Source of the DNA: a virus
Taxonomy: Duplodnaviria; Caudoviricetes
Length of the DNA: 33,474 nt
Virus record (IMG/VR): IMGVR_UViG_3300043447_000044
Span: 1-33,474 of that record
Strand: one strand, 5' to 3'
The first letter of the stretch is position 1. Each line of letters starts with the position of its first letter. The notes under the pieces are model-generated. The model did no database searches. It was given only the letters and a program-made list of their open reading frames with translations, and was not told the origin of the DNA. The translations under genes and the position numbers were made by a program. This document shows positions 1 to 33,474 of this stretch, one piece after another.

Positions 1-2
1 CA

Positions 3-200
3 TTAACCACCACGACCAGCTGCACGTTGTACTGGACGAGCAGCAATACGATTTACTGATTGTTTAACGAGTTTAGTGGCTTCTCCTTTGCTGAATCCTT
101 TAGCTTGGAGTTGTTTTCGAGCCTTCTTCTTGGACTTCTTAAGAAGTTTCTCTGCATGCCACTTATCAGCGAATGTCATTGGTTTGATTTCTTCTGTCAT
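3..200 (-). CDS. small basic hypothetical protein
   Basis: 65-aa Lys/Arg-rich ORF; start overlaps the upstream stop (ATGA). Confidence 0.6.
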   Translation of the reverse strand: MTEEIKPMTFADKWHAEKLLKKSKKKARKQLQAKGFSKGEATKLVKQSVNRIAARPVQRAAGRGG

Positions 201-886
201 AGTTCTGTGTGTCCCATAGATGTTAAGTATTCGTCGTTCTTTTCCAGTTCTTTTAAGAAGTCTTCGTAAATACGATGGATGTTAGAAACAATCATTAAAC
301 GCTCTTGATAGATTGGTTTCTGATAATCCGTTGGTTCTACAAAGTGTACGAGATAACCTGGATTTATAATCATCATACCTTCTTCAATTTTAATTCGCTT
401 AAACGGACTAAATTGATTGGTATAATTTACACCACCACGTGGATCTAGAATCACCAAATAGCCTGGATTTTCTTCATTCAAGTTGATATAGAAAATACCA
501 GCACCCAGTGTAGCACCATGGTGATGTGGTGTAATTCTGTATGCTGAGTCTGGATGGATGTGACGGAAATAACCCTTTGCGATTCTCATCGGAGGCAAAG
601 GCATCTCTGCGTCTGGACGGAAAACTCTCTCTGATGTTTCGAGCATTTTCTGTTTGACCATAAGCATGGTCTCTGGCAGATTAGGTAACTGCCAAATATC
701 TACACTATTCTTATTAGCAATAGGGAGAATAAGTTTAACATCTTCCTTCAATTGCTGAAGGAATGCATCGTCGAATGGTTTACTGATTGATACTGGAGTA
801 GACCATAGGTGGTGAATAGTTTCTTCACCATTATATTTAAGTACTGTGACGCTACCATCAGCGCACTTTACATCATCTTTAGGCAT
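197..886 (-). CDS. putative 2OG-Fe(II) oxygenase (TIGR02466-like)
   Basis: PHHH...GIFYI...DPRG...PGYLVHFV...ERLMIVSN motif pattern; TATAAATA upstream. Confidence 0.7.
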   Translation of the reverse strand: MPKDDVKCADGSVTVLKYNGEETIHHLWSTPVSISKPFDDAFLQQLKEDVKLILPIANKNSVDIWQLPNLPETMLMVKQKMLETSERVFRPDAEMPLPPMRIAKGYFRHIHPDSAYRITPHHHGATLGAGIFYINLNEENPGYLVILDPRGGVNYTNQFSPFKRIKIEEGMMIINPGYLVHFVEPTDYQKPIYQERLMIVSNIHRIYEDFLKELEKNDEYLTSMGHTEL

Positions 887-910
887 AGTAATCTCGTAAT
901 TGTAGTAATG

Positions 911-918
911 TATTTATA
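911..918 (-). promoter_or_regulatory. T4-type late promoter
   Basis: TATAAATA 25 nt upstream of the start at 886. Confidence 0.65.
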
Positions 919-1005
919 CCATATTGAACTATACTCAAATATAGTTTAATATAGTGTCTGGTGATTACGCACACCAGACAATGCGCCCGCCCCTAAGCGA
1001 CTAGG

Positions 1006-2433
1006 TTAAACCAAGTCATAACGTGGATTCATCAATGCCTTCAGCATGATTGCTTCTGGAGTGAATTGCTCAGTGTCGCCACCAAGAACCGCTACCATGA
1101 TAGCTGGGCTGAACCCAGATACCAAAGCCACACCACGTGTATCGTACTTAACTGGGACGTTATCCTTAGCGTTAAGATTCCAGAACACGATCTTTGGCAG
1201 TTCGTATCCTGCATCTTCGAACTTGCGAGACATCATCTTCATCGCTGAGTCGTCGAAACGAGCACATTGATCGAATTGCATGTCTGACATGATCAGAAGC
1301 ATTTCTGGCATTTCTTCTTGAGGAACATTACCATTCTTGGCAGTAGACAGGATCTTGTCCATAGCCTTAACCAAGTCAGTATTCATGTTCCAGCTAGAAG
1401 ATGCCATTTGTTGACATTTCTCAACGATGTTACCCTTCAGATGCAAAAGTTCTGGATTGCCAGAGAAAGTCAGGAATGTATCCTTGAACTTACCCTTGTT
1501 CTTGTCGGCAACGTACAATCCCAGAGAGATCGCAACATCCATACAAGTAGTCACTGACTTAGAGCCAGAACCACCTGCTGGGCAACTCATGGAGCCAGAA
1601 ACGTCTACCAAAGGCAACACGTTAGCGTCACCGATGAAGTTTTCCATAGCTTCCCATTGCTTTTGCACAACAACCAATTCGTTTGCGCTGAACTTGTTAC
1701 GGTATGAACCGATAACACCCTTCAACACATCGTATGGGAACACTGCACCAGCGTTTACCTTAACTTTTGGGTCATCACCCTTAACCAAAGCAGTTACGTA
1801 CTCAGCGTACTTTGAAGTGTTACGTCCAAAAGCCTTCTTGTAACGAGCATGTGCCACTGATGGAACGTGAGAGAAGTTGATTTCATCCCACTCCTTGGCA
1901 CACATGCTTTGTTCAACCACTTTAGTCATTTCGACCAAAGACTTACGGTAGAACTTAGGTGACATACCGAAGAACTCACGAATTTCTCGTGCGACTTCAC
2001 CTTTACGTGGAGTCCATTTTGCAGCCAAACCATTCTTAGCACGCAATGCGTCACCAAGCATAGTGTAGGCTTGTGCCTTCAGAGGCTGAGTCTTGAAGAC
2101 GAACAAGTCATCCCAACGACCAACTTCTGGTACTTTCGCCAGTAGCTTTGCAGCTAGATCTGGACGAGTGTTTTCTAATTGAACCATGATTTGACGGAAC
2201 AATTCACGTTCACCAGCACCACCACGTGCGTCACGTAGCCACAAAGCCAAGCGCAAGGCAAGGTCTTGATCTTCTACTAGAGCAGCAGTGAATTCTCGGG
2301 TGATGTTCTTGCCACGTGATGCGCCAGCTTTGAAGAACAGGTCTACAAGAGCATTGGCAGTGGACTTACGAGCAAGCATACCATTTTCGGTACGTGCTTC
2401 TTGATTAACAACGGCATTAACAAAAGTGTTCAT
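1006..2433 (-). CDS. Ro60/TROVE-like (DUF2828-type) RNA-binding protein with C-terminal vWA domain
   Basis: TENG...LRDARGGAGER...GRWDDL...AAKW N-terminal motifs; vWA MIDAS DVSGSM, SDMQFD, IVFWNL, SGFS. Confidence 0.8.
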   Translation of the reverse strand: MNTFVNAVVNQEARTENGMLARKSTANALVDLFFKAGASRGKNITREFTAALVEDQDLALRLALWLRDARGGAGERELFRQIMVQLENTRPDLAAKLLAKVPEVGRWDDLFVFKTQPLKAQAYTMLGDALRAKNGLAAKWTPRKGEVAREIREFFGMSPKFYRKSLVEMTKVVEQSMCAKEWDEINFSHVPSVAHARYKKAFGRNTSKYAEYVTALVKGDDPKVKVNAGAVFPYDVLKGVIGSYRNKFSANELVVVQKQWEAMENFIGDANVLPLVDVSGSMSCPAGGSGSKSVTTCMDVAISLGLYVADKNKGKFKDTFLTFSGNPELLHLKGNIVEKCQQMASSSWNMNTDLVKAMDKILSTAKNGNVPQEEMPEMLLIMSDMQFDQCARFDDSAMKMMSRKFEDAGYELPKIVFWNLNAKDNVPVKYDTRGVALVSGFSPAIMVAVLGGDTEQFTPEAIMLKALMNPRYDLV

Positions 2434-2472
2434 ATATTTCTTTCAAGTAACAGGCGAGGATTCGCCTAAAGA

Positions 2473-2649
2473 CAACAGGTTAGTTTCCTTCTTTTTGTTT
2501 TGTCAGTGAGAACTCGAAACTCACTTAGAAAGAGCAGTCACACGATAGCCACCTTCAAAGCCCATACAGGCTCCAGCGACTAACATCAGCATCTTTCAGT
2601 TCGTAGTGGTAGCTTTCGCCACCATTAGTATGTTTGCTGAACCTAACCT
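2473..2649 (-). ncRNA. CAGCA-family structured RNA 1 (candidate Y-like RNA / leader of the Ro60-like gene)
   Basis: AGGTTAG-GTT-CAGCAA...CTAACCT-GTTG closing stem; own sigma70 promoter; internal hairpins including GTGAG-TTTCGAGTT-CTCAC. Confidence 0.6.
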
Positions 2650-2660
2650 AACGAAACTCT

Positions 2661-2689
2661 ATTCTACATCAACTGAAGAATAAAGTCAA
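2661..2689 (-). promoter_or_regulatory. sigma70-type promoter
   Basis: TTGACT-N17-TAGAAT. Confidence 0.8.
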
Positions 2690-2692
2690 CAA

Positions 2693-2966
2693 CAACGGGA
2701 TGTTCGGGTTAATGATTTTAGTTTCTTAAACTATCGTGCTCCTTTCGGCTTAGCCCCACGAGAATCGTCCAGTTCACTGGCATAACCTATGCGATAGGTA
2801 CGTTGGTACACATTCGGGTGTAACTCTCTGAATCCTAATAGGGTTCACAAGGCATAAGAGCATGCAAGAATCTTTACCAGCCTAGTTTCAGTTATTACGC
2901 CTTACGACGTTTCCTCCTATTGAAACTACTCTTAGACAGTATATTTTAATATGCTGTAATCATCCC
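2693..2966 (-). ncRNA. CAGCA-family structured RNA 2 (candidate Y-like RNA)
   Basis: GGGATG-ATTA-CAGCA...CATCCC-GTTG closing stem; many short hairpins; own promoter; no long ORF. Confidence 0.6.
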
Positions 2967-2978
2967 AATTCAGACTAA

Positions 2979-3007
2979 ATTATACATCAACTTACATTGC
3001 AAGTCAA
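2979..3007 (-). promoter_or_regulatory. sigma70-type promoter
   Basis: TTGACT-N17-TATAAT. Confidence 0.85.
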
Positions 3008-3010
3008 CAC

Positions 3011-3493
3011 TTATGCTGCTTTGCGATTAGACAAGATGTGTTTCATTCTGTCAGCGCAGTAAGATGCAGCGAATGCGTTTGGTTTAACCAAAGGAATCAC
3101 GTTGCACATACCACGAATGTAGCCAGTTGCTTCGTTGATAACGCAAGAACTACCATGCATTTCGTTAGGGTTGATGTCCAAGTGGACTTCCACTTCTCTA
3201 TCTTCCAAAACATCATGTAGTTTTTGATACAACTCTGCAATCTTGTAAACTTCATTCATCAAACGCATACGTGGACGATTCTTCTTTTGATCGTAGTCAC
3301 GTTCACGTTGTACTTCACCGAAAATCTTGCAGCCGTGTTTACCATCAATGTGAACAACAACAGCAAGCGTGTAATCTGCATACCAGTCTTTACCAATATT
3401 AAATCGTTCAGAATCTCCACCAATGTAGATTTTAGTTTCTGGACTTTGAGTCTCGATGAATGCTTTAACTTCATCGATATCGATTTTACGCAT
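3011..3493 (-). CDS. RNase H-like YkuK/DUF458 family protein
   Basis: KIYIGGDS...VHLDIN...KPNAFAASYCADR motifs. Confidence 0.8.
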   Translation of the reverse strand: MRKIDIDEVKAFIETQSPETKIYIGGDSERFNIGKDWYADYTLAVVVHIDGKHGCKIFGEVQRERDYDQKKNRPRMRLMNEVYKIAELYQKLHDVLEDREVEVHLDINPNEMHGSSCVINEATGYIRGMCNVIPLVKPNAFAASYCADRMKHILSNRKAA

Positions 3494-3523
3494 ATTACAC
3501 CTCTTTTCACCTCATTAAAAAAT

Positions 3524-3597
3524 TGGAGCGGGATGCGAGAATCGAACTCGCAACTCTAACTTGGAAGGATAGCATTTTACCACTAAACTAATCCCGC
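3524..3597 (-). tRNA. tRNA-Gly(TCC)
   Basis: cloverleaf, loop CTTCCAA, encoded CCA. Confidence 0.95.
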
Positions 3598-3603
3598 AAT
3601 ATT

Positions 3604-3680
3604 TGGCGAGCCGAGAGGGATTCGAACCCCCAACATATGGTTTTGGAGACCATCGTTCTGCCAATTGGAACTATCGACTC
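3604..3680 (-). tRNA. tRNA-Trp(CCA)
   Basis: cloverleaf, loop CTCCAAA, CCA end. Confidence 0.95.
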
Positions 3681-3841
3681 AATTGTGTCAAGACCTCTTG
3701 GGTCTCATCATTATTTCGAGTCAGCTTTTCTTCTGCCTCGCAATTCTGTTTCTTCTTGTTACCCCAGATAGCATCATATCCGTTGTCCCATTTATCTTTA
3801 TCTTCTGGACGACGTTTGTCGCCTTTACCACCATCACTCAT
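3671..3841 (-). CDS. small hypothetical phage protein (56 aa, MSDGGKGDKRRP...), below ORF-track cutoff
   Basis: GGAG SD; hand translation; stop overlaps the 5' end of tRNA-Trp. Confidence 0.65.
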   Translation of the reverse strand: MSDGGKGDKRRPEDKDKWDNGYDAIWGNKKKQNCEAEEKLTRNNDETQEVLTQLSR

Positions 3842-3843
3842 AG

Positions 3844-4458
3844 TTACTCCATAGAAATATAAAAATTTTGTACTATTCTAGTACTCTGTTTCTCTGACAT
3901 CTTAGATCTGTATTTGGTTCCAGCAGTCCAAGAAACCATTCTATTTTGTATATTCTTAGCTTCTGCTACTTCGTAGAAGTTTTTACTATACTCTATTAGT
4001 TGTTGTTGATCAAACGTATAACATTTATTCAGTGTCATATCAAATTCTGTTTCTTTATCCCAACCAGAAGACTTATGCGTATTATAGAATTTAATACCTG
4101 TATCTAAGTCTAGTGCTGGTGTAAGGTAAATTAAACCACAATGAATTAGTTTATAGTCTTTTATTGTTATATCACACACATTAGGATTTCTACCATCAAT
4201 ATGTATTAAACCAGCATTTCTTTCTGGATCGTAAGTATGTTTGGTGAAATAAGTTTCGACTTTAACCTTCGAACGATCAACACCATGCATATTGCAGATA
4301 GCATTAGAGAAGTTATCATATAAAGTTTTATCAATATTATATAACTGCGTGCTACGTAATCCAATACCACATCCACCGACATTACATTCTTCGTCAGATA
4401 ATGCTAGAACATATTCTATGTCAGTATAAAAATTATCTAATATTTTTATCATTATCAA
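3844..4458 (-). CDS. 2OG-Fe(II) oxygenase-like protein (possibly degenerate)
   Basis: ILDNFY...IHID...GLIYLTP...NRMV; distal His not evident. Confidence 0.55.
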   Translation of the reverse strand: MIMIKILDNFYTDIEYVLALSDEECNVGGCGIGLRSTQLYNIDKTLYDNFSNAICNMHGVDRSKVKVETYFTKHTYDPERNAGLIHIDGRNPNVCDITIKDYKLIHCGLIYLTPALDLDTGIKFYNTHKSSGWDKETEFDMTLNKCYTFDQQQLIEYSKNFYEVAEAKNIQNRMVSWTAGTKYRSKMSEKQSTRIVQNFYISME

Positions 4459-4900
4459 TAAACCTAAAAACAGTTGTTATTCTCTCACCACTAGTAACTT
4501 GATGTACTCCATGCTCATATATTTCAGTACCAACACCAGCTGGGAATATCAACAATGTATTTTTCTTAGGTTTCATAATGATATTCAACGTCGGTAGATA
4601 GAAATCTCCACCAGTATAATTATCACTACAGAATAAGATACCTGTTTTCTTCCACGCTTTCCATTCGTCTATTGGTCCAAAATCAACATGCTGTGGTGAG
4701 TAAGAACCTGTGGTGTAAATTAATGTTTCACTAAATGTTACATTACCAAAATCCTTAATCTGCTTGAATGGTAGTTTAGCGTGTTTTATTGTATTAACAT
4801 TGGGAGAATACTCAACAGCTTCTGCCTTAGATTTATCCAAGGAAACTAAAAAGTTATCTAACTCTTCCAGATCAAGATAGTCGGGGATTATAGTTATCAT
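4433..4900 (-). CDS. 2OG-Fe(II) oxygenase (prolyl-hydroxylase-like)
   Basis: HVD...YTGGDF...HGVHQVTSGERIT; start moved to MITII because the longer ORF overlaps a tRNA. Confidence 0.8.
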   Translation of the reverse strand: MITIIPDYLDLEELDNFLVSLDKSKAEAVEYSPNVNTIKHAKLPFKQIKDFGNVTFSETLIYTTGSYSPQHVDFGPIDEWKAWKKTGILFCSDNYTGGDFYLPTLNIIMKPKKNTLLIFPAGVGTEIYEHGVHQVTSGERITTVFRFIDNDKNIR

Positions 4901-4905
4901 AGTTT

Positions 4906-4981
4906 TGGTGCTGCTTGTCGGGTTCGAACTGACGACCTCATCATTACTAGTGATGTGCTCTACCAACTGAGCTAAAGCAGC
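4906..4981 (-). tRNA. tRNA-Thr(AGT)
   Basis: cloverleaf, CATCA-CTAGTAA-TGATG anticodon arm, CCA. Confidence 0.9.
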
Positions 4982-4987
4982 ATTTTA

Positions 4988-5593
4988 TTAAATTGGAATC
5001 CAGTGGTTAAGATCAAAACAATGCGGTAATTTGAACAATACATCTGCTGGAATAATATCAAACGCTATTGTTATTCTAGGTTTGTCTTCATTCCACTCAG
5101 AAGATCTATGTTCATCACCATCACTGGGGCTAATAACAAGCAGATTATCTTTGCTTGGTATTTCTATTTCTTGTTCATTCACTCTGTATGTAGTCTTAGA
5201 GTTTGGCTCAGTGTCTACACAATAAAATCCATGCCAAGTATCATACTTCTCTGGCCAATGACGGTGCCAATCAATAAACTCACCTCTACGATAAAAATTT
5301 AACCATGCCTGTGCATAGTATTTTCTATCATTGATACCATCTCTATGATATCTACATTGATGAAATGTTTCTTTGATGCTATTAAACAAGTCATGAGAAC
5401 CTGGAACTGCATACATAAAATAATTGTACTTAGTGTACAAATCATAGAGCATAGTAGATTGACCATTATGATCGTCTTCACTAAAACTTCTCTTAATGAA
5501 TTCATACATTATGTTAGCAGAATTTCTCTGCTGTTCTATGTTCAACTCAAGATTTCTTGTGTACACATATTCGTTGTGTAATTGCAGATCCAC
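4988..5593 (-). CDS. putative 2OG-Fe(II) oxygenase
   Basis: AWLN...DWHRH...HGFY...HRS...RITIAFD; GTG start with GGAG SD. Confidence 0.7.
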   Translation of the reverse strand: MDLQLHNEYVYTRNLELNIEQQRNSANIMYEFIKRSFSEDDHNGQSTMLYDLYTKYNYFMYAVPGSHDLFNSIKETFHQCRYHRDGINDRKYYAQAWLNFYRRGEFIDWHRHWPEKYDTWHGFYCVDTEPNSKTTYRVNEQEIEIPSKDNLLVISPSDGDEHRSSEWNEDKPRITIAFDIIPADVLFKLPHCFDLNHWIPI

Positions 5594-5609
5594 ATCTTCT
5601 CCATTATCT

Positions 5610-5685
5610 TGGCTCCCCTACGTGGGCTCGAACCACGGACATTTTGATTAACAGTCAAACGCTCTACCAACTGAGCTATAGGAGA
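5610..5685 (-). tRNA. tRNA-Asn(GTT)
   Basis: cloverleaf, loop CTGTTAA, CCA. Confidence 0.95.
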
Positions 5686-5692
5686 ATAAACT

Positions 5693-5776
5693 TGGTGCCC
5701 CCAGCGAGACTCGAACTCGCACGCCTCTCGGCACTGGCTTCTAAGACCAGCGTGTCTGCCATTCCACCACAGGGGC
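5693..5776 (-). tRNA. tRNA-Leu(TAG)
   Basis: loop CTTAGAA, long variable arm, CCA. Confidence 0.95.
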
Positions 5777-5794
5777 ATTCATTACTACTTATAT

Positions 5795-5871
<77 letters not shown>

Positions 5872-5877
5872 ATAAAT

Positions 5878-5952
5878 TGGTGCATCGTGACAGTTTCGAA
5901 CTGCCGACCCGCTGCGTGTAAGGCAGCCGCTCTACCACTGAGCTAACGATGC
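5878..5952 (-). tRNA. tRNA-Val(TAC)
   Basis: loop CTTACAC, CCA. Confidence 0.95.
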
Positions 5953-6007
5953 GAAATTAGTTACACACTACTTATCTTATTATACGCCATGTGTAAGGGC
6001 GAGGCTC

Positions 6008-6082
6008 TGGTGGTGATAGAGAGACTTGAACTCCCAACAATCACCGTATGAAGGTGGTGTTCTACCATTGAACTATATCACC
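6008..6082 (-). tRNA. tRNA-Met(CAT), probably elongator
   Basis: loop TTCATAC, CCA. Confidence 0.85.
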
Positions 6083-6182
6083 ATATTGAAACACACTTAT
6101 CGGAATTGAACCGATGACCAGAGTAAGACTCCAGCTATGCTCCACATAAACGCTTAGCCTCAGCGTCAGTATGCTTCAATAT
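6083..6182 (-). ncRNA. tRNA-like RNA with a 15-bp terminal stem and no canonical anticodon loop
   Basis: ATATTGAAGCATACT/AGTGTGTTTCAATAT stem; D-like arm; ATCGG-TTCAATT-CCGAT T-arm. Confidence 0.55.
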
Positions 6183-6256
6183 GGTGCCCCAGTACGGAAT
6201 TGAACCGCATTTTGATGCTTACAAGGCAACTGTAATAGCCATTATACTACAAGGGC
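6182..6256 (-). tRNA. tRNA-Thr(TGT)
   Basis: loop CTTGTAA, CCA. Confidence 0.9.
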
Positions 6257-6260
6257 AAAA

Positions 6261-6380
6261 TAACAGAATCGCTTTTTACGTGCTACCATTACACCACACA
6301 GAAGACCAACTCTGCGCTGGGATTCGAACCCAGACCCTCTTTTTTACAGAAAGATTATTTTAATTGCTGTAACGATTCTA
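6261..6380 (-). ncRNA. CAGCA-family RNA containing a circularly permuted tRNA-Tyr(GTA)-like domain (YrlA-like)
   Basis: order anticodon arm, T-arm, loop-closed acceptor stem, D-arm inside an AGAATCG/CGATTCT stem. Confidence 0.75.
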
Positions 6381-6391
6381 ATGGTCTTAAT

Positions 6392-6466
6392 TGGTTGCGG
6401 GTCGTGGTAACGCTCCACGCTCGAGATGGCTTATGAGACCATTCGGGTCAACTTGACCTACCCGCA
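6392..6466 (-). tRNA. tRNA-Met(CAT), initiator-like, atypical
   Basis: TGCGGGT/ACCCGCA-ACCA acceptor resembles fMet; loop CTCATAA; short D-arm; T-loop AGCGTTA. Confidence 0.7.
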
Positions 6467-6474
6467 ATAATAAA

Positions 6475-6668
6475 TTTGTAAGTTGTTCCACCACGTTATT
6501 GGAACCATTCACCCATCAGTTATGTGCACAGGGAGTCGGTACGCTACTTGGGATACTTGACAGATGCTTCTAGGTTTTGCTAGGGTATTGCGCCCCTCAT
6601 CTCTTTACACTGCATGGATCTTCGAAGAATCCTTAGCAGTGTGTCTTTCTCTTGCTAACACTTACAAA
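6475..6668 (-). ncRNA. unidentified structured RNA (~195 nt)
   Basis: TTTGTAAGT/ACTTACAAA closing stem with nested hairpins; fills a tRNA spacer. Confidence 0.5.
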
Positions 6669-6671
6669 ACT

Positions 6672-6746
6672 TGGCGGTCTCAGGGGGTAACGATCCCCCT
6701 CCTCAGCAGTGACAGTGCTGTGTGCGTCCATGAACACCTTGAGACC
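6672..6746 (-). tRNA. tRNA-Asp(GTC)
   Basis: loop CTGTCAC, CCA; T-loop ATCGTTA. Confidence 0.9.
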
Positions 6747-6872
6747 TGAATATGTGGCATTACGAACTTTAGCCGTATCTCTACGTGGATACCGAAAAGA
6801 ACAACTGGCGTTGCCCCGATTAACACGCCTGTCTCTAAAACAGGATTAACAAGCAGCTGACGCTGCCCGAAC

Positions 6873-6958
6873 TGGTGGAGATTCTTGGAATCGAACCAAG
6901 TGTGCCATAAGGCGACGGATTTACAGTCCGCTGCAGTCACCAATGCTGCTCAATCTCC
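6873..6958 (-). tRNA. tRNA-Tyr(GTA)
   Basis: loop CTGTAAA, long variable arm, CCA. Confidence 0.95.
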
Positions 6959-6964
6959 ATAATA

Positions 6965-7040
6965 TGGTACTCCGTGGGGGAATCGAACCCCTCCTTCCTG
7001 CCGTGAAAGGGCAGTGTCCTAGCCGATAGACGAACGGAGC
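6965..7040 (-). tRNA. tRNA-Glu(TTC)
   Basis: loop CTTTCAC, CCA. Confidence 0.95.
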
Positions 7041-7057
7041 ATTTCAAACTAAACATT

Positions 7058-7086
7058 ATTATACATCAACCTGCCCTGCAAGTCAA
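7058..7086 (-). promoter_or_regulatory. sigma70-type promoter internal to the tRNA array
   Basis: TTGACT-N17-TATAAT; spacer ends GTTGATG as in the promoters at 2661 and 2979. Confidence 0.85.
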
Positions 7087-7094
7087 CAACTAAC

Positions 7095-7172
7095 TGGAAT
7101 CTGGGGTGGGATTTGAACCCACGACTTTACGGATTTGCAATCCGTTCCAATTGACCACTCTGGCACCCAGAC
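7095..7172 (-). tRNA. tRNA-Cys(GCA)
   Basis: loop TTGCAAA, U73, CCA. Confidence 0.95.
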
Positions 7173-7179
7173 ATAAATT

Positions 7180-7254
7180 TGGTGGGCTGACTGAGAATTG
7201 AACTCAGACTCGATCGATTATGAGTCGACTGCTTTACCATTAAGCTATCAGCCC
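7180..7254 (-). tRNA. tRNA-Ile2(CAT, lysidine type)
   Basis: CGACTCATAATCG arm typical of Ile2; CCA. Confidence 0.85.
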
Positions 7255-7257
7255 GAA

Positions 7258-7334
7258 TGGTGCGCCCAGAGGGATTCGAACCCCCGACATGCGGTGTAGA
7301 AGACCGCTGTTCTATCCAGCTGAACTATAGGCGC
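7258..7334 (-). tRNA. tRNA-Arg(TCT)
   Basis: loop CTTCTAC, CCA. Confidence 0.95.
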
Positions 7335-7340
7335 ATAACT

Positions 7341-7424
7341 TGGTGCGAGAAGAGGGACTCGAACCCTCAAGCCTGACGGCGGCAGATTTTAAGTCTGCTG
7401 TGTATACCATTCCACCATTCTCGC
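7341..7424 (-). tRNA. tRNA-Leu(TAA)
   Basis: loop CTTAAAA, long variable arm, CCA. Confidence 0.95.
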
Positions 7425-7428
7425 AATT

Positions 7429-7517
7429 TGGCGGAGAGTGTGGGAATCGAACCCACGCACCGTATCACTACGATGACAGATTAGCAATCTGCTGCATTAC
7501 CATCCTGCCCACTCTCC
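7429..7517 (-). tRNA. tRNA-Ser(GCT)
   Basis: loop TTGCTAA, long variable arm, G73, CCA. Confidence 0.95.
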
Positions 7518-7519
7518 AT

Positions 7520-7648
7520 TTATCTTATACGTCTTATCAGTCTCAACCAATAATACTTCAATCCACGAATCGGGATGTCAAACGCAAAGCCCACTTCTTT
7601 AGGAATGGAGCCATACGCTTTGTTCAATGTGTCTTCTGCTTTTGGCAT
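7520..7648 (-). CDS. small hypothetical protein (42 aa, MPKAEDTLNK...LRLIRRIR)
   Basis: AGGAG SD; hand translation; fills the gap exactly. Confidence 0.55.
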   Translation of the reverse strand: MPKAEDTLNKAYGSIPKEVGFAFDIPIRGLKYYWLRLIRRIR

Positions 7649-7663
7649 TCCATTCTCCTAATG

Positions 7664-8221
7664 TTAGTGATTACCTTTTGTCTTGAAGCCCACGATACCA
7701 CCTTCGTCATTGATTCGTTGAATCACGTCTTCAAACAAGATGGGTCTGAAGTCTGTTTGTTCGACGCAGACGCAGTGGTATCGTGGATCAACTTTCGTTC
7801 CTTGCATCACTCGGTTGCTGTGAGTATGTCCATGGATGTTAGTGCCAAAACGCTCTAACTGACTTTCGTGCACAGGGATGTGACTTAAAATCATTCCATT
7901 CATCACATGGTATCCACGAATGTCTCTGAAGAACGGAGTGTATTCTTCCATTCTAAAGATGTCATGGTTACCTTTGATTAAGACTTTATCACCATTTAAG
8001 CGATGCATAATCTTTAATGCTTTGCGGTTGATAACGACATCGCCTAAGTGATAAACTTTATCAGTTGGCTTTACTGTTTCGTTCCAACGCTTTACCATTT
8101 CTTCGTCCATTTCTTCTGGACTGTCCCATGGTCTTAACTTCGTAACACCATCGGCTTGCATGAACTTACATACGCCTAAGTGTCCGAAGTGCGTATCACT
8201 TGTTAAAAATACACTTGGCAT
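7664..8221 (-). CDS. calcineurin-like metallophosphoesterase
   Basis: SDTHFGH, HLGD, GNHD, HGHTH; GGAG SD before MPSVF. Confidence 0.9.
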   Translation of the reverse strand: MPSVFLTSDTHFGHLGVCKFMQADGVTKLRPWDSPEEMDEEMVKRWNETVKPTDKVYHLGDVVINRKALKIMHRLNGDKVLIKGNHDIFRMEEYTPFFRDIRGYHVMNGMILSHIPVHESQLERFGTNIHGHTHSNRVMQGTKVDPRYHCVCVEQTDFRPILFEDVIQRINDEGGIVGFKTKGNH

Positions 8222-8243
8222 AATATACTCCATTTAGGTTAAA

Positions 8244-8302
8244 CAACAGGATCCTTATTTTTCAATTACAAGTTGAATTTTTTTGATTGCTGGACGGATC
8301 CT
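8244..8302 (-). ncRNA. CAGCA-family mini-RNA with a Thr(TGT) anticodon stem-loop
   Basis: AGGATCC-GTC-CAGCAA...TTCAA-CTTGTAA-TTGAA...GGATCCT-GTTG. Confidence 0.7.
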
Positions 8303-8307
8303 AAAAG

Positions 8308-8399
8308 TGGCGGAAAGCAGAGGAGTCGAACCCCATCCCATTTCTGAGAACCGAGTTTTCAAGGCTCGTCGCCGCACCAACGCAGCTGCATTACTTTCC
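8308..8399 (-). tRNA. tRNA-Ser(TGA), non-canonical 8/4 fold
   Basis: 8-bp acceptor GGAAAGTA/TGCTTTCC, 4-bp T-stem, loop CTTGAAA, long variable arm, G73-CCA. Confidence 0.8.
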
Positions 8400-8404
8400 A
8401 TAAT

Positions 8405-8494
8405 TGGCGGAGATAGTAGGATTTGAACCCACGAACCCTTTCGGGTTGCTTGTTTTCTAGACAAGTGCCATAAACCAGACTCGACCATATCTCC
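8405..8494 (-). tRNA. tRNA-Ser(AGA)
   Basis: CTTGT-CTAGAAA-ACAAG arm, long variable arm, G73-CCA. Confidence 0.9.
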
Positions 8495-8499
8495 ATAAA

Positions 8500-8556
8500 C
8501 AACAGGATTCGCTTTTTCTTTATTCCAAAAAGATTTTTATTTGCTGAATGAATCCT
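8500..8556 (-). ncRNA. CAGCA-family mini-RNA with a Ser(GGA)-like anticodon stem-loop
   Basis: AGGATTC-ATT-CAGCAA...TCTTT-TTGGAAT-AAAGA...GAATCCT-GTTG. Confidence 0.65.
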
Positions 8557-8562
8557 AAAAAC

Positions 8563-8636
8563 TGGTGCGGGCAGAGAGAATCGAACTCTCAACTAATGCT
8601 TGGCAAGCACTGATTTTACCATTAAACTATGCACGC
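8563..8636 (-). tRNA. tRNA-Gly(GCC)
   Basis: loop TTGCCAA, CCA; discriminator A rather than U. Confidence 0.9.
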
Positions 8637-8642
8637 AAAACT

Positions 8643-8717
8643 TGGTACCTCGTGATGGAATCAAACCACCGTCTCAGCGTTCGTAGCACCGTATACTATT
8701 CATTGTACTAACGAGGC
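8643..8717 (-). tRNA. tRNA-Arg(ACG)
   Basis: loop CTACGAA, CCA. Confidence 0.9.
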
Positions 8718-8720
8718 ATA

Positions 8721-8864
8721 AATTAGTGCACATCGATCAATTGGGACTCTTACCCCAGCATTTCTCAACTTGTGCAACCAAGCTGACGCAGTATACACTG
8801 CAAAGACGACCGAGATGGCGAGATCGTCTACTGTTTACTTTTCGGTTAATTACGCCGACTAATT
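8721..8864 (-). ncRNA. unidentified multi-stem structured RNA (~145 nt)
   Basis: AATTAGT/ACTAATT closing stem; AGACGATC/GGTCGTCT, GCAGT/ACTGC and TGCACA/TGTGCA stems. Confidence 0.45.
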
Positions 8865-8866
8865 CT

Positions 8867-8942
8867 TGGTCTCCGTAGAAGGATTCGAACCTTCACCCCA
8901 CCGCCCCAAACGGCGAGTGCAACCTGATAACACTTTACAGAG
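8867..8942 (-). tRNA. tRNA-Pro(TGG), second divergent copy
   Basis: loop TTTGGGG, CCA. Confidence 0.9.
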
Positions 8943-8948
8943 ATAACT

Positions 8949-9023
8949 TGGTACTGCGTATGGGTAACGATCCCATCTAGTCACCTTGAAAGGGTGATGA
9001 CCTCACCTGAAGTCGAACGCAGT
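8949..9023 (-). tRNA. tRNA-Glu(TTC), second divergent copy
   Basis: loop CTTTCAA, T-loop ATCGTTA, CCA. Confidence 0.85.
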
Positions 9024-9029
9024 GTAATT

Positions 9030-9104
9030 TGGTGGAGACCGAGGAAATCGAATCCTTCTAGACATCCTCCTTGCAAGGGAGAACCGTAGCCCACTACTGT
9101 CCCC
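9030..9104 (-). tRNA. tRNA-Ala(TGC), shortened D-arm
   Basis: G3:U70, loop CTTGCAA, CCA. Confidence 0.85.
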
Positions 9105-9189
9105 AAATTAGGGTTAGTTTCTATATCACCCATTGAAACTAACAAACATTGAGAAAACTATGTAACTAGCACATAGCCACTATTTGCTC

Positions 9190-9268
9190 TGGCTCCGAGT
9201 ATGAGAATCGAACTCATCTAACCATTGATTAACAGTCAAGCCCATGCACCTTGCTCGGGTTTCTCGGA
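9190..9268 (-). tRNA. tRNA-Asn(GTT), second divergent copy
   Basis: loop CTGTTAA, G73-CCA. Confidence 0.9.
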
Positions 9269-9275
9269 ATAAAAA

Positions 9276-9345
9276 CAACAGGATGATTTTGACGAACATG
9301 TCAAATTAAAAGTTTGGTGTTCTTGTTAATTGCAGAACTCATCCT
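9276..9345 (-). ncRNA. CAGCA-family mini-RNA with a Lys(TTT) anticodon stem-loop
   Basis: AGGATGA-GTT-CTGCAA...CAAA-CTTTTAA-TTTG...TCATCCT-GTTG. Confidence 0.65.
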
Positions 9346-9350
9346 AAAAC

Positions 9351-9425
9351 TGGTACCCGATAGTGGTAACGATCCACTCGCCTATCGCTTATCAAGCGAT
9401 TGCTCTACCTCTGAGCTAATCGGGT
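9351..9425 (-). tRNA. tRNA-Ile(GAT)
   Basis: loop TTGATAA, T-loop ATCGTTA, CCA. Confidence 0.9.
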
Positions 9426-9434
9426 ATATTCTTC

Positions 9435-9510
9435 TGGTGCCGATACCAAGAGTCGAACTTGGGACACATAGATTTTCAGTCTACTGCTCTACCACCTGAG
9501 CTATATCGGC
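9435..9510 (-). tRNA. tRNA-Phe(GAA)
   Basis: loop CTGAAAA, CCA. Confidence 0.95.
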
Positions 9511-9520
9511 AAAAATTCTT

Positions 9521-9595
9521 TGGGGTGTCTAATGAGGATCGAACTCATGCGAACAGAATCACAATCTGTGATGCTACCATTACATCATAGACACC
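9521..9595 (-). tRNA. tRNA-His(GTG)
   Basis: loop TTGTGAT, G-1:C73, CCA. Confidence 0.95.
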
Positions 9596-9607
9596 CTAAA
9601 GAACTCT

Positions 9608-9682
9608 TGGTAGGGGCACAGAGAATCGAACTCTGATTACATGGTTAAAAGCCACGTACTTTAGCCGTTAAGTTATACCCCC
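9608..9682 (-). tRNA. tRNA-Lys(TTT)
   Basis: loop CTTTTAA, CCA. Confidence 0.9.
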
Positions 9683-9686
9683 ATAT

Positions 9687-9762
9687 TGGTCCACTCGGTG
9701 AGATTCGAACTCACACCTCATTGATTAAGAGTCAAGTGCGCTACCGTTAACGCTACAAGTGG
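9687..9762 (-). tRNA. tRNA-Lys(CTT)
   Basis: loop CTCTTAA, CCA. Confidence 0.9.
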
Positions 9763-9824
9763 GTTGTCGTAATTATTTTGATTTTACGTGCCAACCCAAG
9801 ACCAATACGGGATCTTGAGTGACA

Positions 9825-9845
9825 CTAGCGTTTGCCTCGTTTCAT
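9825..9845 (-). other. minigene MKRGKR* with strong SD, followed by a hairpin
   Basis: AAGGAGAGTAGC-ATG AAA CGA GGC AAA CGC TAG. Confidence 0.45.
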
Positions 9846-9933
9846 GCTACTCTCCTTAAAATTAAACTAACCAAATAAAAACATACTACTCATCTGCTTT
9901 CGCAATTTGATTGTTCGGCAGTATATTTTTATT

Positions 9934-10007
9934 TGGCACCCGAGGTAGGAATCGAACCTACAATAACAGAGTCAAAGTCTGGTGTGTTACCACTACACTA
10001 CTCGGGA
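9934..10007 (-). tRNA. tRNA-Gln(TTG)
   Basis: loop CTTTGAC, G73-CCA. Confidence 0.9.
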
Positions 10008-10061
10008 ACAATGAGACATCAGCATCAGCGAACCAACACTGATGTCTCGTAAAAACTGGCG

Positions 10062-10103
10062 CAGATTGTTAAAGATCATTTCAGTAAGTCTTTCGACTAA
10101 CTA
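10062..10103 (-). promoter_or_regulatory. rrn-like boxB/boxA antitermination leader
   Basis: AGTC-GAAA-GACT hairpin followed by TGATCTTTAACAATCTG. Confidence 0.7.
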
Positions 10104-10112
10104 AGGGATTGA

Positions 10113-10141
10113 ATTCTACAGTAAGTTTACTATAAAGTCAA
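10113..10141 (-). promoter_or_regulatory. sigma70-type promoter, proximal to the tRNA array
   Basis: TTGACT-N17-TAGAAT. Confidence 0.8.
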
Positions 10142-10177
10142 CACCTTCAAAAATAACCCTACAAGATTGTAGAGTAT

Positions 10178-10217
10178 AAAACAAAAAACCCTCTGGACTT
10201 TCATCTCAGAGGGTTTT
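10178..10217 (-). terminator. intrinsic terminator (attenuator terminator)
   Basis: AAAACCCTCTG...CAGAGGGTTTTTTGTTTT. Confidence 0.85.
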
Positions 10218-10240
10218 GGTAAAGAGACCTAATCGTCGTC

Positions 10241-10366
10241 TTACATCTTCTTACCAAAACCCCCAGTATCCTCAATCGCATAGCCTACAAATGATGGGCG
10301 TGTGCTTGTCCATCCGTTATTCAACGGTAGCTGTTTATGCATTCTGGAACAAACTATTTTTAACAT
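10241..10366 (-). CDS. leaderless 41-aa candidate leader peptide containing all 20 amino acids
   Basis: MLKIVCSRMHKQLPLNNGWTSTRPSFVGYAIEDTGGFGKKM*; ATG 7 nt after the -10 box; 3' end forms an antiterminator strand. Confidence 0.75.
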   Translation of the reverse strand: MLKIVCSRMHKQLPLNNGWTSTRPSFVGYAIEDTGGFGKKM

Positions 10367-10372
10367 GATTGA

Positions 10373-10401
10373 ATTCTACTATACCTTTTGATTAAAGTCA
10401 A
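10373..10401 (-). promoter_or_regulatory. sigma70-type promoter for the leader ORF
   Basis: TTGACT-N17-TAGAAT. Confidence 0.8.
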
Positions 10402-10454
10402 GTGTAAAACCCTACACCCTGTAAGGTTTTTTACTCTCGATCTATTTAGACATT

Positions 10455-10483
10455 ATTTTAGCTCAAAGAGCCATTAAAGTCAA
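10455..10483 (-). promoter_or_regulatory. sigma70-type promoter (upstream tandem)
   Basis: TTGACT-N17-TAAAAT. Confidence 0.65.
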
Positions 10484-10495
10484 GTTTTTTGAAAT

Positions 10496-11056
10496 TTATT
10501 TTATCAGCTGTGCTACACAGTCTGGGACAACTGGGACATCCATTCTTTCTGGATGCCACACGACACCGTAGATTGGAAGATGTTCGTGTCTGAATGCCTC
10601 AACAGTTTGATCTGCTTCGTGCATTGCAATTGGAATCATACCCTTGCCAAGTTTTCTTATTGTCTGTCCATGATAGCTATTGACAATAACTTTCTTGCCA
10701 TCCATTACAACTTCATGATCTGTATCATCGTGTAATGGAATCCTTGTTGGATCGATATCATTGACACCACCAGTTAGATCATTGATTGCGAAAGCACCAT
10801 GACAAACACCAAGAATAGGTTTTCTATTTTTGATTGCATGGTAGAACAGAGTGTTCTCTGTATGGTTTCTCGCAAGCGAATCAGATCCACCTGAAAGAAC
10901 TAGACAGTCATACTCAGTATCAGGAACAATACCAATGTTCGCCACTGGAATGAGATGATGACTGCTTAGAAAGGAGTACCAACTTCTCTCCAAGCAGTCA
11001 TACAAGAAATTACTAGGAGGGATCCGAAAATCCCTCTGTGAAATCAAAATTCTCAT
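10496..11056 (-). CDS. class I glutamine amidotransferase / peptidase C26 family
   Basis: LSGG, PILGVCHG (nucleophile Cys), NSYH, WHPE; start moved to MRILISQ. Confidence 0.85.
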   Translation of the reverse strand: MRILISQRDFRIPPSNFLYDCLERSWYSFLSSHHLIPVANIGIVPDTEYDCLVLSGGSDSLARNHTENTLFYHAIKNRKPILGVCHGAFAINDLTGGVNDIDPTRIPLHDDTDHEVVMDGKKVIVNSYHGQTIRKLGKGMIPIAMHEADQTVEAFRHEHLPIYGVVWHPERMDVPVVPDCVAQLIK

Positions 11057-11073
11057 AACAAAGGGATCAGATA

Positions 11074-11847
11074 TTAAACTCTGGCTTCTTTGCCGTTGAA
11101 CGCAACGCATAGGTCACGGTGTGGCTCGCCATATGCTTCCATCATGATCGCTTGAACTTCTGGAGATGCAGTCTTGAAGTCACCCAAAGATGTGCAAGAG
11201 CATTCGAACAAGTCCCAAACCATTTCTTTAACATAAGACATAGCTTCAGCTTGTGCTTCTGGAGTTGTTACCAACTTCTCAAGCATCAAACGACCAATGT
11301 TAGAGTGGAACTTCTCGTCACGAGCAACACGGTCATAACGCTTCTGGATGAACTCGTCACCAGCGCATTGAGCCATTGTCTGCCATACTTTAGCAGCACG
11401 ACCTTCAGCCATGTATTGGTACATGTGCATCATGATTGGATTATCATGGGCTTCGTACTTCTGGATCAAAGATGCGCCCATACGAACGTCCACTTTGCCA
11501 TACTCTTTCCAGATTGCTTCTAGATCTGGTGCTTCACCAGTCAAGTGCTCTAGAACTTCGTAAACGATACGGAAGTGTTCAGCTTCGTCCCATGCTTGCT
11601 TAGAAAGCAAACGGCATTCTTCTGGGTTAGTCAAAGCTGGTAGTTCAGAAACTTTCTTAGAAAGTTCGATCATGTTCATACGTTCGTTAGACAAACGGAT
11701 GTGGAAGAAGTTAGCGAGCTTCTCTTTGTCGCCCTTTACTTCGTCGAAGAACTGACGTGTTTGGATCTCAGCCACTTTGTGTAGTGGCATGAAGGATTCC
11801 CACAGGTCGTCCAAGAATTCTTTTGCTGGTTTAGCAGTTGCTGTCAT
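11074..11847 (-). CDS. ferritin-like diiron protein
   Basis: NE...DEAEH...AEG...DEKFH (E/ExxH twice). Confidence 0.75.
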   Translation of the reverse strand: MTATAKPAKEFLDDLWESFMPLHKVAEIQTRQFFDEVKGDKEKLANFFHIRLSNERMNMIELSKKVSELPALTNPEECRLLSKQAWDEAEHFRIVYEVLEHLTGEAPDLEAIWKEYGKVDVRMGASLIQKYEAHDNPIMMHMYQYMAEGRAAKVWQTMAQCAGDEFIQKRYDRVARDEKFHSNIGRLMLEKLVTTPEAQAEAMSYVKEMVWDLFECSCTSLGDFKTASPEVQAIMMEAYGEPHRDLCVAFNGKEARV

Positions 11848-11916
11848 TTGATTTTTCCTTTAAGTATAAAAGTTAAAGTGTTGTTGAAATAGAGGTACAC
11901 CTTGTACCTCATATTC

Positions 11917-11924
11917 TATTTATA
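11917..11924 (-). promoter_or_regulatory. T4-type late promoter
   Basis: TATAAATA(GAATA). Confidence 0.7.
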
Positions 11925-11936
11925 AGAGAAATAGGC

Positions 11937-12893
11937 TCACTTTTGGTTATTTTTAGATAAAACTGTGTCTACAAGAGGTTGCCACTGCTTTTCACGTGTT
12001 TTCAACCACAATTTCATGGCTTCTGGGTTTTGTAGAACCTTGTTTTGAATCAACAAGTTGTCATAGAAGATAGCCTTAACTTCGTCAGAATTCAAAGCCT
12101 TAGTGAACTCCTTAGTGTACCACTCGACTACATCTTTCGGTGTGCCAGCTGGAAGCATTAAAGCCCACATTCCAGACACATTGAAGTTAGGGATAGCCGT
12201 ATCCATAGTTTGGGCTTCTGGGATCTGAGCTAATGGTGTAATACCACTCAACGCCACAACTTGCAATCGACCATCTCTGTAGAATGGATTAGCCACTGCA
12301 GATGGAACGATAGCGAATCGCACATGCCCACCAGCTACATCATTCAGTGCATCGTTTGGACCTTTGTGGTCTACACGAACAACATCAGAGAACTGAACTC
12401 TTGCAGCAATAGATTCATAGACCAGTCGTGCACCACCGCTTGCAGCAATAGTTATCTTCTCGGTCTTAAGAGCCTGAACCAATTGTTTTGGAGTTTTTAC
12501 TGGATCGCCAGACTTAGCCACGACAACAAATGGGCTAGTAGCAATATGAGTTGGATAGACAAAACTATCAACATTGTATGAACGACCATCACCTTGAACA
12601 GAAACTTTATCCATAGCTGCAATCCCTGGAACAGAGACGTTAGTTACAGAGTAGCCATCAGCTGGACGCTTACTCAATTCTTCAGTACCAATAACACCAC
12701 CAGCACCTGGACGGTTAATGATAACAAATTTTGCACCAGTGTTTTGTTCAACTTGTTTAGCTAGGACACGGAATGAGATTTCATTCACACTTCCAGGTGT
12801 CCATGCCATAATCGCTTCAATCGGTTTCGTCGGTTGCCACGCAAATGCAGAAACAGACATCACCATCAACAAACTAATTACGAGTTTTTTCAT
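11937..12893 (-). CDS. Bug/TctC tripartite tricarboxylate transporter substrate-binding protein
   Basis: signal peptide; WQPTKPI...NRPGAGGVIG...PADGY...PAGTP. Confidence 0.9.
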   Translation of the reverse strand: MKKLVISLLMVMSVSAFAWQPTKPIEAIMAWTPGSVNEISFRVLAKQVEQNTGAKFVIINRPGAGGVIGTEELSKRPADGYSVTNVSVPGIAAMDKVSVQGDGRSYNVDSFVYPTHIATSPFVVVAKSGDPVKTPKQLVQALKTEKITIAASGGARLVYESIAARVQFSDVVRVDHKGPNDALNDVAGGHVRFAIVPSAVANPFYRDGRLQVVALSGITPLAQIPEAQTMDTAIPNFNVSGMWALMLPAGTPKDVVEWYTKEFTKALNSDEVKAIFYDNLLIQNKVLQNPEAMKLWLKTREKQWQPLVDTVLSKNNQK

Positions 12894-12982
12894 ATTCTTT
12901 CATCATCCTATTCATAAAATCTTCATCAGATTCATAGTTAAAAGACCACTCCCAAATTTTGTTTAAGAGTGGTACGGTTTCA

Positions 12983-13699
12983 TTAAGCAGCCATTTCAAA
13001 TTTGTAGTCATATGCTTCTTCAACGATCTTAGCTGCTTCTGGAAGGAATGTTGTTCCTTTGGCAGAGATAGCATACAAGTCTTTGCGCATTTGATCAGCC
13101 AACTCAGTAGCACGTGCTTGTGCTTCTGGAGTAGTTACTAGCTGTTCTAGTTTCCACTTGCCGATGTTAGAGTGGAATCCTTCGTCACGAGCGATCTTAG
13201 CGTAGCGATGGCTAATGAAGTCGTCTTCAATAGTCTCAGCCATTTGATTCCATACGGCTTCTGCACGACCTTCAGCGATTGTTTGATACAATGCTAAAGC
13301 TAGATCGTCAGTTTGTGCTTCGTACTTATCCAATAGGCTAGCACCTTTATTCTTAACACGAGTTTCCCAAGATGCAGCAGCTGCTTCTAAGTCAACTTCT
13401 TCGCCAGTGATGTGCTCAATAACTTCTTTAACCATACGGTAGTGTTGGGCTTCATCAAGTGCTTGCTTGCTTAGCAACTGAAGTTCTTCAGTGCTAGTGC
13501 TCAATGGCATGTCGGCGATTTTCTTGGAGATTTCAATTAGGTTCATACGTTCGTTAACCATACGACCAGTGAAGTGGTCAACAAGAGTTTCCTTGCTTGG
13601 GTTAGATTCGAAGTATGCCTTAACCTGCATTGCGCTGGCTTTGAATAGAGGTTCGTTGGCTGCAGCTAGTTCGCTGACAAAGTCTTTTGCGGATTTCAT
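12983..13699 (-). CDS. ferritin-like diiron protein (paralog of 11074-11847)
   Basis: NERMN...SKQALDEAQH...AEGRA...RDEGFHSNIG shared with the paralog. Confidence 0.75.
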   Translation of the reverse strand: MKSAKDFVSELAAANEPLFKASAMQVKAYFESNPSKETLVDHFTGRMVNERMNLIEISKKIADMPLSTSTEELQLLSKQALDEAQHYRMVKEVIEHITGEEVDLEAAAASWETRVKNKGASLLDKYEAQTDDLALALYQTIAEGRAEAVWNQMAETIEDDFISHRYAKIARDEGFHSNIGKWKLEQLVTTPEAQARATELADQMRKDLYAISAKGTTFLPEAAKIVEEAYDYKFEMAA

Positions 13700-13764
13700 C
13701 TTTAATTCCTTTAGATTAGTGGTTAGATAATCGCTGGGTTATTCAACGCTGGGATTTTGTATTC

Positions 13765-13772
13765 TATTTATA
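13765..13772 (-). promoter_or_regulatory. T4-type late promoter
   Basis: TATAAATA(GAATA). Confidence 0.7.
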
Positions 13773-13776
13773 ATTC

Positions 13777-14751
13777 TCAATTCGGCTTGGGTAGGCTTTT
13801 CACATATGGTAACCACTGTTTTTGTAGTTCTACCATATCTTTACGAACACCCTTTGGACCGACAGATTTGGGGTCTAGGAAGATGTAGTTCTCTTCCATA
13901 AACTTCTTATACTCAGCCGTTTTTATGGCTGCTACGAAATTCTTCTCGTACCACTTAGCGATCTCTGGTGGGGTATTCGGAGGCAGAGCCACATTCCAGC
14001 ATCCATATACATTTAGACCAGCAACAGAGTCTCTCATTAATGGTACTTCAGCAGGGATACCAGCGAGTTTAGTTTCACCTGCTACACCGATTAACTTAAC
14101 CTTGCCTGTAGAGACAAGTGTGTTTGCGATAGCGATAGGCATAACTCCAAACTCAGTGCCAGTCTTACCATCATATTGGGCTACACTTGTAACAGCTGGG
14201 ACTGGACCTTTGAAAATGATTGGTTGAACCTTCTCTTTGTTACCATTAACATTCTGCATAAAATATTCATATGCTAGGTAATGAGCAGAACCACCAACAG
14301 CAAAGTTGATCTCACGACCAGATGTAACTTCTTTAACAAGTTCAGGAATGCTATTCACGTTGCTCTTAGAACTGGCAACAAAAGCCATTGGGCTTTTGCC
14401 GATGTTAGTGATCAATGTTAAGTCGAGTGGGCTACGTGTGATCAGGTTAGAGAAATGTGCTTCTGAAAATAAGAATCCACTAACGCAAGATGGGATACCA
14501 ACAGTATAACCATCTGGTGGTGATTCTAGTAACTGCTTCAGCATAATATTACCATCAGCGCCAGCTTTATTAAACAGAGCGAAGGTAGCCTTACCTTTAC
14601 TCTCGATATGAGAAGTAATCAATCGAGCAGTCACTTCACCACCTGAGCCAGCACTTGTTGGCAACAATACTGTAATTGGTTTTTTAGGATCTGGTTGCCA
14701 TGCAAAAGCAAGAGCAGGCACCATTATCAATGCTAATAATAATTTCTTCAT
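13777..14751 (-). CDS. Bug/TctC substrate-binding protein
   Basis: signal peptide; KPITV...NKAGADGNI...PPDGYT...PPNTP. Confidence 0.85.
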   Translation of the reverse strand: MKKLLLALIMVPALAFAWQPDPKKPITVLLPTSAGSGGEVTARLITSHIESKGKATFALFNKAGADGNIMLKQLLESPPDGYTVGIPSCVSGFLFSEAHFSNLITRSPLDLTLITNIGKSPMAFVASSKSNVNSIPELVKEVTSGREINFAVGGSAHYLAYEYFMQNVNGNKEKVQPIIFKGPVPAVTSVAQYDGKTGTEFGVMPIAIANTLVSTGKVKLIGVAGETKLAGIPAEVPLMRDSVAGLNVYGCWNVALPPNTPPEIAKWYEKNFVAAIKTAEYKKFMEENYIFLDPKSVGPKGVRKDMVELQKQWLPYVKSLPKPN

Positions 14752-14838
14752 TTAATTCATTCCTGTGTTAGTGGGACAGTCATACATTTTTCTTAGTTGA
14801 TTCAATTCTGAGAAGAACTTCTTGATACGCTCTATCAT
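14752..14838 (-). CDS. 28-aa peptide MIERIKKFFSELNQLRKMYDCPTNTGMN
   Basis: start overlaps the upstream stop (ATGA); stop abuts the next ATG. Confidence 0.5.
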   Translation of the reverse strand: MIERIKKFFSELNQLRKMYDCPTNTGMN

Positions 14839-15857
14839 AGAAAATCTTCCATATACAATTTAGTTCCATCTTCTAGATCCATGACCCAATGATGGTCTAC
14901 GATATGATAGTGAGATGTTTGTACTACTTTATTTGCAGCATAAAAATCAAGACCACAATCTTTTAAGAATTTCTTCTCAGCCCACTTGTGTGTCCTTGGA
15001 TCAGAAGACAAATACTTTTCTTCATAACGACCAATAGCCCATTTCTGAAAATCTACAGTGTCATAAAACGCCACGAACCTATTAGCAACTTCGTTGGGTA
15101 ACGCACGTTGCCTTTGAGTCTTAGCCATCTGCCACTTACCATTGATCTCGAGGAAGGATAAAAACTCTGGTACTGTTTTTATCTCTGGACCTGGATAATT
15201 ATCTATCATAGCGCCCATCAGTTCTACTTGATCTTTAGGTATGTAATCTTGCCATGGCATGGTATATTCTTCATGTTTTAGAGTGAAGTATCTACCAAAC
15301 AATTGGTCGCCTGGAAAACCATTGACAATTATACCTTCATCAAACATTGGAGTCAAAAGTGGTAGAGAGATATGACAATCAACACCACGTGGTAGAATGT
15401 GTTTCTCCATCATGTTACCAGACTCAACAATAGAAGCATAGTTACCGAAAACTTTAAGTTGTTTTGGATGTGCAACCTGCATCAAAGCAAATAGTGCTGT
15501 TGTGCTATCTAACCCGCCAGACCAAGAGATGTTTATTTGTTTCCCTGTATCAACTAATGCTTGAGCAGTCTCCAAACAAATTTGAGAAAAGGGTTTGTTG
15601 AACGATGAATCGTACTCTGGCAATGGTTCTGGTTTACATGTCTTTAGATAGTGTGGTAGTGTTCCAGTTCGATCCTGAAACATATCCATATTCCCTTGAT
15701 GCAACCTAGCAGAACCTTTAGGATCCCATTGCTCAAGATTCATTTTTTGATAGATTGGTAGAACTCTATCGAAATGCTCTGATTTGTATGGATCTAATTT
15801 CGGAGATTCGATAAGTTTCTGTTCACTTAGTCTATGTACAATACAATTTCTAATCAT
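14835..15857 (-). CDS. asparagine-synthase-like PP-loop ATP pyrophosphatase
   Basis: SWSGGLDST PP-loop and GFPGDQLFG motif. Confidence 0.7.
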   Translation of the reverse strand: MIRNCIVHRLSEQKLIESPKLDPYKSEHFDRVLPIYQKMNLEQWDPKGSARLHQGNMDMFQDRTGTLPHYLKTCKPEPLPEYDSSFNKPFSQICLETAQALVDTGKQINISWSGGLDSTTALFALMQVAHPKQLKVFGNYASIVESGNMMEKHILPRGVDCHISLPLLTPMFDEGIIVNGFPGDQLFGRYFTLKHEEYTMPWQDYIPKDQVELMGAMIDNYPGPEIKTVPEFLSFLEINGKWQMAKTQRQRALPNEVANRFVAFYDTVDFQKWAIGRYEEKYLSSDPRTHKWAEKKFLKDCGLDFYAANKVVQTSHYHIVDHHWVMDLEDGTKLYMEDFL

Positions 15858-16165
15858 TCACCTAACCTCAATCTAACTGGGAGTGCATTTTCCTTTATTC
15901 CCCAATTACCATTATGATCTGTAACAATAATATATTCTTTATTTTTTATGATTCGTTCTTTGTTATCATGGATGTATTTTATGGTCTGCGGTGATGCTAT
16001 GATACATCTCTCAGGTATTAAAATCTGAAAGAACTCAGTCCACTTAACAAATTCATCTTCATTTGAAGAATCATACCAGAAGATATCTTTTAAGGTTCTT
16101 GTGTTATTATTCACGCATGGGTAGAATGGTATGTTCCATACCCAACCTTTTAGAAAGGGTTCCAT
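15854..16165 (-). CDS. hypothetical protein
   Basis: ORF tightly packed in the operon. Confidence 0.55.
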   Translation of the reverse strand: MEPFLKGWVWNIPFYPCVNNNTRTLKDIFWYDSSNEDEFVKWTEFFQILIPERCIIASPQTIKYIHDNKERIIKNKEYIIVTDHNGNWGIKENALPVRLRLGE

Positions 16166-16166
16166 A

Positions 16167-16520
16167 TTATCCTATCAAATGTTGCGCCAGTACCATACAA
16201 GAGATCCAGACCCAAAGAGTGTTAAACGCAACCAGTGTTGGGAGTAATTTCTTATTGCTCGCCCAGATCAGTGTGACGCTGGTTGCAAGAGTGAAGAAGT
16301 ATAACCACCAGATCTGAATCCCGAAAATAAGACCTGGAACAATGATGAATGCCTTAGCTGCCCAACTAGCAAACTCTACAGTGTTGTAGTCAGTCCAGTA
16401 CTCTTTAGTGAACCACATCTTATAACAATCAACAATCTTGCGCCAGTTACTATGAGTATATGTAACACCTATTAGTATTGCCCAAACTGCTGTTGCTGCT
16501 AAGATCTGTTCTAGTGTCAT
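16167..16520 (-). CDS. small multi-pass membrane protein
   Basis: several Trp-rich hydrophobic segments. Confidence 0.7.
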   Translation of the reverse strand: MTLEQILAATAVWAILIGVTYTHSNWRKIVDCYKMWFTKEYWTDYNTVEFASWAAKAFIIVPGLIFGIQIWWLYFFTLATSVTLIWASNKKLLPTLVAFNTLWVWISCMVLAQHLIG

Positions 16521-17392
16521 TTAGCTTCCTGAATTTGTGATTTATATTTCTTCTGAAACTTTCTAACAGTGGCTAAAGAATTTGTATAAAATTGTTCTGC
16601 TGACTCAGAAGGAATTTTCATGCCAGAAATTTTCAGAATTTCGTCACTACCAATCTTGTTCTGAGCATCATTCAAAATAATAGCAATAGCCTTGCGGCGT
16701 GTCTCATCCATAGATTTTGGTGCAACAGTGATGTTGAATACATATGGGGCATCAACACCAAGTTCTTTCAAAGTCTTTAGCTTAGGCACAGATGGGATTC
16801 TGACAGGACAAGAAGCAGCGAATAGTTGTAACTTAGGGTTTTTATCCTTTAGAGATTCATATAACTCATAGCGATCAATACCTAAAGTCACACCATGGTT
16901 GCCAGCCATATTCATGAAGGCGTCATTGTTTGACTTAAAACCGATGTACTTAACATCTAGTTTGTACTTGTCAGCAATAGACAATGCAGTTAGATGGGTA
17001 GCGTTACCGAAACCTACTGTACCAACAACCATTTCTTTGTTAGCATTAACTGCTCCATTTGTAACAACTACCCAGCATGCGTTACCCAATGCGTGGATAG
17101 GCACATAGTCAGCCTCAACAACCTTACCTGAATTGATGTTGTCTACGAACGCTGCTGCGATAATACCGAGACTATTTGAGTCCATGGCTTTCAGTGCGAT
17201 TAGCTGATTACCTCCAGGTCTAAATTCAAGAACGAATGTATAGATATGTTGAGCCTTGTTAGCCTCTTCAATAATCTTGTACATTGCAGTAGTGCCAGAG
17301 TGTGAAGCACTATAAGGTGACATGATCTTAATTGTTTCAGTAGCAAATGCTGAACTACACAGCATCATTAACATAGCTAGAATTTTTTTCAT
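16517..17392 (-). CDS. divergent Bug/TctC substrate-binding protein
   Basis: signal peptide; PYSA...RPGGNQLIA...THL...KTLKELG. Confidence 0.75.
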   Translation of the reverse strand: MKKILAMLMMLCSSAFATETIKIMSPYSASHSGTTAMYKIIEEANKAQHIYTFVLEFRPGGNQLIALKAMDSNSLGIIAAAFVDNINSGKVVEADYVPIHALGNACWVVVTNGAVNANKEMVVGTVGFGNATHLTALSIADKYKLDVKYIGFKSNNDAFMNMAGNHGVTLGIDRYELYESLKDKNPKLQLFAASCPVRIPSVPKLKTLKELGVDAPYVFNITVAPKSMDETRRKAIAIILNDAQNKIGSDEILKISGMKIPSESAEQFYTNSLATVRKFQKKYKSQIQEAK

Positions 17393-17820
17393 ACTTTCTC
17401 CGTTTCAATATTACACTTAACCAAAAAATTCAACCCCTCTTCATTACGATAAGAGTTGCGATAGTACACATGTTTAATACCTGCACCATATATTAATTTA
17501 GCACAGTCAACGCATGGTGCGTGAGTGATGAAGATAGAAGCACCTTCACCACTCTCAGAAGATTTAGCCAACTTAGAGATGGCATTAGCTTCTGCGTGGA
17601 TAACTTCTGGTTTAGTCACATCTTCTGCAACAAGAGTCTGTGGGTTAACATAACGAAACTCGCAGTTGTTATCCCAACCAGCAGGTGTCCCATTATATCC
17701 AATAGAAGTTATTCGATTGTCCTTAACAACCACAGCACCAACTTGTAATCGCTTCGCTGAACTCAACTGAGCGAAACGCTCTGCTGTATCCATGAAGGCA
17801 TCAATCCACTTTTGTTTCAT
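17389..17820 (-). CDS. cd: dCMP deaminase
   Basis: QVGAV, GYNG, HAEANAI, PCVDC; start moved to MKQKW. Confidence 0.9.
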   Translation of the reverse strand: MKQKWIDAFMDTAERFAQLSSAKRLQVGAVVVKDNRITSIGYNGTPAGWDNNCEFRYVNPQTLVAEDVTKPEVIHAEANAISKLAKSSESGEGASIFITHAPCVDCAKLIYGAGIKHVYYRNSYRNEEGLNFLVKCNIETEKV

Positions 17821-18599
17821 TTTCCAAATCCAAATGGGCACTTACCCTTTTCTTTTTTATCTAGCTCTCTTGCTATAGATTTTTCTCTAACATAGTTATT
17901 ATATCTTCCAGATTTAATAGATCCATATGAAAGAGGCATAGCAAGATTTTTCTGCATTTCTTCTGCTGACACTAAATGACATTTAACTTCTACATTATCA
18001 TCAGATAGCGGTAATAAATGAACCATGGGAGTACCACCATAAATTGTAAAGTTTTCAGAATTTTTGTCTACAAACATATTAATATTAGCAGAACTCTGGT
18101 CACTAAACCATAATATAGCAGTTGGTATAATGAAGTTTCTAGAAAAATTATGGATATTCCAATCAGCAGGTTTCCATAAAAATCTAACTCCAGTTTTTTC
18201 TTTTATCAACCATGGACTCTCCATCTTAACATGCATATGGTCTTTATATAAACCAGTGTACTGTTCTTTGGGGTGTGATTCATAATTAAAATGTGGGCTC
18301 ATCATTCCAATAGCAGATGTGCCATCTGAAGCAGTCTTAGGTTGACAAATAAAATCTGTCCACATTGGCATAATAAACCCACGCTTATACATCTCATTAA
18401 TTCCATTACACTTTTTAATGGTAGAGATGTCATACTCTATGTTAGTTTGTGGGTGTTTTATTCTTGTATTCGGGCTTAATGATTTAATGTCTTCTGGGTA
18501 GTATACAGCAGCCTTACGAATCTTGTAAAGTTCATGGACGCTATCAATATTAGTAAAACAATCTACAACTATCTTCTTTTTCTTAAACCAGAACATCAT
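17817..18599 (-). CDS. hypothetical phage protein
   Basis: 260-aa ORF overlapping both neighbours by 4 nt; ends KCPFGFGK. Confidence 0.65.
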   Translation of the reverse strand: MMFWFKKKKIVVDCFTNIDSVHELYKIRKAAVYYPEDIKSLSPNTRIKHPQTNIEYDISTIKKCNGINEMYKRGFIMPMWTDFICQPKTASDGTSAIGMMSPHFNYESHPKEQYTGLYKDHMHVKMESPWLIKEKTGVRFLWKPADWNIHNFSRNFIIPTAILWFSDQSSANINMFVDKNSENFTIYGGTPMVHLLPLSDDNVEVKCHLVSAEEMQKNLAMPLSYGSIKSGRYNNYVREKSIARELDKKEKGKCPFGFGK

Positions 18600-18814
18600 A
18601 ATTTCATAATCCTATTAAGCACTTCGTTAGCTTCTTTCATACCATCTTCTTCCATCTCTTCATCAAACAACTCATCTTTAGCCATCTGTATCATAACCAA
18701 GACTCGCATTGCATCATCTTGGTTCATACTATCAAGCATCATCTTAAACTCATCTTCATGAAGGTTCAGAAGAAAGAGAAGAAAGTCACGATCTTCGTCT
18801 TCAAGATGTCGCAC
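18596..18814 (-). CDS. small acidic hypothetical protein
   Basis: ORF packed in the operon. Confidence 0.6.
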   Translation of the reverse strand: MRHLEDEDRDFLLFLLNLHEDEFKMMLDSMNQDDAMRVLVMIQMAKDELFDEEMEEDGMKEANEVLNRIMKL

Positions 18815-19223
18815 TTTTCTTTTCGACTGGTGGTAGGAATCCAGCTTCAGTTACCAATTTAAGAGTAATCTTCTTGAACATCTTATGAAGAGTCTGGTCT
18901 TTGATAGCAATAAGAACATCAGCCTCTGACGGATGTACACCCTCAAGTAGAGAGATGAATAACGACTCACGCTTTAGTGGAGTTAGATCAGCACGACAGA
19001 AAACATACATACGACGCATCTCACTGAACAAGTTTGTTGGGGTCATACCCAATGGTTCAGCTGCTGGTTTGAATGGTGGTGTACCTTCTGGAAGAATCAT
19101 CTTCTTCGCTGGATCGAATGCATACTCGAATGCCAGCTTCAAAACGGCATCGCCCTTGTAGTTGTTGATAGCTTTTGGATCATCATTAATCTCCTCAAGC
19201 ATCTGTGTCAGATATTTTCTCAT
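18801..19223 (-). CDS. conserved T4-like phage protein (DUF6433-like)
   Basis: FDP...LPEG.PP...RE.LFI.LLEG.HP.EA pattern; follows rnh. Confidence 0.65.
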   Translation of the reverse strand: MRKYLTQMLEEINDDPKAINNYKGDAVLKLAFEYAFDPAKKMILPEGTPPFKPAAEPLGMTPTNLFSEMRRMYVFCRADLTPLKRESLFISLLEGVHPSEADVLIAIKDQTLHKMFKKITLKLVTEAGFLPPVEKKSATS

Positions 19224-20116
19224 TAAAAGTCCTCTAGGTCATCCAAAAGCAGACGGCACTTATGTTCGATCAGATAATTCATAATCGACATCTTGTCGCC
19301 CTTTGGTTTGTTATTTAGATATGTCGTAACGATCTCTTCCTCGACATCTGGTGGGATGTTATCGAATGCCACTAGAACAGAGTTGCGTTTCCAGTTACGC
19401 TTCTCATCGTCAGTGCGACAAGCATCATATCCTGATTCAATAAATTCAGCAAGTCGTTTAGCTGAAACTGGCTTCTGACGATCTCCTACAACGAACACAT
19501 CATCTTTAGACAGGATGTTTGGAATACCGTCACCAGCATCGCCTTTAACGATGTGCTCAATCATAAACCCTTGGATCTCTTTCTTCGTTGCATTGATGTA
19601 CTTCTTCTGCATCGGAGACCATTGGTTTACATTTGGATAAAGTTGTAGTTGTTTGAAGTCTTTATCAGAAGAAAGAATCAGAACTTTCTGAGACTCTTCA
19701 ACAAGACCTTCTTGAACGAGTTGGTTAGTCTGAACCCACTTGGTCATACAAGCGATAACATCATCGGCTTCGGCACGATCTACATGGATAACTCGATAAG
19801 GAAAATGCTTGGTGATATCCTCACGCAACTCTGTGAGTGTATCAAAGATAAGTTTCCAGTCTAGATCAGAAGCATCACGATTCTTCTTACGGCTTGCTTT
19901 GTAGTGCTCGAAGTATTCTTTACGCCAGTACTTACGACCATCGCAAGCAATGACGATCTCGCCATACTCTTTGCCATACTTCTTCTTGTATGACTTGATA
20001 GTGGAAAGAGTCACGTGACGAATAAGGTTCTTAACTTCAGACTCAGTGCCTTTAAGTTCACGTTGGAATGTAAGAATAGTGCTAAGCGCAACTTGGCTAT
20101 AATCAATTAGAATCAT
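19223..20116 (-). CDS. rnh: T4-type RNase H / 5'-3' exonuclease
   Basis: MILID, YWRK...YKASR, EADD, SSDKDFKQL, GDAGDGIPN. Confidence 0.95.
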   Translation of the reverse strand: MILIDYSQVALSTILTFQRELKGTESEVKNLIRHVTLSTIKSYKKKYGKEYGEIVIACDGRKYWRKEYFEHYKASRKKNRDASDLDWKLIFDTLTELREDITKHFPYRVIHVDRAEADDVIACMTKWVQTNQLVQEGLVEESQKVLILSSDKDFKQLQLYPNVNQWSPMQKKYINATKKEIQGFMIEHIVKGDAGDGIPNILSKDDVFVVGDRQKPVSAKRLAEFIESGYDACRTDDEKRNWKRNSVLVAFDNIPPDVEEEIVTTYLNNKPKGDKMSIMNYLIEHKCRLLLDDLEDF

Positions 20117-20756
20117 TTTGTTTATCCAGACGTGTGTCTCTTATGTTAAAAAATGCAGAATTGCAATACCTACCATTACCACTTAATGTATTTCTCATAT
20201 TAGATACAATAGGCTTAACTTCGTGAACTGTGCAAGAAGCTATGATAACAATACGATTATCCATAATTTCTATTGTTGCCTCTTTAGAGGAATTACAAGA
20301 CTTTAGAACAATCTCACCTCCAGTGAATTGCTTCGGTTCTTTATTGAAGTAATTTAATATTGTAAAGAACGCAATGTCTGTGTGGGGTTTATAGTAATCA
20401 GCATTCTCATAGTAAGACAGAAGGTGTGTTTTAGTATTACAGTGGAACAATGACTTGTATAAAGTATTATACGATAAAACTTTTTCTCTAAATGTTTCCT
20501 CTGCCATATTGTATATCAGATTGGAAATTAGAGCAGAGTGTTTCCAATCATTGAATACTTCTTCCAAGAAGATTCCACTTTTAGAAGTTTGAATAACACC
20601 ATTGTCTACTGCAGAAGACAACTCGGTTTCAGTTCGCATAATAGATGGCTTAGTGAGCCACACCAATTCTTTACGAATATCATCGAGTTGAGATTCTGTA
20701 TAAAAATTATCGATAACGATGGCATCAATACCATCTTCGATATAAGTGAACTCCAT
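20103..20756 (-). CDS. 2OG-Fe(II) oxygenase
   Basis: IDNFY, YKPHTD, FTGGE, HEV...GRY; start moved to MEFTY. Confidence 0.8.
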   Translation of the reverse strand: MEFTYIEDGIDAIVIDNFYTESQLDDIRKELVWLTKPSIMRTETELSSAVDNGVIQTSKSGIFLEEVFNDWKHSALISNLIYNMAEETFREKVLSYNTLYKSLFHCNTKTHLLSYYENADYYKPHTDIAFFTILNYFNKEPKQFTGGEIVLKSCNSSKEATIEIMDNRIVIIASCTVHEVKPIVSNMRNTLSGNGRYCNSAFFNIRDTRLDKQNDSN

Positions 20757-21862
20757 TAAAACGCTCCCAGCAAAATACACTCTTCATTCACCCGACCATT
20801 TGGAGCAGAAGGTTTGGTTGTCAGTTTCTTAAATGCACCATTCAGAGCACGTTTACCCATAGCAAGACCTTTGAAGAATTCTTCTGGTTTGCGTAGTGTC
20901 ATAGTCTTGGACTCTTTAACATCGAACCCGAGGATTGTCGTACCCTTAACAGACAGGGTACCACCATCAGACTTATACACAGTAACCTTGCGATACTTAG
21001 TATTATACACCCACAACTCAGTTGATGTCAAAATGTCTTCTGGCTTACAAGACTTGAGATTGAGTTCGGCGAAGTCCTTCATGAACTTCATCTTAGAAAC
21101 TACTTTAGTGGGAGACACTGCTTTGCGTTTACGTGGAGCACGATTAGCCTTAGCAGTTTGTACTTGTTGCTGACAGTCGGAGACAATCTCTTCCAAGAAT
21201 GCCAAGAACTTCTTTAGTTCTCGTTTGTTGAAGTTAGAGTAACCTTCCACGAGTTGCTCGTCATCTCCAGCAATTGCTTCTTTGATTTCTGGAATGCGTC
21301 CAGCGAAGAAGTCACCGATGCGTTTAGCGATGGGCGCAGCAACTTGGTTTGCTGCAAGATAGTTCTTTGTGGAGAACTTTGTTGTTTTTGTAGTTGTGAA
21401 CTCATCGATAGCACCTTCAATCTCACCTGCCAATTCGTGTGCCTTCTCGTCCATACGATCTTGAATGGATGGAGCAGCAGCCACTGGAACAGCAACTTCT
21501 TTGCTTTCTTTAATCTTTTGTGGGAGTTTTTCTTTGGCAATAATCACACGCACCATATTGTCGATGGCATTCATGTGGTCATCACTCAGAGTGTTACCAT
21601 TGGTTACAAGGCGACACAACGATCCCAGTTGACGGATATCGTGGTCGCTTGCTTTATTGATAGCAAGCACTTCAGTCTTCTTGCCGAGTTTTGCAAAGTA
21701 TTCGATAGCAAATTTACGACGCTTCTTGTCATCGACATTATCACGATACCATACCAGTGCATTCGTGATAGAAACATTGTAGTTGTCTTGATCCAACATT
21801 GGCTCATCGACAGTTTTACGAAGTGTTGCGTGTGCTTTCGCACGTTTTGCGGTAGTCGCCAT
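20756..21862 (-). CDS. conserved hypothetical T4-like phage protein
   Basis: 368-aa ORF; LWVYNTKYRK...KGTTI...TLRKP...NGRVNE; own promoter and GGAGG SD. Confidence 0.75.
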   Translation of the reverse strand: MATTAKRAKAHATLRKTVDEPMLDQDNYNVSITNALVWYRDNVDDKKRRKFAIEYFAKLGKKTEVLAINKASDHDIRQLGSLCRLVTNGNTLSDDHMNAIDNMVRVIIAKEKLPQKIKESKEVAVPVAAAPSIQDRMDEKAHELAGEIEGAIDEFTTTKTTKFSTKNYLAANQVAAPIAKRIGDFFAGRIPEIKEAIAGDDEQLVEGYSNFNKRELKKFLAFLEEIVSDCQQQVQTAKANRAPRKRKAVSPTKVVSKMKFMKDFAELNLKSCKPEDILTSTELWVYNTKYRKVTVYKSDGGTLSVKGTTILGFDVKESKTMTLRKPEEFFKGLAMGKRALNGAFKKLTTKPSAPNGRVNEECILLGAF

Positions 21863-21889
21863 AGGTTCTTAGCCTCCAAATAATAATAT

Positions 21890-21918
21890 ATTATACCGCA
21901 ATTCAGATTAAATGTCAA
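21890..21918 (-). promoter_or_regulatory. sigma70-type promoter
   Basis: perfect TTGACA-N17-TATAAT. Confidence 0.85.
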
Positions 21919-22175
21919 GCACTTTTTTGGACTCCAGTCACTTCCTCGTACAGCGTCTCGAAGTCCTCATGGTCTTGTTTTTCCTGAGTGAAGTTCTGTT
22001 TGTGGTAAGTCTTTGCAATCTTATTAATAATCTTTTTCGGGAGTTGGAACTCAGCGTTGAGTTCTTTAACAATCTCTCGAATCAAATCGCTCTCTGCCTC
22101 TTTGCGAGTCATTGAGTTGCTAATCTCTTGAATAGCGTCCTTAAACTTTTTACGGTCTGCTGGAGATGAAATCAT
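21915..22175 (-). CDS. dsbA: T4 DsbA-like dsDNA-binding protein
   Basis: EISNS...NKIAKTYHKQNF...ETLYE pattern. Confidence 0.75.
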   Translation of the reverse strand: MISSPADRKKFKDAIQEISNSMTRKEAESDLIREIVKELNAEFQLPKKIINKIAKTYHKQNFTQEKQDHEDFETLYEEVTGVQKSA

Positions 22176-22185
22176 ATATTTTTCC

Positions 22186-22503
22186 TTATTTTACAGATGA
22201 AGAATCTACTGCTTCTTTAGTGATCATCTGTGCAAGAATTTCTGCGCCAGAATCATCACTATAAAGTATTGTGCGATCGTCAGAGTAACGACGACGATGT
22301 TCTTTAGTTTCCTCAACTCGTGTCATCATACTAGAACGGCGCTCTGCACGTAATTTACGAATACGCTCGTTGTTTTCTTCAATCTCACGCATCACACGTT
22401 CGTGTCGTTCTTTCTCAAGACGCACTGTGCGACGATAAGCATAGAAGATACCAAAAGAAATGGTGGCAAGAGCCACCAAGAAACTAATTTCAAAGTAGTC
22501 CAT
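22186..22503 (-). CDS. membrane-anchored hypothetical protein
   Basis: N-terminal TM helix and charged coiled coil. Confidence 0.6.
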   Translation of the reverse strand: MDYFEISFLVALATISFGIFYAYRRTVRLEKERHERVMREIEENNERIRKLRAERRSSMMTRVEETKEHRRRYSDDRTILYSDDSGAEILAQMITKEAVDSSSVK

Positions 22504-22691
22504 TATTTTTTAGAGAATGTGACACCTTCGCCTCGGAAGAACATACCCAAGACGATAACTGAAACCCAAGTATCAAAGTTTGCTGGAATAGCTAACGATG
22601 GGAACAGAGTGTTGAGAGAAAAGATGACTGCAAATGGAAATAGTACAATCAACGCAATGGCCAAAGCCACGATCAAAATAATTTTAAGCAT
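22503..22691 (-). CDS. small membrane protein
   Basis: two hydrophobic segments. Confidence 0.6.
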   Translation of the reverse strand: MLKIILIVALAIALIVLFPFAVIFSLNTLFPSLAIPANFDTWVSVIVLGMFFRGEGVTFSKK

Positions 22692-22698
22692 AATAACC

Positions 22699-22977
22699 TT
22701 AGTAAGAAATAACTGCGCTCAGACGGAATGAACGCCATTCACCTTTTTCGAGATCGAAGACTCGAACTGCGGATCCAACAGTGCTGCTAGTTTGCGCCTC
22801 TGAGGATTTTGGTCGCTTGTCTGTTGGAATCTTAGACTCGACAAGGGTGCATCGCATGGTACGCTCTGTACCATCTGCTTTGGTAAACTTGACAGTGGCT
22901 TCGTTAGTGCGCAATTTTTCAAGAATGTTTTCCTTTAGAAGATCTAGGTTAGTTTGTTCAAGCTGCATCATTATCAA
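22699..22977 (-). CDS. WYL_2/SH3 beta-barrel (DUF2693-like) protein
   Basis: FTKADGTERTMRCTL...VFDLEKGEWRSFR. Confidence 0.75.
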   Translation of the reverse strand: MIMMQLEQTNLDLLKENILEKLRTNEATVKFTKADGTERTMRCTLVESKIPTDKRPKSSEAQTSSTVGSAVRVFDLEKGEWRSFRLSAVISY

Positions 22978-23200
22978 ATCTCTCTTTCATATTATATAAA
23001 AATGGTTTGAAGAATTCCTCAAACTCACGAGTGGTAAAGAACATCTGATAGTTGCTATCGATGATCATTTTGCTACCATCTTCAGACGGCAGTTGGCTCT
23101 TGAGTGTAACCTCAATAACATCTCTGTCGTGCTCAAGAACATCAACAGTGGTCAGTAAACCACCACGAAATAGTTCGCCCTTATAAAGAACTTTGCTCAT
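22958..23200 (-). CDS. hypothetical protein
   Basis: start moved to MSKVL (AAGGA SD). Confidence 0.55.
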   Translation of the reverse strand: MSKVLYKGELFRGGLLTTVDVLEHDRDVIEVTLKSQLPSEDGSKMIIDSNYQMFFTTREFEEFFKPFLYNMKERFDNDAA

Positions 23201-23330
23201 ACGAATCCTTCTTGTGTTTAGCTTTGCGAGTGTACTTAACCCTACTCTCAACCACACGCATGCGGTACTTGGGAGTTCTTAGATCCTTCGCTATAAGATC
23301 TCGAGGTTTTATAGGGTTATTATACTTCAT
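23181..23330 (-). CDS. 49-aa basic protein, ArfA-like
   Basis: MKYNNPIKPRDLIAKDLRTPKYRMRVVESRVKYTRKAKHKKDSYEQSSL; hand translation. Confidence 0.55.
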   Translation of the reverse strand: MKYNNPIKPRDLIAKDLRTPKYRMRVVESRVKYTRKAKHKKDSYEQSSL

Positions 23331-23350
23331 CTTTCTTTACAAAGCAACTT

Positions 23351-23509
23351 TCATTGGATTGTCTCATGAGTTGCAAAAGGTGTTAGTTTATCACATAACA
23401 TCTCAAACAACAGGTGTTCTACAAATTCTAATTCTTCCATTGTGACTGCATCTGGAGGCAACTCTCCTCGCAACACAGCATCCATAACTGCAATACGCTC
23501 TTCTGTCAT
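23351..23509 (-). CDS. small acidic hypothetical protein (52 aa, MTEERIAV...)
   Basis: ATGA overlap with the upstream gene; GGAG SD. Confidence 0.55.
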   Translation of the reverse strand: MTEERIAVMDAVLRGELPPDAVTMEELEFVEHLLFEMLCDKLTPFATHETIQ

Positions 23510-23781
23510 TTCTTCTCTCCAAAAATATTAGACCATTGTTGCAATTTTGCCAGCTTAAGACCTTTAGCCTTCAAGACTGGTGCTTCACGCACAACACCTT
23601 TATTGATCATCAAGTCGATCATACACATCAGATCGCCAATTTCTTCTTCGAGATGTTCTCGGTTAGTAACACCATTGTGGTGGTCATCCAACCCGAACCG
23701 AAATACCTTGCTGATAGCCTGAGTGACCTCAGCACATTCTTCTTGGGTGATTAGCATAATCTCCCGATTCACATCATTCAT
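23506..23781 (-). CDS. MazG-like nucleotide pyrophosphohydrolase
   Basis: EECAEV...EEEIGDL; start moved to MNDVN. Confidence 0.8.
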   Translation of the reverse strand: MNDVNREIMLITQEECAEVTQAISKVFRFGLDDHHNGVTNREHLEEEIGDLMCMIDLMINKGVVREAPVLKAKGLKLAKLQQWSNIFGEKK

Positions 23782-24160
23782 ATAGTTCTCCAATATCATA
23801 TTCAAAACGATCTGCCATACGCTTCAGAGTTTCCTCTGGCACGTTGTGAACAGAACCGAATGAGTTCTGACACAGAATCACAGTTGGAATTATACCAAAT
23901 TCTTTTGCAATGTCAAAGTAAGGTTGCAACTCTTTCTTAGTAGTGAATGTGTTGGACACTACAGGAGAAAAGCCACGTGTCAACAACTTGCGTGTTTCAT
24001 CTTGACACCACTTGTGGGCTTCGCCCAGCTTCGCTACATCGAATGCGTAGTCTTTACCCCAGAACTGGTCTGTCTCAAGATGCCAATACCATCCGATCAA
24101 ATTCTTTGCAAGAGTGGACTTACCAGAGCCTGGAAGACCACGTATCAATAACAGTTTCAT
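23774..24160 (-). CDS. AAA_33-type P-loop kinase/ATP-binding protein
   Basis: RGLPGSGKST, AH.WC, VSNTF, HNVP. Confidence 0.85.
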   Translation of the reverse strand: MKLLLIRGLPGSGKSTLAKNLIGWYWHLETDQFWGKDYAFDVAKLGEAHKWCQDETRKLLTRGFSPVVSNTFTTKKELQPYFDIAKEFGIIPTVILCQNSFGSVHNVPEETLKRMADRFEYDIGELYE

Positions 24161-24191
24161 ATTTATTACCTCATGAACCCTAACACAGTGA

Positions 24192-24220
24192 ATTATGCCC
24201 TAAGTCAAGTGTTTTGTCAA
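24192..24220 (-). promoter_or_regulatory. sigma70-type promoter
   Basis: TTGACA-N17-CATAAT. Confidence 0.7.
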
Positions 24221-24230
24221 GGAATAAATG

Positions 24231-24256
24231 AAAACCCCTCTTTGCAGAGGGGTTAT
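24231..24256 (-). terminator. hairpin, probable intrinsic terminator
   Basis: AACCCCTCTGCAAAGAGGGGTTTT. Confidence 0.6.
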
Positions 24257-24282
24257 TCTGGTTAGAAAACTAAAGGATTAGT

Positions 24283-24852
24283 TTATACTGCAATCTGATA
24301 AGCACCAGATATGTCAAAGTGTGATGTTGTAGTAGTTGCGCCAACTGGAGTAGAAGACTTCCAAGCAAGGTCTGTAGTGCTACCAGAATAGTAAAGTTTC
24401 ATTATACTCGAAGAAACATCATGCTCTACTACACCTGCAATGTGGTAAATTGAGTCACCAGCAGTTTGGTGTAGAGTGCCGCCACGAATAGTTGTAGTTG
24501 CAATGGCAGGAAATGGTAGCGTAATTTGATACTGGCTTGCTGAACCGAAGTCAGTAGTATTAGCAAAACTCACATTCATTCTAAAGTGACAGATTAGACC
24601 CTGAAGAACATATGAGCCAGTAGAAACAGTTCCAGCAAGAGTATTACCACCAACAGTTTTGAATTGTGGATTAAATGTTTCATTGACAGAAACAATACCA
24701 AATGGGATGCCACCTGGAGTTACACCATCCGATAAACGGATTGGTTCTGCGCCATTGATATCATAAAAGATTTCACCTTTAACACCGATATAAGTAGAAG
24801 CAGTTCTGCCGCCCATTTTATCTGCTAGTAGTTTGAATGTTGTATTTGACAT
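24283..24852 (-). CDS. putative virion/tail-fibre-associated protein
   Basis: GEIFYD...IRLSDGVTPGG N-terminus and beta-rich C-terminus. Confidence 0.5.
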   Translation of the reverse strand: MSNTTFKLLADKMGGRTASTYIGVKGEIFYDINGAEPIRLSDGVTPGGIPFGIVSVNETFNPQFKTVGGNTLAGTVSTGSYVLQGLICHFRMNVSFANTTDFGSASQYQITLPFPAIATTTIRGGTLHQTAGDSIYHIAGVVEHDVSSSIMKLYYSGSTTDLAWKSSTPVGATTTTSHFDISGAYQIAV

Positions 24853-24861
24853 TAGTGTTCC

Positions 24862-25413
24862 TTAGATTGGTAACCACAACCAAATAGCTTGGCTGATTAG
24901 AATAACTGCAAAGGTGCCAACACCAAGACTTGCCTTGTATAGAGAATCCTTAACAGAAAGAATAGATGCAGTCAATAAAACGATTGCGATCTGTAACAAT
25001 GATCCACCATAAGTGTACCATGGACTACGTTGTTTTGCAACAGCACGTTCTGCTTCTAATGCTCTGGCTTTAGCAAGAAGTTCTTTCTTACCTTCACCAG
25101 TGGCTGGATCAGATTCATAGCGAGCAATTTTCTTTTCAAGTGATTCAGCTTTCTTCTTATCACCACGTGCATATGCATCATCAAGAGCCATCTCAGCTAA
25201 AGTTCCTTTAATAGACTTAGCTTGAAAGAATGCGTATGTGTTGTTGGCATCAATAGTGTTATTCAAAACCTTTGAACTGTTACCACCAGCCATATATGTG
25301 TTGATTGCTAGCAATGCTGCGAATACAACGATAACCCATCCAGCCTTATCTTTGATAAGTGCTTCACGTTCACTGCGTGATAATGGTTTAACTTCTTTAA
25401 TTTCATCTGCCAT
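24862..25413 (-). CDS. DUF4337-like membrane protein
   Basis: AALLAI...YAFFQAKSIK...LLQIAIVL. Confidence 0.7.
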   Translation of the reverse strand: MADEIKEVKPLSRSEREALIKDKAGWVIVVFAALLAINTYMAGGNSSKVLNNTIDANNTYAFFQAKSIKGTLAEMALDDAYARGDKKKAESLEKKIARYESDPATGEGKKELLAKARALEAERAVAKQRSPWYTYGGSLLQIAIVLLTASILSVKDSLYKASLGVGTFAVILISQAIWLWLPI

Positions 25414-25430
25414 AATAGATCTCCTTTGGT

Positions 25431-25961
25431 TTATTTAGCCAATGGGTTATCTAGAGCCTTTTGGATCTTAACATCAACTGAACGCTCGATAGACTTTAGA
25501 GACTGATCGACTTCTTTATTGTTTCTACGGAGTTCATCACGAACTTCTTTGACTGCTTGATCGCTCTCACGCTGAGACTGTTTAGCTGAACGCTCAACAG
25601 ATTCAACTGTTCCTTCTAAACGACGGATGTCTTGCTTAAGATCGTTCTTGATATCTTGAGTATACTGAACAGATTTCTCGCTGTTCTGCATAGTGATTTC
25701 CATCTTCTTGTTTAGATCAGACAAGTCTGGAGCCACGTATTCTGCAATACGCTTCTTCATAGACTGATAGTCTTTGTAAACTTCGAATGCTCCATACAAG
25801 CCACCAAGTGTTGATGATACGAGAGTAAACGCTACCATTAGCTTAGCAGGTGTGAATTCATACCCACCAATACTGATGACTGTGTCTTTACTAGCATATT
25901 TCTTCATTGCTGCTTCTGCGTCGTCAATCTTAGCGTTGACATCTTTAATTTCTTCTGACAT
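25431..25961 (-). CDS. membrane-anchored coiled-coil protein
   Basis: hydrophobic segment followed by a heptad-rich region. Confidence 0.65.
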   Translation of the reverse strand: MSEEIKDVNAKIDDAEAAMKKYASKDTVISIGGYEFTPAKLMVAFTLVSSTLGGLYGAFEVYKDYQSMKKRIAEYVAPDLSDLNKKMEITMQNSEKSVQYTQDIKNDLKQDIRRLEGTVESVERSAKQSQRESDQAVKEVRDELRRNNKEVDQSLKSIERSVDVKIQKALDNPLAK

Positions 25962-25962
25962 T

Positions 25963-28458
25963 TTACTTTCCTCTGTTGTATTGTGAATCTACCATTTCAT
26001 TATGTTTTGCTTCGGAGCCACCAAACATTCTCTGGTTGGCACGATTGTCAATAGTTCTTTGATTATTATAAACTGTGAATGGTTTGTAGCCTACGCCATC
26101 TGGCACGACTGACTTGCCATACGAGTCAAATCCAGGTGTAAACCCCATTGCTTGAATAACAACATTCTGGATCTGTTTTTGAGCTTCCATATCAGCTACT
26201 TTACCCATCTCATTGGCAAGGTTCTTACCCTTCTCAATGGCGTCTTTCTTTGCTGCTTCTGCTCTGCGTTCTGCTAATTGTTGGCGTGCAGTTGGAGGTG
26301 CTGGTTTATCACCACCTTGTCCACCCTGTGCCATCTGAGGTTGTGGACCACCACCTTGTTTTTCTCCACCATCTGCCTTTCCTTCAGGTTTCTTTTCACC
26401 ACCTTCGTTCTTTGCTTGTTGTTGCGGTGCTGCAGGTGCAGCTGGAGCAGGTGCTGGTGCCACTAACTGAACAGGTGCAGCTGGCGCAGCTGCAGCATTA
26501 GCAGTTGGTGCTGGTGTAGAGATTGCTTTGTCAACAGTAGTATTACCAGTTGATGAAGGCGTTGAACTAACTGTCCCTGTTGTGTCTACAGTTGAAGTCG
26601 TTGTACTAACAGGTGCAGTAGAAGCAATGACGCCAGCGGTAGCAACAGTTGAAGCAAGGTTTTGCTGTTCAAGTAACATCTTCTTAGCGTAAGCAGTAGA
26701 GTAGTTAGGACATGCACGATCATACAATCCATTCAAGTTACATTGTTGAGTAAAGTATGCTGCTTGGTAACCAGCACAGTCTGACATATACAAAGGATTA
26801 ACAGTACATTGTTGATTGTGGTAGGCATCTGCATATCCTACACAGTCTGTTGCATATAATGGGTTTGCAGAACATTGTTGATTCTTATATGCCACTGCAT
26901 AACCTGGACAGTCTGTTGCATACAGAGCATTCAATGAACATTGCTGAGTTTTGTAAGCTGCAGCATAGCCAGTACATTGATTGCTATACAATGGATTAAG
27001 TGAACACTGTTGATTCAGATATGCTGTTCCATAACCCAAACAATCAGTAGCGTAAAGAGGATCAAGAGAACATTGCTGATTGTGATAAGCAGTAGCGTAA
27101 CCAGAGCAAGTTCTGCTGTAGAGAGGGTTGATTGAGCATTGTTGGTCTCGGTATGCTGTTTCATATCCAGAGCAAGTTGTAGAGTATAAAGGGTTGCTAG
27201 AACACTGGTAGTTTAAGTACGCTGCTGCGTAGCCTGGACAGCTTGTGTTGTAGAGTTGGTTTGCTGTGCACTGCTGGGTTTGATAAGCAGTAGCGTAACC
27301 AGCACACTGAGTAGAGTACAGAGGATTGCTAGCACATTGTTGGTCCAAAAATGCCTGTTGGTAACCAGAGCAGGATGTTGAAGAGAGAGGATTAGTAACG
27401 CATGGGTCTGCTGTATAAACAACAGATGCGTTGATGTTGTTAATGACTGCACCATTATTTGTAGATGGAGTCATGCTGAATGTACCCATTGTAGAAATAG
27501 GAACAGAAGCATTCAATCTTAGTTGTTTACTGAATGTGCCAACTTGACCAGCAGTATGAACATTGGTTTCTGTATAACCAGAAACTCCATAATTATTTGT
27601 TAGTTCTGTTGTCATAGAGGCACTTGGATAAACCCAAGTGCCTAGACATCCACCAAGAAAATCCATCCAGTTACAGAATCTATTACCTACACTGTAGTTA
27701 TAGCTGTAGTCAAACCCATGAACCATTACACCAGTACCAGACAATGCTTGGTTGATGGCAACTGCTTGTGGACCAGTTACACCAGACCATAAAGTCTGTG
27801 TTGACACAGTGTTATAGTTAGAACAAGTTGGTGAGTATGCTGGGTTTGTGACACAAGGATCTACGCCATATCTCAAACCAATGTTGACATTACGAACCTG
27901 TGGACCAAAGTAACCACCCCAGTAGCCAGTATCCATGCCACTGAACTTAACAGTCATATTACCAAAGTCAGATGGTGGACCAGGATTGTTGTAAGTTACA
28001 GTACCATTAAAAGTAGTCCAGTCAAACTTAGTATTGTATGTCCAGCTGTCTGTTCTACGGACAGTGGCGTTATCAGCAGCATAAGTTAGAATGGTGGCAG
28101 TTAGTGTATCAGTGCTAGGTTGTCTGTTATCACGATTCAGGTTGTTAATTTCCCAAGAGTAATTATAACCTTTAACTTGGATACCAGAACCAGCATTGGC
28201 TAATGCTTGATTGATAGCGAATGTCTGAGATGCAGTTGCTGCACCATAACTAAAGTTGATAGAGTTTGTTGCTGTGTCATACAGCGCACCTGGACCTCCA
28301 GCACAACCACCAGATCCGTTAGAACCACATCCAGTTGGCAGTGTGCCTGTGGCTACTCCCGTCCACGTAGACGTGATTAAGTTAGGTGTAGTCTGTACAG
28401 TCTGAGAGTTAACTAAACTGGAAAAACCTAACAAAAGAATTGCTAGGTATTTACGCAT
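25963..28458 (-). CDS. exported Cys-rich repeat protein (831 aa)
   Basis: signal peptide, 22-aa Cys repeats, Thr/Ala/Pro linker. Confidence 0.8.
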   Translation of the reverse strand: MRKYLAILLLGFSSLVNSQTVQTTPNLITSTWTGVATGTLPTGCGSNGSGGCAGGPGALYDTATNSINFSYGAATASQTFAINQALANAGSGIQVKGYNYSWEINNLNRDNRQPSTDTLTATILTYAADNATVRRTDSWTYNTKFDWTTFNGTVTYNNPGPPSDFGNMTVKFSGMDTGYWGGYFGPQVRNVNIGLRYGVDPCVTNPAYSPTCSNYNTVSTQTLWSGVTGPQAVAINQALSGTGVMVHGFDYSYNYSVGNRFCNWMDFLGGCLGTWVYPSASMTTELTNNYGVSGYTETNVHTAGQVGTFSKQLRLNASVPISTMGTFSMTPSTNNGAVINNINASVVYTADPCVTNPLSSTSCSGYQQAFLDQQCASNPLYSTQCAGYATAYQTQQCTANQLYNTSCPGYAAAYLNYQCSSNPLYSTTCSGYETAYRDQQCSINPLYSRTCSGYATAYHNQQCSLDPLYATDCLGYGTAYLNQQCSLNPLYSNQCTGYAAAYKTQQCSLNALYATDCPGYAVAYKNQQCSANPLYATDCVGYADAYHNQQCTVNPLYMSDCAGYQAAYFTQQCNLNGLYDRACPNYSTAYAKKMLLEQQNLASTVATAGVIASTAPVSTTTSTVDTTGTVSSTPSSTGNTTVDKAISTPAPTANAAAAPAAPVQLVAPAPAPAAPAAPQQQAKNEGGEKKPEGKADGGEKQGGGPQPQMAQGGQGGDKPAPPTARQQLAERRAEAAKKDAIEKGKNLANEMGKVADMEAQKQIQNVVIQAMGFTPGFDSYGKSVVPDGVGYKPFTVYNNQRTIDNRANQRMFGGSEAKHNEMVDSQYNRGK
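26683..27408 (-). repeat. 11 tandem 66-nt (22-aa) coding repeats
   Basis: QQCSxNPLYxxxCxGYxxAYxx. Confidence 0.9.
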
Positions 28459-28943
28459 TAGTCTTTACTCTTAACTGCCTTAGGTTTACGTTCTGGTTCA
28501 GCTTCCCAGATTGCTTTGGCAGATTCACCGATCTTGCCATCTACAGGACATGGAGTCCCAGCGTTCATCATTGCGGTGAACACACGTTCGTCTTGACACA
28601 TAATAGATACGGCAGCAACCTTCATGCCCATATCATAGATACCACGAGCGAGTTTCAATCGTTCGCAGTTCTTATCTGTCATAGTTCCACCCATCGAAAT
28701 ACCGAGGATCTGAGTCTGAACCGCAGCTGATGCGCCAACTGCACAAACATCACTATTAATTACTGTAATGGCTGGTGCAACTGCCGTTGGTGGAGGGGAT
28801 TTAACAGTAGTTGTGCTTGTACTGTTAGATGTAGAATCTGTTGTACTTCTAGAAGTCGAGTCAGTAATGATTGGGTCAATTGCCCATGCATTCAGTGATG
28901 TAGCCATAACAAAAAGGGCGCTTGTGGCGATCTTTTTGAACAT
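28458..28943 (-). CDS. exported Cys-containing hypothetical protein
   Basis: signal peptide, Ser/Thr linker, four Cys. Confidence 0.7.
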   Translation of the reverse strand: MFKKIATSALFVMATSLNAWAIDPIITDSTSRSTTDSTSNSTSTTTVKSPPPTAVAPAITVINSDVCAVGASAAVQTQILGISMGGTMTDKNCERLKLARGIYDMGMKVAAVSIMCQDERVFTAMMNAGTPCPVDGKIGESAKAIWEAEPERKPKAVKSKD

Positions 28944-28987
28944 CGTGGTATCCTTTTATTGTTATTGTTGAGAAACACAACAACTAT

Positions 28988-30112
28988 TTAGGATTTTGGT
29001 TGTTGCAGTTCTTCTACTTCTGTTTCAATAGTTTTAATGTTAACACCTGGAGCACTCTTAACTTTGTTCAAAAATGCTTGTGCTCTGGAGCCTACATTTT
29101 CTTCATTGTTTTTAGGGTAGCTTTTAGCGTATAGTTCAGATGACCACTCTTTTGGTGGTTCTTCAGCATCAAGTTCAAGTTCCTCATCGTTAGTCAGAGC
29201 GATGTGCTCTTCTGCTTCTTTAGCAGCAGCAAGAATTGATTTAGCTGGTTCTGGTAAATCTACTTTTTCTGCTGTCTCAACAGTATCTTCAAGATGAATT
29301 TCAATTGGTCCAGAAACAGGTGGATCTGGTAATAGGTAATCGTCGTCAGATTGGATTACTTTAGTATCTTTTCTCTTTAGATTCCAGTTGGCAGCAATCA
29401 ACAATAGAACTGCCAATGGATCGAATACAGCAACAATCATCATCGTGACAAAGCGGACTGCTTTCTCTAGGATATCCTCTGATGGATTATCTTCGTAGAT
29501 GACTGCTGCGATATATTTTATTGGTCCAACTTCTGCTTCGACTTTGCGGACTTCGCTGGCGATGGGCGCTCTTTCTTCGTTGAGTTTGGCGATCTTGGCT
29601 TGCGAGGTGCCGATTTCTTGGAGGATTCTGGCTCTGTCTTTGGCTTGTCCTCTACGGATGGCAATGGCTCTGTCTGCTCCACTGGCTTCGGTTGTTCTTG
29701 AGATGGTTTGATCAACTTGAGCATCGAGTTGAGTAAGTTCTTTACGGCTTGCATTTATATTCTCCTTTTCGGTCTTGATCTTTTCATCAAGTAATGCTAG
29801 TTTTGCGGCAACATCGCCTGAAGGTACAGCTTGGTCCAAATGTGCCTTCGACAAGAAGCCGAAGATACCCATCGATGTTAAAAACATCAGAATTAGTAAC
29901 GAAATAGTAAAGTAGGTTTTCATCAGCATTGGAATTTCTTTCCAATTGCGATATAACCAAGATGCGATTACAAGTTTAGCTGCGCCGAGAAGCGCACCCA
30001 TAATGGCGATAGGAATTGGGGCTGAAGCAAAGATAGCCATCAGACCGACAATGGCGTACCACTCGGCGACTGTTGACAAACCTAATGCGATAGCGAAAAG
30101 TAAATATGTCAT
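28988..30112 (-). CDS. membrane protein with coiled coil
   Basis: three N-terminal TM helices, GFLSKAH, EVGPIKYIA, FDPLAVLL. Confidence 0.75.
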   Translation of the reverse strand: MTYLLFAIALGLSTVAEWYAIVGLMAIFASAPIPIAIMGALLGAAKLVIASWLYRNWKEIPMLMKTYFTISLLILMFLTSMGIFGFLSKAHLDQAVPSGDVAAKLALLDEKIKTEKENINASRKELTQLDAQVDQTISRTTEASGADRAIAIRRGQAKDRARILQEIGTSQAKIAKLNEERAPIASEVRKVEAEVGPIKYIAAVIYEDNPSEDILEKAVRFVTMMIVAVFDPLAVLLLIAANWNLKRKDTKVIQSDDDYLLPDPPVSGPIEIHLEDTVETAEKVDLPEPAKSILAAAKEAEEHIALTNDEELELDAEEPPKEWSSELYAKSYPKNNEENVGSRAQAFLNKVKSAPGVNIKTIETEVEELQQPKS

Positions 30113-30534
30113 AATTTATTCTTGATATGAGAACCATGGACTCGGACAGAGATCTGCCCATTGTAGTAGTCGTCTGATTCTAATACTCTCCTTGAAAATT
30201 GTTCTCTTGCCTCAATGTAAGAGCACTCAGCTTTGGACTTACAAAAGAAAAGAATCTCACGAGTGAAGTTTTCCTTCCCGAGAGACTCTACATCTTTATT
30301 TAGCTCGATACTTGAACCATAGTAGTCCATCCAATCAGAGTCGATTTTCGACTTGATCTTCTTTTTCTTCTTCACCCCATTCTTCTGAGTAACCATCTTA
30401 TAGGTTGTCTTAGAAAACTTGGCTAACTTCTTACCCACGTACATACGACTGTTGGCTTTGTTCGTAATTAAATAAACAAAGCCAACGCAATCTTCTGGTA
30501 ATGATTCAACAATAATATCTTGATAAGTCCACAT
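30109..30534 (-). CDS. GIY-YIG family nuclease-like protein
   Basis: GFVYLITN...YVGKK...YYGSS...YYN. Confidence 0.8.
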   Translation of the reverse strand: MWTYQDIIVESLPEDCVGFVYLITNKANSRMYVGKKLAKFSKTTYKMVTQKNGVKKKKKIKSKIDSDWMDYYGSSIELNKDVESLGKENFTREILFFCKSKAECSYIEAREQFSRRVLESDDYYNGQISVRVHGSHIKNKL

Positions 30535-30549
30535 AATGGACTATTTATC

Positions 30550-31143
30550 TCAATACTTTGATGTGACATTCCTAATGTTATAATCTCGCTTAACTGCAAT
30601 ATTCATAGCAACTGCTGCACGTGGTACATTCGTTAAGTTATGCGTCACACCATGGCGCAGATAACCTGGATGCATTAGAAGTTTGAATTTCTCAGCTGGT
30701 GCTTGGATTGAACAAAAACCAGAAGCAATATTCCCATCAGCCATCTGTCGGTGCACCATATTGAAATTGTGCGCTGGGCGAGGATCAAAGATTTCTAATG
30801 GAGGGTGTTCTGGAATAGTATCTACATAATACACTGCAGCAATATCCACATGATAGTGAGTGTGGATAAAATTATCATGCAGTGGATGCTGAGTCGTACA
30901 CCAACCACGTTGAATTGTTGACGATATCATCGGATAGTTAAACTTGGATGTATAGTCCTTCACACACTCATGAACCCATTCAGAGAACCGACAAGGTTCA
31001 TCGAATAGATTCATTGAGTCGTGACCATTATATGTCTGGTACTTGTGTTCTACAAGAGCCTTCAATTCATTATGAATAGACATATCCTCTAGCCAATACT
31101 CAGCTATTGGAGTTGCCCATAGTTCACGGTAGTTACTCTTCAT
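30550..31143 (-). CDS. putative 2OG-Fe(II) oxygenase (TIGR02466-like)
   Basis: HTH...AVYYV...DPRP...PGYLRHGV...R...AMNI; start moved to MKSNY. Confidence 0.7.
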   Translation of the reverse strand: MKSNYRELWATPIAEYWLEDMSIHNELKALVEHKYQTYNGHDSMNLFDEPCRFSEWVHECVKDYTSKFNYPMISSTIQRGWCTTQHPLHDNFIHTHYHVDIAAVYYVDTIPEHPPLEIFDPRPAHNFNMVHRQMADGNIASGFCSIQAPAEKFKLLMHPGYLRHGVTHNLTNVPRAAVAMNIAVKRDYNIRNVTSKY

Positions 31144-31285
31144 CGTCGAAGTCTTCTTCCTCATAGATGTCTGCTGAACAAACTGGGCAGTAGACGATAT
31201 CTGATAGATTATGGTCGTCACCCTTTACGGTGATTTTACCTGTAGCTTCACAGCTATTACATTCAAAGTGTTTTGTTATTGCCAT
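31133..31285 (-). CDS. small zinc-ribbon protein
   Basis: CNSC...CPVC and acidic tail; start at MAITK. Confidence 0.7.
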   Translation of the reverse strand: MAITKHFECNSCEATGKITVKGDDHNLSDIVYCPVCSADIYEEEDFDDEE

Positions 31286-32277
31286 TACGCTGCCTTCCCC
31301 CAAACGTCGTTCCATGAGCCAGACAATGCACCTTTAGCATAGTCAGTCACTCGGTTCTCGAAGAAGTTACCATGCACTGGAGCATTGATCATTTCTTCAA
31401 CCCATGGAAGCGGATTCTTCTTTACCTTAAAGATGCCCTTCATTCCCAAAGAAATTAAACGGCGATCTGCGATATAACGAATATACTGTTTTACATCAGT
31501 TGCTGATAACTCACGCATGTCACCATTGGCATAACACAAGTCGATAAACTTATCTTCCAACTCAACCATCTTCTCAGCGATTGTATATATCTTACTCTTA
31601 AGTTCATCATTCCAGATCTCTGGGTTTTCTTTGATAAACTCTTTGAATAAACGAATCATATTCTCTGCATGCATCGTTTCATCAACGATAGACCAAGTAA
31701 CGATCTGTCCCATACCTTTCATAATACCATGGCGTGGGAAATTCAAGAGCATGATGAACGAACTAAACAACTGCATACCTTCAGTAAAAGCAGAGAACAC
31801 AGCGATGTGTTCAGCAGTAGAAGCGAGTGTGCCATTGCGACTGGAAAGGTCAGTAACATAGTCATGCTTATCCTTCATCTCTTGATATTCAAGAAACTCA
31901 TTATAAGTTGATTCAGGCATACCCAAAGTTTCGATCAAGTGAGAGTAAGCAGCGATGTGCAAACCTTCACGTGCAGCAAAACCTAAAAGCATCATACGAA
32001 CTTCTGGTTGCGGAAAGTATGGAAGATAGTTCTTCACATAACCACCAGCCACGTCAATGTCACCCTGTGTAAAGAATCGGAAGATGTTAGTCAGGAAAGT
32101 CTTTTCCTCGACAGTTAGTTTCTTCTTCCAGTCCTTGACGTCTTCCATCATTGGCACTTCAGTGTGCAACCAATGTGCTTGCTCATGCTTCAACCAAGCA
32201 TCATATGCCCATGGATAATTAAACGGCTTGAAGTGGGTGCGTTCATCCGTCAGTCTACTATTATTCTTCTTTACCAT
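31285..32277 (-). CDS. nrdB: ribonucleotide reductase class Ia beta subunit
   Basis: FFTQGD, REGLHIAAYS, EGMQLFSSF, DETMH, NFFE. Confidence 0.97.
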   Translation of the reverse strand: MVKKNNSRLTDERTHFKPFNYPWAYDAWLKHEQAHWLHTEVPMMEDVKDWKKKLTVEEKTFLTNIFRFFTQGDIDVAGGYVKNYLPYFPQPEVRMMLLGFAAREGLHIAAYSHLIETLGMPESTYNEFLEYQEMKDKHDYVTDLSSRNGTLASTAEHIAVFSAFTEGMQLFSSFIMLLNFPRHGIMKGMGQIVTWSIVDETMHAENMIRLFKEFIKENPEIWNDELKSKIYTIAEKMVELEDKFIDLCYANGDMRELSATDVKQYIRYIADRRLISLGMKGIFKVKKNPLPWVEEMINAPVHGNFFENRVTDYAKGALSGSWNDVWGKAA

Positions 32278-32467
32278 CTTCTAACTCCAACATAATACCG
32301 AGAGTGGGATCCACTCCGATAGATTTAACCTTTACTGCACCTTTGTCTGTATAAACATACACAGGAACAAGTATCTTTTCTTTTGTAGTCTCCGCAGCGT
32401 CTTGCCAGTGGAGGTATTCTTCACCCCACAACTTACGCATTTGAGAAGCTAGATCATAAGCATCCAT
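32261..32467 (-). CDS. hypothetical protein
   Basis: 68-aa ORF coupled to neighbours. Confidence 0.6.
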   Translation of the reverse strand: MDAYDLASQMRKLWGEEYLHWQDAAETTKEKILVPVYVYTDKGAVKVKSIGVDPTLGIMLELEDGKEE

Positions 32468-33006
32468 TACTTCAAGACCTTAAACTTATGTGCCAGAGAA
32501 ATACGCATTTCTTTACAATGGATAGTTGGTTCTAAACCAATGTGCTGGAATCTGGAATTGAATATAACGCAACTGTTTGGTTTTGGGTAAGCTGTGTGTA
32601 AAGTTCCATCTGGTGTTTCTACGCAAGTAAATCCACCATACTCTGGTTTCCATTCTTTATGCGCATAGTATACCATTGTGATATAGTCATAAGCTGGATC
32701 CCATTCTGGCTTCCAGTCTGAGTGTAAGTCACCACATTGTCCGTGGGCTTGACCATTTAGATACATGTGAACTGTTTCTAACTCAGAACCTAATAGAACT
32801 TGAAGTTTATTTCTAAATCCAGATTCAATAACATCACACTTACCCCACTTCTCACCCCAGAAGTCTTTCACCCAAAAGTGACGTCCTTCATCATATGTGG
32901 CATTTGAGAATTCCCAAACGTATTGGTCTTCGTATTTATGAAAAATGTTTAACTCTTCTTCAGTGAGAAGGTTATCTATCTTATATACTTGAGATGTATC
33001 TAACAT
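32467..33006 (-). CDS. 2OG-Fe(II) oxygenase
   Basis: HSD...WKPEYGG...H.G..P...RISLA; start moved to MLDTS. Confidence 0.8.
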   Translation of the reverse strand: MLDTSQVYKIDNLLTEEELNIFHKYEDQYVWEFSNATYDEGRHFWVKDFWGEKWGKCDVIESGFRNKLQVLLGSELETVHMYLNGQAHGQCGDLHSDWKPEWDPAYDYITMVYYAHKEWKPEYGGFTCVETPDGTLHTAYPKPNSCVIFNSRFQHIGLEPTIHCKEMRISLAHKFKVLK

Positions 33007-33007
33007 A

Positions 33008-33474
33008 TTAACCCTCGCATGCAATACAAACGTCGTCACCACCAGTCAAAGCATGAAGATCAATCTCTTTGATCACTTCACGTTCGATGCGCTTGGAAAC
33101 TTTATCAGCCTTAGCGATCTTATCTGAACGGCAGTAGTACATAGTCTTCAAACCTTGCTTCCATGCTTGGAAATGCACAGCGTGAATATACTTGATGTGA
33201 CTGTCTGGACGGAAAAACACATTCAGAGACTGGGCTTGATCTATAAATACCTGCCTATCTGCTGCGTGTTGGATGACCCAGCGCTGGTCGATTTCCATAG
33301 AAGTCTTGAAAACATCTTTTGTCCAGTCGTCCATCCAATCGAGGTGCTGAACTGAACCATCATTCGCAATGATGCTCGACCATACTTCATCTGCCCAACC
33401 CTCTTTATGATTGACTGCTTCTTTTTGGATGAGTTCATCTAAGTAGCGGTTCTTGTTTAGGTGAGAACCCGATA
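33008..33474 (-). CDS. nrdA: ribonucleotide reductase alpha subunit, C-terminal part (truncated by window)
   Basis: FIDQAQSLN, GLKTMYY, C-terminal CIACEG. Confidence 0.95.
   Translation of the reverse strand, partial: SGSHLNKNRYLDELIQKEAVNHKEGWADEVWSSIIANDGSVQHLDWMDDWTKDVFKTSMEIDQRWVIQHAADRQVFIDQAQSLNVFFRPDSHIKYIHAVHFQAWKQGLKTMYYCRSDKIAKADKVSKRIEREVIKEIDLHALTGGDDVCIACEG

Follow-up and report, generated by a model that had tools for sequence, protein, structure and literature searches.

The attenuators of trp, his, leu, thr, ilvGMEDA, ilvBN as well as pheA combine a short leader ORF, an antiterminator that overlaps the 3' part of this ORF and a competing intrinsic terminator of similar stability; a stalled ribosome leads to read-through, and the synonymous codons are biased (PMC1183508). 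One uORF can also report stalls at many positions, as described for toiL of E. coli (PMC12121999), and in the mycobacterial polycysteine sORF attenuators a leaderless short ORF acts as sensor of ribosome stalling (10.1101/834739). The trn operon of Anabaena is a large tRNA array that is normally silent and is induced by translational stress (PMC10272220). In phages, tRNAs counter anticodon nucleases, and T6 escapes Septu via a higher dose of tRNA-Tyr (PMC10264068, PMC13096335); why phages have such arrays is a question of more than 50 years' standing (PMC10264068). A general translation-stress uORF, in which stalls at many positions are reported by one reading frame, is reportedly known from mycobacterial whiB7.

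The window analysed here, a stretch of 33,474 nucleotides of viral DNA, carries a leader ORF followed by a terminator and a tRNA array, which an earlier note had interpreted as a candidate attenuator sensing all tRNAs. In our assessment the leader is probably a ribosome-coupled attenuator that reports tRNA supply over nearly the whole genetic code, and it is very likely that the switch is coupled to the ribosome at all. The same cassette was recovered by three differently biased searches (structure-, ORF- and terminator-selected), and the case rests on the homologues, whose sequences point to a real, conserved regulatory cassette upstream of the phage tRNA array.

Organization of the leader region and the tRNA array

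The window is a contig of 33.5 kb with genes for a T4-type RNase H, NrdB, 2OG-Fe(II) oxygenases and TctC-family proteins. The RNase H shows 40-45% identity to that of T4-like phages of Synechococcus, Pelagibacter and Methylophilales; its best match (44.5%) is in ON615601, for which tRNA annotation was absent in the 30 kb inspected. The window is from an uncultured T4-like phage, and relatives occur on viral contigs, the longest of which reach 160-170 kb. Three genes for TctC-family solute-binding proteins lie upstream of the array (11937-12893, 13777-14751 and 16517-17392, minus strand); the one of these that was checked had no match among cultured phages.

All features described in this section lie on the minus strand. 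The tRNA array (3524..10007) is interrupted by protein genes and begins with tRNA-Gln(TTG). It had been described as a 32-tRNA array; the array is present, but the number 32 is reached only at a relaxed threshold, as ARAGORN finds 29 genes by default, 31 at -ps95 (where all 20 amino acids are covered) and 32 at -ps90. Low-scoring or odd tRNAs are located at 8308-8494, 6090-6174 and 4906-4981, where -ps90 yields Ser(AGA), Thr(AGT) and Ser(TGA), and -ps85 yields Ser(GGA); Thr(AGT) was seen again in 14 of 16 related arrays. Inside the array lies a promoter-like site (7058..7086), and from an ATG 2 bases past its -10 element (7056 onward) runs a 39-codon frame with 19 residues that crosses tRNA-Glu and is probably incidental. 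More strong TTGAC(T/A)-N-TA(T/G)AAT sites occur at 2689, 3007, 7086, 15356, 21031, 21918 and 23916, every one on the minus strand.

The leader promoter, TTGACT-17-TAGAAT (10373..10401), is followed by the ATG at 10366, which sits six bases past the -10 hexamer, at the expected +1, and is the predicted transcription start. The ORF, predicted to be leaderless, comprises 41 codons and a TAA (10241..10366), of which codons 1-33 form the sensing window. The earlier description of the promoter and the ATG that follows it was confirmed, as was the translation: all 20 amino acids have appeared once codon 33 is reached, the 41 codons are of 34 kinds, and the spread over isoacceptors is as listed. It is also true that every anticodon of the array has a readable codon, but this is mostly a consequence of wobble plus 20 residues; AAG, the match to tRNA-Lys(CTT), is present only as codons 39 and 40, past the switch point. 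The initiator Met is counted among the 20, and this copy also has Met9. The final new amino acid, Asp33 (10268..10270), is located at the predicted switch point.

Within the window, none of 7287 33-codon windows from 35 ORFs contains 20 residues. Among 7007 41-codon windows of these ORFs, the comparison that the earlier note had proposed, 43 contain 20 residues and none reaches 34 distinct codons. The simulated probability of finding all 20 is 0.001 for 33 codons and 0.011 for 41, and among 92 short ATG ORFs of the window the leader alone has 20 residues and three have 19. Given this chance per ORF and the number of short ORFs, the composition of a single locus is modest evidence, suggestive and not decisive.

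The antiterminator consists of a 5' strand within codons 35-39 (10250..10264) and a 3' strand (10209..10223), the last 9 nt of which form the base of the 5' arm of the intrinsic terminator. The two strands form 15 pairs, 2 of them G-U (-29.3 kcal/mol, z -6.0). The terminator with its U6-G-U4 tract spans 10178..10217, and its hairpin (10217-10185) folds at -18.9 kcal/mol (z -5.2). According to the earlier note the two structures exclude each other; the pairing of about 15 bp does include the 5' arm of the terminator, but the overlap is partial, since only 9 nucleotides (10217-10209) are contested and the rest coexists at full length, where the averaged equilibrium of antiterminator and terminator in folding is about 50:50. 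The U6-G-U4 tail (10178-10188) is common to 73 of 93 relatives, and the TTNTTT within it corresponds to the NusG pause motif of Bacillus (PMC12288461), which may or may not matter in this host. Directly before tRNA-Gln lies a 16-bp hairpin (10013..10048; -22.6 kcal/mol, z -5.6). No Rfam cis-regulator, T-box included, was detected, with matches at gathering score for tRNA only and no model near threshold within 10010-10500.

Between terminator and array, a downstream promoter-like site (10113..10141) could bypass the switch. The caveat that such a promoter exists holds for this copy, in which it would give basal array expression, so that the switch would boost rather than gate, but not for the family: a site is present in 37 of 77 relatives and absent between terminator and first tRNA in 40, with the tRNA within 60 nt in 38 of these. 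In these 40, access to the head of the array would depend on the switch alone. A boxA-like element (10067..10077) has one mismatch to GYTCTTTAANA, the boxA consensus (PMC5725501). Among 70 distinct spacers 41 have an exact match and 28 one mismatch (69/70, compared to 1.3 in shuffles), and the element is predicted to serve in Nus antitermination over the untranslated array.

Upstream of the leader promoter we find a further sigma70-type promoter-like site, TTGACT-17-TAAAAT (10455..10483). Immediately upstream of the leader promoter an 11-bp hairpin (10406..10430; -11.1 kcal/mol, z -3.0) may shield the leader from upstream transcripts. It is akin to a short palindrome in the interval between terminator and downstream promoter (10157..10174), of which a like motif occurs in 23 of 93 homologues; each lies directly upstream of a promoter, that of the leader or the downstream one, and they are possible operators or processing sites. 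Between the two upstream promoters, at 10443-10450, there is a one-mismatch copy of TATAAATA, which we take to be the T4 late promoter motif. In 21 of 75 relatives, exact copies precede the switch by 100-300 nt.

Relatives of the leader and their amino acid composition

The structure-selected search of viral contigs, with the antiterminator and terminator core fixed, gave at least 119 loci, which were pooled with 12 earlier ones and the window; among the matches listed, 102 were unique and 77 family-like, and the other 25 were unrelated and without a downstream tRNA. With only ORF codons fixed, 110 loci were obtained, 91 of them unique and 67 in frame with a near stop; the 24 others and one unrelated match among the 67 (L208) were dropped, none of which had a downstream tRNA. 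With only the terminator fixed, 91 loci were found, 69 of them unique including the window. All 69 have the leader and the antiterminator duplex (mean -18.2 vs -8.7 kcal/mol when shuffled), with 20 residues in 44 and 19 in 25. Pooling yielded 111 elements and 93 distinct sensing windows of 29-39 codons. L120, the frame of which is broken, and L150 and L186, which are truncated by contig ends, were dropped. The homologues represent one related group of uncultured phages, and each search fixed some bases; in the structure-selected set, pairwise peptide identity has a mean of 57% and a minimum of 28%.

No carrier was found among cultured phages: the best 30 of 579 records in a blastn search with 9600-10600 match tRNA parts only, and tblastn with the leader peptide gave only matches with E>=2. 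Prokaryote genomes contain two pattern matches, one unrelated and one family member, the latter (L243) on a contig of 2,154 bases from a Saccharibacteria bin that is probably mis-binned phage DNA. Of 24 RNA runs, each contained at most 15% of the sampled words, and 8 were examined as assembled contigs. Several of these cover leaders of relatives; one (X5) stops at the U tract, where no loose end was listed, and three (X2, X3 and X6) continue past it.

The setting is shared among the relatives. In 93 homologues the leader starts 6-7 nt past the -10 element in 67 cases and 10 nt past it in 14, is preceded by a Shine-Dalgarno sequence in 10 and is unclear in 2. The first gene downstream of the switch is a tRNA in all 77 relatives in view (Gln in 76), and of 16 arrays that look complete, 15 have tRNAs for all 20 amino acids.

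The 93 distinct sensing windows contain 20 residues in 62 cases, 19 in 30 and 18 in 1, and 17 of 21 representatives at under 60% identity have all 20. When each alignment column is resampled on its own, 20 residues are reached in 6-8%, a null that misalignment may somewhat lower, compared to 33/42, 24/30 and 15/18 observed. Residues that occur as single copies move. Cys is found N-terminally only in 36 windows, in the middle only in 51, at both places in 1 and at neither in 5. Parsimony on two trees gives more changes of location than of presence for His, Phe and Tyr (10-15, 7 and 8-14 changes of location, each with 0 of presence), Gln (18-25 against 1) and Cys (15-19 against 5). Between nearest neighbours, 189 of 219 changes at single-copy sites are compensated by the same residue elsewhere (53.6 expected), although 30 of the 189 are shifts of the Asp column that are probably alignment artefacts and have to be discounted. 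Gly, Phe and Lys, which the antiterminator itself encodes, are also present upstream of it in 75 of 75.

Not every residue is held equally. Val is present in 69 of the 93 windows and absent from 24, with 15 presence changes on the tree; an internal Met occurs in 72, all 18 other residues in 85 and, without counting the start codon, all 20 in 47. Sensing, as judged from these sequences, would be firm for 18 residues and loose for Val and elongator Met, which corrects the earlier proposal that the loss of any tRNA is sensed. Arrays without tRNA-Val do not explain the Val-less leaders, as 5 of 16 complete arrays encode tRNA-Val behind a Val-less leader. Composition, antiterminator pairing and polarity are all kept among the homologous leaders, and in this comparison the earlier proposal held up.

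Codon choice was assessed in 44 representative leaders. Compared to phage genes these favour TTT (1.00 vs 0.47), GAG (0.83 vs 0.29), CAG (0.80 vs 0.34), GAT, CAT and TAT (0.93-0.95 vs 0.52-0.61), GCG (0.56 vs 0.06) and ATA (0.46 vs 0.13), and within four-codon boxes they avoid the codons that end in U; Phe is TTT throughout its eight alignment columns. By standard decoding rules the favoured codons would largely be wobble-read or single-tRNA codons, in agreement with the rule that attenuators rely on whichever synonym is most sensitive to starvation (PMC1183508). Part of this bias may stem from common ancestry and from local RNA structure. Separate isoacceptor boxes are sampled by most of 65 leaders: Ile by ATA in 56 and ATY in 65, Arg by AGR in 57 and CGY in 63, Ser by AGY in 62 and TCR in 65, and Leu by TTR in 65 and CTR in 51.

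The predicted switch and the readings it allows

In the covariation alignment the antiterminator is 92.6% paired with 19 two-sided cells and the terminator 97.9% with 42, values matched by none of 500 shuffles. The search had fixed the core of this alignment; the ORF-selected set is free of that bias and has core changes in which two pairs are altered on both sides (L171) or one base is deleted per strand (the L134 and L142 groups). The peptide end encoded by the antiterminator strand of ORF-selected relatives changes from GFGK to GLDKK, GLAST or GSVK with the pairing kept, and in 4 of the 93 the strand is read in another frame. GFGK was therefore rejected as a peptide motif; to judge from these sequences it is the RNA pairing, and not the encoded peptide, that is preserved. 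In L143 and L170, a frame shift ahead of the antiterminator leaves a leader without Asp and the strand in another frame, with the pairing mostly kept. L135 and L010 have an A+T-rich insertion or an open frame between terminator and array, and a degraded U tract.

The geometry of leader and switch is conserved. In 86 of 93, 5 nt separate the end of the final new residue from the G whose partner is the third C of the terminator, and this residue lies at offset -3 in 64 of 65, also when Asp has left that place (L077, L117). The folding model, an equilibrium model without co-transcriptional kinetics, uses a single ribosome mask to +12 (an assumed footprint). Applied to 65 homologues, it gives, in the pre-terminator transcript, an antiterminator probability of ~1.0 as long as the A site has come no further than offset -4, a borderline or mixed state at -3 (Asp) and a terminator probability of 1.0 from -2. 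As the last new residue lies at -3, where the model flips to termination, the pangram of the leader appears to end where the ribosome can no longer report. In the pre-terminator transcript without a ribosome the antiterminator probability is 1.0, and the predicted default of an untranslated leader is read-through, unlike in trp. The polarity proposed in the earlier note, in which complete translation leads to a stop and a stall to read-through, agrees with the folding model and with the homologues. Because the stop codon is located 23-33 nt before the terminator stem in 93 of 93, a terminating ribosome would not block the stem.

A small hairpin over codons 13-19 (10310..10330, minus strand) is a candidate RNA polymerase pause hairpin. 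It covaries, with pairing over the LP..GW codons in 63/66 and 54/66, compared to 56 and 45 in shuffles, and RNAalifold detects no consensus structure on the leader ORF. A nearly invariant C|G step (10300/10299) lies 10 nt past the hairpin; we do not claim it as a consensus elemental pause, its G pair being one base further upstream than in that consensus. The spacing fits that of pause hairpins, 10-13 nt from the RNA end (PMC12288461).

In the proposed mechanism, host RNA polymerase would start at the ATG and a ribosome would load on the leaderless RNA, as the conserved spacing suggests; the polymerase may wait at the candidate pause hairpin. A ribosome that has passed codon 33 would hide the 5' strand of the antiterminator, the terminator would form and transcription would stop. 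If the ribosome stalls at any codon up to 33, or does not initiate, the folding model predicts that the antiterminator takes the basal pairs of the terminator and the polymerase reads through, after which boxA may recruit host Nus factors for passage through the untranslated array. A toy race with a polymerase at 50 nt/s and a ribosome at 15 codons/s, and with assumed initiation and dwell times, gives a basal read-through of 27-62% without a pause; a pause lowers 0.27 to 0.02-0.08. A stall of 2 s at codon 26 leads to ~0.55 read-through, and a 1.5-2-fold global slowdown (0.30-0.92) outweighs a single stall of 0.5 s. At one or two codons for each tRNA, a response would be expected to stalls that last seconds (from tRNA cleavage or a severe drop in charging) or to a 1.5-2-fold general slowdown, and not to mild shortage of a single amino acid.

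What the switch reports can be understood in more than one way. It is possible, though we hold this more tentatively than sensing of tRNA supply as such, that the leader is a universal alarm against tRNA-cleaving host immunity, a test message of 33 codons that samples each tRNA species open to cutting by a defence nuclease and on which any stall yields a full set of replacement tRNAs. In the Elf-Ehrenberg model one regulatory codon among many means low sensitivity, which counts against pan-codon sensing (PMC1183508). The switch could instead be ribosome-coupled and read host amino-acid starvation or general translation speed, as set by nutrient state or by stress that targets ribosomes, with its output tuned to host physiology and not to tRNA loss. 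The presence of each amino acid is the best conserved property of the leader, the toy race answers a general slowdown more than a short single stall, the untranslated default in folding is read-through and translation antibiotics induce the trn array of Anabaena (PMC10272220), all as expected from this explanation. Amino-acid sensing has, however, no need of the separate isoacceptor boxes of Ile, Arg, Ser and Leu that most leaders sample, a pure speed sensor has no need to relocate single-copy residues, and extra tRNA would not cure a lack of amino acids. We consider a switch of this kind unlikely as an alternative to tRNA sensing, with which it overlaps and shares the mechanism.

Explanations in which the ribosome does not report at all fare worse. 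If the ORF encoded a functional small protein or an arrest peptide, with the terminator ending its mRNA and the array on its own promoter, one would expect the pN/pS of 0.39-0.48, below 0.5, the near-invariant residues M, LP, W, R, AIE and D and the downstream promoter found here and in 37/77 relatives. It would be difficult to reconcile with the relocation of Cys, His, Gln, Phe and Tyr as single copies or with a C-terminal peptide that changes or shifts frame with RNA pairing kept, and in the 40/77 without a downstream promoter the head of the array would stay silent if the stop were constitutive; among 37 members no NCBIfam family was matched, and the one Pfam match had an E of 0.09. We consider a small protein very improbable. 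Slightly less credit still is due to a terminator and antiterminator controlled by a protein or an RNA, with the ORF incidental or merely a timer that positions the ribosome. In favour of this, the synonymous sites of the ORF are constrained too, with some codons fixed at the nucleotide level, and the late-type motif TATAAATA upstream of the switch in relatives suggests timing control. Such control would not require the ATG-started frame that is intact in 76 of 77 structure-selected relatives and varies in length by whole codons, nor a composition exceeding the profile null, and the Rfam search, T-box included, identified no family. An attenuator that reports tRNA supply remains our preferred reading.

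Comparison with known systems

By analogy with the phage tRNAs that act against anticodon nucleases, counter-defence is a likely reason to sense tRNA loss. The leader would encode what the phage monitors, and the purpose of the array would show in what opens the switch, be it cleavage by nucleases, starvation or a general slowdown. Should the alarm reading be true, phage tRNA arrays would be inducible counter-defence, not constitutive cargo. The supply of tRNA acting on tRNA transcription would form a feedback loop, and the cassette of 190 nt could find use as a transferable reporter of defence systems that act on tRNA. Among the matches listed in searches of mainly open-access main texts, we found no account of a leader-peptide attenuator for tRNA genes.

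The systems nearest in function or layout differ from the phage leader in distinct ways. Counter-defence by tRNA relies on gene amplification or resistant anticodon loops, and the available text of these studies describes no inducible leader (PMC10264068, PMC13096335). In the trn operon of Anabaena the ribbon-helix-helix repressor TrcR acts at the promoter, and the word attenuation is absent from that account (PMC10272220). The polycysteine sORFs sense a single amino acid and act on translation of the next gene (10.1101/834739), and toiL works through occlusion of a ribosome-binding site and Rho, and senses antibiotics (PMC12121999). For neither the toiL nor the whiB7 uORF is selection to contain all amino acids, or control of tRNA genes, described. 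The boxA/Nus account, like our locus, places GYTCTTTAANA ahead of an untranslated RNA operon, without mention of tRNA (PMC5725501); here boxA sits behind an attenuator in a phage tRNA array.

The architecture of the phage leader is closest to that of the trp and his type, from which we keep it apart because it has no repeated cognate codons, biosynthetic target or I:II protector hairpin. Those leaders repeat codons for one to three amino acids and control amino-acid biosynthetic genes (PMC1183508), whereas the phage leader has one or two codons each for 19-20 amino acids, is phage-borne and mostly leaderless in its start, and targets a tRNA array. Without the I:II protector no superattenuation is predicted. 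If our reading is correct, the logic of attenuation would reach beyond a single amino acid to almost the entire code, and beyond enzymes to the machinery of decoding itself.
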